A stretch of 55,990 bases of DNA from Flavobacteriales bacterium (GTDB taxonomy: Bacteria > Bacteroidota > Bacteroidia > Flavobacteriales_D > JAHECK01): contig JAHECK010000004.1 in assembly GCA_024641785.1 (NCBI GenBank), forward strand, positions 1-55,990. Direction: 5' to 3'. Position numbers and translations under genes: made by a program. Shown one piece after another: positions 1 through 55,990 of this stretch (positions are counted from its first letter, which is position 1; every line of letters begins with the position of its first letter). The notes under the pieces are model-generated. The model was given only the letters and a program-made list of their open reading frames with translations. It did no database searches and had not been told where the DNA came from.

Positions 1-1
1 T

Positions 2-1561
2 GAAGAAGATAACCAATATGAACTGACTAAGTTTGTAAGTGTGGTCTCTTCTTTAAATCACCCACCAAAAGAACATTTTGATATTCTCGCTGAAAATATC
101 AGAATTGCCAGAGCCGAAGGTTTTGAAAGTTTACTTTCTAAGCATCTTGTTAAATGGGAAGAAAAATGGAATTGGAGCGATATTTTGATCGAAGGTGATA
201 TTAGCGCTCAACAAGGAATTCGCTTTAATATCTTTCAATTGAATCAAACCTATACAGGTGAAGATGCCCGATTAAATATAGGCCCAAAAGGGTTTACAGG
301 AGAAAAATATGGAGGCTCTACCTATTGGGATACTGAAGCCTATTGCATTCCTTTCTACCTTAGCACATCCGATTCCAGTGTCGCCAGAAATCTCGTCCTT
401 TATCGCTATAATCATCTTGAAAAAGCGATAGAAAATGCAAAAAAATTAGGCTTTTCAAATGGAGCCGCACTATATCCAATGGTAACGATGAATGGCGAAG
501 AATGCCATAACGAATGGGAAATTACCTTCGAAGAAATTCATCGGAATGGAGCCATCGCACATGGAATTTATGATTATATACGCTATACGGGAGACGAAAA
601 CTATTTAGTTGATTTCGGCTTAGAAGTTTTAATTGGAATTGCCCGATTCTGGTCTCAGCGTTTTAACTGGTCCAAAGATAAAAAGGCCTTCGTAATGCTT
701 GGAGTTACCGGTCCGAATGAGTACGAAAACAACGTAAACAATAATTTTTACACCAATTATATAGCGCGATGGTGTTTAAAATATACCCTGCAAAGTATTG
801 ATAAATGTCAAATTCTGGATGCTAATAAAACAAAAGCCCTTTTCAAAAAACTTTCCTTTACGGATGAAGAAGTTAAGCAATGGAATTCGATTATAAAGGC
901 CGTTTATTTTGCCAGAGATGAGAAAAATGACCTTTTTTTACAGCAAGAAGGCTTCCTTGATAAGGAAATCATCCCTGTATCAAATCTTGATTCGTCTAAC
1001 CTTCCTCTTGTCGACCATTGGTCATGGGATCGTATTTTAAGATCCTGTTATATTAAGCAAGCGGATGTGCTTCAGGGAATGTACTTTTTTGAAGATGAAT
1101 TTGAAGTGGAAACGATCAAACGTCATTTTGATTTTTATGAACCAATTACCGTTCATGAATCTTCCCTTTCACCTTGTGTCCACTCCATCATCGCGGCTAA
1201 AATCTCTTATCCTGATAAAGCATACGAATTCTATTTGCGAACCGCACGCTTGGATCTTGACGATTATAATCACGATACGGATGACGGCTGTCACACGACT
1301 TCAATGGCCGGTACTTGGATGTCGATCGTTCAAGGATTCGGCGGAATGAGAATCGGTGAGAATAAAGTGATTTTCAATCCATTTTTGCCAAAAGAATGGA
1401 CTTCCTATCGATTTCATGTTGTTTATAGATCGACACGATTAAGAGTTGAAGTCAATAAAAATGAAAGCAAAATAAGTCATTTAGCAGGTCCTGAAATAAG
1501 CATCGTTTTACATAATAAAGAACACACACTTTCTCAAAATGCTGTGATCCTTTCAAAATAA
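2..1561 (+). CDS. GH65 maltose phosphorylase, 5'-truncated by the window edge
   Basis: Frame is open from base 2 (EEDNQYELTKFVSV...), so GTG41 is not the true start. GH65 motifs IGPKGFTGEKYGGSTYWDTE, GPNEYE (catalytic Glu), KQADV and HESSLS are present. Adjacent to two GH13 genes. Confidence 0.93.
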   Translation, partial: EEDNQYELTKFVSVVSSLNHPPKEHFDILAENIRIARAEGFESLLSKHLVKWEEKWNWSDILIEGDISAQQGIRFNIFQLNQTYTGEDARLNIGPKGFTGEKYGGSTYWDTEAYCIPFYLSTSDSSVARNLVLYRYNHLEKAIENAKKLGFSNGAALYPMVTMNGEECHNEWEITFEEIHRNGAIAHGIYDYIRYTGDENYLVDFGLEVLIGIARFWSQRFNWSKDKKAFVMLGVTGPNEYENNVNNNFYTNYIARWCLKYTLQSIDKCQILDANKTKALFKKLSFTDEEVKQWNSIIKAVYFARDEKNDLFLQQEGFLDKEIIPVSNLDSSNLPLVDHWSWDRILRSCYIKQADVLQGMYFFEDEFEVETIKRHFDFYEPITVHESSLSPCVHSIIAAKISYPDKAYEFYLRTARLDLDDYNHDTDDGCHTTSMAGTWMSIVQGFGGMRIGENKVIFNPFLPKEWTSYRFHVVYRSTRLRVEVNKNESKISHLAGPEISIVLHNKEHTLSQNAVILSK

Positions 1562-1568
1562 GCTCAGT

Positions 1569-3947
1569 ATGAAAATTAAAATACTCTTATTTCTATTTGT
1601 CATTCAAACACTGGCCTGCAATCCGGTTAAAAAAGAGTATTTAATTGGAATACCGGAATCTCCGGCGATCATAGGATTAGCTAGTCCATTTCAATTAGGA
1701 GGAGATCGATCTTATTTTCTCCAAAGCGAGTATTTTATTCCTTCCATGGCGGATAGTTTAATAGCACCTGAAGGCATTTCTATTCTTCTGAAAGGAGATA
1801 CGGTTTTCTTAGAGGGAAATATCATCGATGCCATTTCGGGAATGAAGGCATATAAAGATGGATTTTCCTATTTCATTCCTCTATTAAAATCAAAGAAGGT
1901 CAATTTCCACTATACTTTTAAAGCTGCTGAAAACGAATACCAAAAAGTAACTATAAGAGGGAGTTTTAATGCCTGGAATGGAGAATCCACGCCACTAAAA
2001 TTTAATAATGGGATTTGGGAAGTAGATCTCTCACTTTCCCCGGGCGAATATGAATATCTTCTGGTGGTCGATGGAAAGGATCTGATCGATCCGAATAATG
2101 GTGTAAAAAAAGACAATGGAATTGGAGGATTTAATTCGATAATAAATATAAAGCAAGAGGATCCCAACAAAATTCCAAGTTTACTCACTTCAAATTTTAG
2201 TGAAGATCAAATAAGCTTAGTTAATTCCATTCCGGGGGCAAAGATCATTGGGCTTTGGGAGAATTTTCAAATTGAAAATTCAAAAATCGAAGTGAAAGGC
2301 GATATAATCACTGTTGAAATTCCTGAAGAAGCAAAACAAATGAATCGATCGGTTTTAAGAATATGGGCTTATACTGATGAAGGTCTTTCAAATGATATTT
2401 ATATTCCACTAAGCAAGGGTAAACCTATCGTAGCCGCAGATCAACTTCAACGTATGGACAAGCATGCAATGATGATGTATTTTCTATTAATTGATCGTTT
2501 TAGTGACGGAGATTCGACAAATGATTTTCCGGTAGATGATCCTTCGATTCTAGCAAAAGCAAACTATTATGGAGGTGATCTGCAGGGAGTCATCGACAAT
2601 TTGAATTCAGGTTATTTTGAAGATCTGGGGATAAATACAATCTGGTTATCTCCCATTACATTAAACCCCGAGGGAGCTTATGGACTATATCCCACTCCTT
2701 ATACAAAATTTTCGGCCTACCATGGTTATTGGCCTATTCGTTCTACAGTAGTCGATTATCGTTATGGGACTATGGATTTGCTTAAAGAACTCATAAAACT
2801 AGCTCACGAAAAAGAGATGAATGTATTGATCGATTATGTAGCGAATCATGTTCATCAGGAACATCCGATCTATATAGAACACCCCGATTGGGTAACCGAT
2901 CTGTATTTACCCGACGGAAGTTTAAATACCGAACGCTGGGATGATCATCGTCTTACCACCTGGTTCGATACCTTTTTACCTACCCTTGATCTAAGTCGGA
3001 TGGAAGTAGTCGATCCGATGACTGATTCTGCACTTTTTTGGTTAAAAGAAGCTGGTTTAGATGGATTTCGACACGATGCGACCAAGCATATTCCGGAAAT
3101 TTTTTGGGAAACGCTTACCCATAAAATAAAAACAGAGATCATCATCCCGGAACAAAGAGACATTTTCCAGATTGGGGAAACTTATGGAAGTAAGGGTTTA
3201 ATAAATAGCTATATCGGGACAGGAAAACTCGATGCTCAATTTGATTTTAATGTCTATGATGATGCCGTGGTCACTTTTGCACGAAAAGACCTCCCTTTTG
3301 ATCGCTTGGAAAAAGGACTTAAAGAAAGCTTTTCAATTTATGGTTACCATAATTTGATGGGATATATCTCCGGAAATCAAGATCGAAGTCGTTTTATTTC
3401 TTTTGCATCCGGTGACATTCGCTTTGATGAAAATCAAAAATTAGCCGGTTGGACCCGGGATATTACGATCACTGATTCATCTGCATTTGACCGATTGGAT
3501 CTACTTCTTGCATTCATTAATACGATACCTGGAATTCCTGTCATTTATTATGGGGATGAGATCGGGTCACCGGGTGCAGGTGATCCTGATAACCGAAGAA
3601 TGATGAAATTCGAGGGATTAAACCAGAGAGAATTAAATCTAAGAAATCATGTGTCTGAACTCTTTCATTTCAGAAAAAACAATCCTTCATTAATCTATGG
3701 TGATACTCGTTTTTTATATAAAAGCGATGATCAGTGGGCATTTGTGCGTTCATGGTTTGGAGAAAATGCCTTAGTTATCTTCAATAAATCCGATAAAGAA
3801 TCATCTCTTAAAATAGATCTTCCAGGTGAAATCAAAGGAAATATAGAGGCGAGTATCAACAATAATCAAAGTATTAAAAAAGAGAAGCAGCAAATCACTA
3901 TTGATCTGGCTCCTTTATCATTCGAAATAATAATTATCAAATCATGA
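1569..3947 (+). CDS. GH13 alpha-amylase-family lipoprotein with CBM48/AMPK-type glycogen-binding module
   Basis: Lipobox TLAC. CBM48-like GSFNAWN...LSPGEYEYLLVVDG...DP. GH13 regions GGDLQG, YHGYW, DYVANH, DGFRHDATKH, IGET, GNQD and IYYGDE. Confidence 0.9.
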   Translation: MKIKILLFLFVIQTLACNPVKKEYLIGIPESPAIIGLASPFQLGGDRSYFLQSEYFIPSMADSLIAPEGISILLKGDTVFLEGNIIDAISGMKAYKDGFSYFIPLLKSKKVNFHYTFKAAENEYQKVTIRGSFNAWNGESTPLKFNNGIWEVDLSLSPGEYEYLLVVDGKDLIDPNNGVKKDNGIGGFNSIINIKQEDPNKIPSLLTSNFSEDQISLVNSIPGAKIIGLWENFQIENSKIEVKGDIITVEIPEEAKQMNRSVLRIWAYTDEGLSNDIYIPLSKGKPIVAADQLQRMDKHAMMMYFLLIDRFSDGDSTNDFPVDDPSILAKANYYGGDLQGVIDNLNSGYFEDLGINTIWLSPITLNPEGAYGLYPTPYTKFSAYHGYWPIRSTVVDYRYGTMDLLKELIKLAHEKEMNVLIDYVANHVHQEHPIYIEHPDWVTDLYLPDGSLNTERWDDHRLTTWFDTFLPTLDLSRMEVVDPMTDSALFWLKEAGLDGFRHDATKHIPEIFWETLTHKIKTEIIIPEQRDIFQIGETYGSKGLINSYIGTGKLDAQFDFNVYDDAVVTFARKDLPFDRLEKGLKESFSIYGYHNLMGYISGNQDRSRFISFASGDIRFDENQKLAGWTRDITITDSSAFDRLDLLLAFINTIPGIPVIYYGDEIGSPGAGDPDNRRMMKFEGLNQRELNLRNHVSELFHFRKNNPSLIYGDTRFLYKSDDQWAFVRSWFGENALVIFNKSDKESSLKIDLPGEIKGNIEASINNNQSIKKEKQQITIDLAPLSFEIIIIKS

Positions 3948-5308
3948 AAAAAATTCTGAGTTACCTCATCATAGCTACCTTTCTATTTTCCTGTGCCCCT
4001 ACTGAAGAAAATAAATCAGTCGATGGAGAAATTTTTAAGGGAAAATTACATCATGTAGATTGGAGTAAAAATGCGACCATTTATGAGGCTAATATTCGGC
4101 AAATGACTCCGGAAGGAACATTTAAAGCACTTGAAGCCCGTTTAGGCGACATTAAAAAGCTTGGTATTAAAATTATATGGCTGATGCCAATTCAACCCAT
4201 TGGAGTACTGAATAGAAAAGGAGGTTTAGGTAGTTACTATTCTGTGAAAGATTATAAAGCGATAAATCCGGAATATGGAGACCTTGAAGATCTTAAATCC
4301 CTGGTTAAAACGGCACACGAAATGGATATGAAGATCATACTCGACTGGGTAGCAAATCATACAGCCTGGGATCATCCATGGACGATCACAAATCCTGAAT
4401 GGTATACTAAAGACTCCTTAGGAAACTTTATGCCACCTGTACCTGACTGGTCTGATGTGATCGATCTTAATTATGACAATGAGGAGATGCGGATTGCGAT
4501 GATCGATGCGATGAAATATTGGATAACAGAAGTGGATGTTGATGGATATCGCTGTGATGTAGCCTATAATGTTCCTAATGATTTCTGGAATAGACTTAGG
4601 AAGGAGTTAGATGAAATCAAACCTGTATTTATGCTTGCAGAAGCAGATCAGGAAGATCATCATTATGAAGCATTTGACATGTCATATGGCTGGGAATTAA
4701 TGCATATCATGAATCATGTTGCGTCTGGCGATTCAAGTTTACAATCCATCGATAGCTACATGGGACGTGAGCAAAAAAGATATGCTAAAAATGATTATCG
4801 AATGTATTTCCTGACAAATCATGACGAGAATTCATGGAATGGAACCATAGAAGAGCGATTTGGAAATGCTGAAAAAGCATTTGCAGTATTGGCTTATACC
4901 ATTAATGGAATGCCTTTGATCTATTCGGGTCAGGAATATGGGAATAATAAAGCACTGGCTTTTTTCGAAAAGGATCAGCCAAATTATGAGCATCCTGAAA
5001 TTTTCGATTTCTATAGTAAATTAATGCATTTGAATAAAAATAATAAAGCATTATGGAATGGTAATTTCGGAGGTTCCTATAAACGCTTATCGACAACAAA
5101 TGATGATGCTGTTTTTGCTTTAAAGCGAGAAATAGATGACAATATGGTTATCTCAATGGTTAATTTTACGAATGAGGAAGTCACTTTTATGCTTTCAGAT
5201 GATGAGTCATATTCGATGGTTGATCTTTTCTCAAATGAAGAAATTGAATTAACAAATAACCTTGAAATTACATTAGCACCTTATGGTTATTTAGTAAAGT
5301 TTAAATAA
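3944..5308 (+). CDS. GH13 alpha-amylase-family lipoprotein
   Basis: Lipobox LFSC. Motifs DWVANH, DGYRCDVA, LAEA and LTNHD give an intact catalytic triad. ATGA overlap with the previous gene. Confidence 0.92.
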   Translation: MKKILSYLIIATFLFSCAPTEENKSVDGEIFKGKLHHVDWSKNATIYEANIRQMTPEGTFKALEARLGDIKKLGIKIIWLMPIQPIGVLNRKGGLGSYYSVKDYKAINPEYGDLEDLKSLVKTAHEMDMKIILDWVANHTAWDHPWTITNPEWYTKDSLGNFMPPVPDWSDVIDLNYDNEEMRIAMIDAMKYWITEVDVDGYRCDVAYNVPNDFWNRLRKELDEIKPVFMLAEADQEDHHYEAFDMSYGWELMHIMNHVASGDSSLQSIDSYMGREQKRYAKNDYRMYFLTNHDENSWNGTIEERFGNAEKAFAVLAYTINGMPLIYSGQEYGNNKALAFFEKDQPNYEHPEIFDFYSKLMHLNKNNKALWNGNFGGSYKRLSTTNDDAVFALKREIDDNMVISMVNFTNEEVTFMLSDDESYSMVDLFSNEEIELTNNLEITLAPYGYLVKFK

Positions 5309-5370
5309 CCATAATTTATTGATTGAAAGTATTTATTAATACGAAATTTGCATTTTAATCTTGGAATACA

Positions 5371-5742
5371 ATGTATAGAATTGCAGTGATTGCACATGAT
5401 GGTAAAAAAGCAGAGATGGTTCAGTTTCTAATGCAACATCTTGATGTTTTTAAACAAAATAATATTGATCTTGTAGCAACCGGCACTACAGGTAAAAACG
5501 CTCGAAAATCCGGACTTGAAGTAGAATGTCTTTTATCAGGTCCGTTGGGAGGTGATGCACAAATAGCAGCTCAAGTAGCAGAAGGAAAGATAGACATGGT
5601 CCTTTTCTTTAGAGATCCACTCGATAAACATCCTCATGAACCGGACATTCAAATGCTAATGAGAATTTGTGATGTTCATAATATTCCAATAGCAACAAAT
5701 CCTGCTACAGCTTCCTCATTAATAAAAAGTCTTGAAAAATAA
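5371..5742 (+). CDS. mgsA: methylglyoxal synthase
   Basis: Signatures IAHDGKK, ATGTTG, SGPLGGDAQI, FFRDPL, PHEPDI and IPIATN. Confidence 0.97.
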   Translation: MYRIAVIAHDGKKAEMVQFLMQHLDVFKQNNIDLVATGTTGKNARKSGLEVECLLSGPLGGDAQIAAQVAEGKIDMVLFFRDPLDKHPHEPDIQMLMRICDVHNIPIATNPATASSLIKSLEK

Positions 5743-5860
5743 CCTGTCTTCAACATAAAACCACCTTCATTTCATAAGTGATAGACAATTAGTTAGAAAT
5801 GAAAATCATCTGACTTGTTTTATGTATAAATTAGGATGATGGACCGGACATTAAACGGAA

Positions 5861-5920
5861 GTCTTCCTTAATTTAATTCATGCTTCCTTCTACGCTGAAC
5901 TTCGGAAGACAAGTTTAAGC
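5861..5920. repeat. intergenic palindromic (REP-like) element
   Basis: GTCTTCC (5861-5867) and GGAAGAC (5904-5910) form a perfect inverted pair. GCTGAACTT (5894-5902) and AAGTTTAAGC (5911-5920) form an imperfect second pair. Confidence 0.35.
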
Positions 5921-6140
5921 GCTTTTGCATTCATTCATTTTAGACCTTAGGTATCCCATAAACGAAATCAGGAAAATCCTTAAAGATCTTTTCTTTTTCG
6001 AAGCTAATTATTGTGCTTAAATAGATCTGTTTTTCCTCATTTATTCGTACCTTTAGAATAGGTGCATTTGAATGATTGTATCCTGAATATGTTCATTGTT
6101 TTGTGCTCCTAATTGATATATACTATCTAAAATTGAAGCC

Positions 6141-7307
6141 ATGAAATTACTGGAGAAAATACTTATAGCAACAGATCTTGGACCTGCCTCTGAAGAGATT
6201 ATAAAGAATGGAAGTGATCTTGCCAAACTACTTGGTGCAAAGGTCGTGCTTCTTTATGTTTTAGATCTAACAAATGAAAATCCTAAAATTCAGGAATTCA
6301 TATTAAAAGCAACAAATACTCAACTTCATCGAATCAAAGATGAGATCATCAATAAAGGAGTAGAATGTGAAGAACCTATCATAGCAAACGGAAGTTCTTA
6401 TAATGAGATCGTCAAGGAAGCGAGTATTAATGATGTCAATCTTATTTTTATTGGTTCCGGAAATGAAACCGGGAAACCTACCTATTCTTTAGGTTTAAAT
6501 GCAAAAAAAATTATCCAAAAAACGAAAATTCCGGTTTGGGTAAATAAACCCAATTCAACTTTAAAGATCAAAAACATCCTTTGTCCGATCGATTTTTCAG
6601 ACTCTTCTGCTCTTGCATTAAAAAATGCGATTGTATTGAGCAAAAAATTTAATGCAAAACTTTCCATTTTGAATGTGTATGAATCTGTGCATCCTGTCGA
6701 TTATTTGGACATCCATTATCTTGAAAAGGAAATTGAAAATGAAAGGAAAATCAATGAAAGTGATTTTCATGATTTTCTCTCTCAAATTGATTTTAGAAAT
6801 ATAAAATTTGAAACCATTCTATTAAGTGGCTTTCCTGATGTTGAGATCCTTAACGCTATTAAAGAAAGAAAAATTGATCTGCTAATAATGGGAACCACCG
6901 GTAAATCGGGTATTGCTAAATTATTTTTAGGAAGTACAACTGAAAAAGTAATTCGTGAGCTTCCATGCTCTTTTATAACGACTAAATCGAAAGATTTAAT
7001 CAAATTGGTTATTGAAACTAAAATGAACGATATCGATACCCATTTTCGAGAAGCGGAATTACTATTTAATGATGGTTTTTTTGAAAAAGCTTTACAAGAG
7101 TATAATTTATGCCTGGATATTGATCCAATGCATATCCGTTCATTAAAAGGAATCGCTTCTGTTTATGATGTAATAGGTGATAAAAAGAAAGCTAAATATT
7201 ATCTTAATCTGGCTGATGAAGTTTACAAGCATATGTGGGATGAGAAAATTGAAAAAGAAGTTCGGAAAAATTACCAGGTAAAAGGAGACTTCCGTTTACA
7301 TCATTAA
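6141..7307 (+). CDS. tandem universal stress protein (Usp-Usp) with C-terminal TPR-like helices
   Basis: Two Usp starts (KILIATDL; KNILCPIDFSDSS). ATP-binding G-2x-G-9x-GS motif in domain 2 (MGTTGKSGIAKLFLGST). C-terminal TPR-like segment (FEKALQEYNLCLDIDP...GIASVYDVIGDKKKA). Confidence 0.88.
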   Translation: MKLLEKILIATDLGPASEEIIKNGSDLAKLLGAKVVLLYVLDLTNENPKIQEFILKATNTQLHRIKDEIINKGVECEEPIIANGSSYNEIVKEASINDVNLIFIGSGNETGKPTYSLGLNAKKIIQKTKIPVWVNKPNSTLKIKNILCPIDFSDSSALALKNAIVLSKKFNAKLSILNVYESVHPVDYLDIHYLEKEIENERKINESDFHDFLSQIDFRNIKFETILLSGFPDVEILNAIKERKIDLLIMGTTGKSGIAKLFLGSTTEKVIRELPCSFITTKSKDLIKLVIETKMNDIDTHFREAELLFNDGFFEKALQEYNLCLDIDPMHIRSLKGIASVYDVIGDKKKAKYYLNLADEVYKHMWDEKIEKEVRKNYQVKGDFRLHH

Positions 7308-7311
7308 TTGA

Positions 7312-8844
7312 TCAATGTGCCCAAAGAGGGAGAATGGTCGCATCATAATCGAATACGAATGGTGCCCAAAAGTAGGTAAGAATTGTAATTAGCAGGATTC
7401 CAATTAAATTCAATATTAATCCGGTTTTTGCCATATCCAAAATTCGTATCTTATTTGTTCCGAAGATAATAGCGTTTGGTGGAGTCGCTACGGGAAGCAT
7501 AAATGCCATCGAGGCACTAATTGTTGCCGGGAGCATTAATAAAAGCGGATTAACGCCTATCGTTAAAGCTAATCCTGCCAGCACAGGGAGTAAGATCTCT
7601 ATCGTAGCGGTATTAGATGTGAATTCCGTTAAAAAAGTAACGACAAATGAAATTATTAAAACAATTACAATGGGGTGCAAACTCTCAATAGAACTCAATT
7701 GCTCTCCAAACCAAATGGAAAGTCCTGATTCTTTAAAGCCACTCGCCAAAGCAAATCCTCCTCCAAATAGCAATACGATATTCCATGGTAAACGCGAAGT
7801 TGTCTTCCAATTCATGATCATTTTACCCTTCTTCTCCCGACTTGGAATTAAAAAGAGAATAATGGCAAGCGCTATTGCTACCGTTCCATCATTAATATAG
7901 TTTGGCTGGGCAAATAGATCTCCCCATCCGGGTATACTGAAATTTCCAAGATCTAAACCATTTCTCGTCAACCACAGAACAATCAATGCAATAAATACAC
8001 TTAGGATGCTCCGTTCTTCAAAGCTAGCTTTTCCAAGCTTTTTATACTGATCTTTAAAGGCGACACCACTCATGACTCCTTTACTGATCTTAGGCCTAAA
8101 TCGATGTTTTAGATATAACCAGGTGATGATAAAAAAAACGATACTAAGCGGCATTGCAAAAATAAACCATGATGAAAAATTGATCTCCGGTGCTTCAGGA
8201 AACATGATCTGCATGATCCTTACAAAGGACAAATTTGGAGGGGTTCCAACTAAAGTAGCAATCCCTCCTATGGATGATCCATAAGCCACTCCTAATAAAA
8301 GCCCGATCGAATACTTACGGAGATCTTCAGGCTCCAAAATATCTTCTAATTTAACGATGATCGATAACAGAATGGGAACCATCATCATGGCGGTAGCCGT
8401 ATTAGATATCCACATAGATAAAAAAGCAGAAGCCAGCATAAAACCTAATAAGATCTTTGAAGGACTACTACCTGTAAACGAAAGGATTTTAAGCGCAATT
8501 CTTTTATGTAGATCCCATTTTTGCATCGCAAGGGCAACGATAAAGCCTCCGATAAATAAGAAAATAACATGATTAAAATAAGCTGAAGAAACATCCTTAC
8601 CATCCATAACACCCAATAAGGGGAACAAAACAATCGGCAAGAGTGAAGTAATAGCAATCGGAATCACTTCGGTGATCCACCACAAAGCCATCAGTATTGC
8701 AACCGCTAAGGTGTAAGTGACAGAAGGATTAGTAGGCTCAAGCTCAACAAAGAAAACAATGTAAATGAACAAAGCCGGTGCTATGTAAAGACCTATAATT
8801 CTTTTAAAATCAAAATTCCTTTTGATATTAACTACATCACTCAT
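7312..8844 (-). CDS. SLC13/DASS sodium:dicarboxylate or sulfate symporter
   Basis: Both SNT motifs (MWISNTATA, EFTSNTAT), TLVGTPPN, AFMLPVATPPNAI and many transmembrane segments. Confidence 0.95.
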   Translation of the reverse strand: MSDVVNIKRNFDFKRIIGLYIAPALFIYIVFFVELEPTNPSVTYTLAVAILMALWWITEVIPIAITSLLPIVLFPLLGVMDGKDVSSAYFNHVIFLFIGGFIVALAMQKWDLHKRIALKILSFTGSSPSKILLGFMLASAFLSMWISNTATAMMMVPILLSIIVKLEDILEPEDLRKYSIGLLLGVAYGSSIGGIATLVGTPPNLSFVRIMQIMFPEAPEINFSSWFIFAMPLSIVFFIITWLYLKHRFRPKISKGVMSGVAFKDQYKKLGKASFEERSILSVFIALIVLWLTRNGLDLGNFSIPGWGDLFAQPNYINDGTVAIALAIILFLIPSREKKGKMIMNWKTTSRLPWNIVLLFGGGFALASGFKESGLSIWFGEQLSSIESLHPIVIVLIISFVVTFLTEFTSNTATIEILLPVLAGLALTIGVNPLLLMLPATISASMAFMLPVATPPNAIIFGTNKIRILDMAKTGLILNLIGILLITILTYFWAPFVFDYDATILPLWAH

Positions 8845-8976
8845 TTACTTTTAAGCTTGAATGAATAAAGTTAAAATAATTGAAATGCCGTCCAAGAGAA
8901 GCAGGGATGAAAATATAAACAAGGGTGAATATTAAATGTAAGATTATGGAAGCGACTTTCGTATAAAAAGAACTTT

Positions 8977-9726
8977 TTACTTCTTAAGAAACTGCCCCAG
9001 TTTAGACAAAGGTTTTTTTATCAGGGTAAAAGGAGCCGGTTTAAGCCCGTTTACAAGCCATGCTTTTTTATCTTCCCTATTAGCTTTTAAACGATTGATA
9101 AGACTGGCATTACTTTGGCCTCCTTGTCTCATTTTTACCATTATTTCCGGTAAGTAGCTCAATTTAATTTTATGCTTATGAATAAAGCGGAGCATGATCT
9201 CATAATCTGCTGCTGAATTAAACTCTAGGTTAAATGAAGAAAATGCATCATAGATCTTTTTTCTAACATAGAATGTGGGATGTGGGGGCATCCAGCCTTT
9301 TAAAAAAGCACCTTCCTTATATTTTCCGGAGATCCATTTCCGCTTAACCTTGCTTAGATCAATTCGATCAACATATTCCAAATCGCCATAAACAGCATCG
9401 ATTTCAGGATCTTCGAAAGCTTTGCAAACCTTTCCTAAAATCTCATCATTAGTAAAAACATCATCCGAATTCAGGATTCCGATTACATCACCGGTCGCTA
9501 ATTGAATGCCTTTATTCATGGCATCGTAAATACCTTTGTCTTTTTCAGATAAGAATACAGCTATTTTACTTTTATAAGCTTCAACGATATTTAGGGTTTT
9601 GTCGGTAGAGGCTCCATCAATAAGAATATATTCAAGATCGATGTTTTTTTGAGCTAAAACAGATTGAATGGTTTCTTCAATCGTTTCTTCGCTATTATAG
9701 GATACCGTAATAAGTGAAATTTTCAT
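8977..9726 (-). CDS. glycosyltransferase family 2 (WcaE-like)
   Basis: KISLITVSYNS, IDGASTD, DKGIYDAMNKG, ILNSDD, PPHPT and ADYE. Confidence 0.93.
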   Translation of the reverse strand: MKISLITVSYNSEETIEETIQSVLAQKNIDLEYILIDGASTDKTLNIVEAYKSKIAVFLSEKDKGIYDAMNKGIQLATGDVIGILNSDDVFTNDEILGKVCKAFEDPEIDAVYGDLEYVDRIDLSKVKRKWISGKYKEGAFLKGWMPPHPTFYVRKKIYDAFSSFNLEFNSAADYEIMLRFIHKHKIKLSYLPEIMVKMRQGGQSNASLINRLKANREDKKAWLVNGLKPAPFTLIKKPLSKLGQFLKK

Positions 9727-9734
9727 CTTAAGTC

Positions 9735-10292
9735 CTAAGTCTCTATTATTCTTTCTTTTACTTTTTGTGCCGGATTTCCCTGATAAATCATATAGGCCTC
9801 AAGGTCTTTAGTAGCAACAGAATTTACGCTAAGCACTGAATGACTAAAACAATTTGTACCCGGTGTAACAATTGCTTTTGCACCGATCCAAACACCTTCT
9901 TCGAGAACGATCTCTCCAACCATAAGATCAAAAGTGCTCAATTTATAATTATGGTTTCCGGTAAGTAAAAATGCCCCTTGAGAGATGCAAACATTATCTC
10001 CTATCGAAACAAAAGCAAGATTATCGATCCAAACCTTTTCACCAATCCAACAATGATCTCCAATTTTTATATTCCATGGATATTTAATATTTACACTAGG
10101 CTTGATCACGACGCCTTTTCCAATTTTTCCTCCAAATGACCTCAACAAAATTATTTTTAGTCCGTTAAAGGGAAATAAACCCGACTGAAAAAATAGTAGA
10201 TTAGTAAAATACCACAGGCCGATCTTAATACCCGATGCTCCTGGTTTATACCAGGAATTAGAATACTTTGAAAGTCGAGTTGTTATTTTCAT
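9735..10292 (-). CDS. WcaF-like hexapeptide-repeat acetyltransferase
   Basis: Left-handed beta-helix repeats (IGKGVVI, IGDHCWIG, IGDNVCISQGA, LEEGVWIGA), VNIKYPW, TGNHNY and GNPA. Confidence 0.92.
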   Translation of the reverse strand: MKITTRLSKYSNSWYKPGASGIKIGLWYFTNLLFFQSGLFPFNGLKIILLRSFGGKIGKGVVIKPSVNIKYPWNIKIGDHCWIGEKVWIDNLAFVSIGDNVCISQGAFLLTGNHNYKLSTFDLMVGEIVLEEGVWIGAKAIVTPGTNCFSHSVLSVNSVATKDLEAYMIYQGNPAQKVKERIIET

Positions 10293-11437
10293 GAGAACAA
10301 TTTACGATAAGCTATTTTAATATCAGTTCTGTGGATATGCTCATAGGCGTATAATGAAGCCCTTTCGCTCATTTGAAGGTATTCATTTTCATCCATATCG
10401 ATACATTCTTTAAAAACAGAAATAAATAGTTCGGGTTTATCTAGCGGAAGATCCCATCCGATCTGTTCTTTTTCCAGATTTCTCCATGGAGTGCGCTGAC
10501 TGATAATTATAGGACAAGCATAACTCAAAGCTTCTATGATGGCATGTCCATAGTTTTCATGTCGTGTAGGTAAACAGAAAAAATGAGCTTTTGCGAAAAT
10601 GATCGCTAATTCAGAAGGAGGAATCGCAGATTCAATTCTAATATTCGGACTTTTATCGATCATTAACTTCAATTCACTATAATATTCCTGATCCTCGATC
10701 GTCCCAATAATATCGAGTTGAAAATTGCTTCTTTCAGTTGCCACGTATAAAAACCATTCAATAAGCTTTTCTACATTCTTTTTTCTGGAAATTCTACTCA
10801 CAAATAAAAAGCGCTTCCTCTCAAAATCCATGGTTTTGAATTCTAAAATTTCCTGAAAAGAGAACTGCGGAGCGGATGCTATATTATCTGCAATAACGAC
10901 CTCATGCTTTGAACTGAAATTATTTTCGATTTCTGATTTTTCCTTTTCATTGGTTGCATGCCAAACAATGCCTCTGTATAATTTTATCAATCTGGCAAGA
11001 CCAATAAAGACTTCTTTTTTCTTCTTTTTTATTTCAAGCGCTCCTCTTCCCAACATCCCTCTTGGTGCCAAAATAAATTTGATCTTTGGAAATCGCTTAT
11101 TTAACCATAAAGGTAAAAGGGTGAAATTGAAAGAGAATAAACTGTTTAAATAAATAAACTGTGGGTCTATTTCAAGAATTAATTCTTTGAAATTTTTTAA
11201 TTTATGGTTCTCCGGAGTGAGGTAGATCACCTTTGCCTTATCTACTTGACACCATTCATTAAGCTCCAGATTTGGTAGGGCTTTATCATCTCCCAGATCG
11301 CGATCACCGGTAATGATATAGAAATCATATTCATCAGCGAGCCGCTCAACCAAATTCATTACTGATCGAATGGGCCCGCCAGCCTTAAAAGCCGGAATAT
11401 ACCAATCGACAAATACTAATATTTTCTTTTTACTCAA
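10289..11437 (-). CDS. glycosyltransferase family 4
   Basis: AGGPIRSV, APRGML, SRISRKKN and the E-x7-E motif ENYGHAIIEAL. Confidence 0.92.
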   Translation of the reverse strand: MSKKKILVFVDWYIPAFKAGGPIRSVMNLVERLADEYDFYIITGDRDLGDDKALPNLELNEWCQVDKAKVIYLTPENHKLKNFKELILEIDPQFIYLNSLFSFNFTLLPLWLNKRFPKIKFILAPRGMLGRGALEIKKKKKEVFIGLARLIKLYRGIVWHATNEKEKSEIENNFSSKHEVVIADNIASAPQFSFQEILEFKTMDFERKRFLFVSRISRKKNVEKLIEWFLYVATERSNFQLDIIGTIEDQEYYSELKLMIDKSPNIRIESAIPPSELAIIFAKAHFFCLPTRHENYGHAIIEALSYACPIIISQRTPWRNLEKEQIGWDLPLDKPELFISVFKECIDMDENEYLQMSERASLYAYEHIHRTDIKIAYRKLFS

Positions 11438-13304
11438 TACCGTTTTTTTCTAACCAGTTTCCTAATACTACCATCGGCCATATCCTACTCCAGGATACCC
11501 GCGGATCACCATTTAAAAATTGTGACCAAATTTTATCTATTGCTTGCGGATTAAATTCAGATCTATTCTTTAATTTATTTAAACCAACAACTACAAAATC
11601 ATTAAGTTCATTTTTTAACCATTGTTCCCAAGGAAAAACAAAACCCATTTTCTTTCTATTCACTATTTCACTCGGAAGCAGATCCGAAAAACTATCTACT
11701 AATAATTGTTTTGGAGTAGAGGGATATTTTATTTCATCTCTCAAACCCATAACAAATTCGATCAACTTATGATCGAGAAAAGGCACCCGAACCTCTAACG
11801 AATGAGCCATGCTCATTTGGTCTGCATCTCTTAATAATACATTCTGCATATAGGTATTCATTTCTGCCCATGAAACCCTGCTTAAAGGTGATAATACATA
11901 GCCTTCACTATCATAGCCCACATTGTTATGAACTATTTCGAATACACTTTTCGAAGGTAGTGATGTTTTATTAAGTAATCCCTCTACTTGGTCGTCGAGT
12001 AAAACTTGTCTGTCGAATTGATAGATGTTTTCTAAATCAAATAATTCTTGATTTATTATTCTAGCAATTTTTTCAGAAGCCACTCCCGGACGGACTTTTT
12101 TTAACATTGAAGCGACAAGTCTTCTTAACCCAAAAGGAAATGACAAGATCCATTTTTGATCCATTAATTGAACATACCTTTTAAAAATAGGGTATCCTCC
12201 AAATAATTCATCTCCTCCCAATCCCGAAAGCGCCATCGTTATTCCTGATTCCCTCGTTACTTTTGATACCAACCAAGTATTAAATCCATCACCACTTGGA
12301 TGATCCATGTCGTCCATTGCATCCGGGATTATAGAAAGAAAATCATTTGGCTTAAGCTTTATTTCGTTATGATCGGTCTTAAATTTTTTACTTATGACCT
12401 GAGCATATTTTGCCTCCGAAAATTCCGACTCATCAAAACTGATGTTAAAGGTTCGAACAGGATTATCTAATATTCCACTCATTACCCCTACTACTAAACT
12501 GGAATCGATCCCACCGGATAAAAAGGCACCAAAAGGCACATCTGCGATCAGTCTCTTCTCAACAGCCTCAGTAAATAAGGTTCTTACTTTCTTTTGAGCT
12601 TGCTCCTTTGTTTGATACTGACCCAACTTATCATAATTACTCCGTATATCCCAGTATGGAAGCATTTGAGTTTCATCATCACTTATCTTCAAATAAAAAC
12701 CCGGCATTAATTGATTTACTCCTTCAATTATTGTTTTAGGAGCATGAACCGTTTGATAGCGTAAATAATCTACCAAAGAATCTGAATCCAACTTCGCTTT
12801 AAATAGTTTGGAATGAATAATTGGTCTTATCTCAGATGAAAAAAGTAAAAGATCGTCTTTCTGATAATAATAGATGGTTTTTATCCCTAATCGGTCTCTC
12901 CCTAAGATCAATTCTCTTTTTTGTTTATCCCAAATTGCAAAAGCAAATTGTCCTTCCAACTTATTGATCGCTTCTTCTCCATATTTATGGTAAGCTGCTA
13001 GGATCACTTCCGAATCTCCACTTGTTTTAAAAGGGTAATCTGCTAATTCGGCTTTTAATTCTCTGTAATTAAAGATCTCACCATTAAAAACCAATACAAA
13101 TCGATCAAACGCACAGGTCATGGGTTGATTTGATGCGTCAGAAAGATCGATGATCTTAAGTCGGGTATGACCTAATACAATGTCTTCATCCTCATAAATA
13201 CCATCCGCATCCGGACCCCGATGCTTTAATTTATGATTCATAGTACTTATGATATTCCTTCGATCAATTTTATCTCTGGAATAGATGCCATTAATTCCGC
13301 ACAT
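11430..13304 (-). CDS. asnB: asparagine synthase (glutamine-hydrolysing) family amidotransferase
   Basis: N-terminal MCGI (class II GATase Cys), HRGPD, FNGEIFN, LSGGIDSS, SGLGGDELFGGY, EVRVPFLD and RKKMGF. Confidence 0.95.
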   Translation of the reverse strand: MCGINGIYSRDKIDRRNIISTMNHKLKHRGPDADGIYEDEDIVLGHTRLKIIDLSDASNQPMTCAFDRFVLVFNGEIFNYRELKAELADYPFKTSGDSEVILAAYHKYGEEAINKLEGQFAFAIWDKQKRELILGRDRLGIKTIYYYQKDDLLLFSSEIRPIIHSKLFKAKLDSDSLVDYLRYQTVHAPKTIIEGVNQLMPGFYLKISDDETQMLPYWDIRSNYDKLGQYQTKEQAQKKVRTLFTEAVEKRLIADVPFGAFLSGGIDSSLVVGVMSGILDNPVRTFNISFDESEFSEAKYAQVISKKFKTDHNEIKLKPNDFLSIIPDAMDDMDHPSGDGFNTWLVSKVTRESGITMALSGLGGDELFGGYPIFKRYVQLMDQKWILSFPFGLRRLVASMLKKVRPGVASEKIARIINQELFDLENIYQFDRQVLLDDQVEGLLNKTSLPSKSVFEIVHNNVGYDSEGYVLSPLSRVSWAEMNTYMQNVLLRDADQMSMAHSLEVRVPFLDHKLIEFVMGLRDEIKYPSTPKQLLVDSFSDLLPSEIVNRKKMGFVFPWEQWLKNELNDFVVVGLNKLKNRSEFNPQAIDKIWSQFLNGDPRVSWSRIWPMVVLGNWLEKNGIE

Positions 13305-13324
13305 AGCCGTTTTTTAAAATCGCA

Positions 13325-13332
13325 CAAAGGTA
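13325..13332 (-). promoter_or_regulatory. Bacteroidota primary-sigma -7 element for the asnB cassette
   Basis: TACCTTTG on the minus strand matches TAnnTTTG, 20 nt upstream of the asnB ATG. Confidence 0.65.
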
Positions 13333-13478
13333 CATATTCATGCTTATAAAATAGCCGAATAAGAAATTTCATATGGGATAAAATAAATTGGACATCCGCC
13401 TTTTCACGTAGATAGAATCCTCATTTCACCCTATGGATTTTCTTTTTTGGATTCTCCAACTTTATAAAAAAAATCTTA

Positions 13479-14279
13479 ATGAAATTCTTTTTTATTATCG
13501 CTTTACTATTTCTTCATCATAATGTTAATTCCCAATTGCTTGGTGCGCGCAACCTTGCATTGGGGAATTCATTTTTAACACAAGAGGATCTATTATCCTC
13601 TCAGGCAAATATTTCAAAACTTGCTTCTATAAGCGGATTTTCAACAGCAATCTCCTCCTCTAATCAATTTATGCTAAAAGAATTACAACAATCCTTAATG
13701 GCTATTGGATTTCCATTATTAAGAGGAGGTCTCACCCTGACCATGGGACATTATGGATTTAGTTTATACAATGAAATTCAATTTTCTATCGCCTATTCTA
13801 TCTCTTTAAATCCGACTTTCTCATTGGGAATAAATATAAATTATCACAAACTAAGTATTGCTGATGATCTAAAATACAATGCTTCGATCTATCCCAATAT
13901 TGGATGCAATTATAAATTTAATGAAGCACTGCAAATAAGCGTGCTACTCACAAACCTCACTTTATCAAAGGTAAATACTTATGGAAATTCAACCATTCCA
14001 ATTACTTTCCAGGGAGGCTTGCTTTATAAATTAAATTCAAAGGTGAACATGTATTTAGAAAGCGCCTTAGACTTGGAATATACCATCCAATTTCGATATG
14101 GAATTGAATATACCATATTGAAAAACCTTAACATAAGAACCGGAATTTCTACTAATCCCGGATCCTTTTCAATGGGCTTGGGATATGCTCTCAAAAACAT
14201 AATTATAGATGCATCTTCTAGTTATCAAGCCACATTAGGTTTTAGCCCTGCTATTTCCATTCGCTATGAAGCTAAATAG
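13479..14279 (+). CDS. putative outer-membrane beta-barrel protein, FadL/PorV-like N-terminus
   Basis: Signal peptide. GARNLALG...D...N pattern resembles the FadL/PorV hatch motif. Amphipathic strands with aromatic girdles (FRYGIEY, IRTG, FSMGLGY). Confidence 0.55.
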   Translation: MKFFFIIALLFLHHNVNSQLLGARNLALGNSFLTQEDLLSSQANISKLASISGFSTAISSSNQFMLKELQQSLMAIGFPLLRGGLTLTMGHYGFSLYNEIQFSIAYSISLNPTFSLGININYHKLSIADDLKYNASIYPNIGCNYKFNEALQISVLLTNLTLSKVNTYGNSTIPITFQGGLLYKLNSKVNMYLESALDLEYTIQFRYGIEYTILKNLNIRTGISTNPGSFSMGLGYALKNIIIDASSSYQATLGFSPAISIRYEAK

Positions 14280-16299
14280 ATTCATCATCAAAATAATATT
14301 AATCTTAAGCTTTTCGCCTTTGTTAAGTCAGGAAAATGCGATCGATAACTTAATGCAGATAATTGTTGATCAATCGCTTAGCAATGAAGATGAAGAAAAT
14401 TTTCAATTCGATCAGATCCGGGATGAATTAGAAAAGATATACCTCCATCCTATTAATATTAATTCAAAAGAGTTTGAAGTTTTTCTAAGAACAGGAATTA
14501 TAAATAGTAGTCAATACGCTGCAATTGAAGATCACATTTTAAAATATGGGCGAATCATTGCGATCGAAGAATTGGGCCAAATCCAAGAACTTGATAAAGA
14601 ATTCATTCTTCTAATCAAACCCTTTATCCATTTCGAAAATCTGGCTGCCTTACCTGAATTAAAAAACGCAGCACTTTTCAATGATCTTAAAAGTGACCTC
14701 ACTATTCATTATCAGCGAACGCTTCAAAGCAGAGAAGGCTACAAAGGGAAAGATCCATTTTATCAAGGTGATCCTTCAAGAATGATGATTAAATATTCTT
14801 CTCGATTTTATAAAAAATGGCGACTCGGAATAAACCTTGAAAAAGATGCAGGAGAGGCGATGCAGTTTAATTTAAATAAATCAAAATATGGCTTTGATCA
14901 GATTTCCGCTTTTCTAATGTATTCCGGAAGTGGAAAACTCAAAAGCCTTATCGTTGGGGATTATCAAATTGGATTTGGTCAAGGCCTTACTTTTTGGCGG
15001 GGCTTTAGCTTTGGAAAATCTTCAAACACGGTTCCTGTGAGGAAGGTTAATGCCGGAATTAAAGCCCATACTGGACTAGACGAATTTAATTATCTCCGCG
15101 GATTAGCATTTACACTTTCGAATTCTCATTTTACTCTTATCTCTTTTTTTTCTTACCGCAAGCTGGATGCAAATGCGATCGACTCCACCTATAGCGTTTT
15201 CAGTTCGCTTATCGAATCAGGCTACCATCGAAGTTTGTCTGAATTAGACAATGAAGGAAGATTAGGTGAGGTTTTATGGGGAAGTCATTTAAAGTATCGA
15301 AGTCGACTTTTTGATTTTGGAATTTCTTATGCAAATCAAAACCTTAGCGCCAAAATTGCTCCAAATCCGAATTTATATGCCGTAAATTACTTTTCAGGAA
15401 ATACAAATACACTTATTGGAATGGATGCTGATCTTTCATTTAATAATGGTCACGCTTTCTTTGAAATATCCAGAAGTGCAAACAATGCCTATGCATTTCT
15501 AGCCGGTATGGTTATTACGATGGATCCTAAGTTCTCGTTTTCTCTAATCCACCGATCTTATTCTTCCGCTTTCCAAAGCATCTCATCAAATGCCTTTAGC
15601 GAATCAACTTCTATTCAGAATGAGATTGGAACTTATTTAGGAGCAGAATTAAAAATTTCAAGAAAAACAATGCTCAACGCCTATTTTGACATTTTCAAAT
15701 TTCCATGGATCAAAAGCAGAATACCGTTCCCATCCTCTACAGGCTCGGATTTTCTTCTAAGACTTACTCATAAAGTCTCTAAAAAATTAATAAGTAGTCT
15801 TCGATATCGAGTTAAAACAGATCAACAAAAAGCAACAGGTAGTAATTTGGTTCAGTCCAGAATCAGGCATCAAATTAGATTAGAAAATGAACATTCAATA
15901 AATCGAAATATTAAACTAAGATATCGATTTGAATTCCAAAATTTAGATTTTATCAAAGTCCAAAGCGGTTATTTATTTTTCATAGATATGATCTTTCAAT
16001 CACTCGAAAAACCTTATTCTTTTAGTTTCCGCTATGCCTTGTTCAATACCGATAATTACGATTCGCGGATCTATGCCTATGAACGCGATGCCTATTTTAC
16101 TTATTCTGTAAGGCCCTACTTTTATAGAGGACAAAAGATCTACTTCAATTTCAAATATAGAATGAAACGTTATTTTACTTTTTTCTTTAGAATCAGTCAA
16201 GTCACTTATCCCTTTAACTCAACGATCGGGTCTGCAAATGATCTGATAAACGGAAATCGATTAAGTGAATTTACTTTTCAAATAAGGATCCGCTGGTAA
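14266..16299 (+). CDS. ComEA-like helix-hairpin-helix domain fused to a predicted outer-membrane beta-barrel
   Basis: Signal peptide. HhH-like PININS...I.DHILKYGRIIAIEELGQIQEL...IKPFI. Motifs EKDAGE, VGDYQIGFGQGL and DNYDSRIYAYERD. Ends in an alternating strand with terminal Trp (FTFQIRIRW). Overlaps the upstream gene by 14 nt. Confidence 0.75.
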   Translation: MKLNRFIIKIILILSFSPLLSQENAIDNLMQIIVDQSLSNEDEENFQFDQIRDELEKIYLHPININSKEFEVFLRTGIINSSQYAAIEDHILKYGRIIAIEELGQIQELDKEFILLIKPFIHFENLAALPELKNAALFNDLKSDLTIHYQRTLQSREGYKGKDPFYQGDPSRMMIKYSSRFYKKWRLGINLEKDAGEAMQFNLNKSKYGFDQISAFLMYSGSGKLKSLIVGDYQIGFGQGLTFWRGFSFGKSSNTVPVRKVNAGIKAHTGLDEFNYLRGLAFTLSNSHFTLISFFSYRKLDANAIDSTYSVFSSLIESGYHRSLSELDNEGRLGEVLWGSHLKYRSRLFDFGISYANQNLSAKIAPNPNLYAVNYFSGNTNTLIGMDADLSFNNGHAFFEISRSANNAYAFLAGMVITMDPKFSFSLIHRSYSSAFQSISSNAFSESTSIQNEIGTYLGAELKISRKTMLNAYFDIFKFPWIKSRIPFPSSTGSDFLLRLTHKVSKKLISSLRYRVKTDQQKATGSNLVQSRIRHQIRLENEHSINRNIKLRYRFEFQNLDFIKVQSGYLFFIDMIFQSLEKPYSFSFRYALFNTDNYDSRIYAYERDAYFTYSVRPYFYRGQKIYFNFKYRMKRYFTFFFRISQVTYPFNSTIGSANDLINGNRLSEFTFQIRIRW

Positions 16300-17512
16300 G
16301 CGTATCTAAGTCATTCCAAAAAGAAGGATAGGATTTACTCACCACTTCAGGATCTTCAATATCCACATCAATACGTGTTCCTAATAATGCTGCAGCCATT
16401 GCCATTCGGTGATCATTATAGGTAGCTATTTCCGCATTTTTCACTTGAATACTTCCTTTAACAGAAATCGTATCTTCATCTCTTTCAACGTGTAGTCCAA
16501 GCTTTGTCAATTCAGTATACATCGCCTCTATTCTATTGCTTTCCTTATATTTTAGAGTTTCTAAGCCTTTTAGATTAACATCTACTCCTAAGCATACACA
16601 TAAAAAAACCAAGGTCTGTGCTTGATCGGGTATTTCAGAGCAATCGTAAGAGAAATTTGAAGGATTCCTTTTATATTGATCATGATAGATCACGAGATCA
16701 TCATCTTCCCAATAAGATCCAAAAGAAAAATGGCTCATTATTTCAAGAAATTTTTGATCTCCCTGAAAACTTTCTTCTTTCAGCCCTTTTAAAGTCATTT
16801 TGGCATCCAGGATCAGAACCACAAATGCCATCCAATACGCAGCCGAAGACCAATCACCCTCCACTTTATAAGAACTAATCTTAGGATTAGATTCGGGTAT
16901 TTGAATTTCATTTCCTTGCATTTTTACTTCAAAATGCATTTCTTCCATCAAGCCTCTTGTTAGATCGATATAGCTTTGTGAATTCAATTTCCCAAGACGA
17001 TCTATGGTCAATCCATTTTTTAAAAAAGGTGCGATCATCATCAATGCAGAAATAAATTGAGAGGAAGTATTTTGTTCCATTTCAACTTTTCCACCATGCA
17101 TATTTCCTCCTTCTATTTTTATAGGAATTGCCCCTTCTTTTTCCAAATAAGTAATTTTCGCACCTAACTTTCTAAGTGCATCAATCAAAGGACGGATGGG
17201 CCTCTCCTTTAATCGCGGATGCCCGGTGATTACTTTCGTTAGGGGTAAAACAGAGAAGCCTGCACACAGAAATCGCAAAGCTGTACCTGCCATTCCTAAA
17301 TCCACTTCCTGATGATTTGAATTTAAAGCCTCTTGCATCAACAGAACATCATCTGAGTTCCCGATGTTTTCAATTTCAAAAGAATGTTTTGATAATGCCT
17401 GTATGAGAAGCGCTCTGTTTGCTAGGCTTTTTGAGATCTCAAGTTGTATTTTTCCTCTAAAACCTGAAAATAAACTTGGGTGCAAGTTGATCTGCTTTTT
17501 TGACTTCATCAT
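16271..17512 (-). CDS. aroA: 3-phosphoshikimate 1-carboxyvinyltransferase (EPSP synthase)
   Basis: SKSLANRAL, AGTALRF, RPI, SSQFISALMM, KESNRI, DHRMAMA and KSYPSFW. Confidence 0.96.
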   Translation of the reverse strand: MMKSKKQINLHPSLFSGFRGKIQLEISKSLANRALLIQALSKHSFEIENIGNSDDVLLMQEALNSNHQEVDLGMAGTALRFLCAGFSVLPLTKVITGHPRLKERPIRPLIDALRKLGAKITYLEKEGAIPIKIEGGNMHGGKVEMEQNTSSQFISALMMIAPFLKNGLTIDRLGKLNSQSYIDLTRGLMEEMHFEVKMQGNEIQIPESNPKISSYKVEGDWSSAAYWMAFVVLILDAKMTLKGLKEESFQGDQKFLEIMSHFSFGSYWEDDDLVIYHDQYKRNPSNFSYDCSEIPDQAQTLVFLCVCLGVDVNLKGLETLKYKESNRIEAMYTELTKLGLHVERDEDTISVKGSIQVKNAEIATYNDHRMAMAAALLGTRIDVDIEDPEVVSKSYPSFWNDLDTLTSGSLFEK

Positions 17513-18567
17513 TGTGAATATTCTTCCAATCCTGACTTCAGTGCTCTTATAATTTGGTCCTCATTAATTTTAATATCAATTTCAGCACTACCGACCTTTT
17601 TTAGCAATACCATTTTTATACTTTCCCCATCATTCTTTTTATCCTTCAAAACTCTCGACATAATAGCCTTTTGCTCTTTAAAAAGCCATTTTGGAGGAGA
17701 ATAAAGACTGTATAAAAATGAATTGATCTCTTTTCGCGTTTCTTCAGACAATAGGTCCATTTCATGAGATATAGAATTTGCTAAAGCCATTCCGATAGCT
17801 ACAGAATGTCCATGACTTAATGCTTTCCCTTTTTCTATACTCACGGATTCGATCGCATGTCCAATAGTATGACCATAATTTAATTTTTTTCGATCTCCGC
17901 TTTCTCTAAAATCAAGATCAACAATAGAACTTTTAATAGATGCAACAGGCTCAATAAGAACTGAGATCTCATCATGATCATCAGGTGAGATCATCTTCAT
18001 TTTATCCCATAATTCATCATCGTTTATTAAAGCATGTTTTATCATTTCTGCATAACCCGAATGCCACTCCTTATCAGGGAGGCTTTCAAGAAAGGGAATA
18101 TAATTTAATACCACTAGAGGTTTTGTGAAACTTCCAACTAAGTTTTTAATTCCTCCTAAGTTAATTCCCGATTTCCCTCCTAAGGAAGCATCAACCATAG
18201 CTAACAAGGTAGTTGGAATATGAATAAAGTCTATCCCCCGTTTATAATTTACAGCAACCCATGCTCCAAGATCGCAGATCATTCCTCCGCCTAAATTTAT
18301 AAGTAAAGACCTTCGATCTGCATTGAGTTCATTAAGTGCCAGCCATAGTCCGCTTGCTATTTCAATTTCTTTTGATTCTTCTCCCGGATCCACTTCTAAA
18401 ATTTCGACATTCTTTAAGCTGGGAATCGCTTGCAATAAGAGAGGCAGACAATACTGATGCGTATTGCTATCAACTAAAATAAAGACAGAAGACCATTTTG
18501 CATCCTTATTTTCAAAGAATGGAATAAACTTTTTAAAATGATCGCTATAAACTATTTCTGAATTCAC
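17509..18567 (-). CDS. aroB: 3-dehydroquinate synthase
   Basis: GEESK, LGGGMICDLG, PTTLLAMVDASLGGKSGIN, AEMIKH, LNYGHTIGHAIE and DKK. Confidence 0.96.
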   Translation of the reverse strand: MNSEIVYSDHFKKFIPFFENKDAKWSSVFILVDSNTHQYCLPLLLQAIPSLKNVEILEVDPGEESKEIEIASGLWLALNELNADRRSLLINLGGGMICDLGAWVAVNYKRGIDFIHIPTTLLAMVDASLGGKSGINLGGIKNLVGSFTKPLVVLNYIPFLESLPDKEWHSGYAEMIKHALINDDELWDKMKMISPDDHDEISVLIEPVASIKSSIVDLDFRESGDRKKLNYGHTIGHAIESVSIEKGKALSHGHSVAIGMALANSISHEMDLLSEETRKEINSFLYSLYSPPKWLFKEQKAIMSRVLKDKKNDGESIKMVLLKKVGSAEIDIKINEDQIIRALKSGLEEYSQ

Positions 18568-18667
18568 TTTATCTTAAATTGATATTGCTTGAATTTAATA
18601 AGATCTCTTTAACGAAAATAGCCATTTCTTCTGATTAATATCATGGATTAGGAATTGAACTTTCTAG

Positions 18668-18675
18668 TATATTTG
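18668..18675 (+). promoter_or_regulatory. -7 promoter element for proline dehydrogenase
   Basis: TATATTTG, an exact TAnnTTTG, 20 nt upstream of the ATG. Confidence 0.65.
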
Positions 18676-18695
18676 CAGCACTAAATAGTGTAGAA

Positions 18696-19862
18696 ATGGT
18701 TTCTTTTCAAAATACTCAAATAGCCTTTAGATCTAAGTCGAACGCAGATTTAAAACATGCAAGATTATTATTCAAAATGATGGGGAATGGAACCATTGTC
18801 AAGATAGGAGCTTTCGCTTCAAATTTGGCGCTTAAACTTCACTTACCAATCAATACCATCATTAAAAAAACCATTTATCGACAATTTGTAGGTGGTGAGA
18901 ATATTAGCGAATGTGAATCGACGATTAACTTGCTCTATAAATTTAAAATAGGTACCATCCTAGATTATTCACGAGAAGGGCAAAACGAAGAAAAGGAATT
19001 AGATAATACACGTGATGAAATTTTAGCTACGATCGAACGAGCTAAAGGAAATTTAAAGATTCCGTTTTGTGTTTTTAAACCCACAGGAATGGTCCGTTTT
19101 TCTATCATTGAAAAAATGTCTGAACATCCCTTAAGCATGAGTGAAGATGAAAAAGCTGAATATTTCCGCTTTGTAGAACGTGTTGATGTGGTCTGTAAAG
19201 CAGCTTACGAAAGCGGGACTCCATTATTGATCGATGCAGAAGAGACATGGATTCAGGAGCCTGTGGATAATGTGGTAGATGCAATGATGGCTAAATACAA
19301 CAAGGCCGATTTTATTGTTTACAACACATTGCAGATGTACCGTCATGATCGTTTGGAGTTTTTAAAAAAATCTCATGAAAAAGCAAAAAATGGTAATTAT
19401 AAGTTAGGGATGAAATTAGTGAGAGGTGCCTATATGGAAAAAGAACGTGAGAGAGCTGAAAAAATGGGCTATCCTTCTCCAATCTATCCTGATAAAGCTG
19501 CAACTGACAATGGCTATAACCTAGCTCAGGCATATTGCATCGAAAATATAAATGATATTGCCCTTTTATCAGGTACTCATAATGAAGAATCGATGTATCA
19601 ATTGATCGATCTAATGGAAAAACATGATGTTTCAAAAAATGATAAACGTGTTTATTTCGCTCAATTATTAGGGATGAGTGACCACATTAGTTTCAATTTA
19701 GCCAATGATGGCTTCAATGTAACAAAATATGTTCCTTATGGTCCGGTAAAAGAGGTAATGCCATATCTAATGAGAAGAGCCGAAGAAAATACCGCTGTTG
19801 CTGGTCAGACCGGAAGGGAACTTCGTTTAATTGATGATGAAATCAGTAGAAGAGGTATTTAA
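18696..19862 (+). CDS. monofunctional proline dehydrogenase
   Basis: QFVGGE, IDAEE, TLQMYR, KLVRGAYMEKER, GTHNEES, FAQLLGMSD and KYVPYGPV...YLMRRAEEN. Confidence 0.95.
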   Translation: MVSFQNTQIAFRSKSNADLKHARLLFKMMGNGTIVKIGAFASNLALKLHLPINTIIKKTIYRQFVGGENISECESTINLLYKFKIGTILDYSREGQNEEKELDNTRDEILATIERAKGNLKIPFCVFKPTGMVRFSIIEKMSEHPLSMSEDEKAEYFRFVERVDVVCKAAYESGTPLLIDAEETWIQEPVDNVVDAMMAKYNKADFIVYNTLQMYRHDRLEFLKKSHEKAKNGNYKLGMKLVRGAYMEKERERAEKMGYPSPIYPDKAATDNGYNLAQAYCIENINDIALLSGTHNEESMYQLIDLMEKHDVSKNDKRVYFAQLLGMSDHISFNLANDGFNVTKYVPYGPVKEVMPYLMRRAEENTAVAGQTGRELRLIDDEISRRGI

Positions 19863-19913
19863 TTTTTATCACTGCCCTTCTTTTCATAAAAATGCTTTAT
19901 TTTGCTTCATTAT

Positions 19914-20621
19914 ATGACTATGAAACAACGTATATTACTTGTCGAAGACGAAGAAGGAATAAGGGAAAACCTTAAACTTAATCTAGAGCTTGAAGACTAT
20001 AAAGTAGTCGCAGTTGAACGTGGTAATCAAGCACTCGAAAAGTTTAAAAGCGAAAAATTCGACCTTATTCTATTAGATGTTATGATCCCGGAGATCAATG
20101 GATTTGACGTTCTTAAGATCATCCGACTCCAAAATACCCAGATCCCTGTTTTGTTTCTGACCGCTAAAAATACTTCGAGCGATATTATTGAAGGCTTAAA
20201 AATCGGTGCCGACGACTATATTACCAAGCCTTTTAATCTGGAAGAATTATTATTACGGGTTCAAAAACTATTGTTTAGAACTCAGCAGGATAAACCCGAA
20301 AGCAAAACAGAAGTACTTAATTTCGGTGCGAATATGGTTAATTTTAAAACTTTTGAAAGTAAAAATTATTTAAATGAGTATAAACGACTTTCAAAAAAAG
20401 AAATTCTTCTATTAAAACTGCTTTCCGATAGTGAAAATGAAGTGGTCTCAAGAAATGAGATTCTTGAAAAAATATGGGGTTATGAAATTTTTCCTTCTAC
20501 CCGAACCATCGACAATTACATTTTAGCATTTAGAAAACATTTTGAAGAAGATGCAAGAAACCCTAAATACTTTTTTAGTATCAGAGGTGTAGGTTATAAA
20601 ATGATTATTCCGAAGGATTAA
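19914..20621 (+). CDS. OmpR/PhoB-family response regulator (start ATG 19914 or 19920)
   Basis: ILLVEDE, LILLDVMIP (phosphoacceptor Asp), FLTAK, GADDYITKPF and winged helix TRTIDNYI...IRGVGY. Confidence 0.95.
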   Translation: MTMKQRILLVEDEEGIRENLKLNLELEDYKVVAVERGNQALEKFKSEKFDLILLDVMIPEINGFDVLKIIRLQNTQIPVLFLTAKNTSSDIIEGLKIGADDYITKPFNLEELLLRVQKLLFRTQQDKPESKTEVLNFGANMVNFKTFESKNYLNEYKRLSKKEILLLKLLSDSENEVVSRNEILEKIWGYEIFPSTRTIDNYILAFRKHFEEDARNPKYFFSIRGVGYKMIIPKD

Positions 20622-21949
20622 TTCTTCTTTTTTTCTAATCCAAAAGACAATAAAACCATTCCTAAAACAGCGGCTAATATCGAAGCCGTCATAATCCCAA
20701 CTTTGGCGATCTGAACATTCTGTTCATTAATAAATGCCAGATCGGAAATAAACATCGACATGGTAAATCCAATTCCAGCCAGCATAGCCATTCCATACAT
20801 CATTTTCCAATTTACGCCTTCTGGCAATGAAGCAAATTTGAAATGTACGAGCAACTTTGTGATTAAAGTGATTCCAACAAACTTACCTCCTACTAAACCT
20901 ATAATAATCCCAATGGATATGGGATGAAATAGCATGTTGATAATACTCCCTTCGATATGAACACCCGCATTTGCTAAGGCAAAAAGGGGTAGAATAAAAT
21001 AGGTTACTATAGGATGCAGCGAATGTTCCAACTGTTGCAATGGTGTATGTGCATCTTTACTTAATCTTAACGTTTCATCGATAAGATGCGCTTCTTTTTG
21101 AGAGTGAAGTGAACTCTGTTTAAGAATTTTTTTCTTAAATCGGCTTACAATACCTTCAAGTTTAATAATGAATTCCTCTTTTGTGATCTTTGTATGTACA
21201 GGAATAGTAAAGGCTATCAAAACACCTGCTAAGGTTGCATGAACTCCTGAAAAAACAAAAGAGATCCACACTCCTAATAGACCAACCACTCCATAAAAAG
21301 TACTGCTTCTTATTCTCATTCTATTTGCAATGATCAGAACTGCTATGAAGATCCCGGCATTTATTAATTCCGTAAAATCGATGCTTTCGGTATAAAATAA
21401 TGCGATTACGATAATGGCTCCTAAATCGTCCGCAATGGCTAAAGCGGTTAAAAAAATCTTTAATTGAATTGGAACCCTATCCCCCAATAAAGATAATAAT
21501 CCAAGGGCAAAAGCAATATCAGTAGCCATTGGGACTCCCCATCCTTTGATATTTTCGGGATTATTATAATTGAAAACAACAAAAAACAATGCAGGTACGA
21601 TCATACCACCTATCGCAGCCATTATAGGTAAAAAAGCTTTTTGTTTAGTAGATAACTCTCCAGCCATCACTTCACGCTTGATCTCTAAACCGATAACAAA
21701 GAAAAACAAAGCCATTAAACCGTCATTGATCCAATGATGCAGGTTAGCTGTTAAATCAATAGTCCCGAATTTTAATGATAGGATCAGATCATGCCATAAA
21801 TAGTGATAGCTATCGTACCAAGGAGAATTAGCCCAAATGATGGCAATTATGGAAACTAATATCAGGATAACCCCGCCAATGGATTCTTCCCCAATAAAAT
21901 TCTTAATACTAAATGAAGATTCTGTGGTGTGTTCTAGGTCGTTTTTCAT
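20618..21949 (-). CDS. nhaA: Na+/H+ antiporter NhaA
   Basis: WINDGLMALFFFVIGLEIKRE, GWGVPMATDIAF, LAIADDLGAI, SGVHATLAGV and GIGFTMSMFI. Confidence 0.97.
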   Translation of the reverse strand: MKNDLEHTTESSFSIKNFIGEESIGGVILILVSIIAIIWANSPWYDSYHYLWHDLILSLKFGTIDLTANLHHWINDGLMALFFFVIGLEIKREVMAGELSTKQKAFLPIMAAIGGMIVPALFFVVFNYNNPENIKGWGVPMATDIAFALGLLSLLGDRVPIQLKIFLTALAIADDLGAIIVIALFYTESIDFTELINAGIFIAVLIIANRMRIRSSTFYGVVGLLGVWISFVFSGVHATLAGVLIAFTIPVHTKITKEEFIIKLEGIVSRFKKKILKQSSLHSQKEAHLIDETLRLSKDAHTPLQQLEHSLHPIVTYFILPLFALANAGVHIEGSIINMLFHPISIGIIIGLVGGKFVGITLITKLLVHFKFASLPEGVNWKMMYGMAMLAGIGFTMSMFISDLAFINEQNVQIAKVGIMTASILAAVLGMVLLSFGLEKKKN

Positions 21950-21990
21950 TATTTACTGAAACCTTTTCAAAAATGAAAATACAAAAAAAA

Positions 21991-22088
21991 GGGTAAGTTA
22001 CTTTATTCGCACCGCTACAACCCAATACCCTTGCTTTCTTCCGAACCTGGGGGATTCTCGGGGAGCTGGTCGATAAAGACTTACCCCC
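21991..22088 (-). ncRNA. ffs: signal recognition particle RNA (small 4.5S type)
   Basis: Minus strand reads GGGGGUAAGUCUUUAUCG...CCCCAGGUUCGGAAGAAAGCAAGGGU...CGAAUAAAGUAACUUACCC. This is one long hairpin (GGGUAAGU/ACUUACCC closing stem) with a domain IV CAGG...GGAA...AGCA motif. It has a TAnnTTTG promoter immediately upstream and a U8 tract immediately downstream. Confidence 0.92.
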
Positions 22089-22090
22089 TG

Positions 22091-22098
22091 CAAAAGTA
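22091..22098 (-). promoter_or_regulatory. -7 promoter element of ffs
   Basis: TACTTTTG on the minus strand, directly upstream of the SRP hairpin. Confidence 0.75.
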
Positions 22099-22148
22099 TA
22101 AAACAGATAATAATAAGCAACTTTAAGTTAATTTATTAATGACCTTAT

Positions 22149-22156
22149 TATATTTG
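22149..22156 (+). promoter_or_regulatory. -7 promoter element for the DUF4199-GT2 pair
   Basis: TATATTTG, 23 nt upstream of ATG 22180 and divergent from the ffs promoter. Confidence 0.65.
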
Positions 22157-22179
22157 TTACTCACCAAAACGATTAAACC

Positions 22180-22725
22180 ATGATACATCCTCTATCTTAC
22201 AAGAGCGGATTGATTGCCGCAACAGTAACCATAGCCTATACTTTAATAGCTTATGTTGTTGGTATTGAATTATTTACTAATTTCTGGATACCAATGGTTA
22301 TTATTTTTGGGATATTAATTTATCTAATTTTATCCTTAAAAAAAGTTCGTGAGTCATTAGGAACAATGTCTTTTCAAGAAGGCTTTTTAAACTTTGCTGT
22401 GATGGCTGCTATCTATGTTTTTGTTTCGCAACTGTTTAATTTTTTACTTTTAAACGTAATCGATCCTGAATTCGGAGTAACCGTAAACGATGTTATAATT
22501 GAAAAAGCCATTGGAATGATGGAACGATTTGGAGCACCTGAAAATGAAATAGAAAAAGCATTAGTAGATATGGAAAATGATTTTGAATCTCAAAAATCAT
22601 TCGTAGGAGCTTTGTGGGGTTGGGTCAAATTTTACGGATTTTTTATTATTGTAGGATTAATTGTAGCTGCTGTGATGAAAACAAAAAAACCGGAATTTTC
22701 AATAACTGTAGAAGAAGTTGAGTAA
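22180..22725 (+). CDS. DUF4199-like four-TM membrane protein
   Basis: Four hydrophobic helices, MSFQEGF and FNFLLLNVIDPEF pattern, typical position upstream of a GT2 in Bacteroidota. Confidence 0.75.
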   Translation: MIHPLSYKSGLIAATVTIAYTLIAYVVGIELFTNFWIPMVIIFGILIYLILSLKKVRESLGTMSFQEGFLNFAVMAAIYVFVSQLFNFLLLNVIDPEFGVTVNDVIIEKAIGMMERFGAPENEIEKALVDMENDFESQKSFVGALWGWVKFYGFFIIVGLIVAAVMKTKKPEFSITVEEVE

Positions 22726-23677
22726 ACTAGATATTTCAATTGTTATTCCCCTCTTAAATGAAGAGGAATCTTTAGTCGAATTGGTCCCCTGGATCGATTC
22801 AATATTAATTGAAAATAAATTGAATGGCGAGATCGTATTAGTTGACGATGGAAGCACTGATCATTCATGGGATGTCATTGCGTCATTGAAAACCAAATGT
22901 CAAATAAAAGCCATTCGCTTTAAAAGAAATTATGGGAAGTCGGCAGCTTTAAACACCGGCTTCCAAAATACAAGTGGGAAAGTGGTCATTACCATGGATG
23001 CTGACTTACAAGACTCACCTGATGAAATTCCTGAATTGTATCGAATGATCAATGAGGATGGATATGACATCGTTTCCGGATGGAAGAAAAAAAGATTTGA
23101 TCCACTAACAAAAACCTTACCCACCAAGATCTTTAATGGGGTGAATCGCTGGATGTCCGGAATTGCACTTCATGATATGAATTGCGGATTAAAAGCCTAC
23201 GACAGCAGAGTAACAAAAAACATAGAAGTTTACGGTGAAATGCATCGCTATATCCCTGTCATTGCAAAGAGTAAAGGATATTCTAAAATAGGCGAAAAAG
23301 TAGTCGCACATCAAGCGAGAAAATACGGTAATACTAAATTTGGTATGGAACGATTTATAAATGGCTTTCTTGATCTATTGACCATCACTTTTGTGTCTCG
23401 CTTCAGTAAAAAACCAATGCATTTTTTTGGTGCTTTAGGAACCCTGATGTTTTTTATCGGATTTTTGGTTACCGCTTGGTTGATGATCTCTAAGATCTAT
23501 AGTTTATATCAGGGAAATCCAAATCGATTGATCACCGAAGAACCCGGTTTCTACTTTTCTTTATTCATTATGACCATTGGTACTCAACTATTTCTTACAG
23601 GATTTTTAGCTGAGCTTATCAGTAGAAATGCCCCTGACAGAAATCAATATGATATCGAAGAAACGCTCAATATATAA
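22718..23677 (+). CDS. GT2 polyprenol-phosphate glycosyltransferase (ArnC/DPM1-like), TTG start
   Basis: ISIVIPLLNEEESL, VDDGSTD, RNYGKSAAL, TMDADLQD, DMNCGLKAY, GEMHRYIP and two C-terminal TM helices. Confidence 0.93.
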   Translation: MSKLDISIVIPLLNEEESLVELVPWIDSILIENKLNGEIVLVDDGSTDHSWDVIASLKTKCQIKAIRFKRNYGKSAALNTGFQNTSGKVVITMDADLQDSPDEIPELYRMINEDGYDIVSGWKKKRFDPLTKTLPTKIFNGVNRWMSGIALHDMNCGLKAYDSRVTKNIEVYGEMHRYIPVIAKSKGYSKIGEKVVAHQARKYGNTKFGMERFINGFLDLLTITFVSRFSKKPMHFFGALGTLMFFIGFLVTAWLMISKIYSLYQGNPNRLITEEPGFYFSLFIMTIGTQLFLTGFLAELISRNAPDRNQYDIEETLNI

Positions 23678-23679
23678 GT

Positions 23680-24057
23680 TTACTTATACGCGATAAGCGA
23701 GATCTCAATATTTACATTTAAGGGTAAAGCCGAAACTTGAACTGTTTCTCTTGCAGGTGGTTCTGAAGTAAAATAATTCCCATAAACGGAGTTCATTTCT
23801 GCAAAATCTGCCATGTCTTTCAAGAAGATCGAACATTTTACGACATTCGAAAAGCTCATTTCCGATTCTTTTAAAATAGCCGCCAAATTCTCCATTACTT
23901 GTTTCGTTTCGGTTTTAATATCCTGATTATTCAGCTTTCCGGTAGCGGGCACAAGTGCAACCTGTCCACTACAATATAACGTTCCATTAATGAGTACTGC
24001 TTGACTATAAGGTCCAACCGGAGCCGGAGCCAGGTCACTTTTAATTACTTTTTTCAC
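23680..24057 (-). CDS. ridA: RidA/YjgF enamine-imine deaminase
   Basis: APAPVGPYSQAV, YCSGQV, FAEMNSVY, PPARETVQV (catalytic Arg) and LP..V.IEIS. Confidence 0.9.
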   Translation of the reverse strand: MKKVIKSDLAPAPVGPYSQAVLINGTLYCSGQVALVPATGKLNNQDIKTETKQVMENLAAILKESEMSFSNVVKCSIFLKDMADFAEMNSVYGNYFTSEPPARETVQVSALPLNVNIEISLIAYK

Positions 24058-24060
24058 GCT

Positions 24061-25014
24061 TTAATTATTATATAAAATTAACTCGGGTGTTTTTAACATT
24101 TTTTCAATTCCTGCACTCAGACTGATCAAATCCCGGTCTAAAACCTTTCTCATTTTACTATTATCGGGTTGTCTTCTTTTCATATCTCCATCTTCCAATG
24201 GGGCAAGAAAAATAATTTTTGATTTAGAACCTGTAATGGCAATGATCAATTCAGCCAACTCCAAAATAGTGATCACTTCATGACTTCCAACATTAACGAT
24301 CTCATTAACCATCAGATCATTTTGAAAACATTTCAATGTAAAGTCAATATTATCATCGATATAGCAAAAAGTTCTCGTTTGATTACCTTCGCCAAAGATG
24401 GTAATGTCCTCATTTTTCAAAGCAGCAGCTAAAAATTTAGAAATAACAAAATCGCGACTCTGACGAGGCCCGTAAGTATTGAAAAATCTAAAAATGCTGT
24501 AATCCAACCCATATTCCTGTTGGTAGGATTTTAAATAAGCCTCTCCTACATTTTTAACTACTGCATAAGGAACTCTTGAGTTTAAAGGAGTATAGATCTC
24601 ATTCTGTGGAATATGAACCGGTTCGCCATATACTTCAGATGATGAAGAATAATGAACTCGTTTAACCCCTGTATTTTTAGAAAGATCCAAAATATTTCTG
24701 ATGCCTTCGATATCCTTTAAAACCGCTAATGGATTTTCTTGCGTTCTCTGCACGCCTACCATAGCTGCATAATGAAAAACATAATCAAATCGATGGGATA
24801 GCATCACATCAGTGATCTCATCTTTTACATTAACATCCCCTTTAATAAAAGTCCAGTTAGCATTATTTGATGAAGGGAGTTTTTCTTTAGAACCCGTTAT
24901 TAGGTTATCAAATATAACTACCTGGTGATCTTCTGATAAGAGTAAGCCATTTGCAAGTGCACTTCCAATATTTCCAGCTCCTCCTGTGATCAATATTTTC
25001 TTTTTTCTGCTCAT
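24061..25014 (-). CDS. NAD-dependent nucleotide-sugar epimerase/dehydratase (extended SDR)
   Basis: ITGGAGNIG, SSSSEVYG, YAVVK (YxxxK), RFFNTYGPRQ and QTRTFCYIDD. Confidence 0.93.
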   Translation of the reverse strand: MSRKKKILITGGAGNIGSALANGLLLSEDHQVVIFDNLITGSKEKLPSSNNANWTFIKGDVNVKDEITDVMLSHRFDYVFHYAAMVGVQRTQENPLAVLKDIEGIRNILDLSKNTGVKRVHYSSSSEVYGEPVHIPQNEIYTPLNSRVPYAVVKNVGEAYLKSYQQEYGLDYSIFRFFNTYGPRQSRDFVISKFLAAALKNEDITIFGEGNQTRTFCYIDDNIDFTLKCFQNDLMVNEIVNVGSHEVITILELAELIIAITGSKSKIIFLAPLEDGDMKRRQPDNSKMRKVLDRDLISLSAGIEKMLKTPELILYNN

Positions 25015-25817
25015 TTAAATAAGTGCATAATAATTGAATACGGAATTAAAATCTCTGAAGGGCCCATAGAGTAGGGAGCAATATCGTAGCTATTGAAATA
25101 AAATAATAAACCTTGGTCGGTGAAAGCAAAATTTGTACTCAATTCAAATACATTATTTTCAAACCAATATCCCATTGAATCAAAAGAAGTCTTCGTCCCG
25201 ATATCATAATTTTTTCTAAATATATTTTCTCCGATTTTAGTCACTTCTTTTAAAGAAGCTTCGTTAAAGATCATGGTCAGACCTAAAGAATCGCCGGTTT
25301 GTGGATCGAAATTTCTTAAATAGATATATTCATTTGGGTGTGCTCCTCCATAAAAACTATTGATGTTACAACTAAAGGATAAAACTCTTTTTTGAATCGA
25401 TAGCCATTCCGCTTCTCTTATGTCATACCATGCTATACTATAATCATCATCTAAGAAAATAGAATCTTTTTTAAAGCTATCATAATCCAATATAAATTGA
25501 TCACAGAGCTCTTTTGGATTGCCCGCTTCTTCTCCTAAAATGATACGATCTATCGATTCGGTGATTTTAGAAAGCACCTCATCCCCTAGCTGATGAGTAA
25601 ATTGAGGGTAGTTTATAGAAATATAGGAGCAGTCTCCTTCATTAATATCACAATCTTTATAAGAACAAAGCACTTCTTTAACTTCAAAATGATAATGTTC
25701 AGCATTAAAATCCGAATCAACTCCTCCTTCACTTTCACAAGAACTTAAAACAATTGCACTTAAAACAAAAACAAGGATAGATAGAGCTCTCAAAATATTA
25801 ATTTTTCTTAAAACCAT
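25011..25817 (-). CDS. DUF4163/DUF3298 (RsiV/PdaC-like) lipoprotein
   Basis: Lipobox LSSC, INYPQF, YGGAHP, NFDPQTG and FYFNSYDIAPYSMG...IPY. Confidence 0.85.
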   Translation of the reverse strand: MVLRKINILRALSILVFVLSAIVLSSCESEGGVDSDFNAEHYHFEVKEVLCSYKDCDINEGDCSYISINYPQFTHQLGDEVLSKITESIDRIILGEEAGNPKELCDQFILDYDSFKKDSIFLDDDYSIAWYDIREAEWLSIQKRVLSFSCNINSFYGGAHPNEYIYLRNFDPQTGDSLGLTMIFNEASLKEVTKIGENIFRKNYDIGTKTSFDSMGYWFENNVFELSTNFAFTDQGLLFYFNSYDIAPYSMGPSEILIPYSIIMHLFK

Positions 25818-25872
25818 GATTCAGAGTAAAAATAAATCAAAATTTCACGTTCTTTGACTATTATTAATAATA

Positions 25873-27819
25873 ATGAGAAAATCTTCATTTCTTTTCATCT
25901 CTTTTATCCTACTTCAATTTTTTTCTTCCAGTCTAAAGGCACAGCGAAATATTGATCTAATGATATTTAAAGCCCAACAAATGATCATGAATAATGATTA
26001 TTTAGAAGCAATTAAAAGTTGCAATGAGATAATAACCGTAAAACCTTATTTATATGAACCTTATTTTTTAAGAGGGGTTTCAAAATTTTATCTAGAAGAC
26101 TTTAAAGGCGCAAACAATGATCTTACAAAGGCAATTGAGATAAAACCAAATAGCACAAGTGCCTACCATTACAGAGCGCTTTCGCGTGAAAGGATTTACG
26201 ATTTTGATGGTTCATTGCAGGATTTTGGGGAAGCTATCAGACAAAGCCCGAATGATCCTCAACTTTACATTAATAGAGCCATCACTTTTTTGTATTTAAA
26301 TCAATATTATGATGCTATTGGTAATTGCAATATTGCCATTCGAATTGATCCCAATATCGAAAATACCTATATGATCAGAGGGGCTGCAAAAACAGGCCTT
26401 GATCATTTTATTGAAGCGCTTGATGATTATAATAAAACCATTAAAATCAATCGATTTAATCATAATGCCTATTTAAGAAGAGGGATGATCCGTTTCGAAC
26501 TTGAAGATATTGATGGTGCTCTTCTCGATTTTAATGAATCGATCGGATTAAACCCTGAAAACTCCTTTGCTTATTTCAATCGGGCAATGGTGTATGCAAA
26601 ACAAAATAATTATGATTCTGCTCTAACAGATCTAAATACTGTTATTAATATCGACCCGAAAAATTCGCTTAGTTATTTCAATCGAGCGATGATCTACACA
26701 GATATGGGCGAGTTGGATAATGCAATATCTGATTATTCAATGGTGGTACAGTACAATAAGGATAATCTGCTAGTCTACTTTAATAGAGGAAATTTATATA
26801 TGCAGAAAAAAGAGTATTCAAAAGCAGTGAAAGATTATAGCGAAGCGATCCGAATTTACCCTGATTTTGCAGATGCTTATGCGAATAGATCTGTTGCGCG
26901 TTCTCAATTAAAACAAAACGATCTGGCAACCCTGGATTATGATATAGCAAGACAATTGAAAGAAGAACACTATTCAAAAACACATGAGGAATTAGTAGCA
27001 GAAGAAGATAAAATTCAAAGCTTGATCGAATTTGAAGCTGAGTTCTTTCAATCAGAAAAAGAAAAACAACAATTACAAAACAAAGAGTTCGAAATTGATC
27101 TGCTTCAAGATTTCAGCATTCTATGGAATATAAAAAATGATGCTTCAGAATATTATGATTTTAGACTAAATCAAATAGGTTCAAAAATGGGAATTAAAAT
27201 AGATGCAAGAATGAACTATAATGAATTATCAGAAAATGATGTCAGAAATAAAATTGATAGTTTGGAAAATGTACTCATTCAATTTCCTGAATCGGTTAAA
27301 GATTGGTACCTGCACGCCGTTCTCAATACAGAAATTAAAAACTACCATGTCGCTATTGGAGATTATGATCAAATAATACAACTCGACAGTAATTTTGCTC
27401 CGGCCTATTTAAACAAAGGTGTAATTCAATCAAAATTGGCCTTAATGTATAATGCTTTTAATAATTCGCAAAGCGGTTCGTTTCTGGTTAAAGATCAACC
27501 GGAATACAGCAGTGAGGGTAATGATGCGTCCAGCATTATAAATAATTTTAAGAAAGCACAACAATTGATTCCCGATCTTCCTTATTCATATTATAATTTA
27601 GCGAATATTTATTGTAAGCAACTCGAATACAATAAAGGCTTGGAATATTATGATAAAGCGATTGAAATCAACCCGGATATGGGCGAAGCTTATTACAATA
27701 AAGGAATTACAATGATCTATTTAGGAGACACTGATAATGGCTGTTTTTATATAGGTAAATCCGGAGAATTGGGCGTTGAAGAAGCCTATTCGGTTTTGAA
27801 ACGATATTGCAATAAATAG
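25873..27819 (+). CDS. exported tetratricopeptide-repeat protein
   Basis: Signal peptide and many 34-aa TPR units (AYFNRAMVYAKQNNYDSALTDLNTVINIDP and similar) in two blocks separated by a non-repeat linker. Confidence 0.92.
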   Translation: MRKSSFLFISFILLQFFSSSLKAQRNIDLMIFKAQQMIMNNDYLEAIKSCNEIITVKPYLYEPYFLRGVSKFYLEDFKGANNDLTKAIEIKPNSTSAYHYRALSRERIYDFDGSLQDFGEAIRQSPNDPQLYINRAITFLYLNQYYDAIGNCNIAIRIDPNIENTYMIRGAAKTGLDHFIEALDDYNKTIKINRFNHNAYLRRGMIRFELEDIDGALLDFNESIGLNPENSFAYFNRAMVYAKQNNYDSALTDLNTVINIDPKNSLSYFNRAMIYTDMGELDNAISDYSMVVQYNKDNLLVYFNRGNLYMQKKEYSKAVKDYSEAIRIYPDFADAYANRSVARSQLKQNDLATLDYDIARQLKEEHYSKTHEELVAEEDKIQSLIEFEAEFFQSEKEKQQLQNKEFEIDLLQDFSILWNIKNDASEYYDFRLNQIGSKMGIKIDARMNYNELSENDVRNKIDSLENVLIQFPESVKDWYLHAVLNTEIKNYHVAIGDYDQIIQLDSNFAPAYLNKGVIQSKLALMYNAFNNSQSGSFLVKDQPEYSSEGNDASSIINNFKKAQQLIPDLPYSYYNLANIYCKQLEYNKGLEYYDKAIEINPDMGEAYYNKGITMIYLGDTDNGCFYIGKSGELGVEEAYSVLKRYCNK

Positions 27820-27866
27820 CTTGTAGAAAAAGTGCTTGTTTTTGTTCAAAATAGTAAATCAATAAC

Positions 27867-29135
27867 TTGATCGTCATAATTTTACTCTTACTGATCTTTG
27901 CCATCCTCTTTCGCTGGGGGTCGTTTTTCACAGCAAGCAATATCCATTGGATGATATTACTTATTTTATTGCTTTTAAAAACGAGTGTAGGCTATTTATC
28001 TTATTATTATCACAATCATTATTTCGCCGGAGGAGATAGTGCTATCTATTTAAATAGCGCCAAAGATCTTATAAGCTACAGTGGGAATAGTCCGCTAACT
28101 TACTTTAAGTTGTTTTTTAATATAAACAGAGGAATTCCCGAATGGGAAGCAGTATATAGTCAAATTATTTACTGGGATAGCCCATCCAATCTCAATTTTA
28201 TCAATGATAATCGAAATGCCATTCGCATTAACTCACTCGTTAGTCTTTTTAGTTTTAATAATATAGTTGCTCATTTATTGATCCTTAATTTTCTGACCAT
28301 TACAGGACTTACTGCATTTTTTCGTGCAATAAACAAACACTTTTCAAACATCCCTCCTTCTTTCCTGTTTGTCGCCTTGTTTTTAAGTCCCAGCGTTCTA
28401 TTTTGGACCTCAGGAATATTAAAAGAAACAAATACTGTCTTTATACTTGGTCTATATATTTTCTATTTTGAGAAATTCATAGGCGACTTAAGCCTGAAAA
28501 ATGGATTTCTACTGTTGCTCTTTGGGGTAGGACTAATATTAGTCAGAACTTATTTTGCTTGTATTGTACTTTCCATAAGTATGGTTAGTCTCCTCATTCA
28601 TAAGCTTAAAATAACGAAAGTAAGTTATCAGATCCTGATCTTTGCGCTGGGGTTTTCTATCTTCCTGTCTTCCTTTTACTTATTCAAAGTTGATCTGTTT
28701 CAACTCATTTCAGAGAAGCAAGATGCATTTATTAGAATTGGTAGATCCGCAAATTCTTATTTTCAACTGGCAGTATTAGAAAAGCCGCTGGATTTAATCA
28801 TTTATTTTCCACAAGCGATGATGAATGTATTTATTCAGCCTCAGCTTTATACCCTAGACAACTTTCTTTACTTATTTCCAATCATCGAAAATATTGATAT
28901 CCTCTTTTTCTGTGCACTCGCTTTGTGGTTTAGAAAAAAACCGTCCAAAGAAAACAGACTAATCTTAATATCTTTTATTCTTATTTATATTCTAAGCTCA
29001 TGGTTAATTGGGATCACAATACCTATTCAGGGAGCCATATCAAGATATAAAGCAATAAGTCAAATATTCCTTTTGATATTCTTATTTTCTTTCATCGACT
29101 GGAAAAGATTACTAGACAACTATTTTTCAGAATAA
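27867..29135 (+). CDS. polytopic membrane protein, possibly Wzy/GT-C-like (start uncertain, TTG)
   Basis: About 10 hydrophobic segments, an acidic first loop (GGDSAIY), PSVLFWTSGILKE and a C-terminal GAISRYK. Confidence 0.6.
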   Translation: MIVIILLLLIFAILFRWGSFFTASNIHWMILLILLLLKTSVGYLSYYYHNHYFAGGDSAIYLNSAKDLISYSGNSPLTYFKLFFNINRGIPEWEAVYSQIIYWDSPSNLNFINDNRNAIRINSLVSLFSFNNIVAHLLILNFLTITGLTAFFRAINKHFSNIPPSFLFVALFLSPSVLFWTSGILKETNTVFILGLYIFYFEKFIGDLSLKNGFLLLLFGVGLILVRTYFACIVLSISMVSLLIHKLKITKVSYQILIFALGFSIFLSSFYLFKVDLFQLISEKQDAFIRIGRSANSYFQLAVLEKPLDLIIYFPQAMMNVFIQPQLYTLDNFLYLFPIIENIDILFFCALALWFRKKPSKENRLILISFILIYILSSWLIGITIPIQGAISRYKAISQIFLLIFLFSFIDWKRLLDNYFSE

Positions 29136-29767
29136 AGAGGAAGGTTGTTTTTTTTAAGTCTGAATTCCATGTCCGAAATGAGTGTATTGATCTTAATTTT
29201 AAAGCACCTCCCATCTTCATAATAATAATGGTTAGTACATCCTCCAGGGAAATCTATTTTGTAATTATCTACTCCCTCCTTTTCAATTTTAAAATTATCA
29301 CAAAACCGCTCTGAAAAAACCCAGGCTTCTTTTACAGGTTCTTTAAAATACATTTCCATAGCAGTATGACGGAGAGGGCTATCGATCACCTTTTTGAGTT
29401 TACCTTCTTCATATACATTGAATTTATTGTCTTCACGCAGGACCAGATTAGACTCTTTCTTAGTGTTATTCAAATAATATGAAAATTCAGAAGACTGATA
29501 TTCCCCTTTAGAATCAAAAGAAGTTAAGTAAGAAAATTGGATGTGAAACATAAATAACAATCTATAATCGGCATTACTGCTAGCCACGTAAGAAAAAGTG
29601 GAGTCGCTTTTCATATTTTTTATTACATACATTTCTCCAATTATCTCATTATTCACAAATAGTTCATAGCTTAAAGTATCACTCTTTGATTGCCCATTTA
29701 ATTGAATTGAAAGCAACCCAAAAAGAATTAAACTCGTATATAAAAGAATCGTGTAAGTTACTTTCAT
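29120..29767 (-). CDS. exported DUF6134-like protein (start taken at MKVT)
   Basis: Signal peptide, beta-rich body, and a MYFKEP...VFSERF...YYYEDG.C pattern recalled for this Bacteroidota family. Confidence 0.6.
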   Translation of the reverse strand: MKVTYTILLYTSLILFGLLSIQLNGQSKSDTLSYELFVNNEIIGEMYVIKNMKSDSTFSYVASSNADYRLLFMFHIQFSYLTSFDSKGEYQSSEFSYYLNNTKKESNLVLREDNKFNVYEEGKLKKVIDSPLRHTAMEMYFKEPVKEAWVFSERFCDNFKIEKEGVDNYKIDFPGGCTNHYYYEDGRCFKIKINTLISDMEFRLKKNNLPLYSEK

Positions 29768-29872
29768 TGGATGCCTCAATTTAGCAATAATTAAAAAATA
29801 TAATAATAATTGGCATTCAATCTGAGCGGTTTATCGATTTTTTATATTTTAGCGAGATATTGTAAGTCCATT

Positions 29873-30790
29873 ATGAAAAGACTATTACCATTAGTAGCCC
29901 TTATGTTTTTTATGCATTCTGCAAGCAGTCAATACAATTGGGAAATTGGCGGAAAACTAGGTGTAGCTAACTATCTTGGCGATATCGGAGGCGGAGAAGG
30001 TAGTGCAAGAGACTGGATATTAGACATGAAATTGGAAGAGACAAAGTACTCTTTTGGTGGTTATACTAGGTATCGTTTTACTCCAAGATGGTCGGCTGTT
30101 GCGAATTTAAACTACAATAGAATCAGTGGAGATGATCATAATTCGTTAAATCCTGGAAGAAGAGGACGTAATTTAAGTTTTCGGAATGATCTTTTTGAAC
30201 TTACTTTAAGAGGAGATTTTGCTGTTTATAATAATTACGATGTTGGAAATAAAGGCTATTACAATCCTGACTTCAAAATCTATTTATTTGCCGGTGCAGG
30301 GGCACTTCTTTCAAATCCAAAAGCAGAATATAATGGCGAGTGGCACAATCTTAGAAAATTAACTACTGAAGGAAAAGAATACTCTCCTGTTCAATTTGTG
30401 CTTCCTGCAGGAGTTGGTGCATTCTTTACTTTTGACCGAGTACATCGAATTGGAATGGAAATTCAATATTCTTTCGCTTTTACTGACTACTTAGATGATG
30501 TTTCAGGAACTTATGCTGATCCTGAATCTCTCCCTAATGATTTATCAAGAACTCTGGCAAATAGAAACCCTGAGTTCATTCCTGATAATCCCGATGATAT
30601 AGTCCCTCACCCAAATAATTATATTGCAGGAAATAAGCGAGGTAATGAAGCCAATTATGATGGTTATTTATTGATCAACTTCACTTATGGATATGTACTA
30701 AGAGGGAAGTCTCAATTCTATAAAAGAGGACACTATAATTTCCTTCATAGGAAAAATAGCAAACGAAGAAAATCGAGAGCTAAGTTCTAA
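29873..30790 (+). CDS. DUF6089/PorG-like outer-membrane beta-barrel protein (start taken at MKRLL)
   Basis: Signal peptide, EIGGKLGVANYLGDIGG, RNLSFRND, FTDYLDDVSG and RGN...DGY. ATG 29873 gives a clean signal peptide. Confidence 0.75.
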   Translation: MKRLLPLVALMFFMHSASSQYNWEIGGKLGVANYLGDIGGGEGSARDWILDMKLEETKYSFGGYTRYRFTPRWSAVANLNYNRISGDDHNSLNPGRRGRNLSFRNDLFELTLRGDFAVYNNYDVGNKGYYNPDFKIYLFAGAGALLSNPKAEYNGEWHNLRKLTTEGKEYSPVQFVLPAGVGAFFTFDRVHRIGMEIQYSFAFTDYLDDVSGTYADPESLPNDLSRTLANRNPEFIPDNPDDIVPHPNNYIAGNKRGNEANYDGYLLINFTYGYVLRGKSQFYKRGHYNFLHRKNSKRRKSRAKF

Positions 30791-30825
30791 AGAAGACCGA
30801 AGCACGAAGCGTAGAGATCGAAGTT
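30791..30825 (+). repeat. degenerate heptamer tandem repeat
   Basis: agaag-accgaag-cacgaag-cgtagag-atcgaag-tt, with 7-nt periodicity starting right after the stop codon. Confidence 0.5.
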
Positions 30826-30947
30826 AAAACCCTTCCAACGAAGTTAATAGGGAGATGATTCATGTCACCCTAAGAGTGCCCATATTAACACTCATTCATC
30901 CTCCTCCACTGGTTTAGGCCAACAGGTTTATTAAATGAAATTACCAC

Positions 30948-30977
30948 AAAAAAAAGGGCTCCTGACCGGAACCCTTT
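30948..30977 (-). terminator. intrinsic terminator of lpdA
   Basis: Minus strand AAAGGGUUCC-GGUCA-GGAGCCC-U8, about 20 nt after the lpdA stop. Confidence 0.85.
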
Positions 30978-30996
30978 CTCATATTATATGTCTTTC

Positions 30997-32385
30997 TTAA
31001 ATATGAATCACTTCATCGTAAGCCGCTGCTGCAGCTTCCATTATCGCTTCACTCATAGTAGGATGAGGATGGATCGCTTTGATGATCTCATGACCCGTAG
31101 TTTCAAGCTTACGAACCGCCACCAGTTCCGCTACCATCTCCGTTACATTTGCTCCGATCATATGACCTCCTAAAAGCTCACCATATTTTGCATCGAATAC
31201 CAATTTAACAAAACCTTCTTTCGCTCCAGCTGCACTTGCTTTTCCTGATGCACTAAATGGAAACTTACCGATCTTCACTTCATAACCCGCTTCAATAGCT
31301 GCTTTTTCTGTCATTCCAACAGATGCTACCTCAGGAGAACAATAAGTACAACCTGGGATGTTTCCATAATCAATAGGATCAACATGCATTCCTTTGATCT
31401 TTTCAATACAGGTAATTCCTTCCGCTGAAGCAACATGTGCCAATGCAGGCCCAGGAATCACATCTCCAATAGCATAGTAACCGGGAATATTCGTTTCATA
31501 AAATTCGTTTACCGTGATCTTACCTTTATCTACAATAATTCCCACATCCTCTAATCCAATATTTTCAATATTTGCACTGATACCTACTGCAGATAAAACA
31601 ACATCCGCTTCGATGATCTCTTCACCTTTCTTAGTCTTAACCGTAGCCTTTACACCTTTACCTGAAATATCCACTTTCTCTACAGAAGAATCAGTCATGA
31701 TCTTGATCCCTTGTTTTTTCAAAGAGCGACCTAGTTGTTTTGATACTTCTTCATCCTCTAAGGGAACGATATTAGGTAAAAACTCTACCACCGTAACTTC
31801 TGTTCCTAGAGCATTATATACATAAGCAAATTCGATCCCAATAGCTCCAGATCCAACAACAATCATCTTTTTTGGGAGTTTTTCAAGGGTCATCGCTTTA
31901 CGATAGCCAAATACTTTTTCACCATCCATAGGTAAATTAGGAAGTTCTCTTGATCGAGCACCGGTGGCAATAATAATGTGATCAGCAGTATATTCAGTTG
32001 TTTTTCCGTCCTTTCCTTCCACATCGATCTTTTTGCCGGCTTTTAGTTTTCCATAGCCTTCCAATACATCGATCTTGTTCTTTTTCATTAAGAACTGAAT
32101 CCCTTTACTCATACCATCTGCAACATCCCTACTTCGTTTTACAATATTTGTAAAATTAGGACTAGACTTAGCTACTTCAATACCATAATCTTCAGCATGC
32201 TGAATATATTCGAACACATTAGCGCTTTTAATCAGCGCTTTAGTCGGGATACAACCCCAATTCAAACATACTCCTCCAAGGCTTTCTTTTTCAACAATTG
32301 CTGTCTTAAATCCTAATTGAGAAGCGCGAATAGCGGTAACATATCCGCCCGGTCCACTTCCTAAAACGATCACGTCGTATTTCAT
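30997..32385 (-). CDS. lpdA: dihydrolipoyl dehydrogenase
   Basis: GSGPGGY, GGVCLNWGCIP (redox disulfide), GSGAIGIE and HPHPTMSE. Confidence 0.98.
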   Translation of the reverse strand: MKYDVIVLGSGPGGYVTAIRASQLGFKTAIVEKESLGGVCLNWGCIPTKALIKSANVFEYIQHAEDYGIEVAKSSPNFTNIVKRSRDVADGMSKGIQFLMKKNKIDVLEGYGKLKAGKKIDVEGKDGKTTEYTADHIIIATGARSRELPNLPMDGEKVFGYRKAMTLEKLPKKMIVVGSGAIGIEFAYVYNALGTEVTVVEFLPNIVPLEDEEVSKQLGRSLKKQGIKIMTDSSVEKVDISGKGVKATVKTKKGEEIIEADVVLSAVGISANIENIGLEDVGIIVDKGKITVNEFYETNIPGYYAIGDVIPGPALAHVASAEGITCIEKIKGMHVDPIDYGNIPGCTYCSPEVASVGMTEKAAIEAGYEVKIGKFPFSASGKASAAGAKEGFVKLVFDAKYGELLGGHMIGANVTEMVAELVAVRKLETTGHEIIKAIHPHPTMSEAIMEAAAAAYDEVIHI

Positions 32386-32412
32386 GTCTTTCCTGTTTTT
32401 TTTATATGGCTA

Positions 32413-32420
32413 CAAAATTA
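32413..32420 (-). promoter_or_regulatory. -7 promoter element of lpdA
   Basis: TAATTTTG on the minus strand, 27 nt upstream of the ATG. Confidence 0.6.
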
Positions 32421-32486
32421 GTAAAAAACATTGCTTTTTAAGCTTGTTCTTCACCTTCATTCTATTTCAATAAAATCAAGTGTTAT

Positions 32487-33116
32487 TTATGAAAAAGGAA
32501 TATAAACAACCTTCTTCGTTTCAAAGAATTCTTCATCAAATACTTCCTTAATATCAAAGATCTTAGCCTTCAATTTAATTTCTGATAATTCTTCTTTCAA
32601 ATCGCCCCCTTTTAAATATAAGATCCCATTTTTCAACTTGTTCTTTTGGACCTTCGAGATCTTACCCTTCGTCCATGGTAAAAAATTAACCAATCGACTT
32701 ACAGCCCTTGAGATAATAAAATCGAAATTTCCTGGAATATTCTCCGCTCTTTCATGAAAACCCTTTACATTATTCAATTGTAATTGTTCGGCAATATCAT
32801 TTACTACTTTTATTTTCTTTCCTATTGAATCGACAAGCGTGAATTCTACTTTTGGAAAAAGGATTGCCAGTGGAATTCCGGGAAAACCACCACCCGTTCC
32901 AATATCCAATATTTTAGTGCCTTCAGAAAATGAAATCACCTTGGCAATAGCTAGCGAATGCAGAATATGTCGTTCGAATAAAAAATCCATATCCTTTCTG
33001 GAAACAAGATTCACTTTCTCATTCCATTCCTCAAATAATTTCGAAAAAGCAATAAATTTTGCTTCTTGATTTTTTGAAAGATTTTTGAAATACTTATTAA
33101 TAATGGAATGATCCAT
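32487..33116 (-). CDS. rsmG: 16S rRNA m7G527 methyltransferase
   Basis: WNEKVNLVSR, RHILHSL, LDIGTGGGFPGIPLAI, DSIGKK, RAE, SRAV and YLKG. Confidence 0.97.
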   Translation of the reverse strand: MDHSIINKYFKNLSKNQEAKFIAFSKLFEEWNEKVNLVSRKDMDFLFERHILHSLAIAKVISFSEGTKILDIGTGGGFPGIPLAILFPKVEFTLVDSIGKKIKVVNDIAEQLQLNNVKGFHERAENIPGNFDFIISRAVSRLVNFLPWTKGKISKVQKNKLKNGILYLKGGDLKEELSEIKLKAKIFDIKEVFDEEFFETKKVVYIPFS

Positions 33117-33121
33117 TGGAA

Positions 33122-33748
33122 TTAAGTTTGACTTCGATCGTCGGTTAGCATCTTAGCCAGAAATTCCCTAGCGCGGAAAAGTTGCGCTTTCACCGTACCT
33201 AAAGGCATTTCCATTTCATCAGCAATTTCATCATAACTAAGTTCCTTAAAATAACGAAGCTCTATTAACTGACGATAATGTGGTTTTAATTTTTTAACGA
33301 TCTCCTTTAAATACTTACTGTTTTGTTTTCGTATTGCATTTTCTTCCGGATTAAGCCCATGAGATTCTACCTGAATATATAATTTTTCTCCATTATCATC
33401 ATTAAATGAAAGATCAAGCGAGGTAGTAGAAATCCGTTGCTTACGAATAAAATCGATGCAATTATTAGTTGCAATTCGATATAGCCAAGTGCTAAATGCA
33501 TAGTTAGGCTGGTATTGTTTTAAGTTACTAAATGCCTTACCAAATACTTCAATCGTTAAATCTTCAGCATATTCATTTGAATTTACCATCTTAAGAACCA
33601 GATAGTAGATCGATTCGCGATAGAGATCTAATAGTTGAGAATAAGCCATTTGATCTCCTTTTAGAGCTCGGCTTATTATCTCAAAATCGCGTTGTCCTTT
33701 TTCAGACAAACGACTTATCAGGTCCACTTTGTCGGTTTCTTTAGCCAT
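33122..33748 (-). CDS. ECF-type sigma-70 factor
   Basis: Region 2 AEDLTIEVFGKAF...FSTWLYRIATNNCID and region 4 LSYDEIADEMEMPLGTVKAQLFRAR. Confidence 0.95.
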   Translation of the reverse strand: MAKETDKVDLISRLSEKGQRDFEIISRALKGDQMAYSQLLDLYRESIYYLVLKMVNSNEYAEDLTIEVFGKAFSNLKQYQPNYAFSTWLYRIATNNCIDFIRKQRISTTSLDLSFNDDNGEKLYIQVESHGLNPEENAIRKQNSKYLKEIVKKLKPHYRQLIELRYFKELSYDEIADEMEMPLGTVKAQLFRAREFLAKMLTDDRSQT

Positions 33749-34827
33749 GTGCTTATGTAGATCAAAAAGTTTATTAAAAATAATATTAATTCAGTCAATG
33801 GAAAAATTCCGGCATTCTCAATCGTTCCTATTTTCTTTTTTAAAACTATGAAAATAAATGCATGTGCCAAGTATAATATCAAAGCACTTATCAAGAACGA
33901 TATCTTTAAATCCGGGTAATTTAATCCTATGATCAATAGGCTATAATAGCTAATGATCCTTAGAGGCTTAATTCCTATTAAAAATGTTGTTTTCCAACGG
34001 TATTTCACAGAAGTACTCATATGTCTTCTTTTCTGATTATACCATGCTCTGAAATTATCCTTACTTATGCTATAGGTAGTGGCCTCCGGCTGTGCGCAAA
34101 TAGTAGTATTATTTACCGTAGCAACCTGATTTATGAACAGATCATCATCCCCCCATTTAATATGTTGATGTCCTTTAAATCCACTTGCCTCTAGAAAAAT
34201 TTCCTTCGTATAGCCTAAATTTCTACCCACTCCCATATAGGGTTTGCCCCTGGAAGCTAATCCAAGATATTGAATGGCCGTTTGCACTGTATCCATTCGA
34301 ATAAGATAATTTAAGATGCCCTTTGTTTTAAAATACTGTCCAAAACCTAATACAATTTTCTTTGATTCATCGAATTGTGCACTCATAAATCCTAACCAAT
34401 AGGGACTTGCAGGTACACAATCCGCATCCGTGAAAATCAATCTTTCAAATTGCGCTCCTTTAATTCCTAAAGTAATCGCGTATTTTTTACCTCCCTTAAA
34501 AACCTTGGATTCTCGCAAGTTTATTACTTGCAAATGAGGGTACTTTCGTTGATATTCTGCTAATATATATTCTGTATTATCATCAGAACAATCATTTACA
34601 ACAATCACTTCATAGGAATAATGATGCTGTGAAAGCCATATTTCCAAATGTTCTTTTAAATTCTCTTCTTCATCGCGTGCAGCAATAATTACACTAACAG
34701 GGGTTTCGAAATCAGGTTCTTCATTGGAACTATACTGAGCTAAACCACCCCATATCCAGGCTAATTCAAAAAGATAGAGAATACAAGCAAGAATAAAGAA
34801 TACAACTACAATGTAAACGTAGGGCAT
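33718..34827 (-). CDS. membrane-bound GT2 glycosyltransferase (PgaC/IcaA-like fold)
   Basis: N-terminal TM, SVIIAARDEE, VNDCSDD, GKKYA, FTDADC, GDDDLF, QKRRH and C-terminal TMs. Overlaps the sigma gene by 31 nt. Confidence 0.9.
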   Translation of the reverse strand: MPYVYIVVVFFILACILYLFELAWIWGGLAQYSSNEEPDFETPVSVIIAARDEEENLKEHLEIWLSQHHYSYEVIVVNDCSDDNTEYILAEYQRKYPHLQVINLRESKVFKGGKKYAITLGIKGAQFERLIFTDADCVPASPYWLGFMSAQFDESKKIVLGFGQYFKTKGILNYLIRMDTVQTAIQYLGLASRGKPYMGVGRNLGYTKEIFLEASGFKGHQHIKWGDDDLFINQVATVNNTTICAQPEATTYSISKDNFRAWYNQKRRHMSTSVKYRWKTTFLIGIKPLRIISYYSLLIIGLNYPDLKISFLISALILYLAHAFIFIVLKKKIGTIENAGIFPLTELILFLINFLIYISTWLKKPTKWT

Positions 34828-34908
34828 GCATAAAACATTTACTCGAAAAATACTGACAATGCTTTGATTTAATCGCTTAGATAAATGAAGCTTTTAAACA
34901 GTAAATTG

Positions 34909-36099
34909 TTACTGAATAACACCGGATCCGATCAACTCTTCACCATTATACCATGCCACAAATTGTCCGGAAGCTATTCCAATTTGAGCTTCTTCAAATA
35001 TGACAAAGAGATATTCTTTTCCCATATGCAATGTAGCTTTCTGTAAATCTTGTCTATAGCGGATTCTAGCAAGATAATCTATACTTTCTCCTGTTTTAAG
35101 GGCGAGATCTTCCCTTAACCAATGAATATCTTCAATAGCTACTCTCAATCCTCTTCTTTGTAAACCAGGATGCTGACTTCCTTGCCCGGTATAGATCAAA
35201 TTATTTACCGTATCGGTTTCAAGAATAAATAAGGGTTCGGGAGTACCACCAACATTTAAGCCTTTGCGCTGACCTATCGTAAAATAATGTGCACCACGAT
35301 GACTTCCAATCACTTTCCCTTCATTCTTAGTATAGGAATACTTTTCACTCAAAGTCATCAAAACTTCAGGGTCATTAAAGTTCCCTTCAGTCTTATTTTT
35401 TTGAAAAAGGATGTTATTCTGATCGACTTCTATAATATCTCCTGTCTTCGCTTTTAATTGTTGCTGTAAAAAATCGGGGAGCTTAACCTTTCCAATAAAA
35501 CAAAGTCCTTGTGAATCTTTCTTATCGGCTGTTACCAGGTTGAGCTCAGTGGCTATTCTTCTGACTTCAGATTTTTCTAAATGTCCGATCGGAAAAAGTG
35601 CTTTACTTAATTGCTCCTGATTTAACTGGCATAAAAAATAACTTTGATCTTTATTTTTATCCTTACCGGCAAGCAGTTTATAAATAGTCTTACCCTCTTT
35701 TTCGAAGGATTCTTTTTGACAATAATGTCCGGTCGCTACAAAATCAGCATCAAGTTGTTTTGCAGCTTCAAGAAAAACATCAAATTTTATTTCGCGATTG
35801 CAAAGAATATCCGGATTTGGCGTTCGTCCTGCTTCGTATTCTTTAAACATATAATCGACGATCCTTTCCTTATACTCTTCACTAAGATCAATCGTTTGAA
35901 AAGGAATTCCAAGCTTCTGGGCAACAAGCATAGCATCATTACTATCATCAATCCAAGGGCACTCATCAGAAATAGTAACAGAAGTATCGTGCCAGTTCTT
36001 CATGAACATAGCGATCACTTCATAGCCTTGCTCCTTTAATAAGTAAGCGGCAACCGAAGAATCTACTCCACCAGATAAGCCAACAACTACACGTTTCAT
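34909..36099 (-). CDS. mnmA: tRNA 2-thiouridine(34) synthase
   Basis: [56 protein letters not shown] and KIRYRQ-like RIRYRQ. Confidence 0.98.
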
Positions 36100-36115
36100 T
36101 TCTTAAAATAAAATG

Positions 36116-36123
36116 CAAAATTA
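36116..36123 (-). promoter_or_regulatory. -7 promoter element of mnmA
   Basis: TAATTTTG on the minus strand, 16 nt upstream of the ATG. Confidence 0.6.
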
Positions 36124-36332
36124 AGAAAGCATTCTTTTTATCAGCGCATTTAAATGATTTAATAAAAAGAAGTCAGGAGTTACAGAAGGTATAGAAGATC
36201 AGAAACTGATTTATGAGCTATTTTACTATCCATGTTTATTTTTAATTAATCATGAACAGTTAGAGATTCGAGAAGGATGAAGTTTTTAGAAAATCATGGG
36301 CATGTTATTTTAATCAATCCTCAAACTAACAA

Positions 36333-37406
36333 TTAAACGATATCCAAATTCAACATTAAGTTTATATTTTTCCTAACAAGGGCACCCATAGAAGTGCATT
36401 CTGAAAAAACCTCGCTCTTATGAAAACGATTTAATTCATTGATCAGCTGTTGTCTTTTTTCAGGAGTTGAAATCAAATCATTCTCCATTACTTTAATTAA
36501 GTGACGATACTGATATTCGGCAAGTGAAATTCGCTTTGCCATTAAAGCCCTTTCTTCTGCCTGATATTGCCGGATCGATTCTTTTGAAAGAAAGTCCAGT
36601 GATAATTTTACATATTGAAAATTCTCTGTAAAAAACTGGGGAAAATAAAATCTTAGGCGGCCTTCATAAGCCTGCTGATCAAAATCGATGGTACGAATAC
36701 GGTATTGGATCTGATCGAAATCGGGTGTCATATCGATTACGAAATTGTAAGAGCGCATATCGCCTAATAAACGAAGAAAGCAACGCTCATTAAATTTTAC
36801 AAATTCCTTCGATAATCGAACTTTATTATGAGGGTTATGCAATAGATCATTCTTTAAAAATTGATCTCCAGGAATTCCCATAATATGTTCTTCTACGAGC
36901 GTATTATTAAAAACGAAGTAGTTTATCTTATTGGGAGAAACGATATGCTCCAATTCTAAACCATAAATTCTAGATGCATCGGCTTGTTTTATATAATAAT
37001 AGTCGTAATTATCATTTACGGTATTTTTTATTTTTATTCTGAATGGATTTGAATTTCCAAATAAGCAATAATCAATACGATCTACCGAAAGGTGTTTGAT
37101 TTGCTCCATGTTTCCATCAGAAGCGAGTAAGACATAAGTTTGAAGTAAGCCGGTATAAATCTCATCCTGATTGCTCGGAGGATAGGAAACGATCATCCAT
37201 AAAGTGTCATTTCCGTCATTATCCAATAATGGAAAGGACATATCATACCTTAATAGATCTTCATAATTAAGAGGGAGATCCTGGCTTCTAAAAAATTTTT
37301 TTAAGTAGTTATGTAATTCTGTTTTAACAGGATAACCGGGCTTTTTCCTTAAATTCGAATCTCTCCCGTCTTCTGGATCTTCGATATGCAGATCATGTAT
37401 TGGCAT
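36333..37406 (-). CDS. uncharacterised cytoplasmic protein with PI3K/HipA-type atypical kinase motifs
   Basis: 357-aa ORF with no signal peptide. Ordered motifs G117-NSNP, YYYIK140, E151/E153, LVEEHI, LLGD216MRSYN221 and ID241FD. The gene itself is secure; the kinase call is an inference. Confidence 0.65.
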   Translation of the reverse strand: MPIHDLHIEDPEDGRDSNLRKKPGYPVKTELHNYLKKFFRSQDLPLNYEDLLRYDMSFPLLDNDGNDTLWMIVSYPPSNQDEIYTGLLQTYVLLASDGNMEQIKHLSVDRIDYCLFGNSNPFRIKIKNTVNDNYDYYYIKQADASRIYGLELEHIVSPNKINYFVFNNTLVEEHIMGIPGDQFLKNDLLHNPHNKVRLSKEFVKFNERCFLRLLGDMRSYNFVIDMTPDFDQIQYRIRTIDFDQQAYEGRLRFYFPQFFTENFQYVKLSLDFLSKESIRQYQAEERALMAKRISLAEYQYRHLIKVMENDLISTPEKRQQLINELNRFHKSEVFSECTSMGALVRKNINLMLNLDIV

Positions 37407-37435
37407 GGAATAAAAATACTACTTCTGGGTGAAAC

Positions 37436-40400
37436 TTAGCGAAGCAAATTAACGGTTCCGTTTTTTTCAAATAATCGGCCTCCTGAATAATAGCTCACCA
37501 TATAAACATAAACGATAGGCTGCATCGCTGCACCATTATTACTATTCCCATCCCATCCAAGCGATCGATCGAAACTTTGAAAAACCAGGACTCCACTTCG
37601 ATCATAAATACGCATTATAAAACCTTTTTCATCTATCGTAGAACCCTCTACTTTAAATACATCATTGATTCCATCACCATCAGGAGAAAATGAATTTGGA
37701 ATATAGACTCGATGATCTTCTTTTACAGTAATTGATTTTTCATATTCATCTTCGCATCCAAAATCGCTGCTTACACTTAGCACTGCCATATATACTCCAA
37801 AAGACTTATATGTATGTTCAGGAGCGAGCATTTGGCCGCTGGTGAATTCGCCTAAAGCTTGATCTCCAGGAGAACCACTTACAAGGACTCCATCTCCAAA
37901 ATCCCATTCCATAAGGGCTGAGTTTCCACTAAGGTCTGTAAAGATCACTTCCCCTTCTGCCATAGAAACTACATCGTCGCTTACTTCAAAAAAGGCTTCG
38001 ATCACGTTTGGATTTTCAGGAACCATCCATTGAGAAACGAAACAACCATTCGCATCAATAACTTTAAAACGACTTGAAACTTCATTCAAATCACTAAAAA
38101 AGCTTGAAGAAACAGGGTCTTCATCATTCAGAACAAATTGTAAGGGTTCCACTCCACCGGAGACTACCTCCACATTCATCCATAGATCGCTTGGATCGCA
38201 GCTTGGAGAAAAAGGATATAATTCAAATTCGATCTGAGGAGGCTCAGTCGGAGTAACACTTGCTATCGTAAAACAGTTATTGTCAAGACTGTCAATAACC
38301 ATAACACTATAGGTAATTCCAGCCTCTAAATTAGCCTGAGTACTTGTTGTCACATCGTTGGTACTATTGTCCCATTGAAACAAAAACTGACCTGAACCAC
38401 CAGAATATTGAACCGTGGCTACTCCATTATCATCGCCAAAACAGTTTAATTCAACCGCTTCTATAAATGCACTCATGTTCTCAATTTGCAATAATGAAGT
38501 ATCAAGCATTGCAATACATCCATTTGAATCCGTGGTAATAATTTGATAGGATCCAATGGGAAGTCCATCAAAAGAAACGTAAGAACCAAGTTGAGTTGAA
38601 TTATTTAAATCGCTTTGGTATGGTGTACTTCCTCCGCTTATCTCGATATTTATCACACCACTATTAAGATCTGAACAGGTAACAGGATGAATTGAACTGA
38701 CATTGATGATCAGAGAATCCGGTTGAGAGACTACAATTGAAGAATCTTCTATGCATCCATTACTATCTTTTATATATAAAGTATATTCATTTGCGATCAA
38801 TCCGTTAAAAACACCGCTGTTTAACCAAGTGACTTGATCCATTGAAAATGTATAAGAGGGATTTCCACCGGAACCAATGAGTTCAATACTTCCATCATCG
38901 AATCCGAAACATGAAACATCTTCTACAACAGGCACAATAAAAATCTCCAGGGCATTAGGTATAAAAACAAATGTTGAATCGCTGCAACCTAGGCTATCCA
39001 CCCCAAAAAACTGGGTCATACCGGGATAAAGATTGTGAAATGTATCGCTAGTTTGTAATTCGTCAATACTTAATCCATATGTGGTCCCGCCATTTCCACC
39101 ACTTGATCCAACAAGAACAGTTGCCGTAGAATCCCCAAAACAAGCCGGAGGAACGAGGGCTAAAACATCAATATCAAAGGGCTCTGCTTCATAAAGACTT
39201 ACAATTTGTGAGACATTACATCCATACTGATCCGTAATACTTATATAATAAGCTCCATCATTTAAATTGCTGACTATAGTATCAGTAAAATTTCCTATGC
39301 CAGGAATAAAATAGTTATATGAAGGAGTACCTCCGCTCACTGCGATAGAAAAACTTCCATTTGCATCTCCAAAACATGTTGGGTTTGTAGTAAGAATAGT
39401 ATCAATTAGTAAGACTGAAGGTTCGGTGATCTCAAATTCGTATTCGATAGAACATCCCGAAGTATCGCTGATATAGAGCGTATATAAAGCGGAAGCCAAG
39501 TTATTAAAACTGCCAATTGTAGAAATTTCGGAAGTATTAAGCTCATATTCAAGATCACCACTTCCTCCATTTGCATTAAAAAAAGCACTTCCATTGTTAA
39601 ATCCAAAACAACTCACATTAGAAATAATATCATTTTGTAAATAAATACTATCAGGTTCCTCTATTGTAAATGAGAATTCGGCCTGACAATTATTTGAATC
39701 TAGAACCATGATCTCGTGTATCCCTGCATCCAAATTATTTATGAATTGATTTGTTCCATTACTTAGAGTATCAATAAAATAATAGTAGGGTGCGGTTCCT
39801 CCTGAAACGATCACTTCTACAATGGCATTCTCATCTCCAAAGCAATTCAGCGGATTTATTTCATTAATTAAAATTCCTAAGGAAGATGGTGAATTGATCT
39901 CTATGACAGTATCATTCGTACAAAAATTACCATCACTAATGCTAATAGTATAAGTGCCATCGCCCAATCCGGTAAATAATCCATTGGTATTTGAAACCGA
40001 TCCCGGAGATAGGGTATAATTAACTATTCCACTGGTGTTTTCTGCAGATAATGCAATAAAAGCATCGCTCATACCAAAACAACTTGCGAATCCAATTGAA
40101 TCTATGATAATCTGAACCTCCTGAGGATCATTTATTACAAAACTCAAACTATCGTTACAACCTTGAGAGTCTTCAGCATACACATAATGATCTCCGGAAT
40201 ACAAACCCATAAATGTATTTGATACATCAAGTCCACCACCATCTAACGCATATTCATATGGCCCTATACCATTAGAAATTGAAAAAGAAACTACTGCATC
40301 ATCATATCCAAAACAACTTGGAGGACTTATATTGTTCAGTTGCAAATTGAGTTGAGTAAGTAAAAAGATCTCCACTTCCACTTCAGCCATACAACCTGTA

Positions 40401-43400
40401 GCATCCATTACATTTACAATATAAGATCCTTCCTCAAGATTTGTAAACGTATTATCTGCCGAATAATTAATTCCATCGATCGAATACTGATAAGGGCTGG
40501 TGCCTGTTGTTCCATTTACCGTAACACTTCCCAAATTGCCATTATTGCAAAGAATATTCTGTTGAGAATAAATAGATCCTTGAAGTAAACTCTCCTGCAA
40601 TACTGCAACCTCAACAGAGTCAGAACAGCCATCATCATCAATTACCCAGGTTTGATATACTCCATTATCTAATCCTGTTGCATGCCCTCCCGGTATGAAT
40701 GTTCCGTTCACATAAAAATCATAGCCCGGGTCTCCTCCACTTGCACTTAACCAAAATTCTCCGGTCGCATCATCCACACAATTAATATTCATAACTGAAT
40801 CTAATTGAATTTCAAGAGTTTGAACACTATTAAGCAAGCTGGTTATAGTCGCCACACAGCCATTGTCATCTGTAACAAGCACCGTATAGAATCCTTCTCC
40901 TAAATTATTAAAAGAGCCTCCCGCTTGAGGAGGATTTCCATTGAGTTGGAAAGTAAAAGGATATAAACCTGAAATTACCCCAACACTTAAAGCACCATTA
41001 TTCACTGTCTCACAAGATGGTGGTGTTTGTGTTGCCCAAGCTAATGATAGTGGAGATGTAGCAACGATGGAAAAATTTTCACTGCTTGTACAGCCATTTG
41101 CATCTACAACATAAAAAGTATAATTCCCTACACCAAGGTTTGAAAAAAGAGGATTTATTTGAAAATTAATATTATCCAAAGAATACATTTTTGGAGAGGT
41201 CCCTCCTGTTCCGGCTCCGGAAACAGAGCCGTTTGTATCGATCATACATGAAACATTTACCACCCCCATAATTTCGGCGTCCAATGCGAAATTTGGTTCA
41301 TTTACAACTATAATTTCTGTAATGATACAACCATTAGCATCTATAAAATCTATATTATAGGTCCCAGCAAAAAGAGAGGGTATCATTGTATTAGCCGTTA
41401 GCCAGGCACCGCTATTAATTCTGTAATTATAGGGTGATTGCCCTCCGCTAATAGAAAAATAGATAATTCCATTTTCTCCACCATAACATAAAACATCTTG
41501 AATTGAATCGATGGAAACTGAAAATAAAGGGACCCCAATAATATTAACATTTTGAACAGTTTCACAAAGATTTGTATCTACGATCGTTACACTGTAGGGA
41601 CCTGCACTTAAACCAGTATAAAAAGGAACAGACTGCAATGGACCAGCGTTTAATGCGTATTGATAAGGCTCTGCACTTCCATTTGGACTTAAATAAATTG
41701 CTCCATCGCTATCTCCAAAACAAGTGGGTGCTAACAATGAATCTACATTTACAGAGGGTGCAGCAATCGCTTCAATTGTAAAGGTAGAATCATAAATACA
41801 GGCATTTGCATCTTGTATCCAAAAAGTATGGTCCCCCGGAGTTAAGCCACTAAAAATGAAAACCGGTGAATAGGCATTTCCATCTGAGGAATAGCTATAA
41901 GGAGCTATTCCGTCCTGACCTTGAATTTCCAGAGTTCCATTTGGCGAACCCGGACAAAGTGCCGTACTTCCCGATACTAGTTCAATATGAATTTGATTCT
42001 GTTGGGCCAAAGTAATTGTAGTGTCAAAAAGACATCCGTTCTGATCCTGGATCAAGAAAAAATAAGTAGAATCACTAAGACCGGTAAACAAGCCATTGAC
42101 TTCCCAATTTGAACCAAAATCAATCGAATAACTATAAGGTCCGGTCCCATTATTTCCTAATAAATCAATAAGGCCATCCATACTTTGTTCACATATCGGA
42201 TCAACAAGGTTTTGAACTGACGCTCCAACCGAGGAAGATTCAAAAAGATACACACTTGAAACGACGCTGCATCCGAGATCTGATAGAAGCGTAATCGTAT
42301 GAGGACCAATAGAAACATTGCTAAATACATTTGATAATTGCGGAATTCCATTATCTAAAATATATTGATAGGGAGCTACACCACCCGATCCTATCACCGT
42401 AATAGCACCGTCACTCGCTGTGCCGCAGATCGCATCCGTAACAATAAGATCATCGATCAGAAGGTCATTGGTTTCGACTAAATCTATAATAATACTAGCA
42501 GTACATAAATTAGCATCTAAAACATCGATCGTATAGGTGCCGGAAGACAAAGAAGTGAAAAGACCGGTCGACTGATTCGGATTTCCATTGAGGGAATAAG
42601 TATAAGGACCTACTCCTCCACTTGCTCCTACTTCAATTGAACCATTTGATGAAATATCACAATAGACATCTACTTTATTGATCAATGAAATGCTTAAGGG
42701 ACTTTGACTCCCAAGAATATAGGTTAAGGTAAATACACAGCCATTAGCATCTCTAACTTTAAACACATAAGACCCAGAGACCAATCCGGTAAAAATTCCT
42801 GAAATTTGCCATGGATTCGTTCCATTTCTATATTCATAGGGTCCAACTCCACCTGCACCTATCAGTTCAAGACTCCCGTTATTAGCTCCTGAACATAATG
42901 GTATTTGTACGTTTTGAATTTGAAAATATAAGCTATCAGGTTCCTGAATTGTTATAAGACTATCGATTTCACAATCATTATCATCGATGGCAGTAATTTG
43001 ATAATCTCCGGCTCCAAGACTGCCAAAAAAAGGGGTATTTACATCATTTGCTCCATCGAGTTGAAAGGTATAAGGAGGATCTCCTCCAATAACTTCAAAT
43101 GAAATTTCACCACCGGTTCCATTAAAGCAATTCGGATCAATAAGGTTAAAATTAGCCAGATTAAATGGTAATGGTTCAGTAAATAAGAGTGAAATGGAGT
43201 CGGTACACCCGTTCAGATCTTCCAGCCAAAACTGATATTGACCCGCCGTTAGGTTGCTAAATAATCCGCTATCTTGATAAGAAATTCCATCAACGGAAAA
43301 AATATATGGAGAAGTCCCTAACTCCCCAAGTAATTGAACCGAACCTGAAGCGGAACCATAACAGTCGATATTAATCTGATTAATAGCAACAATATTTATT

Positions 43401-43942
43401 TGAGATAGAGCAAGTATTTCAGTATTAACAGTATCCGTGTGACCAACTCCATCGACGGCAATGATCTGATAATTTCCACTTCCTAAATTATAGAAATCTC
43501 CATCCGATTGAAAATTCGCCCCTCCATCAATAGAATACTGAAAAGGAGCACAACCAGATGATGCTGAAACAATAATAAACCCATCTGTATTTCCAAAGCA
43601 AGCTACATCAGCCCATTGGAAAACACTTATGACTAATTGACTAGCTATATCAATGTTAAAATTGATTGTAAAAACAGCATCATTTGCATCGTTAATGACG
43701 ATACTATGATCTCCAACAACTAAATTTAAAAAATCACCATTCGACTGAATGATTGATGCATCAAGTGTATAGGTATATGGAGGAAGCCCATCTAAACCAA
43801 TTACTGATATCGACCCAATAGAAGGAAGTTCACATCCCGGCTGATTTATGGACACAATTTCTCCCGACAGGTCTTGACCTGTTACAAATAATGGAAGCAA
43901 AAGCAACCATAGGAGATACCATTTTTTTAACCCACCCTCCAT
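37436..43942 (-). CDS. large SprB-repeat surface adhesin with PKD domain and T9SS type B (gliding-motility-associated) CTD
   Basis: Signal peptide. About 25 repeats of ~75-78 aa (C.G...G.I.....GG..PY.YS.DG......F.GL..G.Y...V.D.NGC). PKD-like WDFGDG...PEHTY...G.Y. CTD-B VYIPNSFSPDGDGINDVF...IYDRSG...WDG...YVY...GTVNLLR. Confidence 0.93.
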   Translation of the reverse strand: MEGGLKKWYLLWLLLLPLFVTGQDLSGEIVSINQPGCELPSIGSISVIGLDGLPPYTYTLDASIIQSNGDFLNLVVGDHSIVINDANDAVFTINFNIDIASQLVISVFQWADVACFGNTDGFIIVSASSGCAPFQYSIDGGANFQSDGDFYNLGSGNYQIIAVDGVGHTDTVNTEILALSQINIVAINQINIDCYGSASGSVQLLGELGTSPYIFSVDGISYQDSGLFSNLTAGQYQFWLEDLNGCTDSISLLFTEPLPFNLANFNLIDPNCFNGTGGEISFEVIGGDPPYTFQLDGANDVNTPFFGSLGAGDYQITAIDDNDCEIDSLITIQEPDSLYFQIQNVQIPLCSGANNGSLELIGAGGVGPYEYRNGTNPWQISGIFTGLVSGSYVFKVRDANGCVFTLTYILGSQSPLSISLINKVDVYCDISSNGSIEVGASGGVGPYTYSLNGNPNQSTGLFTSLSSGTYTIDVLDANLCTASIIIDLVETNDLLIDDLIVTDAICGTASDGAITVIGSGGVAPYQYILDNGIPQLSNVFSNVSIGPHTITLLSDLGCSVVSSVYLFESSSVGASVQNLVDPICEQSMDGLIDLLGNNGTGPYSYSIDFGSNWEVNGLFTGLSDSTYFFLIQDQNGCLFDTTITLAQQNQIHIELVSGSTALCPGSPNGTLEIQGQDGIAPYSYSSDGNAYSPVFIFSGLTPGDHTFWIQDANACIYDSTFTIEAIAAPSVNVDSLLAPTCFGDSDGAIYLSPNGSAEPYQYALNAGPLQSVPFYTGLSAGPYSVTIVDTNLCETVQNVNIIGVPLFSVSIDSIQDVLCYGGENGIIYFSISGGQSPYNYRINSGAWLTANTMIPSLFAGTYNIDFIDANGCIITEIIVVNEPNFALDAEIMGVVNVSCMIDTNGSVSGAGTGGTSPKMYSLDNINFQINPLFSNLGVGNYTFYVVDANGCTSSENFSIVATSPLSLAWATQTPPSCETVNNGALSVGVISGLYPFTFQLNGNPPQAGGSFNNLGEGFYTVLVTDDNGCVATITSLLNSVQTLEIQLDSVMNINCVDDATGEFWLSASGGDPGYDFYVNGTFIPGGHATGLDNGVYQTWVIDDDGCSDSVEVAVLQESLLQGSIYSQQNILCNNGNLGSVTVNGTTGTSPYQYSIDGINYSADNTFTNLEEGSYIVNVMDATGCMAEVEVEIFLLTQLNLQLNNISPPSCFGYDDAVVSFSISNGIGPYEYALDGGGLDVSNTFMGLYSGDHYVYAEDSQGCNDSLSFVINDPQEVQIIIDSIGFASCFGMSDAFIALSAENTSGIVNYTLSPGSVSNTNGLFTGLGDGTYTISISDGNFCTNDTVIEINSPSSLGILINEINPLNCFGDENAIVEVIVSGGTAPYYYFIDTLSNGTNQFINNLDAGIHEIMVLDSNNCQAEFSFTIEEPDSIYLQNDIISNVSCFGFNNGSAFFNANGGSGDLEYELNTSEISTIGSFNNLASALYTLYISDTSGCSIEYEFEITEPSVLLIDTILTTNPTCFGDANGSFSIAVSGGTPSYNYFIPGIGNFTDTIVSNLNDGAYYISITDQYGCNVSQIVSLYEAEPFDIDVLALVPPACFGDSTATVLVGSSGGNGGTTYGLSIDELQTSDTFHNLYPGMTQFFGVDSLGCSDSTFVFIPNALEIFIVPVVEDVSCFGFDDGSIELIGSGGNPSYTFSMDQVTWLNSGVFNGLIANEYTLYIKDSNGCIEDSSIVVSQPDSLIINVSSIHPVTCSDLNSGVINIEISGGSTPYQSDLNNSTQLGSYVSFDGLPIGSYQIITTDSNGCIAMLDTSLLQIENMSAFIEAVELNCFGDDNGVATVQYSGGSGQFLFQWDNSTNDVTTSTQANLEAGITYSVMVIDSLDNNCFTIASVTPTEPPQIEFELYPFSPSCDPSDLWMNVEVVSGGVEPLQFVLNDEDPVSSSFFSDLNEVSSRFKVIDANGCFVSQWMVPENPNVIEAFFEVSDDVVSMAEGEVIFTDLSGNSALMEWDFGDGVLVSGSPGDQALGEFTSGQMLAPEHTYKSFGVYMAVLSVSSDFGCEDEYEKSITVKEDHRVYIPNSFSPDGDGINDVFKVEGSTIDEKGFIMRIYDRSGVLVFQSFDRSLGWDGNSNNGAAMQPIVYVYMVSYYSGGRLFEKNGTVNLLR

Positions 43943-44077
43943 AATTCTAGGTTTAATCTACTGATTTTGAAGATTATAATGTGTTTTATTAAGCCGTGCT
44001 ACTCAGGCCTTGGTTCAGGTTCTAAGAGGCTTTCAATAATACGAAATTTTATCTAATCTGAGGATAGAGTCAAAAGC

Positions 44078-44102
44078 AAAAGACCCGTAAATACGGGCCT
44101 TT
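44078..44102 (-). terminator. intrinsic terminator of the Asp-box T9SS gene
   Basis: Minus strand AAAGGCCCGUA-UU-UACGGGUC-UUUU, about 20 nt after the stop. Confidence 0.75.
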
Positions 44103-44123
44103 CAACAACTTACAAATAACCTT

Positions 44124-46046
44124 TTATCTATTGATAAATAATTTTTTACTCAATGCATTTCCATTCACAGCTATTTCAACAAAATAAATTCCATTATTAA
44201 AACCGGAAGTATTTAATATATATTGATGTGAACCACTATATAAGTTAGCTTTAGCAAGATCTGCCACTTTTTGACCAAGTGAATTAAACACAGAAATTGT
44301 AACATGAGATTCCTCAAGCATTGTAAATTTTATTAAGGAATAATCTTGAGCCGGATTAGGCATTATATTAAATGAAGTTACATTTTGTTCGATATCATTA
44401 ACAGACATAGGTATAAATTCAGATTCATCGAATCCAATTCCCTTTACATAAGCAAAATTAGTAATCGCTAATTCCCCCGAAAAATCAGGTACACATACGT
44501 AGGGTAATTCATAGTCAAAATCATCTCCTCCCGTTATACAAACCGGAGACATCGTTGCATAAATAGCCACCGTTTCAACATCGGTATCTAGGGTAAGATT
44601 TTTTACTTCTGTCCAGGTGTTATTTGTTACATCAATACCCCTTCCAAAAATGTCTGGTAGTTCATTATCTATCTCATCAACAGAAGTTAACCAACAGAAA
44701 AATAATTTTTCTCCATCTTCACTAACAGCAGCCTGTACATGGGTATATAGATCCTGGAAACTTGCTGCATCAAGAAATAGACCGGGACCTGAATTTTCAA
44801 TCGTTCCTATGATCATATCAGACCAGGTATTATCAGCATTACTTAGTGTATAATCCACTAAATAGCCCTCATAAAAGAAGCCCGTAAGATCTTCCGCATA
44901 CTGCATCACCTCACCTAAAACATGAAGGTCTCCATTGAGATCAACCACCGCATCAAAATCTCTGAAATAAGGCAAATTATTTAAAGCCGTACCTGAATTA
45001 GAATTTGCTATATCCAGTTCAGCTTGCAAAATCCATGACGCTCCATTATCCGTTGTTTTATAAACCACTGGCCGTTCTAATTCTCCATCATACTCATTTA
45101 AACAACCTCCAATGATCATATAACCAACACTTCCATCACTACTAAACGCACTGTTTATATTTCCATTTACAATAGGGAATCCTCCCGATAACTTAAAATC
45201 GGGTACAACAGCAGTATATTCCCAATCGAGTTCTTCGCTGCTTTCATTTATACTTCCTTTCCAAAAAGCATACTGCGTTAAATTTGTAATTTGATCTCCC
45301 GTCCAATTTGTTGAAATCGCATAGAAATCATCTCCTCCAACAACTAAACTACGACCCTGATAATCGACATTATATATTCCATTATCAGAGTCATTCAATG
45401 CTTGCAGAACTTGTTCATCGGCAGGTTCGCTTCCATCCATCTTTTGAGATCCAAAAAAAGTATGTGTCCAAATGGAATAGGCTCCACCAACCGAAACACA
45501 TGGTCCCATAGCGGCATAATAAGAATCATCCATAGTTCCACCTGCAGGAGTTAATAGTGCTCCCGAAGGATAACGATATCCATAAACGATAACTTCACCG
45601 TCGGGTGTTGCAAAATGAAGTCCATCATCACTTCCTCCAGTCGAATTTGAATCGACCATCATTGGGGTCAGCAGCTCATCGATTGTCCATGTAGCACCTC
45701 CATCAGTAGAGATATCATAACGCACGACTCCAGACCCTCCCAAACTAGGGAAAATGGAGACATCTTGTCTGTGAATAAAGCTAACGGCATCGAGTGCAGG
45801 ATTATAATGAACTTGATTTTGACTTGCATCGAGAATGGTATAAATATTAGAAGCGGTTCCAATGTAGATCGTTTCATTCATTTGTGATTTATCGATCACA
45901 GATCCAGAATTCGATTCATTTATTAAATGGTTATCTGAAGCAGTAGCTTCGTTCGATCTGGGAATGAGTTGCGATTGACTTGAAGATTGCGCAAAAAGCG
46001 TTGAAGCTGATATACAGATCAGCCCAATAAGTAAACGTTTTTTCAT
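44124..46046 (-). CDS. T9SS type A cargo protein with Asp-box/BNR motifs (probable beta-propeller)
   Basis: Signal peptide, Asp-boxes STDGGATW and TTDNGASW, and CTD-A IMPNPAQD...VFNSLGQKV...GIYFV...KKLFINR. Confidence 0.85.
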   Translation of the reverse strand: MKKRLLIGLICISASTLFAQSSSQSQLIPRSNEATASDNHLINESNSGSVIDKSQMNETIYIGTASNIYTILDASQNQVHYNPALDAVSFIHRQDVSIFPSLGGSGVVRYDISTDGGATWTIDELLTPMMVDSNSTGGSDDGLHFATPDGEVIVYGYRYPSGALLTPAGGTMDDSYYAAMGPCVSVGGAYSIWTHTFFGSQKMDGSEPADEQVLQALNDSDNGIYNVDYQGRSLVVGGDDFYAISTNWTGDQITNLTQYAFWKGSINESSEELDWEYTAVVPDFKLSGGFPIVNGNINSAFSSDGSVGYMIIGGCLNEYDGELERPVVYKTTDNGASWILQAELDIANSNSGTALNNLPYFRDFDAVVDLNGDLHVLGEVMQYAEDLTGFFYEGYLVDYTLSNADNTWSDMIIGTIENSGPGLFLDAASFQDLYTHVQAAVSEDGEKLFFCWLTSVDEIDNELPDIFGRGIDVTNNTWTEVKNLTLDTDVETVAIYATMSPVCITGGDDFDYELPYVCVPDFSGELAITNFAYVKGIGFDESEFIPMSVNDIEQNVTSFNIMPNPAQDYSLIKFTMLEESHVTISVFNSLGQKVADLAKANLYSGSHQYILNTSGFNNGIYFVEIAVNGNALSKKLFINR

Positions 46047-46124
46047 AGTAGTTAATTAGGTTAAACAATAGTTTTTTAAATATAATAAATCCTAATTAAT
46101 TAAATTTCACTCTTTTATAAAAAT

Positions 46125-46158
46125 AAAAAAGCCGTCCCGAAAATTCGGGACGGCTTTT
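46125..46158 (-). terminator. intrinsic terminator of PA-domain gene A
   Basis: Perfect inverted repeat AAAAGCCGTCCCGAA/TTCGGGACGGCTTTT with A and T tracts on both sides. Confidence 0.92.
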
Positions 46159-46176
46159 CAATAAAATTAATGATTC

Positions 46177-47916
46177 TTATTTAGAGATCACAACATTAAA
46201 GTTACTTACATTACCATTTGCGTAACGAAGACCAAAAGTATACATCCCTTTATCAAGATTTGATACATTTACTTTAAGAATTTCACCAGTACTAACACTA
46301 ACAGATTGTGTTTCAACTAATTTTCCGCTAATATCAAATATATTAATGGTAGTTAAACCAGAAACATTTTTCAAAGGAATACTAATGAAATCATTAGCAG
46401 GATTAGGGTATGGAGTAACGTCGATCACATTACTTACTTCATTAATTGAATTAGCATTTGCATCGAAAAAATGAACGGCAATACCAGGACAAATTTCTGT
46501 TCCAAATCCATTAGTATACCATGCTGTACCTTCTGAATTTGGGAAAATTGGTTGTAAATAATGGTTCTGAGTTGTCGAATAATCCAATTTAGAAGAGTTG
46601 AATCCTGTGAAAATATCGTCACTTTCGTAAGCGATACAGAATAAATATCTTGCGTCATCATCAAGAATAATAGTTTCTTCAAAAGGAGCATAAACATTTA
46701 CCTCATCCATATCTTCACCAACATATTCATAAACTCCTGAAGTTAAAAGATCAAGATCTACTTCATCAACACCTGTAAAAGCGGCATCATCTAGATCATC
46801 AAATTGAAGTGTCCATTCATAAGCATAAACAGAAATTACTTCTCCATCTATTGCTACTCCATTAGTACTAGTAGCAGCAAATGTTATCCCTTTTACTCCA
46901 ACACGACTTGCATTTGGATCTTGGAAAGCAACACATATCTGAATTTCACCATCAGGAGTAGAAGGTCTGTAATAAGTAATATTATCAGGTCCTTCAGCTT
47001 CACTTGGAATGTTAGCGTATGAAAATAAGGAATCACTCATTGAAAATGGAGCATCAAACATATCATCACTTGGAAAATCATCCGGAGTTCCAGAACTAAC
47101 GGAATAAACTAATTCATATACACCATTACCGTAAGAAGATTGACTAAAAGAAGGTAATTCAACAAACACGCTATCACCAGAAAGAACTTCAACAGGGACA
47201 GATGATTCACTGTAAACACTATTTCCATCGAAAGTAATATCAGCTGTTAACACAACATCTGATTGATCATTAACACCAAAATTAGTTACCCATACTCCAA
47301 GGTCTGGAGCAAACTCAGAAGCATCTTGCGAAAGTAATTGAATACTTGAAGCTTGAGGTGCTCTAATAACATCACTTGGCTTAATACCTAGGTCATTATC
47401 AAAATAACCAGTTTTATTACCAATAAAAACAAATAATCCACCTGCTTCAATTTCAGGTCGTAAACTTTCACCGGCAATTCGAGTGATCATAACTACAGGG
47501 ATCGTTACTTCAGCTCCAACAGCTCCTCCTCCCATTGCAATAGGATCTTGATCAGCGTAGGTAATGATAACAACGGCAACTGCTCCAGCTTCTTGACAGG
47601 CCAGTGCCTTTGCTCCAAATTCGCAAACACCTCTATAAAGTACTGCTACTTTTCCATCAACATCACTAATTACAGGAGGCTCACATACCAATGAATCAGC
47701 AGTTGCTGATCCATCATATGCCATTGCCATCTCAGCAAGTACAGCATTTGCAGGATTCAATAAATCTGGAACACTCCAGTCGGTACTAGCACTATCAGCA
47801 TACGTCATAACGTAATTTCCTTCAAGAGGAGAGGGTGCTTGAATATAAAATACAACCTGCGCCTGAGCAAAGGTGTAGCTTAAGGCAAAAAATAATAATA
47901 GTAAATTTCTTTTCAT
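46177..47916 (-). CDS. T9SS type A cargo with N-terminal PA (protease-associated) domain, paralog A
   Basis: Start reassigned to ATG 47916 by identity with paralog B. PA motif GKVAVLYRGVCEFGAKALACQEAGAVAVVII...MGGG...VTIPVVMI. CTD-A PYPNPAND...IFDISGKLV...GMYTF. Confidence 0.88.
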   Translation of the reverse strand: MKRNLLLLFFALSYTFAQAQVVFYIQAPSPLEGNYVMTYADSASTDWSVPDLLNPANAVLAEMAMAYDGSATADSLVCEPPVISDVDGKVAVLYRGVCEFGAKALACQEAGAVAVVIITYADQDPIAMGGGAVGAEVTIPVVMITRIAGESLRPEIEAGGLFVFIGNKTGYFDNDLGIKPSDVIRAPQASSIQLLSQDASEFAPDLGVWVTNFGVNDQSDVVLTADITFDGNSVYSESSVPVEVLSGDSVFVELPSFSQSSYGNGVYELVYSVSSGTPDDFPSDDMFDAPFSMSDSLFSYANIPSEAEGPDNITYYRPSTPDGEIQICVAFQDPNASRVGVKGITFAATSTNGVAIDGEVISVYAYEWTLQFDDLDDAAFTGVDEVDLDLLTSGVYEYVGEDMDEVNVYAPFEETIILDDDARYLFCIAYESDDIFTGFNSSKLDYSTTQNHYLQPIFPNSEGTAWYTNGFGTEICPGIAVHFFDANANSINEVSNVIDVTPYPNPANDFISIPLKNVSGLTTINIFDISGKLVETQSVSVSTGEILKVNVSNLDKGMYTFGLRYANGNVSNFNVVISK

Positions 47917-47997
47917 AGTATAAAATTTTAGTTTAAAAAATTGAGTAGGTGGTAAATATAATACATTCAATGTAATTATTTTTCAAACTTTTTTAAT

Positions 47998-48030
47998 AAA
48001 AAAACCGCTTCACAATGTGAAGCGGTTTTT
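47998..48030 (-). terminator. intrinsic terminator of PA-domain gene B
   Basis: Perfect inverted repeat AAAAACCGCTTCACA/TGTGAAGCGGTTTTT. Confidence 0.92.
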
Positions 48031-48046
48031 AATAAGTCTAATTTTC

Positions 48047-49780
48047 TTACTTAGAGATCACAACATTAAAGTTACTTACGTTACCATTTGCATAACGAAG
48101 ACCAAAAGTATAAATCCCTCTATCAAGATTTGAAACATCATATTTTACAACTTCTCCAGGAGTAACAGTAATTGATAAAGTCTCAACTAATTTTCCGCTA
48201 ACATCAAATACTTGAATGGAAGTCAAACCAGTTACATCTCTTAATGGAATTTGAATAAAATCTCTTGCTGGATTAGGATAAGGAGTAATATCGCTAGCAA
48301 CATTCACTTCATTTATTCCTACAGCATTAACATCTACCATTTTTACAGCAAGCCCTGGCACCATATCAGTACCAAATCCATTTACATACCAAGTTTGCCC
48401 ATCATAATTTGGATACATTGCTTGTAAATAAACATCCTGAGTTGCGCCATAATCCACTTTAGAAATATCATATCCAAATCTCACAACATCACTATCAAAA
48501 GCTACACAGAAAAAATAACGAACATCATCTTCTAATTCGATTTCATCTTCGAATGGAAGATAAATATTTTCTGCTGATAAGTCATCTCCAACATATTCAT
48601 AAACTGCTGATGACAATAGATCTAGATCAACATCACTAATTTCGACAAATGCAGGATCATTCAAATCTTCAAATTGAAGTGTCCATTCGTAAGCATAGAT
48701 TGAAATTACCTCACCATCTAAACCTTCTCCAAATGTAGACATAGCGAATGTCATCCCAAGTGGTGTTACTCTACTTCCATTTGCATCCTGAAATACTACA
48801 CAACTTTGATTTTCTCCAAACGATTCTCCTGCTGAAGTAAATTGTGCATTTACTGGACCGGTAGCTACATCAGGAACTTGAGCATAAGAAAATGTATTCT
48901 CACTCATCCTGAAATCAGCTAAAAATAGATTATCTGCAGGAAAATCTTCCGTGGCTGCACTTTCTGTTGTATAAGACATTTCATACATCCCTAATGGATA
49001 GTTTGCTTGACTAAAAGTTGGTAAAGCAAAATACGCACTGTCACCTGATAAAATATCCATTGGATCAGAAACCTCATTATATAAATTATCAACACCCAAA
49101 TTAATATTCGCAGTTAAAGTAACGCCTGTTTGATCATTCGATCCGAAATTAGTCACCCATGCTCCAACTTGAACATCAAATTCTGAATCATCTTGAGATA
49201 ATAATTGAATATTAGATGCGAATTGGGCACGTACAACATCATTGTTTTTTAAACCCAAATCATTTTCATAATACCCAACCTTATTACCGATAAAAACAAA
49301 GGTTCCACCAGCTTCAATTTCCGGTCTTAAATTATTACCTGCAATTCGAGTAATCATTACTACAGGGATCGTTACATCGACTCCAACAGCTCCTCCACCC
49401 ATTGCAACAGGGACTTCTCCTTCATAAGTAATAATAACAACAGCAACTGCACCTGCTTCTTGACAAGCTAAAGCCTTTGCTCCAAATTCGCATGCCCCTC
49501 TAAAAAGTACGGCTACTTTTCCATCAACATCACTAATTACAGGAGGCTCACAAATCAATGAATCAGCAGTTGCAGATCCGTCATAAGCCATCGCCATTTC
49601 GGCAAGAACAGCATTTGCTGGATCTGTTAAATCTGGAACACCCCAATCAACTCCAACATCAGCATAACTTAAAGTGTAGTTTCCTTCTAGTGGCGAAGGC
49701 GCCTGAACATAAAATACAACCTGCGCTTGCACAAATGTGTAGCTTAAGGCAAAAAATAACAATAGTAAATTTCTTTTCAT
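48047..49780 (-). CDS. T9SS type A cargo with N-terminal PA domain, paralog B
   Basis: Same architecture as paralog A. PA motif GKVAVLFRGACEFGAKALACQEAGAVAVVII and CTD-A PYPNPARD...VFDVSGKLV. Confidence 0.88.
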   Translation of the reverse strand: MKRNLLLLFFALSYTFVQAQVVFYVQAPSPLEGNYTLSYADVGVDWGVPDLTDPANAVLAEMAMAYDGSATADSLICEPPVISDVDGKVAVLFRGACEFGAKALACQEAGAVAVVIITYEGEVPVAMGGGAVGVDVTIPVVMITRIAGNNLRPEIEAGGTFVFIGNKVGYYENDLGLKNNDVVRAQFASNIQLLSQDDSEFDVQVGAWVTNFGSNDQTGVTLTANINLGVDNLYNEVSDPMDILSGDSAYFALPTFSQANYPLGMYEMSYTTESAATEDFPADNLFLADFRMSENTFSYAQVPDVATGPVNAQFTSAGESFGENQSCVVFQDANGSRVTPLGMTFAMSTFGEGLDGEVISIYAYEWTLQFEDLNDPAFVEISDVDLDLLSSAVYEYVGDDLSAENIYLPFEDEIELEDDVRYFFCVAFDSDVVRFGYDISKVDYGATQDVYLQAMYPNYDGQTWYVNGFGTDMVPGLAVKMVDVNAVGINEVNVASDITPYPNPARDFIQIPLRDVTGLTSIQVFDVSGKLVETLSITVTPGEVVKYDVSNLDRGIYTFGLRYANGNVSNFNVVISK

Positions 49781-49915
49781 AGTATAAAATTTTAGTTTAA
49801 ATATTAGTGTAATGTATAAATATAATGAAATGAATCCCTATCCCATAATATTATACTAACATTTTTTAAAATTATAAGAGGCAAAAGCAAAGGTAGTTCT
49901 GACCAACTAGTGAAG

Positions 49916-50578
49916 CTATATATCAATAGAATATGAAATTCCTAGAATAAAATTCTGAGCAGGAGCAACTGCATTTAATTGTTGCTGATAACGATAATAA
50001 GCGCTAATACTTTGCTTCTTAGAAATGGAATAATCTAAGCCTGCATCTATTCGCTGCTGTGAAAATCTACGGTCCTGATAATTAGTTCTATAATACAATT
50101 CATAAGCTAAATATGGATCTAGAGGAAATTTACGAGTTCGGTATTTCACCTTGATCTTATTTCTAAAATTTGCAGGCAGCTCTTTGATCTCCCCATTAAA
50201 ATTATAATCATAACGTATTCGATATTGAAAACGAAAGCGGTCTGCTTCAAACTCAAATTTTGCATAAGCAAATAATCGATTTACTAATGCTTGATCATAC
50301 CAACCACTTAATCGGTAGCCCCCTGAAAAAACCAAAAATTTTAAAGGGTCGGTCTGCGCTTGAACTTCAATATAATTTTCATTAATATCAGCCAAATTGT
50401 TCTCCCTTCGATAGGCAGCTTCAAACAAAAGGTCAAACTTCTTATTTACCTTATATTTAAATCCTGCATCAAGCCACAATTGAAAGTCTTTTTGCCCTAT
50501 CGGACTTGATCCCATTTCTTGCGCAAAGAAAGATGACGAAAATAGAATTAAGATAAAAAGAAGTAGGTATTTTTTCAT
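49916..50578 (-). CDS. DUF2490-like outer-membrane beta-barrel protein (start taken at MKKYLL)
   Basis: Signal peptide, DFQLW, FQYRIRY, FRNKIKVKY, PYLAYELYY, QRIDAGLDY and terminal strand ILGISYSIDI. Confidence 0.75.
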   Translation of the reverse strand: MKKYLLLFILILFSSSFFAQEMGSSPIGQKDFQLWLDAGFKYKVNKKFDLLFEAAYRRENNLADINENYIEVQAQTDPLKFLVFSGGYRLSGWYDQALVNRLFAYAKFEFEADRFRFQYRIRYDYNFNGEIKELPANFRNKIKVKYRTRKFPLDPYLAYELYYRTNYQDRRFSQQRIDAGLDYSISKKQSISAYYRYQQQLNAVAPAQNFILGISYSIDI

Positions 50579-50589
50579 TTTTCTAGTGC

Positions 50590-50991
50590 TTACCAATTCT
50601 CAATTACAAGATCTTCGAGAACTGCACTGTCCCCATTTTTTGAAATATTTACTTCCATTATCACCGTCTTAACACCTGAATCACATGGATCGATCGGACT
50701 GCATTCGGTATAGGTATAAACAGTATATTTTCCTGCATATAAATATGAGAATTTATACTTACCATCCGGATCTGTTTTTACTTCATCTCCATAAAAATCC
50801 TCATCTCCAAATACAATATAAACACGCTGTTCGGGCTTATAATATTCGCTCTGAAACTGACCGGAGTTATTATAATCTTTTTCTAATACATAGCCATAAA
50901 TAGTGCTTTTCCCACCATATCCTTCTTGCTTGGTACATGCACTTAGAATTACAAACAACATTAATAAAATGCTGAATTTTTTGATGATCAT
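50590..50991 (-). CDS. small lipoprotein with transthyretin/carboxypeptidase-regulatory-like beta-sandwich (start 50991 or 51006)
   Basis: Lipobox LSAC, EGYGGKSTIYG and TDPDGKYKFSYLYAGKYTVY. Confidence 0.7.
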   Translation of the reverse strand: MIIKKFSILLMLFVILSACTKQEGYGGKSTIYGYVLEKDYNNSGQFQSEYYKPEQRVYIVFGDEDFYGDEVKTDPDGKYKFSYLYAGKYTVYTYTECSPIDPCDSGVKTVIMEVNISKNGDSAVLEDLVIENW

Positions 50992-50992
50992 T

Positions 50993-52774
50993 TTATTCCT
51001 CTCCATTATTTTCTTCATAAATTTTACTTACTAGTGTAGCGTATTTTTCTAAGATCGCTTTTCTTTTTAATTTTAAAGTTGGAGTTAATTCTCCTCCGCC
51101 TATTGTAAAGGGGGCACTTACAAATTCATACTTTTTTATTTGTTCCCATTGTCCGAATCCTTCATTATAATGAGCGATTATCTTTTCCATTTTTTTTATA
51201 AGAAGTTCATCCATTAATACCTCTTTATCTCCCGGATACGGCTTTTGTTTATGGGAATAGTATTCTTTTATATGTGAGAAATCAGGAACGATTAATGCAG
51301 CTGGATGCTTTCTATTCTCTCCTATGACCATGATCTGCTCTATAAATGTAGATGCCTTAAAGGTGTTTTCCATCAATTGCGGTGCTACATATTTACCCCC
51401 TGAGGTTTTGAACATTTCCTTCTTCCTATCGGTGATCTTTAAAAAGCCTTCAGAATCAATTTCTCCTATATCTCCGGTATGAAACCATCCGTCATCCGAA
51501 AGCACTTCCTTGGTTTTCTCTTCATTTTTAAAATAGCCCATCATCACATTCGGACCTTTACATAATACTTCTCCGTCCTCAGCTATTTTTATTTGCACTT
51601 TATCAATGGCCTTTCCAACGGTTCCAATTTTAAAATACCGATCCGCCATCATATTAACAGTAATCACAGGCGAGGTTTCAGTAAGCCCATAACCTTCCAT
51701 TACCGGCACTTGCGCTGCGTTATATATTCTCGCAAGTCGTGGTTGCAATGCCGCACTTCCGGAAGCAACTACTTTTACATTTCCTCCTAAAGCTTCTCTC
51801 CATTTACTAAAAATGAGTTTATTGGCGATCTTTAATTTAAATTCATACCATGCTCCATTCGCCTGATAAGGTTCATATTTTTTCGCCAGTTCTAGTGCCC
51901 AGAAAAACAATCCTCTTTTAATGCCTTTTAACTCGCTTCCTTTTAAAACGATCTTATCATAGATCTTTTCGAGTAAACGAGGAACTGCTGAAAATCCATT
52001 AGGCTTAACCTCTTTTAAATTATCACTGATAGTATCAATAGACTCAGCATAATAAATTGAGACCCCAACATATACGTACAGATACGTTAAAATTCGCTCG
52101 TAAACATGGCATAATGGGAGAAAACTTAAAGCCTTATTACCCGCATCTAGGGGTAATCTCTTTTGACTTGCGAGTACATTACTCACTAAATTATTATGAG
52201 AAAGCATCACTCCTTTTGGAACTCCTGTGGTCCCTGAAGTATAGATCAGCGTAGCTAAATCCTCATTTTTCACATCATTCTTAATCATTTCGACCTTCTC
52301 TTGATACTCTACGTCTCCTAATTCCATCAGGTCCGTCCATCTTCTCACCCCTTCTATTTGATCAAAAGAAAAAATCTCCTGAAGCGATTCAACCTTATCG
52401 AAGATGGCATTTACTTTATCATAAATCTCTTTATCTGATACAAAACAAAATTTTATCTCTGCATTATTAAAGATATACTCATACTCTGAAGAGGAGATGG
52501 TTGGATAGATCGGAACATTTACCGCTCCGATTTGAAGAACCCCCAGATCTACGATATTCCATTCCGGACGATTATTGGAAACTAATCCTATTTTGTCACC
52601 CGGTTGAACACCTAAAGATAAAAGTGCTCTACTCAATTTATTACCCAAACTGATATATTCTTCTGTCGAATACTTTATCCATTCGCCTTTTACTTTTCCA
52701 GCTAAAGAAACATCAAGAGGATAATGTTCTTTTTGATAATGAATAAAATCAAATAATCGTGAAATCTTTTCCAT
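50993..52774 (-). CDS. long-chain fatty-acid-CoA ligase (AMP-dependent synthetase, FadD15-like)
   Basis: IYTSGTTGVPKGVMLSH, FLPLCHVYER, VPRLLEK, EGYGLTETSP, GWFHTGDIG, ITDRKK and LTPTLKLKR. Confidence 0.95.
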   Translation of the reverse strand: MEKISRLFDFIHYQKEHYPLDVSLAGKVKGEWIKYSTEEYISLGNKLSRALLSLGVQPGDKIGLVSNNRPEWNIVDLGVLQIGAVNVPIYPTISSSEYEYIFNNAEIKFCFVSDKEIYDKVNAIFDKVESLQEIFSFDQIEGVRRWTDLMELGDVEYQEKVEMIKNDVKNEDLATLIYTSGTTGVPKGVMLSHNNLVSNVLASQKRLPLDAGNKALSFLPLCHVYERILTYLYVYVGVSIYYAESIDTISDNLKEVKPNGFSAVPRLLEKIYDKIVLKGSELKGIKRGLFFWALELAKKYEPYQANGAWYEFKLKIANKLIFSKWREALGGNVKVVASGSAALQPRLARIYNAAQVPVMEGYGLTETSPVITVNMMADRYFKIGTVGKAIDKVQIKIAEDGEVLCKGPNVMMGYFKNEEKTKEVLSDDGWFHTGDIGEIDSEGFLKITDRKKEMFKTSGGKYVAPQLMENTFKASTFIEQIMVIGENRKHPAALIVPDFSHIKEYYSHKQKPYPGDKEVLMDELLIKKMEKIIAHYNEGFGQWEQIKKYEFVSAPFTIGGGELTPTLKLKRKAILEKYATLVSKIYEENNGEE

Positions 52775-52838
52775 GGAATAAAAATGTGTTTTAATGCATT
52801 AAATATAAGTTTTTAGCGCAAATCAAAATCTAAAAAAG

Positions 52839-52951
52839 CACAAAACTCAAAATACAAAATCCTAAAAGCTCAAAATACAAAACTCAAAATAAGCATAAAT
52901 TTTAGTATTTGAACATTTGAATTTATCCTCCTTCGTTGCATTATGGCGGAC
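52839..52951. repeat. heptamer tandem array with complementary arm and a REP-like hairpin
   Basis: cacaaaa-ctcaaaa-tacaaaa-tcctaaaag-ctcaaaa-tacaaaa-ctcaaaa (52839-52889), then a TTTG-rich arm (52900-52924), then CCTCC...GGCGG imperfect palindrome (52927-52951). Confidence 0.7.
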
Positions 52952-52969
52952 TGGATTAGAGATTCAGAT

Positions 52970-54619
52970 CTATTTCCTTTTATAAACTACTTCTCCGTTA
53001 ACATAGGTCGCCATTACTTTAATTTCAGGAATATGAATTTCGTCAACGCTCATTATATCCTGTTCTAAGATTACGAAATCGGCAAATTTTCCAAGTTCTA
53101 AACTCCCTTTTTCCATCTCTTCAAAGTTCGATAAGGCTGCCCAAATGGTCATTCCCATCAGGGCTTCTTTTCTGCTTAACTTTTGTTCCGGTAAAAAGGA
53201 TCCTTCAGGATAGCCTTTCAGATCTTTTCGAGCAACCGCAGCATAAAAGGTTTTTAATGGGTCGATATCTTCCACCGGAAAATCGGTTCCAAGCGCAACC
53301 AGACCATTTGCTTTTAATAGCGATTGATACGGGTAAGCCTCGTTCATACGCTCCATGCCTAAGCGTTCTTCAGCCCAATACATATCCGATGTAGCATGGG
53401 TTGGTTGTATGGAGGGGATGATGGAAAAATCTTTAAATTTCTGAATATCAATTTCTGTAACGATCTGGGCGTGTTCAATTCTCCATCTTAGATCATTTGT
53501 ACCACCCAATACTTTTGCATACACATCTGTAAGATAACGATTGGCCGAATCGCCGATACAATGTGTATTAAGTTGGAATCCATTCTTATAGCAGGATGCC
53601 GCAAGACTATCATAATGATCAAAACTTGCTAAAAGGAAACCCCATTCTTCAGGTTTATCTGAATAAGGTTCTAACAATGAAGCGCCTCTGGAACCAAGCG
53701 CTCCATCTGCATAAACTTTTACCGATCTCACATTTAGACGATCTGTTTTAACAGGTCCATTCGAAAAATAATAATCGAGATTATCCGGATGATCAGCGAT
53801 CATAGCGTACACTCTCATTTTCAAACTCCCTTCCTTTTGCATCGCATCAATAAGTTCAATTTGAGATCGATCAAGTCCCGCATCATCAACGGTAGTTATT
53901 CCAACTTCAAAGCAATTTTTTTGAGCCTTTAGCAAACCATTTTTTATATCATCGTCATTCATATAGGGAGCTAAAATTTCTTCAATTAAGTCCATCGCAT
54001 TATCTATTAAGATCCCGGTTAATTTACCATTCTTAAGCTCAACGATTCCTCCCTCCACAATTTGACCTACTTCAATATTTGCCATTTTTAAAGCAAAATC
54101 ATTTACGATAACTGCATGCCCATCAATCCTTCTTAAGATCACAGGTCGATCAGGAAATAATTCATTTAATCGTGTATTATCAGGAAACTCCTCTACTTCC
54201 CAGTCATTTTGATCCCATCCTATACCATATAATAGCGCTTCATTAGTGCCCAAAGAAAAAATTTGCATTCTTTCAAGAACATCATTCCATGATGTTGTCC
54301 CTACCAGATCAGCACTGGTTAATCCAAGCCCATAATAAAGAAAATGACAATGCGCATCGATAAAACCAGGATATACAAATTGCTTCTTAGCATCGATTAC
54401 ATTTTCTGATCTATACTTATTCATTATTGCCCTTTCGGCTCCTAATTCCACTACTTTTCCATCTTTTATGGCAAAAGCCTCAGCAATACTAAATTCTTCG
54501 TCGACCGTATACACTTTCGCATTATGCACAATCATGTCTACTTCTATATTTTTATAGTTACAGGATACCAGACTTAAAATCACTAACAGGGAAAAGGTCG
54601 CTCGAAACATCTTGATCAT
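52970..54619 (-). CDS. YtcJ-like metal-dependent amidohydrolase lipoprotein
   Basis: Lipobox LVSC, PGFIDAHCH, RIDGHA, KVYADGALGSRGA, THCIGD, RIEHAQ, QPTHATSD, GTDFPVE and KGSLELGKFADF. Confidence 0.93.
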   Translation of the reverse strand: MIKMFRATFSLLVILSLVSCNYKNIEVDMIVHNAKVYTVDEEFSIAEAFAIKDGKVVELGAERAIMNKYRSENVIDAKKQFVYPGFIDAHCHFLYYGLGLTSADLVGTTSWNDVLERMQIFSLGTNEALLYGIGWDQNDWEVEEFPDNTRLNELFPDRPVILRRIDGHAVIVNDFALKMANIEVGQIVEGGIVELKNGKLTGILIDNAMDLIEEILAPYMNDDDIKNGLLKAQKNCFEVGITTVDDAGLDRSQIELIDAMQKEGSLKMRVYAMIADHPDNLDYYFSNGPVKTDRLNVRSVKVYADGALGSRGASLLEPYSDKPEEWGFLLASFDHYDSLAASCYKNGFQLNTHCIGDSANRYLTDVYAKVLGGTNDLRWRIEHAQIVTEIDIQKFKDFSIIPSIQPTHATSDMYWAEERLGMERMNEAYPYQSLLKANGLVALGTDFPVEDIDPLKTFYAAVARKDLKGYPEGSFLPEQKLSRKEALMGMTIWAALSNFEEMEKGSLELGKFADFVILEQDIMSVDEIHIPEIKVMATYVNGEVVYKRK

Positions 54620-54719
54620 TTTAATTTTTTAAGGTTACAGCGAAAATGCGAATTTTTGGGGGTTTTTTCTTCATTATTTTTAATGTTAAAAATGTCACTT
54701 CCAAATAAGGATGCTTGCT

Positions 54720-54727
54720 TACATTTG
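54720..54727 (+). promoter_or_regulatory. -7 promoter element of the SCO gene
   Basis: TACATTTG, 13 nt upstream of ATG 54741. Confidence 0.65.
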
Positions 54728-54740
54728 CTAAAAAAAATTA

Positions 54741-55403
54741 ATGCCAGAAAAGAAAAAATTTCCCACTACTGTTCTTACGTTTTCTATCATATTCATAATA
54801 GGGGTTTTTATCGCTTATTTCATTCAAAAGAAAGATCGATTACCAATCTATAATCCCGCAGATATCAATCCGAGTTTGGTTGATGAATCCATTCGGAATG
54901 TGGATCATGATCATCGAATTCAATCATTTTCATTGATAAATCAACTCGGAGATACGATCACTGAAAGTACTTTTGAAGGAAAGATCTATGTCGCGGATTT
55001 TTTCTTTACTACCTGTATGAACATTTGTCCGAAGATGTCGAAACAAATGGATCGTGCTGCCGAAGAATTTAAAGCTGATGAAGAAGTGATGTTTATTTCT
55101 CATTCTGTTACACCTGTTTCAGATTCAGTTCCGGTTCTGGCAGCCTATGCCGAATTATATGGAGCAGATCCAACTAAATGGATGCTTGTAACAGGAGATA
55201 AAAAAGAAATTTATGGTCTGGCCCGAAAATTTTACTTTGCGGTAACGAGTAATGGCAAAGGAGACAGCACTGACTTTATCCATACCGAAAATTTTGTGTT
55301 GATCGATAAGGAAAAAAGGATCAGAGGTTTTTATGACGGAACTTCAAGCAAGGAAGTAGATCAACTTATTGATGATATTCGAATTCTTCAAAAGGAGTAT
55401 TAG
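54741..55403 (+). CDS. SCO1/SenC copper chaperone
   Basis: N-terminal TM anchor, FFFTTCMNICP (CxxxC), conserved His in FIHTENFVLID and RIRGFYDG. Confidence 0.95.
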   Translation: MPEKKKFPTTVLTFSIIFIIGVFIAYFIQKKDRLPIYNPADINPSLVDESIRNVDHDHRIQSFSLINQLGDTITESTFEGKIYVADFFFTTCMNICPKMSKQMDRAAEEFKADEEVMFISHSVTPVSDSVPVLAAYAELYGADPTKWMLVTGDKKEIYGLARKFYFAVTSNGKGDSTDFIHTENFVLIDKEKRIRGFYDGTSSKEVDQLIDDIRILQKEY

Positions 55404-55434
55404 TTTAAAAAGAAAGTCAGAAGATCAATAACAG

Positions 55435-55500
55435 GTACCGCAAATAGCGCTAAGTACCGCAAATATTTTTAGCGCTTTTTCCGCGCTTTCTGCGCCTTTG
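55435..55500. repeat. direct-plus-inverted repeat between convergent genes (REP-like or bidirectional terminator)
   Basis: GTACCGCAAATA occurs at 55435-55446 and 55454-55465. AGCGCTAA (55446-55453) and TTAGCGCT (55469-55476) are inverted. A GCGC-pyrimidine unit recurs about every 9-11 nt downstream. Confidence 0.6.
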
Positions 55501-55503
55501 TTT

Positions 55504-55989
55504 TTAAAAATGAGCCACAATGCTTGCTTTTACATTCATTCCGGGTCCGGTGATCCCACTCGAATAAGATCGGTATCTTTCATTTAAAATATTTTCAAGT
55601 CCTAAGTCTAAACGCACCGAACTAGAAATAAACCAAGACCCTTGAAGATTTAGTACATACCAATTTGGAGAATAAGGATTCCCATTTTCATCTTTTGCAT
55701 AGAGGTATGCTTTCTCTCTTTCCGAAGGTGCCAACATATTATAATTGATACTTCCATTATAAACACCATTTAAGTCAACTCTAAATAATTTACTTTGATA
55801 TACCAGATGAAGCGCAGTCATTAATGGAGTTACATGGCGCAATTGGTCACCATTACCATCTTCTCCTCTTGTGTATACCAAATTCCCGATCACATTAAAG
55901 TTGTTTCCCAGAGCCCAATTAATTGATGACTCAATCCCATATACCCAACCATTTCCGAGGTTTTGAATCGCCTCTACCTTGCTTAGTTC
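55504..55989 (-). CDS. TonB-dependent receptor, C-terminal fragment (5'-truncated by the window edge)
   Basis: Frame is open to the window end (ELSKVEAIQNLGNGWVYGIE...). TBDR C-terminus WYVLNL...LGLENILNERY...GPGMNVKASIVAHF with terminal Phe. Confidence 0.88.
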   Translation of the reverse strand, partial: ELSKVEAIQNLGNGWVYGIESSINWALGNNFNVIGNLVYTRGEDGNGDQLRHVTPLMTALHLVYQSKLFRVDLNGVYNGSINYNMLAPSEREKAYLYAKDENGNPYSPNWYVLNLQGSWFISSSVRLDLGLENILNERYRSYSSGITGPGMNVKASIVAHF

Positions 55990-55990
55990 T

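Follow-up and report, generated by a model that had tools for sequence, protein, structure and literature searches.

Eukaryotic PI3K and PI4K carry the catalytic-loop motif G-D-R-H-x-x-N followed by D-F-G, and a helical (PIK) accessory domain precedes their kinase domain. In bacteria, the closest described system is the SEAE1 family, named by Krysinska et al. on 24 Sep 2026 and defined computationally only (bioRxiv 10.64898/2026.09.18.752743). Its founder is WP_147203046.1 from Segetibacter aerophilus. In the AlphaFold3 model presented there, K140 appears as the equivalent of PKA K72 and a salt bridge between R146 and D243 replaces the usual Lys-Glu pair, whereas an HHpred comparison with PF00454 is reported at E = 250. 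The same source describes a neighbourhood containing a PAP2 phosphatase as lineage-specific and confined to Segetibacter, in 4 of 20 genomes (bioRxiv 10.64898/2026.09.18.752743).

The window analyzed here is a stretch of 55,990 nucleotides from a Flavobacteriales bacterium (contig JAHECK010000004.1). An earlier note on this DNA had described a 357-residue protein at 36333-37406 bearing an ordered series of kinase motifs. The open reading frame listing and the translation agree with it: the frame runs from an ATG to a stop codon and each motif lies at the residue number given, on the minus strand, which the note had not specified. Read from the plus strand, these positions are rich in stop codons. 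The genome has one copy of the gene. The features that we refer to below are as follows.

36333..37406, minus strand: SEAE1-family kinase-like coding sequence, 357 aa, stop codon included, based on the reading frame and translation, the homologs and an AlphaFold2 model.
37173..37390, strand unassigned ("."): two short contigs from metatranscriptome libraries, 100% identical to codons 6-78.
37029..37061, minus strand: FGNSNPFRIKI, residues 116-126, putative Gly-loop equivalent of the ATP-binding lobe, between strands 106-114 and 122-128.
36987..36989, minus strand: K140, lysine predicted to bind the ATP phosphates, closing strand 133-141 (motif YYYIK, residues 136-140), conserved in 126/126 homologs.
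36939..36980, minus strand: residues 143-156, comprising D143-A-S145-R146 and the helix-C equivalent with E151 and E153; helix 144-156 in the model.
36882..36902, minus strand: TLVEEHI, residues 169-175, strand (169-173) and hinge-like segment, with E172 and H174 in 126/126.
36744..36770, minus strand: LLGDMRSYN, residues 213-221, catalytic loop following helix 195-216, with D216 as proposed catalytic base and N221 as proposed Mg ligand.
36678..36689, minus strand: IDFD, residues 240-243, a DFG equivalent that contains D241 and D243 and would bind the metal; D241, F242, D243 and the next residue, Q244, are each found in 126/126.
36621..36677, minus strand: residues 244-262, loop after DFD at the activation-loop position, with Y254 and N262 in 126/126.

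The two metatranscriptome contigs are a weak sign of transcription because both runs belong to one study and DNA carry-over is possible; elsewhere the stretch received no coverage, which carries no information. A scan for sigma-70 promoters and terminators was uninformative, with 5 promoter-like sites where 7.9 were expected and no terminator. The protein is predicted to have no transmembrane-like stretch and a pI of 5.7, and it would thus be soluble and cytoplasmic.

Although the earlier note had recognized no named family, the sequence places the protein in SEAE1. It aligns without gaps over residues 1-352 with a Segetibacter koreensis protein (P0291; 53% identity, E 1e-133), so that our numbering of K140, R146, D216, N221, D241 and D243 is that of the preprint. 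This catalytic set is present here and in 126/126 homologs. A Segetibacter sp. locus (L075) matches as well, and the tie to the S. aerophilus founder is made through these genus-level orthologs and the identical numbering. The finding made in this window is therefore not new, the family being already in print (bioRxiv 10.64898/2026.09.18.752743).

Sequence searches in known families were largely negative. We retrieved at least 8000 homologs, all 8000 scored at E <= 0.001, and a Pfam domain was found in 0 of them. The 357-residue protein itself matched 0 Pfam families at E <= 10, including PF00454, RIO1 (PF01163), HipA_C and HipA_2. The NCBIfam search gave only a sub-threshold MobA match (18.7 bits, far from the cut-off at 182), PDB sequences searched by phmmer and by profile gave no usable match, PADLOC gave none and PHROGs a single unusable one at E 0.41. 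Hence no sequence method that we tried, whether Pfam or PDB-sequence profile, ties SEAE1 to any kinase. In the ESM Atlas, 29 of 30 matches were unnamed clusters, the remaining one being a weak lead, a HipA_2 cluster ranked 28th with a score of 0.90 and 133/256 features shared. Longer forms of the protein are rare: 2878 candidates yielded three singletons of 686-767 aa, one of them with HATPase_c, and an N-terminal zinc ribbon is carried by one form of 491 aa. Since none of these fusions recurs, they provide no functional hint.

The structural analysis was more informative. The AlphaFold2 model (pLDDT 84.5, pTM 0.84) displays, in order, a strand, a loop, a strand, a strand ending at K140, helix 144-156, helix 195-216 ending at D216, a hairpin spanning 221-240, and D241. 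When this model was searched against 48,161 chains, the top 14 entries were all PI3K, PI4K or PIKK (Z 11.1 to 8.3, 238-275 residues aligned). Re-alignment to 998 chains gave 65 at Z >= 8, and the best 50 listed entries again all belonged to these three groups, whose matches cover Z 8.0-11.1 and 233-275 of about 330 residues. Among the Foldseek matches listed, all were kinases. The best fold matches share about 10% identity with rmsd values of 4.2-5.0 Å, and a Z score of about 11 is a clear, not an overwhelming, fold match. The model thus supports a bilobed protein-kinase-like fold nearest to PI3K/PI4K/PIKK catalytic domains, as had been anticipated from the motifs alone. In this model the kinase fold fills the whole length from about residue 28, which makes SEAE1 a predicted single-domain protein; the alignment spans residues 28-357, so there is no helical (PIK) domain ahead. 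The clustering of K140, D216, N221 and D241 in space is suggested by the fold topology and by the AlphaFold3 model of the preprint.

Conservation follows the same elements. K140, D216, N221, D241 and D243 are invariant in three separate alignments (36/36, 32/32 and 126/126 genomic sequences), of which the 32-sequence divergent set has members down to 32% identity and the 126 genomic sequences come from two phyla. This invariance, together with the placement of the motifs where a kinase fold would have them, indicates that they are not there by chance. The prediction that the active-site residues would be invariant therefore holds for K140, D216, N221 and D241; it does not hold for the helix-C glutamates of the motif LELEH, as E151 is found in 124/126 genomic homologs and neither E151 nor E153 (126/126) is strictly invariant in the divergent set. 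These glutamates and the Gly-loop glycine, put forward in the earlier note, are not the best-conserved features: G117 is G in 115 and A in 11 homologs, whereas N118, P121, R123, D143 and R146 are all found in 126/126, as are G149 and G177. In the catalytic loop, D216 and N221 (126/126) surround M217 (125/126), R218 (111 R and 15 H) and Y220 (110/126). Position 145 is S in 115 and N in 11 sequences, and changes at E248 go together with changes at 145, 218 and 220. E248 belongs to the loop 244-262, which is the least confident part of the folded core in the AlphaFold2 model (10-residue block means of 59 and 71) and is likely the substrate-facing segment.

As to its distribution, the gene is carried by 89 of 400 high-quality Bacteroidota genomes and by 50 of 251 sampled Verrucomicrobiota genomes; the homologs are hence not restricted to Bacteroidota, where the earlier note had proposed to look for them. 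We considered that all non-Bacteroidota matches might be mis-binned contigs, which holds for two loci (L022 and L043) and is wrong for Verrucomicrobiota. A tree test did not reject the Verrucomicrobiota sequences as a single clade (p-AU 0.95). The kinase gene is thus patchy and not core. Two congeneric pairs show a clean presence or absence of this gene alone: in the gene-free congeners the flanks are contiguous or separated by 26 bp exactly where the carriers have a 1.2-1.3 kb gene. In a further pair (g16), a 3.7-kb stretch faces 1.6 kb, in pair g8 the comparison breaks at contig ends, and pair g35 has no synteny. Since loss or gain concerns this gene only, it is dispensable, and these observations weaken the housekeeping role initially suggested. 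An identity of about 50% between the two phyla argues for an old gene, and its chromosomal positions are lineage-stable.

The neighbourhood did not point to any partner. In the window, the kinase gene lies beside genes for MnmA and an SprB-repeat protein, and neither MnmA nor the RsmG of the window is conserved beside it elsewhere. Over 97 loci, recurrent neighbours are confined to single lineages, and a phmmer all-against-all comparison of the immediate neighbours found no family shared across lineages. Response-regulator receiver proteins occur within 5-7 kb at 13 of the 97 loci, directly adjacent only in Pontibacter and at one other locus, a proximity that we attribute to chance because this family is so abundant. 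The gene works alone, with no consistently adjacent partner.

Alongside the reading frame, conservation, fold, phyletic pattern and lack of a conserved partner, which were observed directly, we propose with a probability of roughly 70% that this SEAE1-family protein is a Mg-ATP phosphotransferase, soluble, cytoplasmic and made of one domain, with a PI3K/PI4K/PIKK-like fold, stand-alone, dispensable and old, for which phosphatidylinositol is an unlikely substrate. From the analogy with PI3K/PI4K/PIKK and the AlphaFold3 model of the preprint, we infer catalytic activity and the following roles. K140 and R146 would hold the ATP phosphates, N221 and D241 two Mg2+ ions, and D216 would activate the substrate hydroxyl. 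The canonical Lys-Glu pair may be absent according to the preprint model, and D243 would pair with R146 in place of this usual lock. The conserved flexible loop 244-262 could form the substrate site together with positions 145, 218 and 220. Assuming that the enzyme is active, a rough appraisal makes a protein and a soluble small molecule equally weighted, tentative candidates; a non-inositol lipid or other membrane-bound substrate would be somewhat doubtful, and ATPase or other nucleotide chemistry unlikely.

One could wonder whether SEAE1 is instead a phosphoinositide or other inositol-lipid kinase, acting on an inositol headgroup at the membrane in phospholipid homeostasis, as the preprint suggests. 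The nearest solved structures are indeed the lipid kinases Vps34 and PI4KIIIbeta (Z 10.7-11.0), but the protein kinases ATM, Tel1 and SMG1 match equally (Z 11.1 to 9.6), and because PIKK scores equal those of PI3K/PI4K the fold cannot tell a lipid from a protein substrate. A PAP2 lipid phosphatase adjoins the founder gene according to the preprint (bioRxiv 10.64898/2026.09.18.752743); this neighbour is confined to Segetibacter, and none was found when the window reading frames from 200 aa upwards and the recurrent neighbours were examined. A polybasic KKKP motif, conserved near the N-terminus in the homolog alignments, could touch membranes, although the protein has no membrane anchor. We also looked for the inositol-phosphate synthase MIPS (PF01658), with a Bacteroides thetaiotaomicron genome scoring positive as a control. 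It was found in only 21 of the 89 carriers and in 55 of the 311 non-carriers. One family has the kinase in 27 of its 28 genomes, and MIPS was found in none of the 28; the window's genome (G000, 96% complete) did not show it either. A lack of MIPS would still be compatible with imported inositol. Since MIPS is lacking in 68 of 89 carriers and in the window's genome, a phosphatidylinositol substrate is unlikely. The co-occurrence test thus gives no support to the inositol-lipid idea of the preprint, and we regard it as improbable.

Another hypothesis is that of an ATPase or regulatory kinase akin to RIO or Bud32 and working on a large conserved machine, with ATP hydrolysis or autophosphorylation as its output. 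RIO motifs resemble G-D-M-R-S-Y-N followed by I-D-F-D-Q, which is what the protein carries, and Rio2 (4gyi; rank 43, E 1.1e-3, TMq 0.28) and Bud32 (4ww7) reach Foldseek probabilities of 0.98-0.99, Bud32 also matching at Z 6.1. The lack of an operon partner would fit, as would the unusually high conservation over the whole surface, also outside the active site, at about 50% identity between phyla. However, there is no Pfam RIO1 match, and Rio2 was re-aligned but is absent from the 50 listed entries, all at Z >= 8.0, as RIO kinases are from the entries listed for the 48,161-chain search. A dispensable, patchy gene is also unlike the factors of universal machines, and the window neighbours MnmA and RsmG are not conserved in other places. 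We therefore find this hypothesis quite improbable.

Pseudokinases normally lose at least one phosphotransfer residue. For SEAE1 to be a catalytically dead scaffold that keeps a nucleotide pocket for folding or binding only, one could invoke the atypical Gly-rich loop, with its variable G117, and the Lys-Glu pair that may be missing; the strict retention of K140, D216, N221 and D241 across two phyla (126/126 each) makes such a scaffold very improbable. Last, the toxin kinase of a HipA-type toxin-antitoxin system, to which the distant HipA fold matches (Z 6.4 and 5.8) and the single HipA_2 cluster of the ESM Atlas could point, is hardly credible given the lack of a HipA Pfam match and of any PADLOC or PHROG hit worth retaining, the single copy at a lineage-stable position, the very high conservation and the absence of a small HTH antitoxin gene beside it in the window, where the earlier note had already seen no HipB-type neighbour, or in the neighbours that recur over 97 loci.

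A stand-alone phosphotransferase of this kind would have one domain, an active site of the PI3K/PI4K type that is intact, and no Pfam family, and it would be present in about one fifth of the sampled genomes of two large bacterial phyla. Knowing its substrate would bring to light a further phosphorylation system in bacteria and might inform the origin of the eukaryotic PI3K/PI4K/PIKK catalytic domain. A bolder and speculative proposal, improbable when taken as a whole, is that SEAE1 represents an ancient bacterial PI3K/PI4K/PIKK-type lineage that predates the Bacteroidota-Verrucomicrobiota split and is among the nearest prokaryotic kin of the eukaryotic PIK kinases, a stand-alone regulator of a conserved cytoplasmic protein or metabolite rather than of an inositol lipid, whose two specificity subtypes would differ by the coupled changes S145N, R218H, Y220G and E248H. 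To what is in print, the present analysis adds the Verrucomicrobiota count, the patchiness in Bacteroidota, the lack of a cross-lineage neighbour and the lack of MIPS support for an inositol lipid. The search is thereby narrowed: an inositol lipid is unlikely, no partner lies nearby, and pairs of congeners, one carrying the gene and one lacking it, offer natural comparators.

A parallel can finally be drawn with the known systems. Among bacterial atypical kinases, CotH (Z 8.2), WaaP (6.6), MavQ (6.5), HipA (6.4) and CtkA (6.4) are similar in fold; they score lower than PI3K/PI4K and show no sequence-family match, and the toxin-antitoxin, LPS-core or effector contexts of such kinases are not seen here. 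The HipA-like layout noted at first thus remains as a distant structural relationship, at Z 6.4 and 5.8 against 11 for PI3K/PI4K. The PIKKs ATM/Tel1, SMG1 and mTOR give structural scores equal to those of PI3K/PI4K (ATM Z 11.1 with 272 residues, SMG1 Z 9.8), but their giant size and their FAT and FATC regions have no counterpart here. Vps34, a class III PI3K, and PI4KIIIbeta are the best matches over 247-268 residues (rmsd 4.2-4.7 Å), despite about 9-10% identity and the absence of a PF00454 HMM match. Like PI3K/PI4K, the protein has a catalytic-loop Asp and Asn five residues apart followed by an I-D-F-x metal motif. It differs from them by reading G-D-M-R/H-x-x-N and D-F-D, with the D..N spacing (+5) and the metal-binding Asp kept, and by being a bacterial protein of 357 aa without helical accessory domain, C2 domain or regulatory subunit. 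The comparison with SEAE1 is the closest. The PAP2, SmpB and AccD neighbourhood highlighted in the preprint is absent from the window; on the other hand, both descriptions share PI3K-like fold neighbours, the lack of a Pfam match, the residue set and its numbering, the types of neighbour in Chitinophagaceae (a substrate-binding protein and FBP aldolases), a presence in Verrucomicrobiota and a similar family size (7,867 in the preprint, at least 8000 here). Nothing structural separates the two, and the window protein stands as a SEAE1 ortholog in another lineage.

The kinase gene at 36333-37406 is a minus-strand open reading frame from ATG to stop, encoding 357 aa as proposed in the earlier note, and the opposite (plus) strand of this interval is riddled with stops. 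Sub-feature nucleotide coordinates were verified via translation, and all the motif positions given in that note match their residue numbers in the translated frame. Use of the ATG at 37406 as the start is supported by an N-terminus kept in relatives at 81-85% identity; residues 1-19 are predicted to be disordered in the AlphaFold2 model. With a pI of 5.7, a GRAVY of -0.53 and no TM-like stretch found, the protein is predicted to be soluble. Codons 6-78 are matched at 100% identity by two short metatranscriptome contigs, both from a single study, a weak hint that the gene may be transcribed.

We found no match to this protein in Pfam at E <= 10, a sub-threshold chance match only in NCBIfam, no usable match in PADLOC or PHROGs, and nothing among PDB sequences by single-sequence or profile search. 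When 5.8 billion proteins were searched, all 8000 scored candidates lay at E <= 0.001, giving at least 8000 homologs, the best 120 of which are devoid of any Pfam domain and, where named, are called 'hypothetical'. An exhaustive search of 50%-identity cluster representatives yielded 587 at E <= 0.001, mostly fragments, and 595 of 600 pattern matches in a species-level genome collection were confirmed as homologs. The gene is real and strongly conserved and has no curated family; the family it forms with these homologs is large yet compact. One cluster representative, the metagenomic protein P0121 (491 aa), bears an N-terminal Zn_ribbon_TFIIB domain (E 1.5e-10).

The earlier note recognised no named family here; the family does have a name, SEAE1. 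Krysinska et al. (bioRxiv 10.64898/2026.09.18.752743) defined it from Segetibacter aerophilus, by computation alone, and call it a 'putative lipid kinase'. Their preprint lists K140, R146, D216, N221, D241 and D243, describes a salt bridge between R146 and D243, and places these residues around ATP and two Mg ions in an AlphaFold3 model. It also reports an HHpred E = 250 against PF00454, 7,867 BLAST homologs (Bacteroidota 39.1%, Verrucomicrobiota 8.7%, Archaea 0.4%) and a PAP2 neighbour confined to Segetibacter (4/20 genomes). In a full-text literature search on the string SEAE1, this preprint alone concerned the family, and a broader search on atypical kinases of Bacteroidetes gave nothing relevant. 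The window protein aligns gap-free with the named S. koreensis protein over residues 1-352 of both (53% identity), and a Segetibacter sp. homolog has identical residue numbering. Judging from this alignment, the window gene is an ortholog of the preprint-defined SEAE1 family, which was thus already known from computation.

The invariance that the earlier note proposed to test holds for K140, D216, N221 and D241 in all sets, and for E151 and E153 it fails once divergent homologs are added. Together with D243, all of these are invariant in 36 sequences down to 52% identity; in a set of 32 that takes in divergent representatives (as low as 32%), K140, D216, N221, D241 and D243 stay invariant and G117, E151 and E153 vary. 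Among 126 genomic sequences from two phyla, N118, P121, R123, K140, D143, R146, G149, E153, E172, H174, G177, D216, N221, D241, F242, D243, Q244, Y254 and N262 are each found in 126/126; position 117 is G in 115 and A in 11, and position 218 is R in 111 and H in 15. The changes S145N, R218H, Y220G and E248H co-occur in 10/10 sequences from more distant Bacteroidota families (loci L107-L116), in which the phosphotransfer residues are intact. Positions 145, 218, 220 and 248 could form a substrate-facing site with two subtypes, the coupled changes perhaps marking a second specificity subtype.

A single copy of the gene is present in the window's genome, which spans 3.31 Mb at 96% completeness and 6% contamination. 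In a sample of 400 Bacteroidota genomes of 90% completeness or more, the gene occurs in 89, nearly always as a single copy. Families divide sharply: carriers make up 27/28, 17/21, 9/12, 6/7, 5/5 and 3/3 of some families and 0/86, 0/61, 0/17 and 0/8 of others. Two genomes of one genus have a second, far more divergent copy (L124 in G194, E 1e-114; L125 in G266, E 1e-97). On the tree these copies sit on long branches, and their composition is unusual, yet every catalytic residue is kept.

Five congeneric pairs, each of one carrier and one genome without the gene, were compared. In the latter genome the flanks abut exactly in pair g37 and lie 26 bp apart in pair g10, where the carriers have 1.28 kb or 1.21 kb holding the kinase gene alone; the absences are therefore real, and the gene has been gained or lost singly and is not essential. 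The other three pairs showed one replacement, one contig break and one lack of synteny. Taken together, the distribution and these pairs point to a patchy, dispensable gene.

Outside Bacteroidota, the contigs filed under a Citrobacter MAG and a Dadabacteria MAG (L022 and L043) show ~40% GC, Chitinophagaceae-type neighbours and a tree position among Chitinophagales. They are probably mis-binned, and such contigs may inflate the out-of-phylum counts of BLAST tallies. The occurrence in Verrucomicrobiota is genuine and this second phylum is independently confirmed: in 50/251 sampled genomes a single full-length match was found (E 1e-131 to 1e-155), and in several of them it lies on a megabase contig. 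On a free quick tree (126 rows, LG+G4, unrooted) the 21 Verrucomicrobiota sequences form two blocks. A tree uniting all 21 lies 56 log-likelihood units above it and is not rejected (p-AU 0.95), so the data are compatible with one deep divergence between the phyla; as the tree is unrooted, ancient inheritance and one old transfer are not separable.

In the window, the kinase gene begins 29 nt past a gene for a SprB-repeat T9SS protein. Beyond a 233-nt AT-rich spacer lie mnmA, genes for a GT2 glycosyltransferase and an ECF sigma factor, and then rsmG; every gene of this series is on the minus strand. Other features of the window are:

36116-36123, minus strand: TAATTTTG, 17 nt upstream of the mnmA start codon
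37436-49780, minus strand: T9SS cargo run, the 2168-aa SprB-repeat protein with a CHU_C signal, then three Por_Secre_tail proteins
46177-47970 and 48047-49780, minus strand: two of these three, PA-domain paralogs
13479-14279 (266 aa) and 14266-16299 (677 aa), plus strand: adjoining ORFs overlapping by 14 bases, no Pfam match at 1e-8
27867-29135, plus strand: ORF of 422 aa, no Pfam match at 1e-8

TAATTTTG fits TAnnTTTG, the consensus for -7 promoter elements in Bacteroidota; if it is a promoter, mnmA would be transcribed separately from the kinase gene. Over 97 loci, the recurring neighbours are lineage-restricted:

Chitinophagaceae: PALP/CBS enzyme, periplasmic binding protein, kinase gene, class II FBP aldolase, DeoC/LacD aldolase
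Hymenobacter: cyclophilin, amidohydrolase, CinA
Pontibacter: LytTR response regulator, ferritin
Verrucomicrobiota: MsrB, alkaline phosphatase and HolB in one group, 6-phosphogluconate dehydrogenase in another

A phmmer all-against-all comparison of immediate neighbours gave no family common to several lineages, and no recurrent fused form of the kinase protein was found, evidence that the gene has no encoded partner. At locus L083 (genome G270), a ~55-nt element at 7202-7256 lies ~2.3 kb away from the kinase gene. In the congener G026, 17 further matches to it (84-97% identity) are spread through the genome, and it looks like a small dispersed repeat.

We screened the 400 Bacteroidota genomes for myo-inositol-1-phosphate synthase (MIPS, PF01658), the control Bacteroides thetaiotaomicron being positive. 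MIPS was found in 76/400 genomes, in 21/89 kinase carriers versus 55/311 non-carriers, and in 0/28 genomes of the family with 27/28 carriers; it was not found in the window's genome (96% complete). MIPS is thus not associated with the kinase gene and this co-occurrence test of the inositol-lipid hypothesis is negative. Most carriers are unable to make inositol by the MIPS route; they could import it. New in this analysis are the confirmation of the second phylum, the evidence for patchiness and dispensability and against an encoded partner, the possible coupled active-site subtype and this negative co-occurrence.

An AlphaFold2 model of the window protein (36-sequence alignment, mean pLDDT 84.5, pTM 0.84) predicts the element order of a protein-kinase-like fold:

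106-114: strand, then a loop with N118 and P121
122-128 and 133-141: strands, K140 ending the second
144-156: helix
163-166 and 169-173: strands
195-216: helix with D216 at its end
221-240: hairpin with N221 at its start
241-243: D241-F-D243, then a lower-confidence loop and helices up to residue 352

Foldseek against the PDB gave kinases only among the matches listed. In a Foldseek-independent search of 48,161 chains, the top 14 rows are all PI3K, PI4K or PIKK domains, including ATM (Z 11.1, 272 residues aligned), PI4KIIIbeta (10.8), Tel1 and Vps34 (both 10.7). Lower Z scores belong to PI4KIIalpha and CotH (8.2), actin-fragmin kinase (7.4) and WaaP (6.6), and lower still to MavQ (6.5), HipA and CtkA (6.4) and Bud32 (6.1). 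A second comparison with 998 chains gave 65 at Z >= 8, with PI3K, PI4K or PIKK making up 50/50 among the matches listed and Vps34 the best (Z 11.0). The structural match spans residues 28-357, nearly the entire protein. The fold is silent on the kind of substrate because the top group mixes lipid kinases and protein kinases (PIKKs). As far as fold and conservation go, the kinase reading of the earlier note is supported, by these structure matches and by the invariant K140, D216, N221 and D241; within its proposed PI3K/PI4K/HipA range, PI3K, PI4K and PIKK domains rank above HipA and CtkA.
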